The translations under genes were made by a program, and so were the position numbers. From the IMG/VR virus record IMGVR_UViG_3300044477_000049, positions 1 to 42,583 of that record: a stretch of 42,583 nt of DNA; one strand, 5' to 3'. This document shows, one piece after another, positions 1 through 42,583 of the stretch. This stretch comes from a virus (lineage: Duplodnaviria > Caudoviricetes). Every line of letters begins with the position of its first letter. Positions within the stretch are counted from its first letter, which is position 1. The notes beneath the pieces were generated by a model. That model saw nothing but the letters and a program-made list of their open reading frames with translations. It ran no database searches and was not told where the DNA came from.

Positions 1-1
1 C

Positions 2-112
2 CTTGCGCTGATCGGTTTTATCATCACCGCAGTTTTCAATGTTGGTTATGATAAAAATAAGGGCGTTTACTGGAAACCACTTGACGTTAGTATCAATAAA
101 AATATAAAGTGA
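2..112 (+). CDS. Partial CDS, 3' end of a probable membrane protein
   Basis: Open frame from the window edge, LALIGFIITAVFNVGYDKNKGVYWKPLDVSINKNIK*, stopping 10 nt before the Clp gene; hydrophobic stretch. Confidence 0.45.
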   Translation, partial: LALIGFIITAVFNVGYDKNKGVYWKPLDVSINKNIK

Positions 113-122
113 GATAATAATT

Positions 123-1232
123 ATGGCATTCTACAAAATAAAAATGTTCGGAACGTTTGCAAGTGATTTAGAGTCAATGTTTTTTGGCGAAGACGGACTG
201 ATCACTTTCAAAAACGTACAAACAGAATTGAAAAACGCGGGCGGTAGTGACATCGAAGTTGATCTGTCATCCGTCGGCGGACTTGTTGACGTAGCGACCG
301 ATATCTTTCTTGCGTTCAGGGCATACAAGCGCGACTACCCGAAATCACAATTGATCTTGAACATCAAAACGCAAGCGGCAAGCGCGGCTTCGTTTTTCGC
401 TGACGGTGAGTTTTGGGACTTGATCACCGTTGAGGACATATCATCGTACATGCTTCATAACCCGGCTAACTACGTTGGCGGTGATTATCGGATCATGCAA
501 GAAAACGCTGATTATCTCAAGCGTTTATCCGCGTTATATGCCGGAACATACGCGGCTAAATCAAAAAAATCACAGAAAGAAATACAAACCATGATGGATA
601 AAACTACATGGTTATACGGTCAAGAAATAGTAGACGCCGGATTCGCTGACGAAGTTATTTCAACGGCGAATGATAAAAATAAAGATTCTGATTTTGCAAA
701 AATGCAAATGAAGTATAAATCAATGATGATGAAAATTCAGCAAATCGAAATGAAAAAAGAAGACCTTGAAAAAGCCGTTGCAATGTTAGACGGAGCAGAA
801 AAATCCGGCAACGCGGGACCAACGGAACCGGCAACCAAACCAAACGAAAAACCCGCCGAAAGCGGTAATAATAATCAGGAGGAAGTTACTATGACTTCAG
901 ACGAGCTTAAAAAAGCAAACCCTGAAACATTCGCAAGTATCGAATCGGCGGGTGTTGAAAAGGGAAAAGCAGACACGATTGCAAACAGCAAAGCAATCAT
1001 GGAATTGAAAAACAAGACCGAATACAAAGGCCTTATTTTCATTCAGGAACGATGCGACGCGGCAATCATGTCAGGCGAAAAAATCGAAGATTTGAAAATG
1101 TCACTCATGGCTCTCATGATCGATCCAAAAAATCAGGCGTCAATGGAAAGTCCCGGATCAATCAACGGAGGCGGGTCAGATACCGCAAGCGGCGAACAGG
1201 GAAAAGACGAAACGCCGAAGAATAAATGGTAA
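123..1232 (+). CDS. ClpP-type prohead maturation protease with C-terminal scaffold-like region
   Basis: SVGG, AASAAS (catalytic Ser), MLHNP (His) and TWLYGQE..AGFADEV motifs; charged linker and helical C-terminus; lies upstream of capsid genes. Confidence 0.9.
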   Translation: MAFYKIKMFGTFASDLESMFFGEDGLITFKNVQTELKNAGGSDIEVDLSSVGGLVDVATDIFLAFRAYKRDYPKSQLILNIKTQAASAASFFADGEFWDLITVEDISSYMLHNPANYVGGDYRIMQENADYLKRLSALYAGTYAAKSKKSQKEIQTMMDKTTWLYGQEIVDAGFADEVISTANDKNKDSDFAKMQMKYKSMMMKIQQIEMKKEDLEKAVAMLDGAEKSGNAGPTEPATKPNEKPAESGNNNQEEVTMTSDELKKANPETFASIESAGVEKGKADTIANSKAIMELKNKTEYKGLIFIQERCDAAIMSGEKIEDLKMSLMALMIDPKNQASMESPGSINGGGSDTASGEQGKDETPKNKW

Positions 1233-1246
1233 GGAGGTAAATCAAA

Positions 1247-1990
1247 ATGGCTTTTACAGCAGCAAACGAAAACACATACGGATTTTCAGAAGTGACCGAA
1301 GAAGACGAACAGATTCTTGTCACTAACGGACTTGGCAGAACCGCACTCGACGCGGAACTTGTTCTCATCGGTAAATATTTCGGTAACGTATCGAAATACG
1401 GCGGTATCGCTAACGGCTCGACAGGTTACATCAACATTTGCGGGGACAGAACGATCCGCACAAAACAAATCGAAGCAACAACTACTTTCACGGTTGGCGG
1501 GGTTGTTTATTTCGTCCCTGGTGGATCAAGTGCGGCAGGAAAACTTTACGGTGTTGCAACCGCTCTCGGTGTTCCGGTCGGAATTTGTCTTGAAGAAGAA
1601 GGAACAGGCGGCGCGCAGACATCAGTCACTTTTCGTCCATTCGCTCAGAACTCAAAAGACGCGCTTGATGGATCAATCCGTCAGATCGCATACAAAGTGA
1701 CAACAGGCGCGGCGGCTATCGTGGTTCCCGGTCTTCATGCGGGCGACGAGATTGTTGACGTTATGATTGTTCCCACAGGAGCAAGCACTAACGGAACGAT
1801 TAAGCTCACAAACGGAACAAACGACATCACTAACGCGATGTTATGCGCAACAGACAAGACAATTGCACGCGCAACGACTGTTGATGATGCGTATTCAACA
1901 CTTCCGGCGGCTGGTGCAACGATTGTATGTGCGGGTGACACCATCGGCAATACAAAAGCAATCGTGCTCATCAGCTATATACCGGCATAA
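1247..1990 (+). CDS. Head decoration/capsid cement protein, apparently two-domain
   Basis: Between protease and capsid; G/T/A-rich beta-type sequence (FTVGGVVYF, PVGICLE); strong RBS AAGGAGGT. Confidence 0.6.
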   Translation: MAFTAANENTYGFSEVTEEDEQILVTNGLGRTALDAELVLIGKYFGNVSKYGGIANGSTGYINICGDRTIRTKQIEATTTFTVGGVVYFVPGGSSAAGKLYGVATALGVPVGICLEEEGTGGAQTSVTFRPFAQNSKDALDGSIRQIAYKVTTGAAAIVVPGLHAGDEIVDVMIVPTGASTNGTIKLTNGTNDITNAMLCATDKTIARATTVDDAYSTLPAAGATIVCAGDTIGNTKAIVLISYIPA

Positions 1991-2009
1991 CGGAAAGGAG
2001 TAAAAAATA

Positions 2010-3242
2010 ATGGAACAGAAAATTATATCCCGCGATTCACTCAAAGCGGACGCGGCGGAAAAAATCAGAAGCGGAATTATTCCGAATCGTGATCAGATGG
2101 TAAATCTTGTTTCACCGTCAATGAAACTCGGATCAGATAACGAATCTAAATTCAACGCGGCTAATCGTGCAGAAATGATTTCCGATGCGATTCTAACAAA
2201 AATTGAAATGGTAAAACATTGCGGATCGGCGTTTGACATCCCTCAGAAATGTTATACCGCGTCAACAGGCGGAAAAGACGTTTCAATGTCCGTGCGCGAA
2301 ATGATCAAGCGCGGCGTGTTTATGTCATCAAACACCATCCCCGCAGATTGGCAGACTCTGTGGGATGCGCTTCGGATTGATATTTCAATTGCGAAAGCGG
2401 CGATGGGAACCGTTCGTGAAAACTTTTACAATATCATTTCAATGCCCAACTCGGATAAAGTTTTCAAGGCAACCGAATTTTATCCTTACGGCGTGGTTTT
2501 TGACGAAAACAACGGTGAAGGTCAGGCGATTACTCAGGGCGAATCACTCGCAGGACAGAGCGAAACAATAGAGCATCTTGTTTACTCGGCTGGTTTTACA
2601 TGGACTCTTCTCGCAGAACTTTTCAGCGGATCAATTGACAATCAGCGAATTGCCGATGCGGTCATGATCGGTTACAATGCAAAACAGGACGATTTGTCAA
2701 TCAGTCCCATTACCGCGTTCACTTATTCAGGCGTTGCCGGTTCTCAGACATCTGCGTTTACTCTTTCGGGTGCTAACCGTCAGGAACTTCTATACGGTAC
2801 GCTCGAAAATGCGGTTGATGATATCGCTCTTCGCATTGATCCTGTCACCAAGCGTCAGATAATCGCCGATGGACTTGTTATCCTCGCCCACCCCGAAGAT
2901 GCGCGTCATATCAGCCGTGTTATTTCTGGTCTTCCTTCGGTCAACGAAAGAAATTATCCGTCAATTTCAGCGATTTCAAAAATTGTCGCATACAACGGAG
3001 AAACAATTCCGATGCGTTCAAAGACGGTTACATATTCCGGCGTTACTGCGGGCAAGGCATATCTCGTGAAACCGAATCGTTACATGAACATCGGAATCAA
3101 ACGTGGTCTCACTCTCGAAGTTGACCGCACACCGGATATCAAAACGCTTTCACGCGAAGAACGCGCATGGTATTTCGTGGAAGGACAGCAGACAACAGGT
3201 CTTTCTTCTTTCGTGCAGGAAATAACCCTGCCAACATGGTAA
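2010..3242 (+). CDS. Major capsid protein (probable HK97 fold)
   Basis: 410 aa, position in head module, RBS AAGGAG, capsid-like C-terminal VQEITLP. Confidence 0.8.
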   Translation: MEQKIISRDSLKADAAEKIRSGIIPNRDQMVNLVSPSMKLGSDNESKFNAANRAEMISDAILTKIEMVKHCGSAFDIPQKCYTASTGGKDVSMSVREMIKRGVFMSSNTIPADWQTLWDALRIDISIAKAAMGTVRENFYNIISMPNSDKVFKATEFYPYGVVFDENNGEGQAITQGESLAGQSETIEHLVYSAGFTWTLLAELFSGSIDNQRIADAVMIGYNAKQDDLSISPITAFTYSGVAGSQTSAFTLSGANRQELLYGTLENAVDDIALRIDPVTKRQIIADGLVILAHPEDARHISRVISGLPSVNERNYPSISAISKIVAYNGETIPMRSKTVTYSGVTAGKAYLVKPNRYMNIGIKRGLTLEVDRTPDIKTLSREERAWYFVEGQQTTGLSSFVQEITLPTW

Positions 3243-3252
3243 GAGGTAAAAA

Positions 3253-3519
3253 ATGAACCAGAATGACAAATTTGTTGTTCTCGGCGATAAAAACGGACTC
3301 GGCTTGCTTGTAGGAAACTACGTTCTCAAGCCGGGAACGGTTTTTCTACGCGGGGACTGGAAATGGGGCGACGACGTTCTCAACGCGGCGATAAAAGATG
3401 ATCGATGCAAAGAAATTGTTGAACCAAAAGAAGAAGTTGAAGTCGCGAAAGCTGAAAAGCCAAAAGAAAAAGTGGCTCAACTGAAACAGGAAAGCGTTAA
3501 TCAGGGCGGCGACAAATGA
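3253..3519 (+). CDS. Small hypothetical head-module protein
   Basis: RBS GAGGT; position after the capsid gene; charged C-terminal tail. Confidence 0.6.
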   Translation: MNQNDKFVVLGDKNGLGLLVGNYVLKPGTVFLRGDWKWGDDVLNAAIKDDRCKEIVEPKEEVEVAKAEKPKEKVAQLKQESVNQGGDK

Positions 3520-3716
3520 AAGCGTTAAAATCAATCACCATAAAAATTGAAAATACGTTTTACGACATCGCTCCCGGAAACACTATTCCCGCAGAAGTTG
3601 AAAGTTTCTGGAAAGCAAATAATCAGATTTCCGAACTCGTAAAAGCGGGTTCAATCTCTGAAAATTCAGCAACAGAAAAACAGCCGGAATCGACAGGACA
3701 GAACGAAAAGAAATGA
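3516..3716 (+). CDS. Small hypothetical head-module protein
   Basis: ATGA overlaps at both ends (translational coupling). Confidence 0.6.
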   Translation: MKALKSITIKIENTFYDIAPGNTIPAEVESFWKANNQISELVKAGSISENSATEKQPESTGQNEKK

Positions 3717-4078
3717 GTTTGTACGATAGAATGAAACGCGATAACAATCGGATATTATCAGGCGGAGACATGCAGGACGTTATAATATATAACTCTTCCG
3801 GCGTGTCTCTTGCCGGTAAAGCCCGCGTGACATCGGTTGGCATGGACATTGACGCGCAAGGTCAAATGTTCGCAGTCAAAAAAAATTCTATCACATTTCA
3901 CATTTCAGATTTTCAATCGATTATGGCGACCGGAGAAAAGTTCAACAGATGGAAAGCAAGTTTCGTCAATTCGCAGAATGAAACAGTTATCGGATTTTTT
4001 GGCAATCCGTTAATCGACAAAACACTTGATTATGTTGTGGCAACATTGACCGACATAAAATCAGTAACGGCGGTATAA
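3713..4078 (+). CDS. Probable head-tail joining/head closure protein
   Basis: 121 aa beta-rich protein at the expected position. Confidence 0.5.
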   Translation: MSLYDRMKRDNNRILSGGDMQDVIIYNSSGVSLAGKARVTSVGMDIDAQGQMFAVKKNSITFHISDFQSIMATGEKFNRWKASFVNSQNETVIGFFGNPLIDKTLDYVVATLTDIKSVTAV

Positions 4079-4702
4079 ATGGGAATCATATCACCGGAAA
4101 CGAACGCTATTCCGAATTTATTATGGATCGATGCGCAAGAAGGAATACAAAAAGTTTTACAAGCAATTTCCGACACGCAAGCGACAATAAATCAGGATTA
4201 TGCGTTCAAAGTTTATTCAAATAAATATTCATTGTCTGATGGTGACTTCGGTGACCTTAGATCAATGGTAAATATCAGAATAGGCAAAATGGATAGTAAG
4301 GATGTTACTAATTTTTCCATGACGCATTCGGTGACTTATTTCATCGATTGCTATGTGCGCGGACAAAATGAAGACAATCCCGATGTCGCCGGTGATATGG
4401 TTCCCGCTGACGAAGTGGCAGTTCAAAGACTTTATTATCTCATAGCAATGACGTATTATGGGATGACAAGCCTTAAAAACTTTTATATGAAAATGACGAT
4501 GGGTAAAATTGTTCCGAGTAAAAACATCGGAATACTTTTTAACCCTGTCAAAGATGCGGAAAATTCAGCAGAACCTTACGCGCCCGCGCAAATAACGTTC
4601 GTTGCTGATTTCCCGTATGATGCCGAAGACTTGAGTGGGCTTCCCGCATATCAATCAACGTTTATTGATTTGAAATCGTGGGCGGCTCGGATAATAAAAT
4701 AG
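4079..4702 (+). CDS. Probable tail terminator/completion protein
   Basis: 207 aa immediately upstream of the sheath gene. Confidence 0.5.
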   Translation: MGIISPETNAIPNLLWIDAQEGIQKVLQAISDTQATINQDYAFKVYSNKYSLSDGDFGDLRSMVNIRIGKMDSKDVTNFSMTHSVTYFIDCYVRGQNEDNPDVAGDMVPADEVAVQRLYYLIAMTYYGMTSLKNFYMKMTMGKIVPSKNIGILFNPVKDAENSAEPYAPAQITFVADFPYDAEDLSGLPAYQSTFIDLKSWAARIIK

Positions 4703-4719
4703 TTAGGAGGACACATGAA

Positions 4720-6231
4720 ATGAGTATATCATTTAACAATGTGCCGACATCGTACAGAGCAAGCAAAAACTTTATTGAACTGGCAGGAGTGAAAAAATCT
4801 CTTTCCAGTTTGTTCATTCCCCCAACGGCGTTGATCATCGGGATGTATGACCCTGCGAAAACAACCACGGTCAATTACGTTCCGGTTAGAATCATATCAT
4901 CCGAAGACATGGCGACAAAAGCCGGGTTCGGTTCACATGCACACCGTCAAGCGTTGCGTCTTCCCGATTCTGTATTTCTTCAGGGCGGCGGCGTGTGGTG
5001 GGTTCCGATACCCGAAGCGTCAGGCGTGAAAGCAAGCGAGACAATTACCATCGCAGGACCGGCGACAAGTTCCGGATCACTGTATTTCAGCATTGGCGGC
5101 GAACTGGTGAAAGTAGGCGTTATCTCAGGTGATGCCGCGTCTGCAATAGCAACCGCGCTTTCAAACGCAATTACCGCCGTCCAAAATATCGCGGTGACAT
5201 CGGCTCCCGTATCGGCAGTAGTTACCGTGACAGCAAAATTCAAAGGCACGCAGGGAAATCAGATTCTCATTCTGACTAACCCTTCGGGCACATCGCAGAA
5301 AGAAGAAAATCCGGCGGGCGTGACCGTGACACTCGGAAATGTCGGCGGGTATCTGTCATCAGGTGCAACCGATCCCGATCTCCATGACGCATTTTTCAAC
5401 ACCGACGGAACCGACAAGTTAGGCGACCGTTGGTATACTCACGTCACCATGCCGTTTGTTGATGCAACGTCAATCGGTCAATACAAGACATGGCTCAATC
5501 TCCGCGCTGATCCGGCTGTCAATCGTTTTGCGGGTGCATATGCGGGGTATGTTTCAAAAACATATGCGCAAGCTCTCGCACTTCCCGCGACCGTGAACAG
5601 TAAATATATCGGGCAGATTTTTGATGATCGTTATTTCTGCCCGGATTTTGAACTTGCGGCGGAACTGATAGGACAGATGCTCGATTCAATGAACGCAGCA
5701 CCTAACAGACCATTCCACACGCTCGCACTCGAAGGCGCGTTCAATTCCGATACGTCAAACCGTCGTTATATCGAAAATGACGCTCTTTTCCGTGCCGGGA
5801 TGTCATATTGTATCAACGTTGCTAACGTTCTTCAGCTCGGAGACATCGCGCTGACGTATCGCACTAACCCCGCAGGGGCGGCGGCGACCGATTGGTATGA
5901 CGCAATTTCTCTTCATCGCAGACAGGCTAAAGCGTATTCACTTGAACAGCTTTTCAAATCTGATAAATATCTTCGGGCGGTTGTCGTTGATAATTCAGCG
6001 GTGACTAAAGTTGAATTTGCGATTGCACCGAAAGACATTGTTGCCGATCTGACAAAGTTGATAACTGAATTGTGGGGGCCATACGGATGGACAAAAAATG
6101 TCGATACCGTTATCGAATCACTTTCAGCAGAAATAAACAGTACATACGAATCAAGAATTGACGCAGAAGTCACCGACGACGAAGCTCAAGCACTTCGTCA
6201 GATCGCGATGAAATTTGCGTTTCTGTATTAA
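4720..6231 (+). CDS. Tail sheath protein (Mu gpL-like)
   Basis: MSISFNNVP start with RBS AGGAGG at 4705-4710; ALIIG, AGFGS, TVTAKFKG..GN and DIALTYRTN motifs typical of Mu-like sheaths. Confidence 0.9.
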   Translation: MSISFNNVPTSYRASKNFIELAGVKKSLSSLFIPPTALIIGMYDPAKTTTVNYVPVRIISSEDMATKAGFGSHAHRQALRLPDSVFLQGGGVWWVPIPEASGVKASETITIAGPATSSGSLYFSIGGELVKVGVISGDAASAIATALSNAITAVQNIAVTSAPVSAVVTVTAKFKGTQGNQILILTNPSGTSQKEENPAGVTVTLGNVGGYLSSGATDPDLHDAFFNTDGTDKLGDRWYTHVTMPFVDATSIGQYKTWLNLRADPAVNRFAGAYAGYVSKTYAQALALPATVNSKYIGQIFDDRYFCPDFELAAELIGQMLDSMNAAPNRPFHTLALEGAFNSDTSNRRYIENDALFRAGMSYCINVANVLQLGDIALTYRTNPAGAAATDWYDAISLHRRQAKAYSLEQLFKSDKYLRAVVVDNSAVTKVEFAIAPKDIVADLTKLITELWGPYGWTKNVDTVIESLSAEINSTYESRIDAEVTDDEAQALRQIAMKFAFLY

Positions 6232-6254
6232 ATAAGGTTACGGAGGAATAACAC

Positions 6255-6611
6255 ATGGCACTTACAGGCGGTCCAGCCCTTGACCTTAAATGGGGCGGAA
6301 TGGTTTTGAGACCAACAGACGGAGAATTAGAATTTGATTTTTCTTGCATGGAGTTTGAATCGAAAGCGTCAGCTAACGGCGATTCATACACCGAAGGAAA
6401 GCCAAAGATCGGATATATTCAGCAGGAATGTGCAATGACTCCGACTGAATATAAAGACTACAAAAAAATGCAGGATGGAGAGACCCGCGCCGGGACATGC
6501 ACATGTCCAAATGGTGACGTTCTTTCTCTTAATTGCGCGATGGAAGGTGAACAAAACCTTTCAAACGGAAAAGTGAAAGTCAAACTTTCCGGGAAAGTGA
6601 AAGTGCAGTAG
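6255..6611 (+). CDS. Tail tube protein
   Basis: 118 aa directly after the sheath; RBS GGAGG; C-terminal GKVKVKLSG. Confidence 0.8.
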   Translation: MALTGGPALDLKWGGMVLRPTDGELEFDFSCMEFESKASANGDSYTEGKPKIGYIQQECAMTPTEYKDYKKMQDGETRAGTCTCPNGDVLSLNCAMEGEQNLSNGKVKVKLSGKVKVQ

Positions 6612-6620
6612 TGATTAAAG

Positions 6621-6654
6621 GCGGGTTGATCAGATTTATTTTTGATCAACCCGT
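6621..6654 (+). terminator. Stem-loop between tube and chaperone genes (terminator or mRNA stabiliser)
   Basis: GCGGGTTGATCA-N10-TGATCAACCCGT inverted repeat; no strong U tract. Confidence 0.5.
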
Positions 6655-6678
6655 AACTATTAAAAAAAGGAGAACAAA

Positions 6679-7140
6679 ATGGGAATTTTTGATAACAAAG
6701 AATCAGCAAAAACAAAAGAAGAAAAGATGACCCGCGAACAGGCATTTTTAAAAATTGAAAACTGGATAAATGAAACCAGATCAAAAGCATATGGCGAAAG
6801 TCTTCTTGAACTTCAAGATATTATATGGGTAGCAGTTGCCGACGAAAGACTTGTTCTTGACGAAAATGAAAAACTGAAATTTATTTACGTTCTTGAAGAT
6901 CCGATAACAAGCAAAAACGACGGATCAGCAGTATTGAGCATGGTTCACATGAAATCTCAAACCATGAAAAAGATTTTCGAGATTGAAAAATGCAAATCCA
7001 CAAGTGAAAAATCATATAAAATGATAGAGTCATTTTGCACCAATTCAGACGGAGAAGAAATACCAATCGGAAATATAATGAGCCTAAATCCGAGAGACAG
7101 TATTATAATTCAGGCGGTTATAAGTGCGTTTTTTTTCTAA
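6679..7140 (+). CDS. Tail assembly chaperone (gpG analogue)
   Basis: Between tube and tape measure; RBS AAGGAG; ends in a slippery T8 run. Confidence 0.8.
   Translation: MGIFDNKESAKTKEEKMTREQAFLKIENWINETRSKAYGESLLELQDIIWVAVADERLVLDENEKLKFIYVLEDPITSKNDGSAVLSMVHMKSQTMKKIFEIEKCKSTSEKSYKMIESFCTNSDGEEIPIGNIMSLNPRDSIIIQAVISAFFF
7128..7137 (+). other. Putative programmed -1 ribosomal frameshift site (T TTT TTC)
   Basis: GCG TTT TTT TTC TAA; the -1 frame is open to 7463. Confidence 0.75.
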
Positions 7141-7463
7141 GTAAAGGTATTGATAATAATCTCAATTTTGATTTTTCTTATCAGCGCGAAGTAATGGGAT
7201 TGTTAGCCAGATTTTTTAATGGCGGATTATCAATATCAGACATGAAGGAAATGGAATGGTATGAGATAGAAGAATGGCATAAAATTTGCGTTTTACAAGA
7301 CACCGAAGAGGAAGTTGTTCAAGAATTGAGTTATGACGAAAACGGTAAAAAGCGAACACTTCCAAACGGTTTTGAGATTAGGAAAAAAGTATTAGAGCGG
7401 ATTGAAGAGCGGAGAAAAAAGGCGGAAAAATGGCAGGATCAAGATTTTCAATCGAAGCAATGA
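7137..7463 (+). CDS. Frameshift extension of the tail chaperone (gpT analogue)
   Basis: -1 frame LSKGID...GLSISDMKEMEWYEIEEW, a short gpT-like motif; overlaps the tape measure start. Confidence 0.7.
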   Translation, partial: LSKGIDNNLNFDFSYQREVMGLLARFFNGGLSISDMKEMEWYEIEEWHKICVLQDTEEEVVQELSYDENGKKRTLPNGFEIRKKVLERIEERRKKAEKWQDQDFQSKQ

Positions 7464-9178
7464 TCAGCATGATAGACCATGTAACCGGGCCGATGAAAAA
7501 TGCAAATCGGTCTGTGTCCATGTTCTCAAGTCAAGCCAAAGGTCATTTTTTTGGATTGGGTTCTGCCGCAAAATCCGCGCTCGGATTTTTAGGGGTTGCC
7601 GGGGGAGCGGGACTTGTTTACATGGGCATGAAAAAGATTGTAGGTGAGGCAATGAACATCGAAAGTTCGGTTGCCAATTTTACTACACTTTTAGGCGGGT
7701 CAAGCGATAAGGCAAAGCAACTTGTCGACCGATTGCAAGTTATGGGAGCGGCAACTCCGTTTGAATTCAAAGATTTAACCGCGATGACTCAAATATTATT
7801 GCCGTCAATGAAAGGAAATATCGATCTTGTTATTAAGACCCTCGGAATGTTAGGCGATACGGCAGGCGGCAATGCTCAAAAACTGGAATCAATAACACGT
7901 GGATATAACAAGGCGATGATGAAGGGAAAAGTTGACATGGAATCCCTTAACATGATCGCAGAAGCGGGCGTTCCTATTCATCAAGAACTAGCTAAGTCAA
8001 TGGGTTTTGGCGAAAGTCAGATGACCGCGTATTTCAAAAAAATATCATCAGGAACGGTCAGCACTGCCGATCTGACAAAAGCATTTGAAGTAATGACGAG
8101 CAAAGGTGGATTATTCTATCAAGGCATGATCCGCAGTTCAAAGACAACCGCCGGATTATGGTCAACGTTTCAAGACGCAATTTCAATGACGGCGGGTGCA
8201 ATCGGAACAGAATTATTGCCGACACTTAAAGAACTTATGATTTCAATGACCACTCAGGCTACAAAGATTCTTTTGTGGGTTCAAAATAATAAAGAATACA
8301 TAAAAAATCTGATTGATGACGTGAAATCAGTTTTATCATTTATATGGGATATGCGTTATGCGATAATAACCGTGACAGCGGCATTCGTCGGTTATCGTAT
8401 TGCGGTAAAAAGCGCGGCGGCGGCTACGAAAGGACTTTTAATACTCGAAAAAGTTCTCGGATTTATGCAAGCCGTTCAAATTCTCGGATTTACCGGAGCA
8501 ATAAAATATTATACCATCGGCACTAAGGCCGCAGTCGTAGCCACTAAAGCATGGTCAATTGCGCAAGGTGCATTCAACGCAATTTGCGCAATGAACCCGA
8601 TAGGATTGATTTGTCTTGCAATAATAATAATGATTGGCCTCATAGTTGTCGCCGTAAAATATTGGGACGATTGGGGCGCGGCTCTCGTTTTGTTCATGGG
8701 GCCGATGGGAATGATTCTATCATTCGTCATGGCGTTCAAAAATCATTGGTCGAGCATAGTCACGTCATTTGAAAATGGCGGCATACTCGCCGGACTCAAA
8801 GCGATAGGATTCATGCTCCTTGACGTGGTTCTATTGCCACTTCAAAAAATAATAGAAGTTCTTGCGCGTATTACTCCCGGAAAATTTGGTCGAATGCTCA
8901 AGGGCGCGGCGGAATCAATCAACGATTTCAGACAAGGCGGATTCGTCACCGGCGGAACAGGTCAACAGCCAGCCGATAACATGGCGGGTGGTGGTTTTGG
9001 CGGTCAATCCATTTTCGGTCAACGCGGTTTTGCATCCCCGATGTCAAACCAACTCGGCGGAAATAGATCAACGTATGGCAACCTTGATATAAATGTCAAC
9101 GCTCCAAAAGGTGCGGCGACATTTGGTCAAGGCGGTACAATGCCACTCGGGACAAAACTAAATCTCGGATTTCAATAG
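7430..9178 (+). CDS. Tail tape measure protein
   Basis: AATPFEFKDL, LGDTAGG and KGKVDMESLNMIAEAGVPI motifs; hydrophobic segments; A/G-rich. Confidence 0.92.
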   Translation: MAGSRFSIEAMISMIDHVTGPMKNANRSVSMFSSQAKGHFFGLGSAAKSALGFLGVAGGAGLVYMGMKKIVGEAMNIESSVANFTTLLGGSSDKAKQLVDRLQVMGAATPFEFKDLTAMTQILLPSMKGNIDLVIKTLGMLGDTAGGNAQKLESITRGYNKAMMKGKVDMESLNMIAEAGVPIHQELAKSMGFGESQMTAYFKKISSGTVSTADLTKAFEVMTSKGGLFYQGMIRSSKTTAGLWSTFQDAISMTAGAIGTELLPTLKELMISMTTQATKILLWVQNNKEYIKNLIDDVKSVLSFIWDMRYAIITVTAAFVGYRIAVKSAAAATKGLLILEKVLGFMQAVQILGFTGAIKYYTIGTKAAVVATKAWSIAQGAFNAICAMNPIGLICLAIIIMIGLIVVAVKYWDDWGAALVLFMGPMGMILSFVMAFKNHWSSIVTSFENGGILAGLKAIGFMLLDVVLLPLQKIIEVLARITPGKFGRMLKGAAESINDFRQGGFVTGGTGQQPADNMAGGGFGGQSIFGQRGFASPMSNQLGGNRSTYGNLDINVNAPKGAATFGQGGTMPLGTKLNLGFQ

Positions 9179-9188
9179 GAAAAAATAA

Positions 9189-10439
9189 ATGAGTTTAGAT
9201 TTTCAAGATCGCATGCGTCCGGCTTCATTTGTTTCACCGTTAGGCGTGGAAATGGAATTTCTCACCGATACCGTCACAAAAAAAGGCGGTAAGAAAATCT
9301 ATACTCACGAGATTGTAGATTCCGACGAATCAATAACGCAAGATCAAGGAAATAAAACAGACGTTTTCCCATTCGCAATATATTTTACCGACGATCAACA
9401 TGATATTTCAGTTATCAATTTTGAGGCGTTACTCAAAGAACGATATTCAATTGACGCGCCCGGAGTGCTCCATCATCCATTATGGGGCGACATAAACGTA
9501 TGTCCGACATCGTGGGAATCAACCGTTGAACTCGTCAATGGTGTTGGTATCGGAAAAATGACCGTTGAATTTATTCAAATGTTCCCGCGAAAATATCCAG
9601 AATCAACGCTCAATAATTCCGATCTTACATCATCCGATCTTGACGATATGTCATTCATCGATTCCGCGTCTCAAATAGTACTTTCCGCCGCCGCCGCCGT
9701 ATCTAATGTCGCCGGAAAAATAACCGCCGTGACAGGAGCAATTACTGATGCAGTTGAATTTGTTGAAAAAGTGGAAGACGATATAACCGCAATGCAAAAC
9801 TCAATCAGCAACATGATTGACGACGTTGCCGGTAATATTTCAGGGTTACTTTTCACCGTTCAACGCATGATGCGCGAGCCGTCACGGTTCCGCGATTCGA
9901 CCATGAATAAAATCAACACATATAAAAAAATGTGTGATGATATAATAACTCAGATCAAAGATGAAAAAGAATCATCTCCCGTCAATCTCCGAAATAATGC
10001 GATATTATTACAGACGTTCGCCGGTTTTGCAGTCGGTGTATTGGCAGAGTCAACACTATCAACCGATTTTACTACACGCAATGACGCGCTCGCCACAATC
10101 GGAATTGTCAACGAAGCTCTTGAAAATTATAATACCGCACTATCAGACGCACGAACCGACGGTCATGTCGAAACAGAATATTCGGGCGATCATAATTTTC
10201 AGTTATTGTTATTTGACGCAATTTCCCGCGCCAATGACATATTGCTCAACAAATCTTTTTCACTTAAAGCCGAAAAACGTTTCAAGCTGAAAAATAAATC
10301 AGATATTATTACGTTATGTTATGAGTATTACGGCAAAGTGGATTCATACACGACAACATTTTTCATCGAAACAAATAATGTCATCAATGACGAGTTTAGC
10401 GAGCTATCTGTAGGTCGAGAGGTAGTCTTCTATGTATGA
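9189..10439 (+). CDS. Mu gp43-like DNA circularisation/tube initiator protein with C-terminal LysM-like domain
   Basis: N-terminal MRPASF..GV, QDQG and GVLHHPLWG motifs; C-terminal LCYEYYG...ETNN...GREV. Confidence 0.85.
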   Translation: MSLDFQDRMRPASFVSPLGVEMEFLTDTVTKKGGKKIYTHEIVDSDESITQDQGNKTDVFPFAIYFTDDQHDISVINFEALLKERYSIDAPGVLHHPLWGDINVCPTSWESTVELVNGVGIGKMTVEFIQMFPRKYPESTLNNSDLTSSDLDDMSFIDSASQIVLSAAAAVSNVAGKITAVTGAITDAVEFVEKVEDDITAMQNSISNMIDDVAGNISGLLFTVQRMMREPSRFRDSTMNKINTYKKMCDDIITQIKDEKESSPVNLRNNAILLQTFAGFAVGVLAESTLSTDFTTRNDALATIGIVNEALENYNTALSDARTDGHVETEYSGDHNFQLLLFDAISRANDILLNKSFSLKAEKRFKLKNKSDIITLCYEYYGKVDSYTTTFFIETNNVINDEFSELSVGREVVFYV

Positions 10440-11766
10440 CCCGAAGAAAGACGGATTCGGATATAGTCTCAAAATAAAAAACCGATCTTTCCCGAAAGAG
10501 GGTCAATTCTACACGGTTGAAAATGCCGATAACCTCCTGAAGATTTCTCAATGGGCTTACGGGTATAATCGCGTTTCTGAAATCGTCAACGCAAATTCAG
10601 TACTTCAGTCACGAATAAACACCGGAGAAATTCACCGCACACTCGGCGGCATTCCAATCGTCCATAAGGGCGATATTATAATGATACCGCAACTCACGTC
10701 AAATGACGCGGGCGATATCGAAGATATTCACCCCGAATTTCCCGACGAAGTGACGATCCGCGTCAACGGAAAATTAATCCACGGATTTTCCACAAACTCA
10801 ATCGAGCGCGGAATCAATTCACTTGCCGACACCTTTTCATTCACCGCGCCGTATGATCCATCAACCGAAGAAAGCCGACTTCTTGACGCGAAAACACATC
10901 ATAACGCAGAACTTTTCATTGATAAAAAAATAAACATGGTTGCGACTCTTGAACATTGGTCATTTTCACTCGGAGAAGATAATTCAACCGTCACGATTGG
11001 CGCACGATCAAAGCCGGGAGTACTGATTGATTGCCCGTCAGAAAATGCGCGTCTCGATTTCTCCGGACAGAAATTTTCTCAGATTGCTGACGTTTTGATT
11101 AAGCCGTTCGGTCTTGCACTTGAAATGCCATACGGTGACACGGGAATAATCAATCAGGCGAAACGCGAACTAACGCAGAAAGTTTTTGATTTTCTCGCGG
11201 GCATTGCGAAATCAAAAGGGTTCATTCTAGATAGTTCAAAACAAGGAAAAATCATCCTCGACCGTGCTAACATAAACGGGAAGCCAATTCTCAATATCAT
11301 TCAGGGCGACCCGAACGTACTTGATATCAAAGTTGAATCAGACGGCACAAAATGTTTTTCGACATACAAGGCGTTATCTCAGACAAAAGGAAACCCGAAA
11401 ACATCATCAAAGCCGGTACGTGATGAATCAATGTCAGCATACCGCCCTATGATTTTCGGCTCTGGAAATAACGAAAAAGGCGACATAGGAGACGCGGCAC
11501 TATGGCAACGTGCGCGAAATCTTGCGGAGTCATTCAAAGTATCAGTTGATATTTCCGGTTGGCGAGACAAAGAAAATAAAATTATACTTGAAAATAATAT
11601 CGTTACTATTTACGCTCCTAATGCATGCATACATCAAGAGACAAAAATGCTGATTGAAAAAGTATCATTGAAACAGAACGGAAAAATGGCGTCATTGTCG
11701 CTTGTATTGCCGCAAGCATATACCCTTGAATTTCCAAAAGTTGAGGACATGCCATGGGTAAGATAG
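10432..11766 (+). CDS. Baseplate hub protein (Mu gp44/gpD-like) with N-terminal LysM
   Basis: YTVENADNLLKISQWAYG...KGDIIMIP (LysM); SLADTFSF, GVLIDC, IKPFGL and SGWR motifs. Confidence 0.85.
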   Translation: MYDPKKDGFGYSLKIKNRSFPKEGQFYTVENADNLLKISQWAYGYNRVSEIVNANSVLQSRINTGEIHRTLGGIPIVHKGDIIMIPQLTSNDAGDIEDIHPEFPDEVTIRVNGKLIHGFSTNSIERGINSLADTFSFTAPYDPSTEESRLLDAKTHHNAELFIDKKINMVATLEHWSFSLGEDNSTVTIGARSKPGVLIDCPSENARLDFSGQKFSQIADVLIKPFGLALEMPYGDTGIINQAKRELTQKVFDFLAGIAKSKGFILDSSKQGKIILDRANINGKPILNIIQGDPNVLDIKVESDGTKCFSTYKALSQTKGNPKTSSKPVRDESMSAYRPMIFGSGNNEKGDIGDAALWQRARNLAESFKVSVDISGWRDKENKIILENNIVTIYAPNACIHQETKMLIEKVSLKQNGKMASLSLVLPQAYTLEFPKVEDMPWVR

Positions 11767-12251
11767 CAATACTTTCAAATGCACGTCTCAAACAATTTCA
11801 GAGCGCGCCGGGAAAATCAATTGCGGTTGACATCGAACATCACGGAACCGACACCGCTGAATTTTATCAACTCCCCGGATTTCACGGAAAACCTCAAGAC
11901 GGCGCGGAGTGCGTTGTTTTGGATTGTAACGGAAACAATATCGTCATTGCGACGCATGATTATTCGTTCGGGACTGAAATTGAAAAAGGCGAAGCACTGA
12001 TATATTCATACGACTCAGCGGGAGCATTGAAAGCAAAAATATTATTGAAGGTTGATGGTGAAATTGTCATCAATGATGGAACCGATTACGCGGTTAAATT
12101 CAATGAACTTCAAACGGCTTTCAATAAACTGAAAAGTGACTTTGATTTACACACTCACGGCGGGGTTACAACCGGATCAGGATCAACGTCAATGACAACC
12201 GCAAGCACCGCCGATATTGCACCGGCGAAAGTCACGAAGGTTAGAATATGA
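11754..12251 (+). CDS. Baseplate spike (Mu gp45/gpV-like)
   Basis: QLPGFHGKP..GAE and EKGEALIY motifs; C-terminal HTHGGV metal-binding HxH. Confidence 0.88.
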   Translation: MGKIAILSNARLKQFQSAPGKSIAVDIEHHGTDTAEFYQLPGFHGKPQDGAECVVLDCNGNNIVIATHDYSFGTEIEKGEALIYSYDSAGALKAKILLKVDGEIVINDGTDYAVKFNELQTAFNKLKSDFDLHTHGGVTTGSGSTSMTTASTADIAPAKVTKVRI

Positions 12252-12679
12252 ATTACACCGGCGATCTATCAATCGAAGAAAACGCAGACGGAGATTATGA
12301 TCTCTGTTTTGAGAATGGGCAACCGTGCATGACTGACGGGCTGGACACGTACGTAATTCTGGCCGTATATGGTGAGGACTATTGGGGAAATGCAACCGCT
12401 AAATCAGAAGCGGAAAAAATGAAATCAGAATTCCCGTCCGTGATAAAAAGAAATGTGGTTACAGATAAAACAAAAAATGACGGATGCAAGGCAATAGAAA
12501 AAGCACTTGCACCGGCAGTATCGGAAAAAATAGCGCGAAACATTGCAGTCACCGGAGAAATCATAAATGCAAATACAATCGGATGGAAAATAGACATAGA
12601 AGGGATTGACAACAGCGCGTATAAGTATTTCATAAACTGGAGTAAGGGCGCGATCACAGCAAAGATCGTGAGAGGATAA
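12248..12679 (+). CDS. Baseplate wedge protein (Mu gp46-like)
   Basis: DGLDTYVILAVY..YWGN; position in module. Confidence 0.8.
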   Translation: MNYTGDLSIEENADGDYDLCFENGQPCMTDGLDTYVILAVYGEDYWGNATAKSEAEKMKSEFPSVIKRNVVTDKTKNDGCKAIEKALAPAVSEKIARNIAVTGEIINANTIGWKIDIEGIDNSAYKYFINWSKGAITAKIVRG

Positions 12680-13822
12680 ATGGCGATTCCAACAATTCCA
12701 ACAATCGCGGAAATAGAAGCACGAATATTCACCGATATAACCGGCAAAATCAATCAGGGAATTCCGGTATTGCCATTATCGTTTGTCAAAATATTATCAA
12801 AGGCCATTGCGGGAGTGGTGTTTCTTGCGTATCAAGCCGTGTTGTGGGTATATAAACAAATATTCCCACAATCCGCAGACTATGAAAATTTGAAACTTCT
12901 TGGATCAATCGTCGGAATTTCACCCACTCCGGCGATATCCGCAATCATTTTTTGCACCGTTCCGGGCGTTACTGGATCATGGGTCTATTCCGGCAAAACA
13001 TTCATCGGTTCAAATAATATCACATACCGCGTCACGACTGACACCGAAGTAATAACGGGCAATGCTACTAACGTCCCCATGCTTGCGCTCACGTCAGGAG
13101 ACGCCGGAAATCTTGACAACGGCGAGATTCTCAATATCGTTCAAACTGACTTGTCACTCACCGGCACGGCAACCGTCACCGGAACACAGACAACAGGATC
13201 AGACGAAGAAGATAAGGCCGTTTTTGCGTCTCGGGTTATTATCAGATACCGCACACGGTATATCACAGGATCGACCGCCGCGTATGTGCAAAATGGCCTT
13301 GCGTGTCCTCATTTTGTATGGATAGGACCTTATGCAGACGAAGATATTCCCGGAAAAGTGATTATTTATGGTCGCGTTGATAACACATCCGACGGAATAC
13401 CTGCAACCGCGCAACTTCTTAACCTCGCTGATTGCGAAACATACGATCCGACAACCGGCAAGAAATATCTCAAACCAATAGGCGACACAATTGAATGCTT
13501 GCCGATTTCTAACCGTCTTTTTGATATTGAGATTTTCATTAACGATGGATCATCAACAGTCAATGCGCTGATTGAAGACTCACTCAACGATTATATATAC
13601 GCACTTGAACCATACATTGAAGGCGTTTCCGTTTCGCGTAAAAATGTGATGACAAACACCGACGCGGCGACATCGGCCGATTCAATCGCGACTCAATATG
13701 CGGCCAAGGTGACTCAGGTTGTCATAACCGACGTGATAACCGGATTTCCTGAGACCAATTACACGTTATACGGCGGAGAGTTTGCGGCATGGCGTAATAT
13801 TACATTTACGGCGGTTGTATGA
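12680..13822 (+). CDS. Baseplate J-like protein (Mu gp47)
   Basis: IPTIAEI, QIFPQSAD, GDAGNL and GSDEED motifs. Confidence 0.9.
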   Translation: MAIPTIPTIAEIEARIFTDITGKINQGIPVLPLSFVKILSKAIAGVVFLAYQAVLWVYKQIFPQSADYENLKLLGSIVGISPTPAISAIIFCTVPGVTGSWVYSGKTFIGSNNITYRVTTDTEVITGNATNVPMLALTSGDAGNLDNGEILNIVQTDLSLTGTATVTGTQTTGSDEEDKAVFASRVIIRYRTRYITGSTAAYVQNGLACPHFVWIGPYADEDIPGKVIIYGRVDNTSDGIPATAQLLNLADCETYDPTTGKKYLKPIGDTIECLPISNRLFDIEIFINDGSSTVNALIEDSLNDYIYALEPYIEGVSVSRKNVMTNTDAATSADSIATQYAAKVTQVVITDVITGFPETNYTLYGGEFAAWRNITFTAVV

Positions 13823-14616
13823 TAACCGCGATCAAAAGCACACTTATCCGACTATCGGGCAAAATATATATTTTCAATCCGGTCAAATATTTTCCGTTAC
13901 TGATGGAAGGAATCGCGTGCGAGTTTGATCGATTGCGTGAATATAAAAATATAGTAATGTCATCAACTGTCCCGAATGAAAATATGTCACCATATTCAAT
14001 TGATGATTATAATGTCAAATTCGGAATACCCGCGACAATTCCCGGGACAGATGCGGAAAAAATAGCGCGCATTATTGAAAAAGCAACATTGAACGGTTAT
14101 CCCGGAGCGGATTGGTTACAAGATCAAATTCAGAAAGCCGGTTTTCCGCTGTATGTGATTGAAAATGAACCGCTGACAACTAATATTCGTCAATGGGGAA
14201 CATTTCAATGGAAACCCGCAACGCAATACGGATTGACGTCAAGATTTATCAATCCCGATACCGTTGTCGGGACTCTTGTTGTCGGTTCTCCGCCACGTGG
14301 TGCAGGACGCGCGTTCATGTTTCGTTACGGTGCTTTTCAATGGTCAACGACGGCGACGTATGGCACGTATGATCCGGGCGCACTCAATCCGCAACCGTTT
14401 GTATACGTTCGGACAAGCGATCCGCGATATTGGGGATATTATTTCACGCTTTCACCGTTTCCGGATCGTGTGGCCGCTGATGAATCAGAATTTTTGAGTC
14501 TGCCGAAAGCGGAACTTGAATATCTGATTATGATCATCAAACAATTAAAATTACAACGTAATTGGTGCATATTGCAAGCAAAATCAAACGAAATGCTAAG
14601 GAGTAGAATAATATGA
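13819..14616 (+). CDS. Baseplate wedge/tail fibre attachment protein (Mu gp48-like)
   Basis: Follows the J-like gene; two copies of a (W/Y)GxFQWxxxxxYG motif. Confidence 0.7.
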   Translation: MITAIKSTLIRLSGKIYIFNPVKYFPLLMEGIACEFDRLREYKNIVMSSTVPNENMSPYSIDDYNVKFGIPATIPGTDAEKIARIIEKATLNGYPGADWLQDQIQKAGFPLYVIENEPLTTNIRQWGTFQWKPATQYGLTSRFINPDTVVGTLVVGSPPRGAGRAFMFRYGAFQWSTTATYGTYDPGALNPQPFVYVRTSDPRYWGYYFTLSPFPDRVAADESEFLSLPKAELEYLIMIIKQLKLQRNWCILQAKSNEMLRSRII

Positions 14617-15608
14617 AAGATCCAAGAGATTATTTAACAAATACGACCCCCGCAAGTACAGGGTTTTCCATTGGTCGACTTAAAGACGATCCCGGCGATG
14701 GAACCGGATCCGGTGCGACAGTTCAGACGGTCAATGACTTGCTTTATGCTGAAATTGCACCGATAATAAAATATGTCGGTGCAGTATCCGAAACAGATGA
14801 ATCAGAAATTGCAAGCGATCACCTGACCGCCATTGAACGTGCGGCGGGCGTTGCTAATGAAAACGTGGTCGATTGGGCTAACGCGACAGTATACGCGCAA
14901 GATGATCACGTCATGTATCTCGGATGTCAATACGTTTCAATGATCGCCGCTAACTCAGGAAATAACCCGATTGATAATCCGACAAAGTGGCTCCCGTGTT
15001 TCGGACGTGACGAAATATTGCGAACATGGCGCGATGGTCACGACATTCAAGGCGGATTTGCACCGCTGCACAATGTCCGTGATGGCACGTATTACCGTCA
15101 ATATTTCAAATGGGGTCGTTATAATTTCGGTGGCGCGGCTGGTCGTAATTATCAAGCGTATGGAGTACATCTTGAGGGGCAGACATTGACAGGTAATGCG
15201 ACGTATGAGGCTATATTCAAAATCGGTGTGACTGGTCAGTATCATTTGTTGGATGTTATTGCGCCGGTTGTTGGCGCGATAAGAAGCATAACCGATGCAA
15301 GAGGACGCGTTCCGCGTTGTATTGATGCATCGTCTGGAGGTAGGGCCGTTGCGGTTGGATTGGCGCAGGAAGACCAAATGCAGGGTCATTGGCACAAAAA
15401 ACTTTCAGCCGGCGGAATAGAATATTTAATGAATAGTGCTAGGATCACTGCCGGGACATTGGCTGGATTATCGGCATCAGGATCTCAAATGGTAGTTGAA
15501 GATCCATCAACCGACGGAACAAACGGCACCCCCCGCGTCGGCGCAGAGACACGCATGAAAAACTATTCAGTCGGGTTACCGTCAGTTTTAGTTTTGGTTG
15601 AGATTTGA
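14613..15608 (+). CDS. Tail fibre/receptor-binding protein
   Basis: Last structural gene; CBM5/12-like WANATVYAQDDHV..NP...W module; collar-like DARGRVPR and QEDQMQGHWH...DGTNGTPRVGAETR motifs. Confidence 0.8.
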   Translation: MKDPRDYLTNTTPASTGFSIGRLKDDPGDGTGSGATVQTVNDLLYAEIAPIIKYVGAVSETDESEIASDHLTAIERAAGVANENVVDWANATVYAQDDHVMYLGCQYVSMIAANSGNNPIDNPTKWLPCFGRDEILRTWRDGHDIQGGFAPLHNVRDGTYYRQYFKWGRYNFGGAAGRNYQAYGVHLEGQTLTGNATYEAIFKIGVTGQYHLLDVIAPVVGAIRSITDARGRVPRCIDASSGGRAVAVGLAQEDQMQGHWHKKLSAGGIEYLMNSARITAGTLAGLSASGSQMVVEDPSTDGTNGTPRVGAETRMKNYSVGLPSVLVLVEI

Positions 15609-15635
15609 TTATTTGATAACTGACAATGCAAAATG

Positions 15636-15679
15636 ATAAAAATAAAACCCTGTCGTAATTGGCAGGGTTTTATTTTTAT
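15636..15679. terminator. Bidirectional intrinsic terminator at the convergence of the two arms
   Basis: ATAAAAATAAAACCCTGTC-GTAATT-GGCAGGGTTTTATTTTTAT, with A/T tracts on both sides. Confidence 0.85.
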
Positions 15680-15692
15680 GTATTATTATTTT

Positions 15693-16418
15693 TCAATACC
15701 ACATTTCGCCGGGTTCGTCGACAACCTTCAATGGACTCCCTATTTCAATTTCGGCAAGATAATACAACGCCGATCTGTAATTTCCAATAGTGTCAATCGT
15801 ACAAAACCACAAACCATAATCATAATACGATTCGTATTTTCCGAGATAATATCCTTCACACATAATTGTTCGGTATATGCCAGTTTTCCCCGTCAAATTT
15901 CTAATATCGCTAACGTTGTAATTTTCAACCGTATTATTGACTATCGAAAATCTACCATTGTTCATTTCACGGCGCACAATGTCTGGTCGGCGCATCAACT
16001 CTCCTTCGTATATTTCTCCATATAACTGCCGGTAATTTTTTTCAATACCGTCAATTTTAACAGTTATAAAAAGATAATCCCCCAACTTATAAAAATCACT
16101 CGGAGTCAAATTTTCCGTAACGTCATCTTTTCCGTCTTGTTGCGTGGTCATGGTCACATTGATTTTTTTAACATGCCCGTCTTTGCATGCATACAAAACT
16201 TTTCCAGACGTGAAATAATAAAAATCAGCGGATTCAATCGGATTTACAATATAACGCTTTTCACCTTCGATGATTGGGTCGGTGATTGTTGGATCATTGC
16301 CGTCATTTTCGGCCGCGTATCCGTCGCTTCCGCCGCCGCCACATGACGAAAAAGCGATTATGCTGATCATGCTGATCATTGTGATCAAGGCGAATAAGGT
16401 ACAAAATATTTTTTTCAT
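15693..16418 (-). CDS. Lipoprotein (candidate superinfection-exclusion protein)
   Basis: MKK, hydrophobic core, AFSS-C lipobox, GGGGS linker; RBS AGGAGG; own promoter motif. Confidence 0.75.
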   Translation of the reverse strand: MKKIFCTLFALITMISMISIIAFSSCGGGGSDGYAAENDGNDPTITDPIIEGEKRYIVNPIESADFYYFTSGKVLYACKDGHVKKINVTMTTQQDGKDDVTENLTPSDFYKLGDYLFITVKIDGIEKNYRQLYGEIYEGELMRRPDIVRREMNNGRFSIVNNTVENYNVSDIRNLTGKTGIYRTIMCEGYYLGKYESYYDYGLWFCTIDTIGNYRSALYYLAEIEIGSPLKVVDEPGEMWY

Positions 16419-16452
16419 GGGTTCCTCCTGTTCAATGAATAATACTTAATCA

Positions 16453-16473
16453 ATAAATAGTTTTGTTGTCAAG
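16453..16473 (-). promoter_or_regulatory. Repeated promoter/operator motif CTTGACAACAAAACTATTTAT
   Basis: Exact 21-bp copy at 20210-20230; contains TTGACA; intergenic. Confidence 0.75.
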
Positions 16474-16509
16474 TATTATTCATTGATATTTTACAAAAAA
16501 TACAAAAAA

Positions 16510-17106
16510 TTACGATTTCCAGAATGTCCCCTTGCGCTCCAGGTACTCAATTCCGCTGTTTTTAGTGCTCCAATAGTACAATCCGGCTTCCCTGACAACG
16601 GTTTCTTCATTATAACGCCCATCAGATACCGCAAAAAACAGTCCAGAACCTTCATAATGGTAGAATCCATCAACCATGAAAAAGCGTTCAATACCTGATT
16701 CACGTGTCAGATTTTTAACGTCTGAACATGGTTTACCCTCAAAATCAAAATCTGTGATTGAGAACTCTTTCGTGTTCAGGTGTGATCGATTCGCGGCGGG
16801 ACGTTCGGGAAGTTCGCTTATTTCGGTTATCGTTCCGGCTTTTTGGCAATAGCAACGTACAATCATTTTATCAACGTCAACTTTTTCTTTATTGCCTTTT
16901 CCGTCTTCAATCTCTGTTTTTTCCGTTTCAATTTCCGTCACCTGAAAATAGATACTCCCTGATTTCGTGAAAAAATCATTGATCGTTACGACGTCACCGT
17001 CCTGATCAATCACCTCAATGTTCTTTATCTGTTTTTCTTCGATACCCCATAGACGTTTTTCATTTGAGAAAAAATAAGCGTCATGGGTTTTAATTGGTTT
17101 TATCAT
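16510..17106 (-). CDS. Signal-less paralog of the adjacent lipoprotein
   Basis: Colinear similarity, e.g. SDVKNLTRESGIERFFMVDGFY vs SDIRNLTGKTGIYRTIMCEGYY; RBS AGGAG. Confidence 0.7.
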   Translation of the reverse strand: MIKPIKTHDAYFFSNEKRLWGIEEKQIKNIEVIDQDGDVVTINDFFTKSGSIYFQVTEIETEKTEIEDGKGNKEKVDVDKMIVRCYCQKAGTITEISELPERPAANRSHLNTKEFSITDFDFEGKPCSDVKNLTRESGIERFFMVDGFYHYEGSGLFFAVSDGRYNEETVVREAGLYYWSTKNSGIEYLERKGTFWKS

Positions 17107-17141
17107 GGTTTACTCCTGTTGTTTTGTTCGCATCATTTTAA

Positions 17142-18317
17142 TTACAGATCATCATTTTCATCAAACAATTTTCCACTTTTCGTTTTCTGTTTTTCCTGTT
17201 TTTGCGCTGGTTGCTCCGCTGGTACGTCTTCGATTATTTCCGCGTCAGATGTTTTAAATTGATCTGCCGCACGTGACAGCACATTATCCGCCGCCTGATC
17301 GCGGCTCTCAATCGGATCTGATTGCCACTCATCGGCCATTGCGGATGCGTTACGGGTTTTCATGTACGGTCTGAAAAATGACTTTCCTGCGGCTTTCCTT
17401 AACATTTCAGGGCGGTCGGCTCCGTCATACGGATTTGATAAATCAGATTCATATATTTTTTTATTCCATGTTTTCTTCTGACCGTCTTTTTCGTATTCGA
17501 TTGATTTTTCATAATACAAGCGTCCATCACTATCAGTTTTCAATTTTCCTTCGACCTGTAATTTTTTGAAAGCGTCACGTTCAATTAGGAAATTCTTATA
17601 ACTCGGAGAATGCGCCTCGGCTTTTTTAATCAAACGTTCAACGTCGTATATCTCACCGATTCGCTTTCCCGTGTCTGTGCGTTCTGCAGATACGACAACT
17701 GCGATAATGTCCCCTCGTGGGATTCCGCGTTTGATTTTGATTATAAAATTTCCGTCTTCTTGACTGTTTTCCGTCTGGTCATTTTCGTGGACAAGATCAA
17801 TTTGAATGTCCATGAATGGTGCATTACGTCCAGACTCAAGGGCGAACTTATAACACTCGATTGAAGGTATAAATTCCGCGATTGAACCAAACGGCACAAT
17901 TGAACCCATGTCCGGAAGTATCGCGGCATAATACAATGATTCGGAAAGCGCATAACTGATTGACTCCTGACCTTCTTTTGATTGCCAGATTTTATCCCAT
18001 GACTTCCCGGTGAGGCCAGAAACATAACGCAGATTTTTTCCGATCATTCGTTGAGTCGCTGGCTTATCGATGAATTGCGCGGACTGTTGGATGAGTGATG
18101 GCAGATTGCTATTTCCCCATTTGACAATGTCGGCGGGTTTTGTTGGCATGGGTTGTATTTCTTGAGTCATTGTGGCGGTGACATCGAAGTAATTTTCCAC
18201 TTCCTTTTTTGTATCCGCTTTTATCTTTTTACCGCATTTCGGACATGACGCATAATACAATATCTTTCCATTTTCGTGACCTGATTTGATTTCAATTTCA
18301 GTATTGCAACATTTCAT
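17142..18317 (-). CDS. RecT-like ssDNA annealing protein with N-terminal zinc ribbon
   Basis: N-terminal CC...CPKC; GDIIAV, SPSY and NPY....EMLRKAA motifs; acidic C-tail; next to the YqaJ nuclease. Confidence 0.65.
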   Translation of the reverse strand: MKCCNTEIEIKSGHENGKILYYASCPKCGKKIKADTKKEVENYFDVTATMTQEIQPMPTKPADIVKWGNSNLPSLIQQSAQFIDKPATQRMIGKNLRYVSGLTGKSWDKIWQSKEGQESISYALSESLYYAAILPDMGSIVPFGSIAEFIPSIECYKFALESGRNAPFMDIQIDLVHENDQTENSQEDGNFIIKIKRGIPRGDIIAVVVSAERTDTGKRIGEIYDVERLIKKAEAHSPSYKNFLIERDAFKKLQVEGKLKTDSDGRLYYEKSIEYEKDGQKKTWNKKIYESDLSNPYDGADRPEMLRKAAGKSFFRPYMKTRNASAMADEWQSDPIESRDQAADNVLSRAADQFKTSDAEIIEDVPAEQPAQKQEKQKTKSGKLFDENDDL

Positions 18318-18442
18318 TTAGATGCCTCTTTTTTCCATTTTCGCCACATTGATTTATACATTTCACCATTACGATCTGACGCGGTAAATCCGTTTTTTTT
18401 CTCAAATTTATCGCGAAGTAGTTTTGTTGATTTTGCACTCAT
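18314..18442 (-). CDS. Small basic hypothetical protein (42 aa)
   Basis: MSAKSTKLLRDKFEKK...WRKWKKEASK fills the gap; ATGA overlap with the RecT-like gene. Confidence 0.5.
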   Translation of the reverse strand: MSAKSTKLLRDKFEKKNGFTASDRNGEMYKSMWRKWKKEASK

Positions 18443-18444
18443 TG

Positions 18445-18627
18445 TTAAACCCCTTCTTTAGTATAAGCGCTTAAATTGAGAAATACCTCTGTGCCCTTGA
18501 TCCTTTTACCGCCTCCACTACTTGCAACAATAATGCTTTTTCCGGTTGATGATTTGTTTCCGCGTTTTGACAGGTCAATTTTCAATGTGAGAATGTCGCC
18601 CGTGATTGATTGTTCAATGTTTTCCAT
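18445..18627 (-). CDS. Small conserved-looking hypothetical protein
   Basis: LTLKIDL...SSTGKSIIVASSGG; RBS GGAG. Confidence 0.65.
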   Translation of the reverse strand: MENIEQSITGDILTLKIDLSKRGNKSSTGKSIIVASSGGGKRIKGTEVFLNLSAYTKEGV

Positions 18628-18633
18628 GTTATT

Positions 18634-19878
18634 TCACTCCATATCCTTCATTTTAATTATTACGCTCGGTTTTTTACTTTCTTCGCTTTTTTTCACTAAT
18701 CCCTTTTTACGCAAATACTTTTCAATTGTCGCCGCGTCTTCTCGTTTTGCGATGTCTGCCAATCCCATGACGCGCTCAGAACCGCCAGTGTCTTTCCATT
18801 TCGCTATGTCAATAATTACCCCTCCTACATTTCCCTTCAATACTTTTGTATCTTTCAAATGAATTGCAAGCATGTCCGCCGCTTGTTCTTTTTTGCGCTT
18901 CCATTCTTTTTCTTGTGCGCTTGCCTCGATTTCTTCCATTGCGATTTTCAATACGTCGGTTAATTCATCGTCTTTCAATTCGCGAAAATCCTCGGTCAAT
19001 GTCGGATATAGCGATTGAATGTCTTTGCTATTCATTAACAGCTCTTTCGGCGGTGTACGATCATCAATGCACTTTTTCATATATCGCGCAAGCTGTTCAA
19101 GTTCAAGTGCATGTTTTTTGTTATATTTTATCTGCCAGTAATGCTTTGACGATGTATCGAAAATCAAAACGACATAGCATGTATCAACGTTATATAAATG
19201 CATTTGAAATTGAACTTGAAAATAAACTTTTAGCGGAATGCCTTGCCATTCATGGAGATCAAGATCATATCCGGTGTACGGATCATCCTTGCGACGTGCG
19301 GAAAAATAACGTGCGGATTTTGCTTCGATGAGAAATGGCAGAGACATGTTTATTTTTAAGCCATTTTTGTCAATTATCCAATGACCGTTTCTGTATTTTT
19401 TCATATTAAGGTCTTTACGCGGGTTAATCAATGGCATTGGATCATAAACGCAATCCGCATGAGCAACCCCGTAATCATTTTGAACCTCGGTGTTATGTTT
19501 GAATGGTGTGTTGTTATATGGTGCAGGATTGATTGCATCTTTTGAATTATCCTGTTCAATTTTATGCATCATGTAACCGCGTAGAAATTCTTTTGCAATA
19601 TCTTTATCGATGTTATCTGCAGTAAACTCATACAGGGCGCGACCTTCTAACCAATGACCCATTTCAGCGGGAAAACCCGAAGGTGAAATAGTATTATTGA
19701 TTTTCGCGCTATATAAATCAAGCGCGGTCATGGCGTGCCGTTCGTGTTTTTCGTCGGTATACGCGGCAAGTGATTCAATCTGTTTTACCGGATGAGGGAT
19801 GAGCGCAGGAACGTCAGACGCTCCGATCATTCCGGCGCGTGATTTGTGAAAGTCGGTTATGTATGTGTAGTTGGTCAT
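18634..19878 (-). CDS. YqaJ-like viral recombinase exonuclease
   Basis: IGASDVPAL, EMGHWLE, HAD, IEAKS and YFQVQFQM PD-(D/E)xK motifs. Confidence 0.88.
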   Translation of the reverse strand: MTNYTYITDFHKSRAGMIGASDVPALIPHPVKQIESLAAYTDEKHERHAMTALDLYSAKINNTISPSGFPAEMGHWLEGRALYEFTADNIDKDIAKEFLRGYMMHKIEQDNSKDAINPAPYNNTPFKHNTEVQNDYGVAHADCVYDPMPLINPRKDLNMKKYRNGHWIIDKNGLKINMSLPFLIEAKSARYFSARRKDDPYTGYDLDLHEWQGIPLKVYFQVQFQMHLYNVDTCYVVLIFDTSSKHYWQIKYNKKHALELEQLARYMKKCIDDRTPPKELLMNSKDIQSLYPTLTEDFRELKDDELTDVLKIAMEEIEASAQEKEWKRKKEQAADMLAIHLKDTKVLKGNVGGVIIDIAKWKDTGGSERVMGLADIAKREDAATIEKYLRKKGLVKKSEESKKPSVIIKMKDME

Positions 19879-19957
19879 TTATTTATCTTCCTCACTGTAT
19901 GATATGTCATCAACCCCGCAATGACTCCGAATAGATAAGCCATAATATTTTCAAAAT

Positions 19958-20173
19958 TCATTCCCTCTCCGCCTTATTCATGTATATTTTATTCACCGCT
20001 TTGATCTGCTTTTCCGTGATATGATTATTGATTTTTATGAACTCACGTATCGATTTTAAAAATTCAGATTGATCATTGAATAACCGATCCTCAATCATGT
20101 CATTTATGAGGCGTTTGTATTGGTCTGTTTTTCTGTCGGTATTTCGTTTATGGTCGGTTCCATCGAACATCAT
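19958..20173 (-). CDS. Hypothetical protein
   Basis: RBS GAGGT; FLKSI...ITEKQ pattern; downstream of the promoter motif. Confidence 0.6.
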   Translation of the reverse strand: MMFDGTDHKRNTDRKTDQYKRLINDMIEDRLFNDQSEFLKSIREFIKINNHITEKQIKAVNKIYMNKAERE

Positions 20174-20209
20174 AATAGCACCTCTTTTTAAAATAATAAT
20201 GACAATAAT

Positions 20210-20230
20210 ATAAATAGTTTTGTTGTCAAG
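20210..20230 (-). promoter_or_regulatory. Repeated promoter/operator motif (second exact copy)
   Basis: TTGACA-N16-TATTGT; identical 21-mer at 16453-16473. Confidence 0.75.
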
Positions 20231-20243
20231 CGTTTATTATTAC

Positions 20244-21728
20244 TCATAGCCATTTTATGCCGTCACGAAAGCGGGTCTTGTGCCTTAACCCTGTTAAATC
20301 GCGTTTCAATATTTCCATTTTTTCGGCGCGGGTTATTTCCCGAATATTGCCGTTATCACCATTCCCGCAACCACTATCGCCACTATCAATACAATCATTT
20401 TGTCTTCGCTGTCCATTTTCAGCACCTCCATTATTTTCACCACCATCCAACCAAACTAACTCACCGTCAACAAATCTCGGCAATCGTCTTTTTTTCTTAT
20501 CTAACGGCAACCCGTCAAGAGTACCCGTTAAAAAATCATAATTGCATATCCAGCACTTTTCATTTATTGCTGCATTCATCGTGTCACATACCGGACATAT
20601 TTTCATAGTCGGAACATCATCGGCAGTCGCGCCGGGCGTGTATTCGGTATCAAGTGACCATTTACGATCAATGTCAGGGCGGCCGTGAATGATTGAGTTT
20701 CCGACGGGATCGACAAGAATATAAAATTTCTTTTTACCGTGTTTACGTGCGGCGCGGGTGTTCATTTGAATCCAGACAACTAATGATTCGGTAAATCTCA
20801 TCCATATCACCCCGGCGATATTAGGAACGTCAAGACCTTCAGTCCCAACCGCGTATGTCGTGATTATATTGATCTTGCCTTGTCGAGCATGGCGAATGAT
20901 TGCGCGGCGTTCGTTTTTGTTCATCGTGCCGGAAAGGTGTTCAACTTTCCAACCCTCAGCGCGATACATTTCAGCGACCAATGCGGCGTGAGCAATTGAA
21001 CTACATGGTATCATGCAAAGCGCACCGGCGAATACTTGCTTATATAATCCGATCATGTCGCCGATTATTTTTTTATCTTTGATTATTTTACGGCGTTCTG
21101 TTTTTTCATCGGGCGACTGTGCGTATATTTCATTTTCATCAGGGACATTATTTTTATATTCATCCGGAATTATTATCACGGGCGGGCATAGGAAACCGCG
21201 CTTGATTGCTTCGGTCTGTTTTATTGGTTCATAAAATTTCGTATAATACTTTCCGAGCGGTTTATTATCCATGCGGTATAATGTCGCGGTGAGTCCTAGC
21301 CGCGTGGCGTGTCCAAAATGGTTGTATATGTTTTCAAGTGTTGGCGATCCGCTATGATGCGTTTCATCTGTTATTATTTCAGATATTGATTTACAGAATT
21401 TCTCCGGAAGTGCGGTGAGAATATTTGATAACGATTGCCACATGCAAATATATACAGGCTTTCCGCGACCAATTACGCCTTCGGGGTTTATGTACCCGTA
21501 GTCAATATTTAGTTCCGAGCATTGCGCGATCCATTGGTCAAAAATTTCTTCGGTCCCGCATAAAACAAGAATACGCTTTTTTAGTGATATTCGATCAGCA
21601 ATAATATTGCAAGCCGTTACCGTCTTTCCGCTTCCGGCTGGCATGACAAGCGCAAAATTATTTTTTTGATTAAGTTCTATATTTGCGCGATGACGTGCTG
21701 ATAGTTGGTAATCGTATAAGTTTTTCAT
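20244..21728 (-). CDS. SF2 DEAD/DEAH-type helicase with C-terminal zinc finger
   Basis: MPAGSGKT, DETHH, GLTAT, TEGLDVP and QMNTRAAR motifs; CPVC...CWIC. Confidence 0.9.
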   Translation of the reverse strand: MKNLYDYQLSARHRANIELNQKNNFALVMPAGSGKTVTACNIIADRISLKKRILVLCGTEEIFDQWIAQCSELNIDYGYINPEGVIGRGKPVYICMWQSLSNILTALPEKFCKSISEIITDETHHSGSPTLENIYNHFGHATRLGLTATLYRMDNKPLGKYYTKFYEPIKQTEAIKRGFLCPPVIIIPDEYKNNVPDENEIYAQSPDEKTERRKIIKDKKIIGDMIGLYKQVFAGALCMIPCSSIAHAALVAEMYRAEGWKVEHLSGTMNKNERRAIIRHARQGKINIITTYAVGTEGLDVPNIAGVIWMRFTESLVVWIQMNTRAARKHGKKKFYILVDPVGNSIIHGRPDIDRKWSLDTEYTPGATADDVPTMKICPVCDTMNAAINEKCWICNYDFLTGTLDGLPLDKKKRRLPRFVDGELVWLDGGENNGGAENGQRRQNDCIDSGDSGCGNGDNGNIREITRAEKMEILKRDLTGLRHKTRFRDGIKWL

Positions 21729-21731
21729 TTA

Positions 21732-22088
21732 TTACTCTTCCGGTAATACGCAGTCATCAAATTTACATTTATCACAATTCATGTCGCATAAATCAGTTGA
21801 AAATTTGAAATCAGAAACATTTACGCTATCAATTACGTTTTCAAACTGATGATGTTTTTTTGTTTCAAGGTACACGCGCATGTCAATTTTTTTATGGATC
21901 TTTTTACATGACGGACATAATATCGCGCTTGTTTTCAATGACCAGAACGTTTTATTACACGCCCGACATTTTACCCGCTTTTTCGCGTGACGAGTTCTGC
22001 GATCTTGCATTGATAGCCGTGACCGTTCGTTCATCAGCTCTTTATGCTTTGCGCGATAATCGCGGGTATATTCGAGGGTATGGGTCAT
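21732..22088 (-). CDS. Cys-rich hypothetical protein
   Basis: CRAC, CPSC and a C-terminal CDMNCDKCKFDDC. Confidence 0.6.
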   Translation of the reverse strand: MTHTLEYTRDYRAKHKELMNERSRLSMQDRRTRHAKKRVKCRACNKTFWSLKTSAILCPSCKKIHKKIDMRVYLETKKHHQFENVIDSVNVSDFKFSTDLCDMNCDKCKFDDCVLPEE

Positions 22089-22414
22089 TTTAGCAGTTCC
22101 GGGTTTTCGTGGATGTTGCCAATGATTTCATGGTTTTGAATCATATCGTTTGATATATACGAAAATTTATTGCAAGCTAAAAAAATGCCTTCTTTATCGT
22201 CAAACGCCATAACTAGCGGAACACCAGTTGACCCATTTAAAATATCCCCTTCATAAATCTCTTGTCCGCTTTTGTCGTGTAGTCCGGTGAATTGTTCGTC
22301 ATCATATATTTTAACATACCCTATTACCGTTATTACGCCTATACCATAATAAAAGTATTTCGTTTCACTTGTTTCGATATTACGATATAACGCCCTGAAT
22401 TTTATCTCTCTCAT
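22085..22414 (-). CDS. YopX family protein
   Basis: MREIKFRA, QFTGLHDKSGQEIYEGDI and EIIGNIHENPELL; start placed at the TAATG overlap. Confidence 0.9.
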   Translation of the reverse strand: MREIKFRALYRNIETSETKYFYYGIGVITVIGYVKIYDDEQFTGLHDKSGQEIYEGDILNGSTGVPLVMAFDDKEGIFLACNKFSYISNDMIQNHEIIGNIHENPELLK

Positions 22415-22635
22415 TATTTTTTCTCCATAGCTGCTACAGTTAAAATAGCGCAAATTATTAAACAAAATATAAATAGTATGGAGCATGTTATTCTCGCATT
22501 TTCTGTCCACATCCAAAATCGGAAAGATGTATAACGGAAAGCAAATGTTCCATAAAATACTGATCCAACAATAATAGACATAAATAAAAATAAACCCATT
22601 GCCTGAATGGCGATAATAAATTCTTTCATTTCCAC
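22414..22635 (-). CDS. Small two-TM membrane protein
   Basis: Two hydrophobic segments; RBS GAGG. Confidence 0.55.
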   Translation of the reverse strand: MEMKEFIIAIQAMGLFLFMSIIVGSVFYGTFAFRYTSFRFWMWTENARITCSILFIFCLIICAILTVAAMEKK

Positions 22636-22650
22636 ACCTCGTTTAATATT

Positions 22651-23025
22651 TTAATTTATTCCATAATCATTCATAATACTTCCAAAATCTTCGAATGATC
22701 GGCAGACATAAACCGTGAATCCGCAATCGTTTATTTTACTATGGATATTCAATTGCTTTTCATTCGGGTTTTTATCTGGCGCTTTAAACTCAATAAAAAA
22801 ACATTCACCATGATGCAATATCTGAAAATCGGGAACGCCTGGCACTAGTCCCATACGTTTGAAATGATTGATTATCCGCGCTGCAATGTTAGATGGTATT
22901 TTGAACGCCATGAGAACCGTCATTAACCCCTCATTCGGGATTGAAAAGAAAAATAAATCATCATGACGATTTGCGATTGCAGATAGATAATCAAAACATT
23001 GAATTTGAATACTTGATTCTTTCAT
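22651..23025 (-). CDS. VRR-NUC nuclease (Holliday junction resolvase-like)
   Basis: ESSIQ, FSIPNEG, GVPDF, FIEFK, Q and G..VYVCRS motifs. Confidence 0.9.
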   Translation of the reverse strand: MKESSIQIQCFDYLSAIANRHDDLFFFSIPNEGLMTVLMAFKIPSNIAARIINHFKRMGLVPGVPDFQILHHGECFFIEFKAPDKNPNEKQLNIHSKINDCGFTVYVCRSFEDFGSIMNDYGIN

Positions 23026-23237
23026 TTGTTTGTCTTGTCGCGTTCTTTTAGCATTGCGTCAGCCATTGAATATGAATCTTTTGATATAATGTCAAACGCC
23101 CTCCCTTGTGGCAAGGTTTCAATTTGTTTGAACTTTACTATTATAATTTCTCTCATTGCCGCAATTGCTATTTCGTCGCGGAGTGTTTTTTGTTGGTTGC
23201 AAATTATATCCCGTGTCACCTTGCGCAATAAACCCAT
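23022..23237 (-). CDS. Conserved phage hypothetical protein
   Basis: TLRDEIAIAAM...SYSMADAML pattern. Confidence 0.65.
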   Translation of the reverse strand: MGLLRKVTRDIICNQQKTLRDEIAIAAMREIIIVKFKQIETLPQGRAFDIISKDSYSMADAMLKERDKTNK

Positions 23238-23490
23238 TTAAAACGCTTTGACCATGCGCGATAAATTCTTTCGTGTCATCAATTTCCCTATTTGTCTTTT
23301 TAGGTTCGATATGTTCACTAATAAACTTTTCCGCTTCATGTTCGTCTGATACTGAAATATAAATATATGATCCACTTTCATTTTCACAATCATATTCATT
23401 TTTGCAATCAGATAAAGTAAATCCATTATTTGCATGAATGCAATCCATACAACATGCGCGATCTGATTTTATTTTTTTAACCGATATCAT
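23119..23490 (-). CDS. Cys-containing hypothetical protein
   Basis: RBS GAGGTG; CMDC; overlaps the next gene. Confidence 0.5.
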   Translation of the reverse strand: MISVKKIKSDRACCMDCIHANNGFTLSDCKNEYDCENESGSYIYISVSDEHEAEKFISEHIEPKKTNREIDDTKEFIAHGQSVLNGFIAQGDTGYNLQPTKNTPRRNSNCGNERNYNSKVQTN

Positions 23491-23651
23491 TTCAACACCT
23501 CACTTATTATTTATTTCTGATCCATTTCCACGCGCAAATGCCATTGATAACGCACATAAAAATATTAAAAACTAACCACAATGACTCACTACGTCCAAGC
23601 GCAAGACCCGCGCCAAATGCACAAAATATAAATGCAATAACGTTTATCATG

Positions 23652-23891
23652 TCATTCCACCCCCAACTTGTCGGCTATTTCGCGGATAGTATTAAACTGC
23701 GGACGATAATCAAATTGTTCACGGTTGAAATATTGACGCTTAAAAAGATCGATATACTGTCTTTTTTTGCCTGTCATTTTTGATGCTTCGCCTGTTCCGA
23801 TGATTTCAAGTTTTTCAATTACGCGGGAATATAATCCGCCCTCGCCGTATATTGATTTTTCAATTTCTGATGCTCTCGGTTTTTTAGTCAT
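23652..23891 (-). CDS. XRE/Cro-like HTH regulator
   Basis: ASKMTGKKRQYI...PQFNTIREIADKLGV. Confidence 0.7.
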   Translation of the reverse strand: MTKKPRASEIEKSIYGEGGLYSRVIEKLEIIGTGEASKMTGKKRQYIDLFKRQYFNREQFDYRPQFNTIREIADKLGVE

Positions 23892-24177
23892 TATTTGTTT
23901 TCTCCTTTGTTGCCATTTCGGTTCTCAATATTGCGCTTATCCGTTGGATTTCATCAACTTGTTCGGGTGACAACTTTATAAATCGTCCTTTGTATGTCAT
24001 ATTTATTTTATCGCACAAAATACTTATCTCTGTGATATACCATTGTTTGCAATTTTCTGGCAATTGCGAACGTTTCCATTCTTGTTCGTCAAAATATAAA
24101 AGCCTGACGCCTTGTTTTCCATAATCACATATTGTTGTCTGTGAGAATAATTCTGTTTTTATATCTGCAATTTTCAT
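23884..24177 (-). CDS. Hypothetical protein
   Basis: Coupled overlaps with both neighbours. Confidence 0.55.
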   Translation of the reverse strand: MKIADIKTELFSQTTICDYGKQGVRLLYFDEQEWKRSQLPENCKQWYITEISILCDKINMTYKGRFIKLSPEQVDEIQRISAILRTEMATKEKTNND

Positions 24178-24419
24178 TTCGTGCCTTCCATTGTTTCTCT
24201 AATTCCAAGAGGATTATATTTTTCATATGACTTGTCGATCGTCATTTCCTCGCTGAAATATATTGACCTGATGCTTGTTTCGCTGAATTTATGTTCATTG
24301 ATCGTGTATGCAATTTTTGACAGCATTTCTTCTATTGATTTTTCGTTTGTAATATCAACTGAAATTCTGATTTCATTATCGTTTTCGGATAGGTATATAT
24401 CTGCTTTTTTTGTGGTCAT
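24174..24419 (-). CDS. Hypothetical protein
   Basis: Start moved to MTTKKAD (RBS GAGG); the upstream extension overlaps the acidic ORF. Confidence 0.55.
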   Translation of the reverse strand: MTTKKADIYLSENDNEIRISVDITNEKSIEEMLSKIAYTINEHKFSETSIRSIYFSEEMTIDKSYEKYNPLGIRETMEGTK

Positions 24420-24489
24420 TATGCGGATACCTCTTTTAATATTTTTAATGCCGGTTACGTCATCCGGCGTCTTGCGACCGTGTGGAATT

Positions 24490-24642
24490 CTACGCCTCGT
24501 CTGACTGTGATTCTTCCGGTTTTTCTTCAGGTGTTTCGCTTTCCGATTCGACTGTTTCCGGTTCGATGACGGGCGTTTCGTCAATAACTGTTTCCTGTAC
24601 GTCTTCGGTATTTACCGATTCATCTTTGATTTCTTCGTCCAT
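24490..24642 (-). CDS. Hyper-acidic 50-aa protein (not in ORF track)
   Basis: RBS GGAGG; MDEEIKDESVNTEDVQETVIDETPVIEPETVESESETPEEKPEESQSDEA*. Confidence 0.7.
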   Translation of the reverse strand: MDEEIKDESVNTEDVQETVIDETPVIEPETVESESETPEEKPEESQSDEA

Positions 24643-24678
24643 TATATCCTCCGTTTTTTTGAACTGCATTTATTATTA

Positions 24679-25170
24679 TTATTTAATCCAAAATCCAACA
24701 CCGGCAAAAATATCATAACGATCAACTTTCAACACGTCCCGAACTGGAATACATGCGCCCGCATTGACATAAAACATTTCAGCATTATACGTTGCAATCG
24801 GGTAAATATTGCCACGCGGAGAAACGTTGACCGATATTCCAAAATGATTGAAATGAGGTCTATCGGATTTGATTCCCCATGTTTCCTTCGTCGTTTTATT
24901 CCCGTCCGTTGCCTTGACGTATATCGGCGTTGTGTTGTCGCTTGTCGTTCCAAGTGTGAATGATAATCCTATCGGCGTTTCTGCCCACGTCCGCAATAAA
25001 TCACAATCAGCGTTTTTTGGATCGTCTTTCCATTCGTGTTTTGGCGGCGTTATTGGATCGACCGTTACCCCGCCGTTATCATTTCCAGCGGTAAACATTG
25101 AAAGCGTCACCGCGCCGATAATAATTCCAAACACGCAAGACAAAACTGCAATTTTGATATTATTGAACAT
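24679..25170 (-). CDS. Membrane-anchored protein with C-terminal amphipathic beta strands (spanin candidate)
   Basis: N-terminal TM; C-terminal FGISVNV...IFAGVGFWIK. Confidence 0.5.
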   Translation of the reverse strand: MFNNIKIAVLSCVFGIIIGAVTLSMFTAGNDNGGVTVDPITPPKHEWKDDPKNADCDLLRTWAETPIGLSFTLGTTSDNTTPIYVKATDGNKTTKETWGIKSDRPHFNHFGISVNVSPRGNIYPIATYNAEMFYVNAGACIPVRDVLKVDRYDIFAGVGFWIK

Positions 25171-25360
25171 TCAAATACCTGTTTTCAAGTTTCAACATTG
25201 CTATAAAAATCCATGATATAGACGATGCAATGATGATTCTCGGAATAACATATTTTGGTTTAATCGCGGATATTATTCTTATGGCTCTTGAATATGCTAT
25301 CCCCGCTCCGAAAAAGTAAAATGCGATTGCGATCATAAAGATGATTATTGTAAATGTCAT
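25160..25360 (-). CDS. Small two-TM membrane protein
   Basis: Two hydrophobic helices; RBS GAGG. Confidence 0.55.
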   Translation of the reverse strand: MTFTIIIFMIAIAFYFFGAGIAYSRAIRIISAIKPKYVIPRIIIASSISWIFIAMLKLENRYLNVQ

Positions 25361-25578
25361 TTTGACCTCACTTTCATTGAGTATTCTGCGTATCGTGTTC
25401 CCGTGTTTCTGTTTGTGCGCATTGTCGTGCGAATGTCATTTCCGTTGTCGCGCAAAACGTTTATGTGCTGTGCGAGTGAAAATGTGCCGAAAATTTCATG
25501 TGCAATTGAGTCTGATAAAACATGACCGGATTTCAAATACTTCAATATTCCGGAGCGGGTAGTTTGTAGTTTTTTCAT
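25357..25578 (-). CDS. Winged helix-turn-helix protein
   Basis: ILKYLKSG...LAQHINVLRDNGNDIRT...RYAEY; start at MKKLQ with RBS GAGG. Confidence 0.8.
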   Translation of the reverse strand: MKKLQTTRSGILKYLKSGHVLSDSIAHEIFGTFSLAQHINVLRDNGNDIRTTMRTNRNTGTRYAEYSMKVRSK

Positions 25579-25616
25579 TTTGATACCTCGTTTAATATTT
25601 TTTTCAGCAATCAAAA

Positions 25617-26234
25617 TCACGAAACAATATATAAAATTTTAAATCTATTCATCATCACGGTCGTCAAAATCAAATCTTTCATGCACAATTTTCCATAAAT
25701 TTCAGACTCCCCGCCGGGGGGGAATCGTTCTCGATTCGGTCCTCCGTTGTATTTTTTATATGCAAGATGCACATCACCATGAGCGCGGGATTTGCAGTAC
25801 ACAAAAAACTTGACTGACGCGGGAATATTTTCTTTGATATTAAATGGATTTTTCACGCCATATTTTTTTTGAATTGCGGGCATAAGTTGACCGACGCCAC
25901 ACGCTCCAGACGGTGACACCGCATAACGATTAAAACCGGATTCATTATGAAAGTATGCCAAAATTTCTTCAAGCGGTTGTTTTTCTCTCCATGCGGCTTT
26001 TCGTGATTCAATGTAGATGTCAAACGTCAATTTTTTGTAATGCGTTTTATACATCGAAAATTCACCGGACATGAAATCTTTAATCTTTTGTTCGTAACGA
26101 TGCTGGAAAAAAATATATGTCACTAGCACCGCAAATATCGACAGCATGACAACCGCCGTAACTGCGATGATGGCAGTTGATAAATTCACTTTCTTTTTTC
26201 GCTTGTAATGACTGACCGGCTTCAATGCGTCCAT
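25617..26234 (-). CDS. Lytic transglycosylase (SLT) with N-terminal membrane anchor
   Basis: ESGFNRYAVSPSGACGVGQLMP, NI and YNGGP motifs; start at MDALKP with RBS AAGGAG. Confidence 0.9.
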   Translation of the reverse strand: MDALKPVSHYKRKKKVNLSTAIIAVTAVVMLSIFAVLVTYIFFQHRYEQKIKDFMSGEFSMYKTHYKKLTFDIYIESRKAAWREKQPLEEILAYFHNESGFNRYAVSPSGACGVGQLMPAIQKKYGVKNPFNIKENIPASVKFFVYCKSRAHGDVHLAYKKYNGGPNRERFPPGGESEIYGKLCMKDLILTTVMMNRFKILYIVS

Positions 26235-26269
26235 TGGTTTCTCCTTTCGTGTATCGCATTTAAACAATT

Positions 26270-26360
26270 TTGATCGGGAGGGACTCGAACCCATCACTTG
26301 TAGTTCAGGCGGTTGTAAATCCTCTCCTGATCCGCGTCTCACCATTTGCGCCACCGATCA
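26270..26360 (-). ncRNA. tRNA-like RNA 1 (atypical anticodon arm)
   Basis: Perfect 7-bp acceptor TGATCGG/CCGATCA; D arm TGGCGCAAATGGTGAGACGC; T loop GGTTCGAGTCC; no canonical anticodon stem-loop; no encoded CCA. Confidence 0.65.
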
Positions 26361-26436
26361 ATCAAATCCAAGATAATAGCCGGTCTCTGATCTCCGTCTT
26401 TATCATGAGTTACTTGTATTTCATCACATGTAATAT

Positions 26437-26457
26437 GTCAATAAATTTATTTGTTGT
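26437..26457 (-). promoter_or_regulatory. Variant of the repeated promoter/operator motif upstream of tRNA-like RNA 1
   Basis: ACAACAAATAAATTTATTGAC(A). Confidence 0.6.
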
Positions 26458-26460
26458 TTG

Positions 26461-26622
26461 TTAAAAAAATATGCGTTTGTCGCGATTCCACGAAAGCGGA
26501 TATCTGCCAACTTTTCTATACTCTTTCGGCGGCGGGATATGATATACGCACTTATGACAGAGTGCGCATCGTGCGGAATGATTTCTTCGTTCGATAGGTA
26601 CGTTACATTTTTTCAGTTCCAT
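26461..26622 (-). CDS. Cys/His-rich 53-aa protein (not in ORF track)
   Basis: RBS GGAG; MELKKCNVPIERRNHSARCALCHKCVYHIPPPKEYRKVGRYPLSWNRDKRIFF*. Confidence 0.55.
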   Translation of the reverse strand: MELKKCNVPIERRNHSARCALCHKCVYHIPPPKEYRKVGRYPLSWNRDKRIFF

Positions 26623-26761
26623 CGGTGACACTCTCCGATTTAATATTTACGTTATATGTTTTTCTGTCTGCAAATTCGGCTTGCTTGCCTTTATTCCATT
26701 GATTGACCGGGCGAAAATATCCGACAACACGCGAATAACACTCAACAGGCATTTTTAACAT
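26603..26761 (-). CDS. Stand-alone NrdD C-terminal glycyl-radical domain (52 aa, not in ORF track)
   Basis: MLKMPVECYSRVVGYFRPVNQWNKGKQAEFADRKTYNV...; matches the YSRVxGYxRP...WNKGK.AEF.DR terminus of class III RNR; RBS GGAG. Confidence 0.85.
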   Translation of the reverse strand: MLKMPVECYSRVVGYFRPVNQWNKGKQAEFADRKTYNVNIKSESVTDGTEKM

Positions 26762-26779
26762 ATAATTATTTTCTCCATG

Positions 26780-26878
26780 TGGGGCATCGGGGATTGAACC
26801 CGATTAGATCGTTTATCATTGTCTGCGGGAGGTGTTGCGCCCAAATCGATCGCAACCGGAACCGCGTCCAGACACCCC
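26780..26878 (-). ncRNA. tRNA-like RNA 2 (large anticodon-arm insertion)
   Basis: Acceptor GGGGTGT/ATGCCCC; D-like hairpin CTGGA-CGCGGT-TCCGG; stem GATCG/CGATC enclosing 35 nt; T arm CGGG-TTCAATC-CCCG. Confidence 0.5.
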
Positions 26879-26880
26879 GT

Positions 26881-26905
26881 AAAAATGCCGGAATTTCACC
26901 GGCAT
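26881..26905 (-). terminator. Intrinsic terminator-like hairpin after the holin candidate
   Basis: ATGCCGG-TGAAATT-CCGGCAT followed by a T run. Confidence 0.65.
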
Positions 26906-26911
26906 AATAAA

Positions 26912-27361
26912 TCACTCAATAATATTTTTGGGTATTGCAGTATAAACGTTTCTCACAATCTTACTGCGATTAGAACCCGTGACGCCCTCGCCCTTGTTAT
27001 CGATATGCAAAAATATGCCGATATAAGTAATTGCACCACCAAGAACAATTCCGATAAGTCCGTCTGAAACTTCATTTACACCGAGAACACGTTGAATAAT
27101 AAGCGCGACCGCCGCACCGACGAGAGCCGTTGAAAAAACGTATGGCGGGAATAGTTTCCCATCGCGGAAAAAGAATTGTCCGACATTCAATCTTTCGGCG
27201 ATTTCTTCAATGACAATCCATGCCGCACCCCATAGCCATTTTGCGAATACTTTTGATTTTTTCACAATCTTCAATATTTGTGACGCACACCATGACGCGA
27301 CGATCGAAATGATATTGAGAATTTTTGTGATGAAACTAAAACTGAACTTTTTGCTTTTCAT
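26912..27361 (-). CDS. Membrane protein, holin candidate
   Basis: Several hydrophobic segments, basic N-terminus, close to the M23 peptidase. Confidence 0.5.
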   Translation of the reverse strand: MKSKKFSFSFITKILNIISIVASWCASQILKIVKKSKVFAKWLWGAAWIVIEEIAERLNVGQFFFRDGKLFPPYVFSTALVGAAVALIIQRVLGVNEVSDGLIGIVLGGAITYIGIFLHIDNKGEGVTGSNRSKIVRNVYTAIPKNIIE

Positions 27362-27397
27362 ATAACCCCCTGAAAGTATTTTGATTCCTTGATATTG

Positions 27398-27664
27398 TTA
27401 TTCGAATAATGGCATTGTTTCGTTGTCTACTGGTTTTTCTGGTTCCTTATTTTTGTCTACAAACGCGGTACATTTTGCATTTTTGTAATCATCGTCGCAT
27501 ACCCATTCTTTAGGATATTCTTTATCGTGTGCATCATGAACCAATGTTCTCGTTAATATAGAGCAATATTTTTCTTCTATTGAATTTTCTTTTGCGCATC
27601 TATCACAAAAAACATCGGTAAATATCATCCCTTCGGTTCCGTTTGATGGTTGATATAGTCTCAT
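27398..27664 (-). CDS. Conserved-looking phage Cys-rich protein
   Basis: YQPSNGTEG..F...FCDRC...C.IL...YPKEW...CTAF. Confidence 0.7.
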   Translation of the reverse strand: MRLYQPSNGTEGMIFTDVFCDRCAKENSIEEKYCSILTRTLVHDAHDKEYPKEWVCDDDYKNAKCTAFVDKNKEPEKPVDNETMPLFE

Positions 27665-27665
27665 A

Positions 27666-28112
27666 TCATATATCCAAAAGAAATGACGGGTCAATCACTT
27701 TCCAGTTGGCATCCCATGCCTGTAAATGCACATGAGGGCCTGTTGACATTCCGACATTCCCATAATATCCGACGACATCGCCTTTTTTAAATTTCTGACC
27801 AACGGAGCAATTATTTTTTTCAGTATGATAATAGGAGAAATAAAATACTTCTCCGTCAATGATTGCCTTGAACACGTCACGATTGCCTGTAGTATTTCCG
27901 CCGCCCGCAATCCATCGCTTGCTATCATCATAATTATCTTTATCATCCACGCATTCGCAATCACAACACGCGACAAGCGTTCTATCAATGTGATTGATAT
28001 TTGATATGTCAATTCCCTTGTGGATGTCGCTGAATGGTTTTCCATTCAATTGAAAATGACGCTCCTGTAAATATGTGCATACTATTTTATGCGGTTCACG
28101 TACTGGATACAT
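27666..28112 (-). CDS. M23 family peptidase (endolysin)
   Basis: HKGID, YYH, VGQKFKKGDVVG..GNVGMSTGPHVH and DP motifs. Confidence 0.92.
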   Translation of the reverse strand: MYPVREPHKIVCTYLQERHFQLNGKPFSDIHKGIDISNINHIDRTLVACCDCECVDDKDNYDDSKRWIAGGGNTTGNRDVFKAIIDGEVFYFSYYHTEKNNCSVGQKFKKGDVVGYYGNVGMSTGPHVHLQAWDANWKVIDPSFLLDI

Positions 28113-28949
28113 TTATTTTCCTCCTGATATTTTTTTAGCGTTCTTAATGAAAAGATGTTCCATCATTGATTTATCAATAACGGAAACTGATTTTTGAAAT
28201 TTTCCCGTTGCTTTAATATTCACACTCACGCGGTCAAGGCGACGCAACATTTTCACGCGGCTTCCGATTGCCTGAAAAACTCCGAACCCACGGACAAGAC
28301 CGAAAAAGAAAAATGGCTTTTTTGCATCCCAACCATAACGCGGATCAGCGATCTTTTTTCCTTTTCCGGAAAGCCCTGTGTATTTGTAAAATATTGCCCA
28401 TCGTTGTTTTCCGCTGAATCCATCGTTTTTAGTTCCAAGTGGTTTACCATTTGAAAATCGCAATACTTGCGGACGGCTTGATTTCTGTAGTTGCAATGCG
28501 CCTTTGATCGGCTTCATATTGCTATTGCTTGTTCTCGCGGCGTTTAACGGAAATGCGACCTTTCCATCAGTCTTTAAATTTCCTTTTGTTATTCCGCCTT
28601 CTTCCTGTTTTAATAAATAATGATCTTTTCCGCCTTTCATTTTCATAACACCGACAACGGCATTTATTTTTTCAATCGGTCTGAAATCGCCTTTTGAATT
28701 TTGCGGACGTGAAAGATTTTTTTTGACTGCATTTTCCGTGAATTTATTGCGGAGTTTAAATCCTTTCAATTCACTTTTATATTTTGCCTCGATCATATTA
28801 GCCGCGTCGTTTACTGTATGACTGCTTGCGATTGCAATTCCGCCGTGCTTTTTTTTGAGCATTGCGGTGTATTCGTTTATATTGTCTTTGTATTTTATCA
28901 TATTATTATCATTTGTTGATTGTGTTGATAATTTTGTTATTATCTTCAT
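28113..28949 (-). CDS. Basic protein resembling gpZ/HK97 gp10-like tail completion (virion morphogenesis) proteins
   Basis: HTVNDAA...FKLRNKFT, YLLKQEEGG and AFPL patterns; very Lys-rich. Confidence 0.5.
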   Translation of the reverse strand: MKIITKLSTQSTNDNNMIKYKDNINEYTAMLKKKHGGIAIASSHTVNDAANMIEAKYKSELKGFKLRNKFTENAVKKNLSRPQNSKGDFRPIEKINAVVGVMKMKGGKDHYLLKQEEGGITKGNLKTDGKVAFPLNAARTSNSNMKPIKGALQLQKSSRPQVLRFSNGKPLGTKNDGFSGKQRWAIFYKYTGLSGKGKKIADPRYGWDAKKPFFFFGLVRGFGVFQAIGSRVKMLRRLDRVSVNIKATGKFQKSVSVIDKSMMEHLFIKNAKKISGGK

Positions 28950-28952
28950 TCC

Positions 28953-29273
28953 CTAAAAAGGAATATCGTCGTCCGAGAAATGCGGACTTGATTCTGATCC
29001 TTCGAAAGTATCTTTTACTATATCGGCGGTACTGGATGCGGAATCGGACGCTCCGTCTTTCTTTTCAACGTCAAACATTGAAACGATAAATGTATCTTTA
29101 TTTTCAGGGTTCGGAATTCCAGCGGGATTAAATGTACGGTTCATTATCATAAATTTTCCGCCGTCATCTTTTTGGATTATCGCGCCGATATTTAACCAGT
29201 TTGTTTTTTCCTGTCCATCGCGGTTAGTGTATTTGCTTGTTGCGACGCATAGATTTTTAATTTTTTTAGACAT
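28953..29273 (-). CDS. Single-stranded DNA-binding protein-like
   Basis: YTNRDGQEKTNWLNIG; acidic tail ending DDDIPF. Confidence 0.75.
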   Translation of the reverse strand: MSKKIKNLCVATSKYTNRDGQEKTNWLNIGAIIQKDDGGKFMIMNRTFNPAGIPNPENKDTFIVSMFDVEKKDGASDSASSTADIVKDTFEGSESSPHFSDDDIPF

Positions 29274-29318
29274 TGTGTACTCCTGTTATTTTTTATTATT
29301 ATTGGTTGAAAATTGCAA

Positions 29319-30356
29319 TCAAAATAAATTTTTCTGATCGTCAATTTCATCTTCAATTTTAATATCTTTCAAGTTCATAATTGATTGTTTGAAATAACTT
29401 TCTTTTAATTCGATGCCAACTCCTTTTCTGCCATTCATAACCGCGCCGTAAACTTCAGAACCTACACCCATAAACGGAGTAAAAACAATTTCGTTATGAT
29501 TTGAATATAGTTCGATAATACGATTTATGACATCTAACTGTAACGGATGAACATGTTTTTCATCGTCCGGATCTTTACTGTCTTTGAATGGCAAAACGTT
29601 ATCAATTCTTATATCATCCCAAACAGATGAGGCGTAACGTTGCCAAATATAATGACTCAATTTATTACCTTTAGGGTCTCCTTTGTCGTAATATTCCTTA
29701 TTGAGATAATTCCATAACTCATTTTCCGTGAATTTTGTTTCATGCGTGTTATTGAATGCATTCAATATGTTAGGCAATATCGGAATTTCTCCGTGATATT
29801 TTTTCAATCCGCGTTCATGAGTTACGGGAACCGCATTGTTTCCTTTTTTTACAAAAATCAAAACATAGTCCGGAATCGCAGTAAAGCATTGTGTAGAATC
29901 TTCTACAATCATTTTATGCATTAAGGATTTTACCATTGTACGCATACGGACTTTTAAAGGTTCTTTCCATATTGTTATACGATTTTTATATTGAAATCCG
30001 TATTTTTTATGCAATTCTATTATTTCATGTGGCAAATCCCAAAGATCATGAGTAACGACACTACCGACAATATCCTGACAATGCACGGCGGTTATTCGTC
30101 CCGGTTTTGTTATTCGCGCCATTTCTTTAATCAGAAATTCGTATTGTTCAAGAAATCCTTCTTTAGTCGCATTGTTTGAAAAATCATTTTCAGAACTTGA
30201 ATATTTATACAATCCCGCAAATGGCGGAGAATATACCGAAAGATCAATTGAATCTTCAGGCATTTCTGAAATTACATTCATGCAATCATCATTATAGATG
30301 CTGTAATTTTCCGTATGGATCTGATTTTCTTTTTTCATTTTATCACCTTTTACCAT
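29319..30356 (-). CDS. Amino-DNA methyltransferase, beta class (N4-C/N6-A)
   Basis: N-terminal SPPF catalytic motif; HVHPLQ; C-terminal TPFMGVGS...GIELK SAM-binding motif. Confidence 0.92.
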   Translation of the reverse strand: MVKGDKMKKENQIHTENYSIYNDDCMNVISEMPEDSIDLSVYSPPFAGLYKYSSSENDFSNNATKEGFLEQYEFLIKEMARITKPGRITAVHCQDIVGSVVTHDLWDLPHEIIELHKKYGFQYKNRITIWKEPLKVRMRTMVKSLMHKMIVEDSTQCFTAIPDYVLIFVKKGNNAVPVTHERGLKKYHGEIPILPNILNAFNNTHETKFTENELWNYLNKEYYDKGDPKGNKLSHYIWQRYASSVWDDIRIDNVLPFKDSKDPDDEKHVHPLQLDVINRIIELYSNHNEIVFTPFMGVGSEVYGAVMNGRKGVGIELKESYFKQSIMNLKDIKIEDEIDDQKNLF

Positions 30357-30359
30357 TTT

Positions 30360-31730
30360 TTATTTTATAAATGCGGGCATTTTTATGCCTGTATTTTTCT
30401 TTTTAATATTCGGTTCAATATGTCCGTGCAAATTATCATTTAGGCGTTGTTGTAATTCAATGGCATTGTTCATTTTGAGTTCAAGAGTTTCAAGAACACG
30501 CTCTTGTCCATCAGATAAAACAAGATCAACCGTGACGAGTCTTTTTTGCCCGAAACGATAAAACCGCCTTATTGCCTGATAGTATTGTTCATAACTCCAT
30601 GTTGGGAAATATACCGTATGGTTGCAATGTTGCCAGTTCAATCCGAAACTTGTCATTTTTGGTTTTGTAATAATTCTTTTTATTTCGCCTTTCGCAAATG
30701 CAAAAAGTATTTCTTCTTTTTTGTCGATACTCATTGATCCTTGAATTTCAACCGCGTCTTTGTCAATGTCGTTCAAAAGTTCGCTTTCTTTATTTAAATT
30801 TGTCCAGTATACCGAAGTTTTTTTTATTGCGAGTTCAACCGCTTTTTCACATCGTTTTTCTATTGTCGCTTTTTGCTCTTCGCGCACTTCTGTCATTGAT
30901 TTTGAGTCATAATTGAATAATTGAATTTGACCATTGATTATAAGATTATTTTCATTTTTTACTTTGTGAATATTTTTAATCAATTCTGGCAAAACGTATC
31001 TTTCGTCGCTGAATCTAACGTCAGACGGTTTTTTAATGGACATTGACCAACTGTTGACCCACCGAAAAAATGAATCCGTCGCGTGTGGCTTTAAGCTCCA
31101 TTTGTTGCCAATGTCCATAGGACGCAATGTGTTTTCTTTGTTGGTAAAATATTTTGAAAGCATGTCCATGTAACCCAAATATCCTAACGCCTCAGAACTT
31201 GTTCCGAGTTCAATAAAGTCGTTCGGTGCGGGGGTTGCAGTTGACACGAATCTATATTTTATCTTTTTCATAAACTCGGTTATTTGAGTCTTGAACGCGC
31301 CGTCAAAGTTTTTCAATATTGATGATTCGTCAAGAATGACCGCTCCAAAATCATTTGAATTGAAATAATGCAATCTTTCATAATTACAAACTACAATTTT
31401 ACTTTTATATTTTCCGTCGCGTGAATGCTCAATGTCAATATCAATCGTTTTTGCTTCTTCCAAAAATTGGAACGCAACTGCAAGCGGAGTCAATATCAAT
31501 ACATTTCCGTTTGTTTTTTGTACGATATTTTGAGCAATGACAAGTTGCATCAAAGTTTTTCCGAGTCCAGTATCAGCGAATATTCCTGCACGTCCTTTTT
31601 TCAATGACCACTCAGTTATATATTTTTGAAAATCAAACATTCTATCCGGAATGAAAACAGGATCAAAGCCAAAATTTCCTGACAATTGTTGTTTGTTCAA
31701 TAAAAACTTTTCATACTCATCAATCATCAT
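30360..31730 (-). CDS. SNF2-like helicase/ATPase
   Basis: ADTGLGKT, LDESSILK, TATPAPND, FGLNWQ and QAIRRFYRFGQ motifs. Confidence 0.9.
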   Translation of the reverse strand: MMIDEYEKFLLNKQQLSGNFGFDPVFIPDRMFDFQKYITEWSLKKGRAGIFADTGLGKTLMQLVIAQNIVQKTNGNVLILTPLAVAFQFLEEAKTIDIDIEHSRDGKYKSKIVVCNYERLHYFNSNDFGAVILDESSILKNFDGAFKTQITEFMKKIKYRFVSTATPAPNDFIELGTSSEALGYLGYMDMLSKYFTNKENTLRPMDIGNKWSLKPHATDSFFRWVNSWSMSIKKPSDVRFSDERYVLPELIKNIHKVKNENNLIINGQIQLFNYDSKSMTEVREEQKATIEKRCEKAVELAIKKTSVYWTNLNKESELLNDIDKDAVEIQGSMSIDKKEEILFAFAKGEIKRIITKPKMTSFGLNWQHCNHTVYFPTWSYEQYYQAIRRFYRFGQKRLVTVDLVLSDGQERVLETLELKMNNAIELQQRLNDNLHGHIEPNIKKKNTGIKMPAFIK

Positions 31731-31760
31731 AAACCTCTTTTAAAATTAAATATCATGTAT

Positions 31761-31809
31761 GTCAATAAATTGTTTTGTTGTAATTGTCAAGGGTTATTTG
31801 TTGTTTTGT
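31761..31809 (-). promoter_or_regulatory. Tandem variants of the repeated promoter/operator motif
   Basis: ACAACAAATAACCCTTGACA followed by ACAACAAAACAATTTATTGACA. Confidence 0.65.
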
Positions 31810-31813
31810 TTAT

Positions 31814-32416
31814 TCATCCCCATTGATCGGCCATAGCATTAGCAATTCCATTAAATGTTTTTGCTCGTATATGCGGGTTTCTTGTTTTCCCGTCTGTAAA
31901 ATATGTTTTCTTGCCGGATGAAAGAATTGAAAATGGTTCCGGTTTTTTACAATGAGTCTTTTTGTAAAATAAATTGTCATCTTCTGAATGTAGTAATTGG
32001 GGTAAATTTTTTAACCATAACCATGTAGTTTTTTGATCCGAGTCTCCAAAATAATATGGCTGTATTTCTTGCGTATATTTTGCAATAACAGGACTTGCGC
32101 ATCCTTTTGGATTTTCAAGGCATATTTTTTCTATCGGTGATTCCCATAATTGTCTAAAAAATTCAAGAGCTTCAAGGCGTAATTTTATTCTTCCCTTATT
32201 GTTCCAATGCCTTGTTCCGGCATAACTTAAGTATGTACAAGGCGGATGGCCTATCATCATATCAAATCCATCGTTTATAATGTCAAAAACATCTCCTTGA
32301 TAGTGTGGTCCTGGTTGATCTGATGGCAATAAATCGCATGAAATAGCATTATGCCCTTTTGAAATAAAAGCATCCCTGACGATCCCGGAAAATTCACATG
32401 CAATTAAAATTTTCAT
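31814..32416 (-). CDS. Phage-type C5 cytosine DNA methyltransferase (short form)
   Basis: LIACEFSG, SCDL, HPPCT, LENP and KTFNGIANAMADQWG motifs. Confidence 0.85.
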   Translation of the reverse strand: MKILIACEFSGIVRDAFISKGHNAISCDLLPSDQPGPHYQGDVFDIINDGFDMMIGHPPCTYLSYAGTRHWNNKGRIKLRLEALEFFRQLWESPIEKICLENPKGCASPVIAKYTQEIQPYYFGDSDQKTTWLWLKNLPQLLHSEDDNLFYKKTHCKKPEPFSILSSGKKTYFTDGKTRNPHIRAKTFNGIANAMADQWG

Positions 32417-32447
32417 AACACCTCAATTAAAAATAAAATAATATCAA

Positions 32448-35159
32448 TCAAAACGGAATATCAATTTCATCCGGATCATATTTCTTTTCGCCCTTGTATA
32501 TATCAATAATGACGGCGTTCTGTGTGAGGTTGTTTATATTCGCCTGTTTCTCAATGACAAAATTCTTATGACGATGAAAAATCTTTGAATATCCATCCTC
32601 ACGATTCAAAATCCTTTTCAATTTATCACTATTTTTTGACAACGCTAAATTACCGTCACGTTGTAAACTCATGCCGTAATGACCAATGATCCGCTTGATC
32701 TCTTTTTCGGCAGTTATATCTGATGTTTTTTTCACCGCGTTTTTCGCGCTCTGTTCAGTATAAAATGATAAGTCTGGATAAAATAACGAATAATCTTTAT
32801 TCCGCAAACAATCAAGTGATTCCTTAATACTGATTTTCCGCCTTTCACGTCCTACCGAAACTTCCACCACTTCGTCAAAAATCTTTTTCATGAGTTCTTC
32901 TGTTTCATTTCTGTCTTCCTCTACTCCGACTGTCTGATAATATTTTTCCAAAAATCTATGAATGTTATCGCGGGTCATTTCAAAGTTGTGAAAAATATTT
33001 ATATACGTTGAAATCAAAATTGATTCCGCGTCTGCTGATCGTGATGATTTACCAAATCCCGCTGTCTTATCTTTCATAATATCAATGATGATTTTAGTAT
33101 CTTCAATTATTTTTGGGAGCATTCGCCATGCGAGAGAATGGATTCGTCTGCAATTTTCGGTTGTGAGAAATGCATCAATTTCATTTTCAACCTCACTCCA
33201 CACGCGGCGTTCTTCTCCAGTGTGTTTGACTTTCTTGTTATCAAAATTGACTTTCAATATTCGGTTATCGTCTGCAATATCAGAAATAGTAGGAGTGATT
33301 GAAACAAACAGAAACATATTTTTCATCTTATATTCAACAGCTTGTTGTTCTTGATTGCTTTTAACGCCCGAAGGTGAATTATCAGAAGATGACGCCCGCA
33401 TCATTGAGAAAAGCGCGTTTCTATTTTGATTTTTGTCTGAGTCAATTGAGTTCTGGTTTGCTTCCGCCTCTTCCAATAATACCGCACATGAGTCAATACC
33501 TGTTTTCGCTCGTATTCCCGCAGGTGACGTATAGTGTGCATTCAGGTGCATTCCGTTTGATATTGGTACGACTATTTTTTCAAGGATTGTTGTTTTCCCC
33601 GATCCTGATTCACCCGTGAGTAGTAATCCCGGTCTGAATTTCAACGCGCCGCAAAACGGGGAAATAATCGACCATGATAATAATTTAATCATATCTGACG
33701 TGCGCTCAAATGATGCGTCCTCACATAATTTCTTGAACCATATCATCTTTTCTTTTTCTATCGGCGCGTCATTGATTCCAATATCACGCTTGTTTTTCCG
33801 AAGGTACATATATTCGCCGGACGTTGTTCCGTGCGTTTGCTTGCCGTCGTGATAGATGAAATTATTATCCTCACGCCATGCACCGCGACCGCGTAACTTC
33901 GTGTCATCAAATTCACGAGAGAAACTTTCCTCTAATACATCATCGGTTGCTTTATCCCAAATGATAATTCCTTTTTCATTTTGATAACGCATCTGCCAAT
34001 AATCGAGCGGACATAAATCAAGTAGATTATCTTTTTGCGCTCTGTTTCGTTTTATGCTCATGAGGCGTTGTGAGCGGTCTATGAAAAACAGCATTCCATT
34101 ATCGGAAACGCCTAGACAGGTAGGACCTGATTTTGATATTTCTTCTCGCTCGATTTCTTCGGTATAATTGAGAATGTAGCTTTCAATTTCTTCGGGGGAT
34201 GCTTGCTCTAATAATTGCTCAATGTCCGCGCCTTTTTTATCCTCAATCTCAAAATGTTTATAAATCGTTTTTAATATTATTGCGTTCGGGAGCTTGCCTT
34301 TTATCTTATTTGCGGCGGTGAGTCCGGGAGCGTCATTGTCTGGAAGTATGTATACGCCGGTTCCGTCATTATAATATTTTTTCCATTCCGGTTTATCTGC
34401 GTTTTGACTGCCGCGATTATATGCGGTTGATATTGTGTTATTGAATGCCTTATTTGCGATCCGTGCGCACTTTGCACCTTCATGGATTATTTTCGGCTTA
34501 TCTTTTCCTGATCCTTTTACCGAGTCATGGAGATTATATATCAGATACGGCCCGTCTGACATTTTCAATGATTTACCATTATACCAAAATGTCGAAACTA
34601 CTTTTTCGCGCTTTCCTTCGATGGGTGCTTTTTCTGATTCGATACGCACGTCAATGCCAATGATATTTCCGTCAATGTCGTCATATTCCCATTTACCGCG
34701 CACGATTCCGCTTTTTGTAATTTCATTTTTTGAAAACCCGCGTACCCTATCTATATTTTCATCTGAATATATTGACTTCGCTTTTTCAATATCAACGGCG
34801 ACTGCGGGAAGTTTTTCCGCTGGTTTTTTTTCGGGTTCCGATTTTTTTGTATCATTATAATGTTCAGAAACACCGCCGAATATTTTTTCGAGAACTTCGT
34901 ATTGTTTCACGAATTCATGTTCATTTTGGACGTGACCAACGACATCGTATATATCACCGTCAAAATCACATGCAAAACATTTGACGCGGGAATGACCTGA
35001 CCCCTCGTTTTTATATAGTTTTGCGCTGAAATTCTTGTCGCCATTATTGTGAGCGGCATTATTTATACAGCGCATTTGTCCGTCTTGTCTGACTTCTATT
35101 CCTGAATATTGTAAATATCGTTCAAGACACGATAAATATTTTTCGCGTTCGATTGTCAT
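32448..35159 (-). CDS. Primase-helicase (zinc-binding, TOPRIM and P-loop ATPase domains)
   Basis: C....H...D...KCFAC; HEGAKCA and LPDNDAPG (TOPRIM); GESGSGKTT and VLLEEAE (Walker A/B). Confidence 0.9.
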   Translation of the reverse strand: MTIEREKYLSCLERYLQYSGIEVRQDGQMRCINNAAHNNGDKNFSAKLYKNEGSGHSRVKCFACDFDGDIYDVVGHVQNEHEFVKQYEVLEKIFGGVSEHYNDTKKSEPEKKPAEKLPAVAVDIEKAKSIYSDENIDRVRGFSKNEITKSGIVRGKWEYDDIDGNIIGIDVRIESEKAPIEGKREKVVSTFWYNGKSLKMSDGPYLIYNLHDSVKGSGKDKPKIIHEGAKCARIANKAFNNTISTAYNRGSQNADKPEWKKYYNDGTGVYILPDNDAPGLTAANKIKGKLPNAIILKTIYKHFEIEDKKGADIEQLLEQASPEEIESYILNYTEEIEREEISKSGPTCLGVSDNGMLFFIDRSQRLMSIKRNRAQKDNLLDLCPLDYWQMRYQNEKGIIIWDKATDDVLEESFSREFDDTKLRGRGAWREDNNFIYHDGKQTHGTTSGEYMYLRKNKRDIGINDAPIEKEKMIWFKKLCEDASFERTSDMIKLLSWSIISPFCGALKFRPGLLLTGESGSGKTTILEKIVVPISNGMHLNAHYTSPAGIRAKTGIDSCAVLLEEAEANQNSIDSDKNQNRNALFSMMRASSSDNSPSGVKSNQEQQAVEYKMKNMFLFVSITPTISDIADDNRILKVNFDNKKVKHTGEERRVWSEVENEIDAFLTTENCRRIHSLAWRMLPKIIEDTKIIIDIMKDKTAGFGKSSRSADAESILISTYINIFHNFEMTRDNIHRFLEKYYQTVGVEEDRNETEELMKKIFDEVVEVSVGRERRKISIKESLDCLRNKDYSLFYPDLSFYTEQSAKNAVKKTSDITAEKEIKRIIGHYGMSLQRDGNLALSKNSDKLKRILNREDGYSKIFHRHKNFVIEKQANINNLTQNAVIIDIYKGEKKYDPDEIDIPF

Positions 35160-35193
35160 TGATTCCCTCGGTGTTTATTGTAATTGCGCGTTA

Positions 35194-35334
35194 TTATATT
35201 ATCCGATAACCTATTTGTTTTACATGATCACAATATTCACCGAAATTCATTGTAATATGACCGTATCCTTTTTTCCATGAGTCAAAAACTTCATCAATAT
35301 TATATTCTGGAATTGCCCTAAAAATTAAACTCAT
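35194..35334 (-). CDS. Small hypothetical protein (46 aa)
   Basis: RBS GGAGG; MSLIFRAIPEY...; fills the intergenic gap. Confidence 0.5.
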   Translation of the reverse strand: MSLIFRAIPEYNIDEVFDSWKKGYGHITMNFGEYCDHVKQIGYRII

Positions 35335-35356
35335 AAATCCTCCCTATTTTTTATAT

Positions 35357-35800
35357 TTAATATTTCTTTCCGTGTTTATATTCTATTGTCGCATTGTACT
35401 TCATTTTCAACTCAATATGCTTTTCAAGGTCAATTCCGAGATAACCGCACATGTCTGCAATACGGATAACGGCGTCTGAAATTTCATCTTGAAATGTATC
35501 TTTTATCAAGTCTTCAAAATGTCTCTTAAAAACTTTTTCATCATTACAATTCAATAATTCATCCAAAAGCTTAACTGGTGAATTATGATTTTTTCTGTGC
35601 GCCTCTATCGCCTCACCCAGCTCTGACACGATAAGCATTAGAAGTTCAGCAATGTTTTTATCCTGATTATAGTTTGTCCCTCCGCAACAATCGTGCCCAT
35701 CTGGAGACTCGCTTCCGCCACATTCAGGACAATCATAAAAACCCTTACTCACCGCATTATCATGCGCTTGTTTTACAAGATCAGTTATTGTTAAGCTCAT
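35357..35800 (-). CDS. MazG-like nucleotide pyrophosphohydrolase with Cys insert
   Basis: LIVSELGEAIEA, DEISDAVIRIAD and KMKYN motifs. Confidence 0.85.
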   Translation of the reverse strand: MSLTITDLVKQAHDNAVSKGFYDCPECGGSESPDGHDCCGGTNYNQDKNIAELLMLIVSELGEAIEAHRKNHNSPVKLLDELLNCNDEKVFKRHFEDLIKDTFQDEISDAVIRIADMCGYLGIDLEKHIELKMKYNATIEYKHGKKY

Positions 35801-36318
35801 TTATCCCTCCATTTAATATCAACCTTTCCCGTACATTCGCCGATAACTTTCAATATTCTGAAAATGTCGCCGGGTTGCAATCGTGCGAGTCGTTCGGCTT
35901 CGGTTCGTGATGATTGTTCTGAATCGTGAATATAATGAGTCGTGTTTGTTTTTGTGTTTAGGACGTAAAATTGATCTGATTGTTTTTCAGGTTTTGATTT
36001 TTCATTGATATCGAGTTTTTTAAATATTGCAGATGTTTTATCTTTTCTCTTCAAATCGGCGCAAAGCACTTTATCACAAAAACCACCCGTAAACTCACCG
36101 ATACAAGTATCACAATCACTATGACTAATAACCTCCATCCATTTCACATCCTGAAAATACACATACGATCCTATTTCAAAATCACGATTTTCTGTTGAAA
36201 AGTTCGGTGAAAAATAAATTGGAAACTTTTCAATCTTGTCTATTATTTGTTCATTTGAATATGAAGATGATAACCACTCATAAAACTTTCCGTCAATCCA
36301 TTCTACATAAACTTTCAT
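35797..36318 (-). CDS. Cys-motif hypothetical protein (paralog of 36921-37406)
   Basis: CxxC...C....C....R.DKTSAIFKKLD; C-terminal H.SEQS..TEAERLAR. Confidence 0.7.
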   Translation of the reverse strand: MKVYVEWIDGKFYEWLSSSYSNEQIIDKIEKFPIYFSPNFSTENRDFEIGSYVYFQDVKWMEVISHSDCDTCIGEFTGGFCDKVLCADLKRKDKTSAIFKKLDINEKSKPEKQSDQFYVLNTKTNTTHYIHDSEQSSRTEAERLARLQPGDIFRILKVIGECTGKVDIKWRDK

Positions 36319-36515
36319 TTCGACACCTCTTTTAATTTTGCTTTTTCGCGATTCTTTATTCTCTGTCTTTCCGCGCTTCGTAACTCATTGCGCATTTTGG
36401 CTTTATTCTGACATGTCCAACAATATAACGCATTCGGCGGCCGTTGTGTTGGTTTTCCGCATGTATAGCAAATTCCCTTTTTACGATCAGCGGGAAGTTT
36501 ATTTCCTGTTCTCAT
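36315..36515 (-). CDS. Small zinc-finger protein
   Basis: CYTCG...YCWTC and a basic tail. Confidence 0.6.
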   Translation of the reverse strand: MRTGNKLPADRKKGICYTCGKPTQRPPNALYCWTCQNKAKMRNELRSAERQRIKNREKAKLKEVSK

Positions 36516-36694
36516 TATCCAATCCACCTCCCATATTTTGCGTCAATATAATCGTCCATCGTTTTGCGCACGGTTGATATAAATTCTTTTGATAAATCTC
36601 GGCATTCACAATTCAGATAAAGCATATTCAAATCATTCAGGATCGGATCGGCTGCCATTTTATCGCGTACAGTTTTGATGATGTTTGCGTGCAT
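36515..36694 (-). CDS. Hypothetical protein (59 aa)
   Basis: RBS AGGAGG; MHANIIKTVRDK...; TAATG overlap with the next gene. Confidence 0.6.
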   Translation of the reverse strand: MHANIIKTVRDKMAADPILNDLNMLYLNCECRDLSKEFISTVRKTMDDYIDAKYGRWIG

Positions 36695-36732
36695 GGTGAA
36701 TCCTCCTGTTTTTGGGATTTTGTTATTTCAAT

Positions 36733-36924
36733 TTAGCTTATTGAAATCAATAAACTATGTTTTCCGATATGGATTGAAATATCGAACGATTCCCATATTT
36801 CATTTGCATAACATGAACAAATAACAATTGAAAATTTGTAAATCAATAGATCGAGTAAATTGAAATCCCCAAAAAACCTTTCCATCAGATAAAACGATAC
36901 TTTTTCTTTTTGAATTATTTTCAT
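36733..36924 (-). CDS. Hypothetical protein
   Basis: RBS AGGAGG; ATGA overlap. Confidence 0.5.
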   Translation of the reverse strand: MKIIQKEKVSFYLMERFFGDFNLLDLLIYKFSIVICSCYANEIWESFDISIHIGKHSLLISIS

Positions 36925-37406
36925 TTTGATTCCTCCTGTTTTGCGCGGGCTATGAACGCGTCCGTGCTTTTAAAAGCCAAATCCAAAACGAGTGTCTCAT
37001 CGGCAATTGATTCTGCTGTTATAAGTTTAAACATTTCCCATGCCATCCTGTCCCGATCATTGTCGAGAATCACGGTCGGCTGCGGGTTGGGCGATTTTTC
37101 GGGTTCGAGTGTTTCGTCGAGCTTGCGGAAAATTACAGATGTTTTATCCGCGCGGTCATATTGAGAACACTGCCCCTCGATACATACGCTTGAATCCATA
37201 CACGCACAGTTCGTGCACCCGTCTTGAACAACAACTTCCGTCCAGTATTTTAGATCCTCAAACCACACGCGATCACCGGGGGCGAATTGTGGGTTGTCTG
37301 CGTTTGCGCCTTTATCAATATAATTATACGGACGTAGTTTTATTGTATCCCACATAATTTCCGGAAAGAAATAAAAACTGTTTTTAAGTTGTACATAAAT
37401 TTTCAT
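36921..37406 (-). CDS. Cys-motif hypothetical protein (paralog of 35797-36318)
   Basis: CTNC...C....C....RADKTSVIFRKLD. Confidence 0.7.
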   Translation of the reverse strand: MKIYVQLKNSFYFFPEIMWDTIKLRPYNYIDKGANADNPQFAPGDRVWFEDLKYWTEVVVQDGCTNCACMDSSVCIEGQCSQYDRADKTSVIFRKLDETLEPEKSPNPQPTVILDNDRDRMAWEMFKLITAESIADETLVLDLAFKSTDAFIARAKQEESK

Positions 37407-37771
37407 TTCATCGCCTCCATTTTTTCGTTATACGCTTTTATTGCGTCGTCTATCGTCATGCCGGTTGCGCGTTGGATAATGTTTTTTGCATTATTTATGA
37501 CGCACTTTAGTTTTTTACAATTTATTTCATCTTCCATGCAATGTGTGCATTTCCATTGATTATATCTGTATTGCGCAATTAGCGCATCCAACATTTCAGG
37601 CGCAGCGGCGATTAAGGTTGCGTTGGCATCTATAATATTTTGCGAGTTCAATCTGCTTGAAACAGAGTCGCCTATAATGTAACAAATTATAGTGTTTTCA
37701 CTTTCAATTCTAATATGATGAGGCTGGCTATCGTATTCCCACGGCCCTGGCGTGTGTTTAAATCCGTTCAT
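37403..37771 (-). CDS. Conserved phage hypothetical protein
   Basis: KHTPGPW...ANATLIAAAPEMLDAL. Confidence 0.8.
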   Translation of the reverse strand: MNGFKHTPGPWEYDSQPHHIRIESENTIICYIIGDSVSSRLNSQNIIDANATLIAAAPEMLDALIAQYRYNQWKCTHCMEDEINCKKLKCVINNAKNIIQRATGMTIDDAIKAYNEKMEAMK

Positions 37772-38130
37772 TTTGACATCTCCTCATCATTATCCAAAAT
37801 TCCAAATGGTGAACCGTCTTCGAAAGTAAATTTTTCAAATGCATTTGACCATTCAAAGAAACATTCGGGAGCAAAAAAACCAACGTCATTAAATGCGGTA
37901 ATTCGTGCTGTACCATTCCTTATTTTGTTAAGTACCCACTTATCCCGATACGGCGCGAACTCTTCCGCGTTTTTGAATGGTCGGTATTTTGGTTCGGGGG
38001 CGATTTTATATGCTGATAATGGTGCGGTAAAAGACATATTATCGTATATATTACCGTCCAATATTATGTTCTTTCCTTCCCCAAATGCCTTAACAAAAGG
38101 CCATATTTTCAATGCATGTTCTCGTGTCAT
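37768..38130 (-). CDS. Conserved phage hypothetical protein
   Basis: Start at MTREHA; VKAFGEGK, YRPFKNAEE and FTFEDGSPFG patterns. Confidence 0.75.
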   Translation of the reverse strand: MTREHALKIWPFVKAFGEGKNIILDGNIYDNMSFTAPLSAYKIAPEPKYRPFKNAEEFAPYRDKWVLNKIRNGTARITAFNDVGFFAPECFFEWSNAFEKFTFEDGSPFGILDNDEEMSK

Positions 38131-38407
38131 TTTCCCCCTTTGTGGCATCAAGTGCCGTTTGCATTTCTTTGATTGCTTCGCGGTAAGCATTATAAATATC
38201 AACAACCATGTCATCGGATTCACATATAACACCGTCTTTATTCCATTCATCATACAACCGCTCCGCCCGTTCAAATGCAGTTTCTTGTTTTTCCATGTAG
38301 CCATATGCACCAAGTCGTTCAATGTAGGCGGCTTTACCATGTCTATGTGCAAAATCATAAATTTCTTCCGCCTGTTCTTTCGTCAGTTTTGGTTTTTCTG
38401 TGGTCAT
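38090..38407 (-). CDS. Hypothetical protein
   Basis: Lies in the coupled operon; ATGA overlap upstream. Confidence 0.55.
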   Translation of the reverse strand: MTTEKPKLTKEQAEEIYDFAHRHGKAAYIERLGAYGYMEKQETAFERAERLYDEWNKDGVICESDDMVVDIYNAYREAIKEMQTALDATKGENDTRTCIENMAFC

Positions 38408-38583
38408 TTTGATACATCGTTATAATCGCAAATGACGTATTGTTCTTTTTCGTTATGTTCTTTGCACCAACACATTGCCTTACAAAATGCAGATCCTACC
38501 TTTACATCATTTTCATGTTTGCATTTTGTCAGACAATCTTCGTGATTGAAGCCGCCTAATTTATAATATATTTTTTCGCTCAT
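38404..38583 (-). CDS. Small Cys-rich protein
   Basis: C...C.....VGS..C...C pattern; start at MSEK. Confidence 0.6.
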   Translation of the reverse strand: MSEKIYYKLGGFNHEDCLTKCKHENDVKVGSAFCKAMCWCKEHNEKEQYVICDYNDVSK

Positions 38584-38774
38584 TTTAATCCCCCTTCTTG
38601 ACAATTTTCGTCAACTTTCACCTCTTCACGTCTGTCAATTTCAGCAAATCCAATATCAACCAACTCTTCCAGCACGTCAGATAAAGAGATAAATTTCCCG
38701 CGCTTTTCCGTTTCCGTCTTTGATCTTTCGGTTATTCTCTTATGCTGATCGTCCATTATAAACATAGTTTTCAT
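38580..38774 (-). CDS. Small putative ribbon-helix-helix regulator, first gene of the leftward arm
   Basis: MKTMFIMDDQHKRI...ISLSDVLEELV; RBS AAGGAG. Confidence 0.5.
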   Translation of the reverse strand: MKTMFIMDDQHKRITERSKTETEKRGKFISLSDVLEELVDIGFAEIDRREEVKVDENCQEGGLK

Positions 38775-39061
38775 ATAGTCAAAACTCCTTTCTGTTCGTT
38801 TTTCATAATTCAATAATCAATCAATCTTATTCAATGAAACACATTATAAATAACTTACAAATAATTACAAGCACAATTTATAGTTAAATAATAAAAAAAC
38901 ATGCAAGGGGATGAAATATTATTACAAGTCATAATCTTTGACCCTTGTTTTATAACCTTTTTCGTAATTTTTAAACTGACATATAAAAATAAATGTTCAT
39001 ATAATAAATCAATGAAATCAATATTGATATGCATTTCACTTATTTTTACATACAAATTTGA

Positions 39062-39147
39062 ATACCTTTTATATATATTATTATAAGATTATGATTATTA
39101 TATATATATAAAGGGGTATGGTTCTAAATGGGTCTATATGGGTCAAA
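39062..39147. repeat. Imperfect AT-rich palindrome plus three tandem 10-mers (candidate origin)
   Basis: ATACCTTTTATATATAT...ATATATATAAAGGGGTAT; ATGGTTCTAA ATGGGTCTAT ATGGGTCAAA. Confidence 0.5.
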
Positions 39148-39506
39148 ATATGTGCTTGTGTATATCTCTATATATATAGGATTTTTAGCGTAATTCTATA
39201 ATATTGCTGTTGATAACTCCATAAGTCCTGATTTGTCCAGTACTTATAACGTTATAATCTTTCGTTAGTAGTGTATAATAATATACAAAAATCGTAATGT
39301 GTCAGTTTTTTAAATACATAGGGTGGGTATCAGTCTATTTCAGATGTTATTTGTCTGATATTCGTGTGTGTTTGCGCAAATAGACGGCTATGACGTATGC
39401 ATAGCACCCGTACCGGGGTTTTTTCAAGGTACTGACTCAAAGTCAATAGTTGACTAGGGGTAAATTTCGCCCGCCCTTGTTTCTAGCTCAGACGGCCGCC
39501 GTCAAC

Positions 39507-39547
39507 TTGACAATGTAAATGTCTTGACAACAGGAAATAAATTGACA
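39507..39547 (+). promoter_or_regulatory. Promoter region of the terminase operon
   Basis: Three TTGACA hexamers; CTTGACAACAGGAAATAAATTGACA resembles the repeated motif. Confidence 0.5.
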
Positions 39548-39592
39548 TCAACTCATTTCAGGAACCACAACCGACAATAAAATAAAAATTGC

Positions 39593-40240
39593 ATGAAAAA
39601 TAAAGAATCAGAAATCATATCACAATCAAAAGCCGCATCCGACGCAGGCATATCCAGACAAGCCATAAATGGCATGTTTAAAAAAGGCGTTTCTCAATTC
39701 AGGTTTTTTACTGACGATGGAAAAGTCAATTCGTCTCACCCTGATTGGTTAACCTACCTAGATGAACGACGCACAAAATCAAACGGCGGCGGGTCAAGGT
39801 CGGTCAAGAATAATCCACAGCCACACAATGACCGACAGCGCGGGGATGAACTCGGGAAACAAAAACGCGGACGCGACGATAAACCACAACCGGCGGCGGG
39901 ATGGTCAAGGGAGCACGCACTCACAGGCGGATTTGATCCATCTCAGTTTGTCCCGACGAATACAAGCCAACTCAAATCATTGACTGACATCGTGGCACGC
40001 AATCTTGAAATCAGAATGAAACTCGGAGACCTTATCCCCCGGAGCATGGTTGACTTATATATCGACCGGATCGGACAGGGGCTCAATCAGTTTGTCTCGC
40101 TCGGTCGTTCGGTATCATCGGACATCTGCGAAAAGCTTGACCGCGTGGGAATGGAGCGCGAAATTGAGAAGATGATCAACCCGAAAGTGAAAGCGATCAT
40201 AGAACAGATTATTGAGAGCTGCAATAATGCAAAAAAATAA
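39593..40240 (+). CDS. Terminase small subunit
   Basis: N-terminal HTH (SQSKAASDAGISRQAI); C-terminal LEIRMKLGDLIP; directly upstream of TerL. Confidence 0.8.
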   Translation: MKNKESEIISQSKAASDAGISRQAINGMFKKGVSQFRFFTDDGKVNSSHPDWLTYLDERRTKSNGGGSRSVKNNPQPHNDRQRGDELGKQKRGRDDKPQPAAGWSREHALTGGFDPSQFVPTNTSQLKSLTDIVARNLEIRMKLGDLIPRSMVDLYIDRIGQGLNQFVSLGRSVSSDICEKLDRVGMEREIEKMINPKVKAIIEQIIESCNNAKK

Positions 40241-42242
40241 TCTTCGTGGCTTACCTCAACTTATATTACCCCTCGACATTGAAAACGAAATGCACGAATA
40301 TATTCAAGGTCGGATTCAGGCATTCCCGCGTGAGGCGATAGTTGAAACGGTGAGCGAATGGGCAGAGAAAAATAGGATTCTCGGATCAGGGATAACGGCG
40401 CGCCCGGGACGGGTTGATTTTTCCGTTACTCCGTTTTTGCGTGAGATTGTCGATTGTCTTTCGGACTGCTCACCGGTGCAGGAAGTTTATTTGATCAAAG
40501 GCACTCAACAGGGCGGATCAGTCATGATCCTTGAAAACCACATGGGGTATTGTATCAAGTATGGCATAGGTCCATTGTTATATGTCGGCGGTGATCAGGC
40601 AATGGCCGAAGACGTGATGGAAAAGCGCGTTGATGAAATGATTGAATCGGCAGGATTGCAAGGACGGATCAAAGCCAACGTCATTAAGGCTAAAGGAAAA
40701 TCAACTGGAGACCGTGCGGACTCGAAATCATACGGCGGTACATTTATGCGGGCGGTCGGTCCTAACTCTGAAAGCAAGCTCCGAACTTTCCCTATGCGCA
40801 TTTTGCACCTTGACGAAACAGACGTATATCCACAGCGAATTGTCAAGGGTTCTGATTCGTCCGCCGATCCAATTGAAAAAGCCAACCGCCGCGCTGATAG
40901 TTACGGGAACATAAAAAAGATTGCAGGAATATCAACCCCAAAAGATGAAACGACAAGCCGCATTGAGAAGTTGGTCAATGAAGGCGACAAACGATATTAC
41001 AATATCACGTGCCCGAAGTGCGGATTTCAGCAACCGTTACTATGGACTAATTTCAAATGGGATAAAACGCCCGAAGGAAAACCGGACATCCGCCGCGATA
41101 TCATCAATGGTGTTGAAGTCATTACAAAAGACCCGACATATTTTATTTGCGCTGATGAAAAATGCGGTCATAAGATATATCACAAAGACAAGCGCGAAAT
41201 TTTACAGGAAAAAGGTCACGGCGGTTCTGCTGAATGGATACCGACAAAAAAATCAGATCGTCCATTCGTTCAATCCTATGTTCTCCCCGCGTGGTATGGG
41301 TTCCGAACGTGGCTTGATATTTTGATACAATGGGAGCGCGTGAAAGATGATCCATTTTTATTGCCCACATTTGTCAATGACGTCATGGCCGAAACGTGGA
41401 AAGAAAACACCGTCAAACCGAACGAGAATGAGCTTTATCTTCTCGCGCAAGAATACGAACATTGGAAGCGCGGCGAAATTAAACGTGAAATTATTTACCT
41501 CACACTTGCAGCGGACATCCAAAAGGATCGTATTGAGTGCGGACTTGTTGGATGGGGAAGAAATCGTCAGGGCTATTTGATTGATTACTGGACTCATTCA
41601 GGCGATCCGTCAACAGTTGAAAATGTTTGTTGGAAAAAATTGTCAGAAAACATACAGGCGAAATACATGCGCGAAGACGGACAGGAATTATTTGTTCAGG
41701 TCGCGTTTGTTGACTCTCAATATCTATCCGATACAGTCGATTTATTTTGTGACAGTTTCCCATACGATCCGAACGGAATTGCGGGAGTGTACCCGATTCA
41801 AGGACGAGAATCACAAGACAAGCTGATTAAGCGATTCAAGAGCAATATCAAGACTCCGGTTATTGGATTGCATGATCAGCAATATAAATTAGCATTATAT
41901 AATATTCTTCGTAAGCGTCCACAAGGTCCCGGATCGTTCCCGTCTCATTACCTTCATTTTTCTTATGAATATGATAATGAATTATATAAACAATTAACGG
42001 CCGAGGAAATAGTAAAAATAACAGTGAAGGGCGAAGTCAAAGGCGTAAAAATATTAAACACAAAACAAAAAAGAAACGAGGTTCTTGACGTTATGAAAAT
42101 GAACATGGGAGCTTTGCAGTTTTCGATAGATAAATTTTTTGAATTATTGAATGAAAACCAAAAACTTCAAAAGAGAAGCGAGATTCAAGAGTCAAGTGAT
42201 TTGTTTTTTGACCATATTGAAAATACGCTATATTCAGATTAA
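40227..42242 (+). CDS. Terminase large subunit, lambda gpA family
   Basis: TVSEWAE, TPFLREI, KGTQQG, ILHLDETD, ISTP, CPKCG, ADIQKDR, AFVDS and RNEVLD motifs. Confidence 0.95.
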   Translation: MQKNNLRGLPQLILPLDIENEMHEYIQGRIQAFPREAIVETVSEWAEKNRILGSGITARPGRVDFSVTPFLREIVDCLSDCSPVQEVYLIKGTQQGGSVMILENHMGYCIKYGIGPLLYVGGDQAMAEDVMEKRVDEMIESAGLQGRIKANVIKAKGKSTGDRADSKSYGGTFMRAVGPNSESKLRTFPMRILHLDETDVYPQRIVKGSDSSADPIEKANRRADSYGNIKKIAGISTPKDETTSRIEKLVNEGDKRYYNITCPKCGFQQPLLWTNFKWDKTPEGKPDIRRDIINGVEVITKDPTYFICADEKCGHKIYHKDKREILQEKGHGGSAEWIPTKKSDRPFVQSYVLPAWYGFRTWLDILIQWERVKDDPFLLPTFVNDVMAETWKENTVKPNENELYLLAQEYEHWKRGEIKREIIYLTLAADIQKDRIECGLVGWGRNRQGYLIDYWTHSGDPSTVENVCWKKLSENIQAKYMREDGQELFVQVAFVDSQYLSDTVDLFCDSFPYDPNGIAGVYPIQGRESQDKLIKRFKSNIKTPVIGLHDQQYKLALYNILRKRPQGPGSFPSHYLHFSYEYDNELYKQLTAEEIVKITVKGEVKGVKILNTKQKRNEVLDVMKMNMGALQFSIDKFFELLNENQKLQKRSEIQESSDLFFDHIENTLYSD

Positions 42243-42583
42243 CTTATTTCCTTTTTTTATATTTTCCTTAGCCCATAATGGTTGAAGATTTGTATAATTA
42301 AAACATTTTTTTTGTTGGTCAGGTATTGTTAAATCAAATAATGAACATGGTATTATGTGGTCGATATGCCACCCCTTCAAGCCATAATTTGACCAAGACA
42401 TTCCAGGTTTAAATTGCTTTTCGATATGTTTTATACATTCGTCTATTGTGCAACCAATAAGATCCATTGATAAAAATGCTTTTTTAGAGTATTGATTTTT
42501 TATAGCTGTCGATATTCTCGCCCTCAACCTATGTGAAAGCATGAACGCATTATCATTTTTAATTCTATTTTTTTGGTATTCTG
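42234..42583 (-). CDS. HNH endonuclease (partial; 5' end outside window)
   Basis: LIGC...GMSWSNYG..WHIDHIIP...CFNYTNLQPLWAKEN..K; frame open to the window edge. Confidence 0.88.
   Translation of the reverse strand, partial: EYQKNRIKNDNAFMLSHRLRARISTAIKNQYSKKAFLSMDLIGCTIDECIKHIEKQFKPGMSWSNYGLKGWHIDHIIPCSLFDLTIPDQQKKCFNYTNLQPLWAKENIKKGNKLI

What the first reader, a model, noticed from the sequence alone, without database searches (positions are those of the whole stretch)
26270..26905. Cassette of two tRNA-like RNAs flanking the NrdD peptide and a Cys/His mini-protein
Seen, in - strand order: terminator hairpin, tRNA-like 2, RBS and NrdD peptide, overlapping 53-aa Cys/His ORF, promoter motif, tRNA-like 1, SLT gene. 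Both RNAs keep a tRNA top half (acceptor stem, TTCRA T loop, GG-containing D loop) but replace the 7-nt anticodon loop with an enlarged arm whose stem begins GATC. Each lies just upstream of an RBS; the nrdD-peptide GGAG begins 4 nt after the RNA 2 discriminator. Inference: these may be non-decoding tRNA mimics acting as RNase P/Z processing signals that punctuate the mRNA, as decoys for anticodon nucleases or other tRNA-sensing defences, or as a new ncRNA class.
Basis: partly seen in the sequence, partly recalled or inferred. Interest (0 to 1): 0.75.

Follow-up and report, generated by a model that had tools for sequence, protein, structure and literature searches.

The report
Phage tRNA shells lacking an anticodon
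This bacterial virus carries two short sequences that keep the outer frame of a transfer RNA but have no decoding arm; one matches a common phage class that I did not find described in print, and both likely mark places where the host's tRNA-trimming enzymes would cut the virus's long messenger RNA, which is untested.

Summary
Both elements are real: a generic tRNA-frame descriptor finds exactly these two in the 42.6-kb myophage, against 0.005 per shuffled genome. Neither decodes: ARAGORN and Rfam find no tRNA.

RNA 1 belongs to a large phage class. One narrow pattern hits about 960 IMG/VR stretches. In 76 of 94 distinct copies the acceptor pairs 7/7, using 44 different sequences, while the interiors are unrelated and CCA is rare. 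RNA 2 has no family, but a diverged copy occurs in the same sample.

The 'cassette' fails: the nearest relative keeps the NrdD peptide with no shell beside it. The GATC stem is not a class feature (0 of 76), and the Cys/His ORF has no homologue.

Selection keeps the acceptor stem and elbow, which RNase P measures. The likeliest role is a cis cutting signal, like plant mitochondrial t-elements (0.45). Rivals are a released scaffold or decoy RNA (0.25) and decay in this genome (0.2); RNA 1 folds worse than all 76 class members. No RNA data were found. The scan noted this class before on other DNA (e1-6056126).

The parts
26881..26905 (-). Hairpin plus T5 tail (intrinsic-terminator-like), ending 1 nt before RNA 2
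   Evidence: 7-bp stem, -11.2 kcal/mol, z -2.8; inside the stretch kept in the diverged contig
26779..26879 (-). RNA 2: tRNA shell, 101 nt. Gln-like acceptor with C1-A72 mismatch and two G-U pairs, D arm with GG, 52-nt interior starting with the TTGCG/CGCAA hairpin (11-nt loop), perfect T arm, no CCA
   Evidence: Descriptor hit; folds; diverged copy in run X1; not hit by the class models; acceptor likeness to tRNA-Gln(UUG) of L205-L215
26773..26776 (-). GGAG ribosome-binding site of the NrdD peptide, 3 nt after position 73 of RNA 2
   Evidence: Sequence
26603..26761 (-). Stand-alone 52-aa NrdD C-terminal peptide (YSRVVGYFRP; its glycine is the radical site by recalled knowledge); a neighbour, not part of the RNA elements
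   Evidence: Pfam PF13597 profile 533-562, E 6e-10; 87 viral relatives; 66 of the 69 loci with the motif are short ORFs
26461..26622 (-). 53-aa Cys/His ORF with a GGAGAG upstream; orphan, not shown to be a gene
   Evidence: No Pfam or PHROG hit, no homologue, sequence not in the protein collection, low Atlas scores
26436..26457 (-). Repeated phage promoter/operator-like motif (ACAACAAA..ATTTAT) running into TTGACA, about 80-100 nt before RNA 1
   Evidence: 4 copies (31781, 26457, 20226, 16469), all on the minus strand ahead of gene blocks; 0.005 per shuffle; motif defined after seeing the sites
26270..26360 (-). RNA 1: tRNA shell, 91 nt. Acceptor TGATCGG/CCGATCA 7/7, Leu/Ser/Tyr-type D arm, 38-nt interior, T stem with one bulge, A73, no CCA
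   Evidence: 38.2 bits, E about 3e-8 with model R2, built without its acceptor family; next best window hit 13.4 bits; five acceptor-family relatives
25617..26244 (-). GGAG and the SLT lytic transglycosylase gene (205 aa, ATG 26234), 35 nt after RNA 1
   Evidence: Pfam SLT E 2.7e-12; homologues of 192-205 aa align from the same start

Best explanation
The two elements are independent tRNA 'shells' that keep the acceptor stem, D loop and T loop of a tRNA but have no anticodon arm, and they likely act as built-in cutting signals: host RNase P would cut at the 5' edge and a 3' tRNA-trimming nuclease would cut after position 73, dividing the phage's long leftward transcript. Shown: the shells, their intergenic places, and the class-wide conservation of the frame with a free interior. 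Inferred: a cut before RNA 2 would leave the upstream mRNA ending in the 26905-26881 hairpin, a protected 3' end. The shell, or the cut behind it, would set the 5' end of the NrdD-peptide mRNA. RNA 1 would do the same for the transcript that starts at the 26457/26441 promoter motif and carries the SLT gene. The NrdD peptide and the Cys/His ORF are neighbours, not partners.
For: (1) What is conserved is what RNase P measures: it binds the T-arm/acceptor stack and measures from the elbow without reading sequence (PMC4919913, passages). Of 94 distinct class copies, 76 pair 7/7 in an acceptor that was not in the search pattern, using 44 different sequences; cross-paired controls give 10% and slid controls 0-1%. 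(2) The interior is free: 40-70 nt by that pattern, up to 150 nt, mean folding z -0.7. Among 29 copies with one acceptor, only 2.5% of interior pairs beat the 99th percentile of shuffles. RNA 1's five relatives keep the frame, show G-C, G-U, A-U and U-A at 1:72, and have unrelated interiors. (3) CCA is encoded in 5 of 94 shells against 47 of 105 ordinary tRNAs in the fetched loci; C74 is kept in 77 of 94. (4) Context: 21 of 31 shells without a tRNA neighbour have an ATG of a >=40-aa ORF within 40 nt downstream (random positions 334 of 1410; ordinary tRNAs 21 of 105). 19 of 69 have a strong hairpin in the 45 nt upstream, against 5 of 75 downstream and 4 of 74 farther up, as RNA 2 does. (5) Precedent: t-elements with the same GGTTCRANYCC motif end at mapped mRNA termini in Arabidopsis mitochondria (PMC1920247, passages), and bacterial RNase P cuts mRNAs and phage RNAs (PMC4919922, passages). 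(6) The nearest relative G006 has a 202-nt shell 30 nt before a gene and a twister ribozyme match about 680 nt upstream of it, so this phage group likely cuts its leftward transcripts.
Against: No transcript or cleavage data exist here. Closeness to genes and hairpins is expected for anything in a tight intergenic space; I had no matched intergenic control. 16 of the 47 shells scored sit near tRNA genes, and only 2 of those 16 have a gene start within 40 nt. The window's copies fold poorly: forcing the frame costs 4.4 kcal/mol for RNA 1 (more than all 76 class members; median 0, maximum 3.3) and 2.9 for RNA 2. RNA 1's acceptor has pair probability 0.04. A cut after RNA 2 would leave only 2-3 nt before the GGAG. 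The position is not conserved: G006 has no shell before its NrdD peptide. The same conservation pattern would follow if the released shell, not the cut, were what matters.
Confidence: 0.45

Rival explanations
1. The shell is a stable carrier or decoy that acts in trans. It is cut out by tRNA enzymes, likely gains CCA, and then either displays its interior to a partner or soaks up host proteins that bind the tRNA elbow or 3' end, such as tRNA-sensing defence enzymes.
For: Same frame conservation. 49 of 76 interiors keep a stem ending 1-3 nt before the T stem, against 33.8 +/- 3.9 in shuffles, so some interior structure is selected. 25 of 76 lie near ordinary tRNA genes. T4 RNAC and RNAD are expressed small RNAs of the tRNA region with unknown role (PMC3014915, PMC9697503, passages). 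RNA 1's tip contains TT-TAC-AA, like a Val anticodon loop (sequence; likeness recalled).
Against: Interiors are unrelated even under one acceptor. Anticodon-like tips are at chance level, 12 of 76 against 11.8. For 9 of 9 enlarged shells the longest exact match to their own genome is 10-11 nt, as for shuffles; host targets could not be searched. 44 acceptor sequences argue against one specific amino-acid or enzyme target.
Confidence: 0.25
2. The class is functional, but the two copies in this genome are decaying remnants that no longer fold or get cut.
For: RNA 1 has a T-stem bulge absent from its relative L219, which has the same 3' T strand, plus an extra D-loop base and the worst frame energy of 77. 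RNA 2 has C1-A72, two G-U pairs, a D stem with pair probability 0.0 and no family among 14 + 73 pattern hits.
Against: RNA 1's acceptor is still 7/7 and scores 38 bits; RNA 2's T arm is perfect. A diverged contig in the same sample aligns over hairpin plus RNA 2 (26776-26909, 17 substitutions, 7 insertions) while both flanks differ, and no insertion falls in the acceptor or T arm (chance 0.08 to 0.23, so weak).
Confidence: 0.2
3. RNA 2 is a tRNA-Gln(UUG) interrupted by a 28-nt intron at the canonical 37/38 position, and splicing would restore a decoding tRNA.
For: Gln-like acceptor. The GATCG/CGATC helix is followed by A-T-TTG-G on one side and AA on the other, and three of four bulge-helix-bulge central pairs can be drawn by eye (sequence; motif rules recalled).
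Against: That helix has probability 0.05 against 0.95 for the competing hairpin. [quoted passage not shown] There is no outer helix. The host is a bacterium (SLT and M23 genes), and bacteria generally lack the splicing endonuclease (recalled). The diverged copy has insertions inside that helix and loop. RNA 1 cannot yield U33.
Confidence: 0.05
4. The elements are by-products of integration into host tRNA genes (attachment-site fragments).
For: Integration is a common source of tRNA fragments (PMC9897764, passages).
Against: Both acceptor strands are present and complementary across 44 sequences. RNA 1's pattern has 0 hits in the prokaryote genome collection. A simple tyrosine-recombinase motif scan of the window found nothing (a weak test).
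Confidence: 0.03

Closest known systems
t-elements of plant mitochondria (Forner et al. 2007, PMC1920247; passages read)
   Same: tRNA-like structure with the GGTTCRANYCC T arm and a non-canonical cloverleaf, placed at mRNA boundaries; proposed cis signal for RNase P and RNase Z
   Different: Organelle, not phage. Their ends were mapped by experiment, and nothing is mapped here. The phage class keeps a full D loop and covarying 7-bp acceptors around a 38-150 nt interior.
T4 RNAC and RNAD (PMC3014915 and PMC9697503; passages read)
   Same: Small non-coding phage RNAs from a tRNA region with unknown role
   Different: They sit in a tRNA cluster, whereas this phage has no tRNA gene. Their tRNA-like ends are recalled, not seen in these passages. 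No sequence comparison was made.
C4 antisense RNA of phages P1/P7 (cited as an RNase P substrate in PMC4919922)
   Same: Phage RNA matured by host RNase P
   Different: No Rfam match; no complementary targets in the genome; the shells keep true tRNA D and T loops.
Engineered tRNA scaffolds for recombinant RNA (PMC3401473, search listing only; design recalled)
   Same: Anticodon loop replaced by foreign RNA inside an intact tRNA frame
   Different: Natural, the interior is not conserved, and CCA is mostly not encoded.
Allo-tRNAs and irregular tRNA polycistrons (PMC5389517 listing only; PMC7609411 passages)
   Same: Non-canonical tRNA-like genes from metagenomes, some not used in translation
   Different: Those have 8/4 or 9/3 acceptor branches and anticodons; these shells are 7/5 with no anticodon arm.

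Membership tests
Canonical tRNA gene | 7-bp acceptor stem | tested here: inconclusive
   RNA 1 7/7; RNA 2 6 bp under a C1-A72 mismatch
Canonical tRNA gene | 5-bp T stem with 7-nt TTCRANY loop | tested here: inconclusive
   RNA 2 5/5; RNA 1 needs a one-base bulge
Canonical tRNA gene | 5-bp anticodon stem with 7-nt loop and U33 at positions 27-43 | tested here: not met
   RNA 2 has an 11-nt loop plus 31 further nt; RNA 1 has an elongated arm
Canonical tRNA gene | Detected by ARAGORN or Rfam RF00005 | tested here: not met
   0 genes; no tRNA hit at E<=10. tRNAscan-SE was not available.
Phage tRNA-shell class (defined here) | D arm with GG, T arm and paired acceptor around an enlarged interior, no CCA | tested here: met
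   Both meet the descriptor; interiors 38 and 52 nt; tails AAAT and CATG
Phage tRNA-shell class (defined here) | Match to a covariance model built from independent members | tested here: inconclusive
   RNA 1: 38.2 bits, E about 3e-8. RNA 2: no hit at E<=5; the model covers only the Leu/Ser/Tyr-type D arm.
Phage tRNA-shell class (defined here) | The frame is the favoured fold | tested here: not met
   Cost 4.4 (RNA 1) and 2.9 kcal/mol (RNA 2) against class median 0 and maximum 3.3 of 76
t-element (works-like comparison) | GGTTCRANYCC motif within a tRNA-like fold outside a tRNA gene | tested here: met
   Both RNAs
t-element (works-like comparison) | Element ends coincide with mRNA termini made by RNase P or Z | not testable with these tools
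   Needs RNA data or cleavage assays
tmRNA tRNA-like domain | G3-U70 alanine pair and tag frame | tested here: not met
   A3-U70 in RNA 1, G3-C70 in RNA 2; ARAGORN and Rfam find no tmRNA
Y RNA / YrlA | Rfam match; permuted layout with closed acceptor end | tested here: not met
   No Rfam hit; both shells have ordinary 5' and 3' acceptor ends
Y RNA / YrlA | Ro60 gene nearby | tested here: inconclusive
   None among the 20 and 18 ORFs scanned; not all window ORFs were scanned
C4/CI-type antisense RNA | Complementary target sites in the same genome | tested here: not met
   Longest exact match 10-11 nt, equal to shuffles
Intron-containing tRNA (bulge-helix-bulge) | Complete motif whose removal restores a canonical anticodon arm | tested here: not met
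   Partial central helix only, non-canonical product, helix probability 0.05
Conserved RNA-NrdD-peptide cassette | Shell directly upstream of the NrdD peptide in other phages | tested here: not met
   Of 80 loci, model hits lie only in L006, L029/L030 (0.7-1.2 kb away) and L023 (ordinary tRNA region); none in nearest relative G006

The most novel reading that the evidence does not exclude
Phages widely recycle tRNA genes into anticodon-free shells that use the host's RNase P and 3' trimming enzymes as a punctuation system for protein-coding operons. This would be mitochondrial-style tRNA punctuation in bacterial viruses, and each cut would also release a stable tRNA-shaped RNA with a freely swappable cargo.
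Probability: 0.35. Interest if true: 0.8.

Novelty: new variant of a known kind. Interest (0 to 1): 0.55.

Why it matters
If the cutting model holds, hundreds to thousands of phage elements that tRNA finders skip or mislabel would be working expression signals. That would give one answer to the open question of why phages keep odd or 'broken' tRNA genes. The class is also a natural experiment that separates the parts of a tRNA needed for processing from those needed for decoding, and a set of natural scaffolds that tolerate inserts of 40-150 nt. The test is cheap: short synthetic RNAs and two standard enzymes. For this window the gain is smaller, because its two copies are atypical and the proposed NrdD cassette does not hold.

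Tried and rejected
Cassette with NrdD: rejected. ARAGORN was given 60 of the 80 loci; the model search covered all 80; 11 of 80 lacked my motif regex.

Shared GATC stem: rejected.

Antisense action on the phage's own genome: no signal (exact matches only, relatives' records are fragments, host unknown). Shine-Dalgarno-like (RNA 1) and anti-Shine-Dalgarno-like (RNA 2, CACCTCC) words in the interiors are not enriched in the class: 8 vs 6.9 and 0 vs 0.9.

RNA 2 family: two viral pattern scans gave ordinary or long-variable-arm tRNAs and unrelated shells, but no orthologue.

DNA similarity: only 3 chance-level hits in cultured phages; none for relative L081; no significant DNA match beyond 30 nt in 5 related records.

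Syntenic relatives through the SLT gene: none in IMG/VR. No prophage relative through the capsid gene in the genome collection.

Expression: no RNA holder listed, which says nothing either way. The full list of substitutions in the diverged RNA 2 copy was not obtained (3 of 17 listed), so covariation in RNA 2 stays open.

Cys/His ORF: no family or homologue. NrdD peptide: no PDB match at E<=0.1.

The 100% pairing is by selection (rows were chosen for 7/7 acceptors) and is not used as the unbiased figure. Model R1 included RNA 1's acceptor family, so R2 was built without it.

Literature searches found no description of this phage class. The supplements of PMC10690425 (10,006 candidate viral RNAs, five of them tRNA-like in the text) were not opened and may hold overlapping models. 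Most subscription papers are outside the library.

Full report
Setting. The window is a whole 42,583-nt virus record with terminase, ClpP-like protease and tail-sheath-like genes, so a myophage. SLT and M23 genes point to a bacterial host. A capsid homologue at 48% identity lies in a Spirochaetae MAG, a hint only. ARAGORN finds no tRNA or tmRNA, and Rfam finds nothing relevant.

Observation. All listed parts are at the stated places. RNA 1 (26360-26270) has a 7/7 acceptor, a D arm of the Leu/Ser/Tyr type, a 38-nt interior and a T stem with one bulge. RNA 2 (26879-26779) has six acceptor pairs under C1-A72, a D arm with GG, a 52-nt interior and a perfect T arm. Its acceptor resembles the tRNA-Gln(UUG) genes of L205-L215. 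Neither encodes CCA. A generic frame descriptor finds only these two in the window, against 0.005 per genome in 400 shuffles; it was written after seeing them. The proposed GATC-led arm does not hold: in RNA 2 the hairpin TTGCG/CGCAA at the normal anticodon-arm position wins 0.95 to 0.05, and in RNA 1 GATC pairs with the 5' acceptor strand and competes with the frame.

The class. A pattern fixing only the D arm and T loop, with an oversized gap, hits about 960 IMG/VR stretches by the tool's estimate; 120 were returned. They give 95 distinct elements, one cut off by a contig end. Of the other 94, 76 pair 7/7 in the acceptor, which was not in the pattern, using 44 different sequences; cross-paired controls give 10% and slid controls 0-1%. 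All seven positions show changes on both sides. Interiors are weakly structured (mean z -0.7) and unrelated even among 29 copies with one acceptor. They do keep a stem next to the T arm more often than chance (49 of 76 vs 33.8 +/- 3.9), but not anticodon-like tips (12 vs 11.8). ARAGORN of the 76 as tRNAs, and Rfam's tRNA model scores several at 31-42 bits, so the class has a blurred edge with odd type II tRNAs. CCA is encoded in 5 of 94 against 47 of 105 ordinary tRNAs. A model built from 34 members without RNA 1's acceptor family scores RNA 1 at 38.2 bits (E about 3e-8; next hit 13.4) and misses RNA 2. Five elements share RNA 1's acceptor core. With RNA 1, all 6 pair at 1:72, outside the pattern, in four pair types; their interiors are unrelated and none has CCA.

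RNA 2 evidence. Two pattern scans found no orthologue. In the only run that holds this DNA, possibly its source, a separate 317-nt contig at depth 3 aligns over 26776-26909, that is hairpin plus RNA 2, with 17 substitutions and 7 insertions. Its 26 letters beyond the RNA's 3' end do not align, and 80 other letters replace 26910-26977. The insertions fall in the D loop (1) and interior (6), none in the acceptor or T arm (chance 0.08 to 0.23). Only 3 of the 17 substitutions were listed, all interior, so covariation is untested. This fits a conserved unit but is weak.

The cassette. The NrdD peptide is common on its own: 87 viral relatives, 80 kept; 66 of the 69 with my motif are short ORFs. Shells are not tied to it: model hits occur only in L006 and L029/L030, 0.7-1.2 kb away, and in the tRNA region of L023. 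In the nearest relative G006 (capsid 72%) the peptide overlaps the end of a weak homologue of the upstream membrane-protein gene, with nothing between. G006's own shell is 202 nt long and lies about 2.7 kb upstream, 30 nt before another gene. Of the other 4 related records searched, none had the peptide; they are fragments. The Cys/His ORF has no homologue. The stretch between the RNAs ends in a motif found four times ahead of leftward gene blocks, so RNA 1 likely heads its own transcript, while RNA 2 follows a terminator-like hairpin.

Mechanism. RNase P binds the T-arm/acceptor stack and measures from the elbow regardless of sequence (PMC4919913, passages); this is the part the class conserves. 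Arabidopsis mitochondrial t-elements with the same T motif end at mapped mRNA termini (PMC1920247, passages), and bacterial RNase P has mRNA and phage-RNA substrates (PMC4919922, passages). Of 76 shells, 47 were scored for context (10 ARAGORN calls and 19 with too little flank dropped). 21 of 31 without a tRNA neighbour have a gene start within 40 nt, against 2 of 16 with one and 334 of 1410 random positions. Strong hairpins lie just upstream in 19 of 69, against 5 of 75 downstream. G006 also has a twister match upstream of its shell (47.6 bits, E 3e-9, below the curated 67.2). I therefore favour a cis cutting signal (0.45). Every step after 'the frame is conserved' is inference.

Against, and rivals. 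The context counts lack a matched intergenic control. The window's copies fold worse than the class: 4.4 kcal/mol for RNA 1, above all 76, and 2.9 for RNA 2, so decay in this genome is possible (0.2). A trans-acting scaffold or decoy (0.25) predicts the same frame, but has no support from interior conservation, anticodon-like tips or self-complementarity (9 of 9 enlarged shells at chance level); host targets were not searchable. An intron-split tRNA-Gln (0.05) and attachment-site remnants (0.03) fail their tests.

Known versus new. It works like a t-element, if cut; it is not a canonical tRNA, tmRNA domain, Y RNA or C4-type antisense RNA by the tests listed. T4 RNAC/RNAD are the nearest phage precedent, with unknown role (PMC3014915, PMC9697503, passages). 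Nine literature searches found no description of the class. PMC10690425 mentions five tRNA-like viral candidates (passages), and its supplements were not read. Earlier notes of this scan describe similar elements in other phages, and one gave me the t-element lead; these are not independent support. Verdict: real elements, a new variant of a known kind, function untested, cassette claim rejected; interest 0.55.

Noticed in passing
L326:12243-12294 (-), genome G006; duplicated block L326:5325-5688 and 12198-12561: Twister-P1 ribozyme match (47.6 bits, E 3e-9) in a block that occurs twice with identical ORFs, so a second copy is implied; only one was scanned.
   Followed up: partly
L326:8807-8836 (-), genome G006: A single CRISPR repeat (Rfam CRISPR-DR2, 38.8 bits, above cut-off) just upstream of the membrane-protein and NrdD-peptide genes; a possible solitary-repeat RNA anti-CRISPR (label recalled).
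   Followed up: no
L205-L215, matches: Phage tRNA-Gln(UUG) genes with a long variable arm, which is unusual for glutamine tRNAs (comparison recalled).
   Followed up: no
L327:12119-12193 (-), genome G008: tRNA (46.5 bits) whose anticodon arm can be drawn with an 8-nt loop TCTAAAAG; possible suppressor or early step towards a shell.
   Followed up: no
window 31781, 26457, 20226, 16469 (-): Four copies of an ACAACAAA..ATTTAT motif beside TTGACA, each ahead of a leftward gene block; likely a phage promoter or operator.
   Followed up: partly
window 26603-26761 (-) and L001-L080: A stand-alone NrdD C-terminal peptide is widespread in small phages; likely a spare radical-carrying part for a host enzyme. 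Not tested.
   Followed up: partly
L216:2405-2501 (+); L257, L260, L264, L266: Further shells with other D-arm types, so the class is wider than the one pattern counted.
   Followed up: no
L014, L015, L018, about 110 nt upstream of the NrdD motif: A 5-pair T-arm-like hairpin just upstream of the peptide gene; my frame scan found no matching acceptor.
   Followed up: partly
L081, immediately 5' of the shell at 2607 (-): A GCCGG..CCGGC hairpin like the one before RNA 2 precedes RNA 1's relative.
   Followed up: partly
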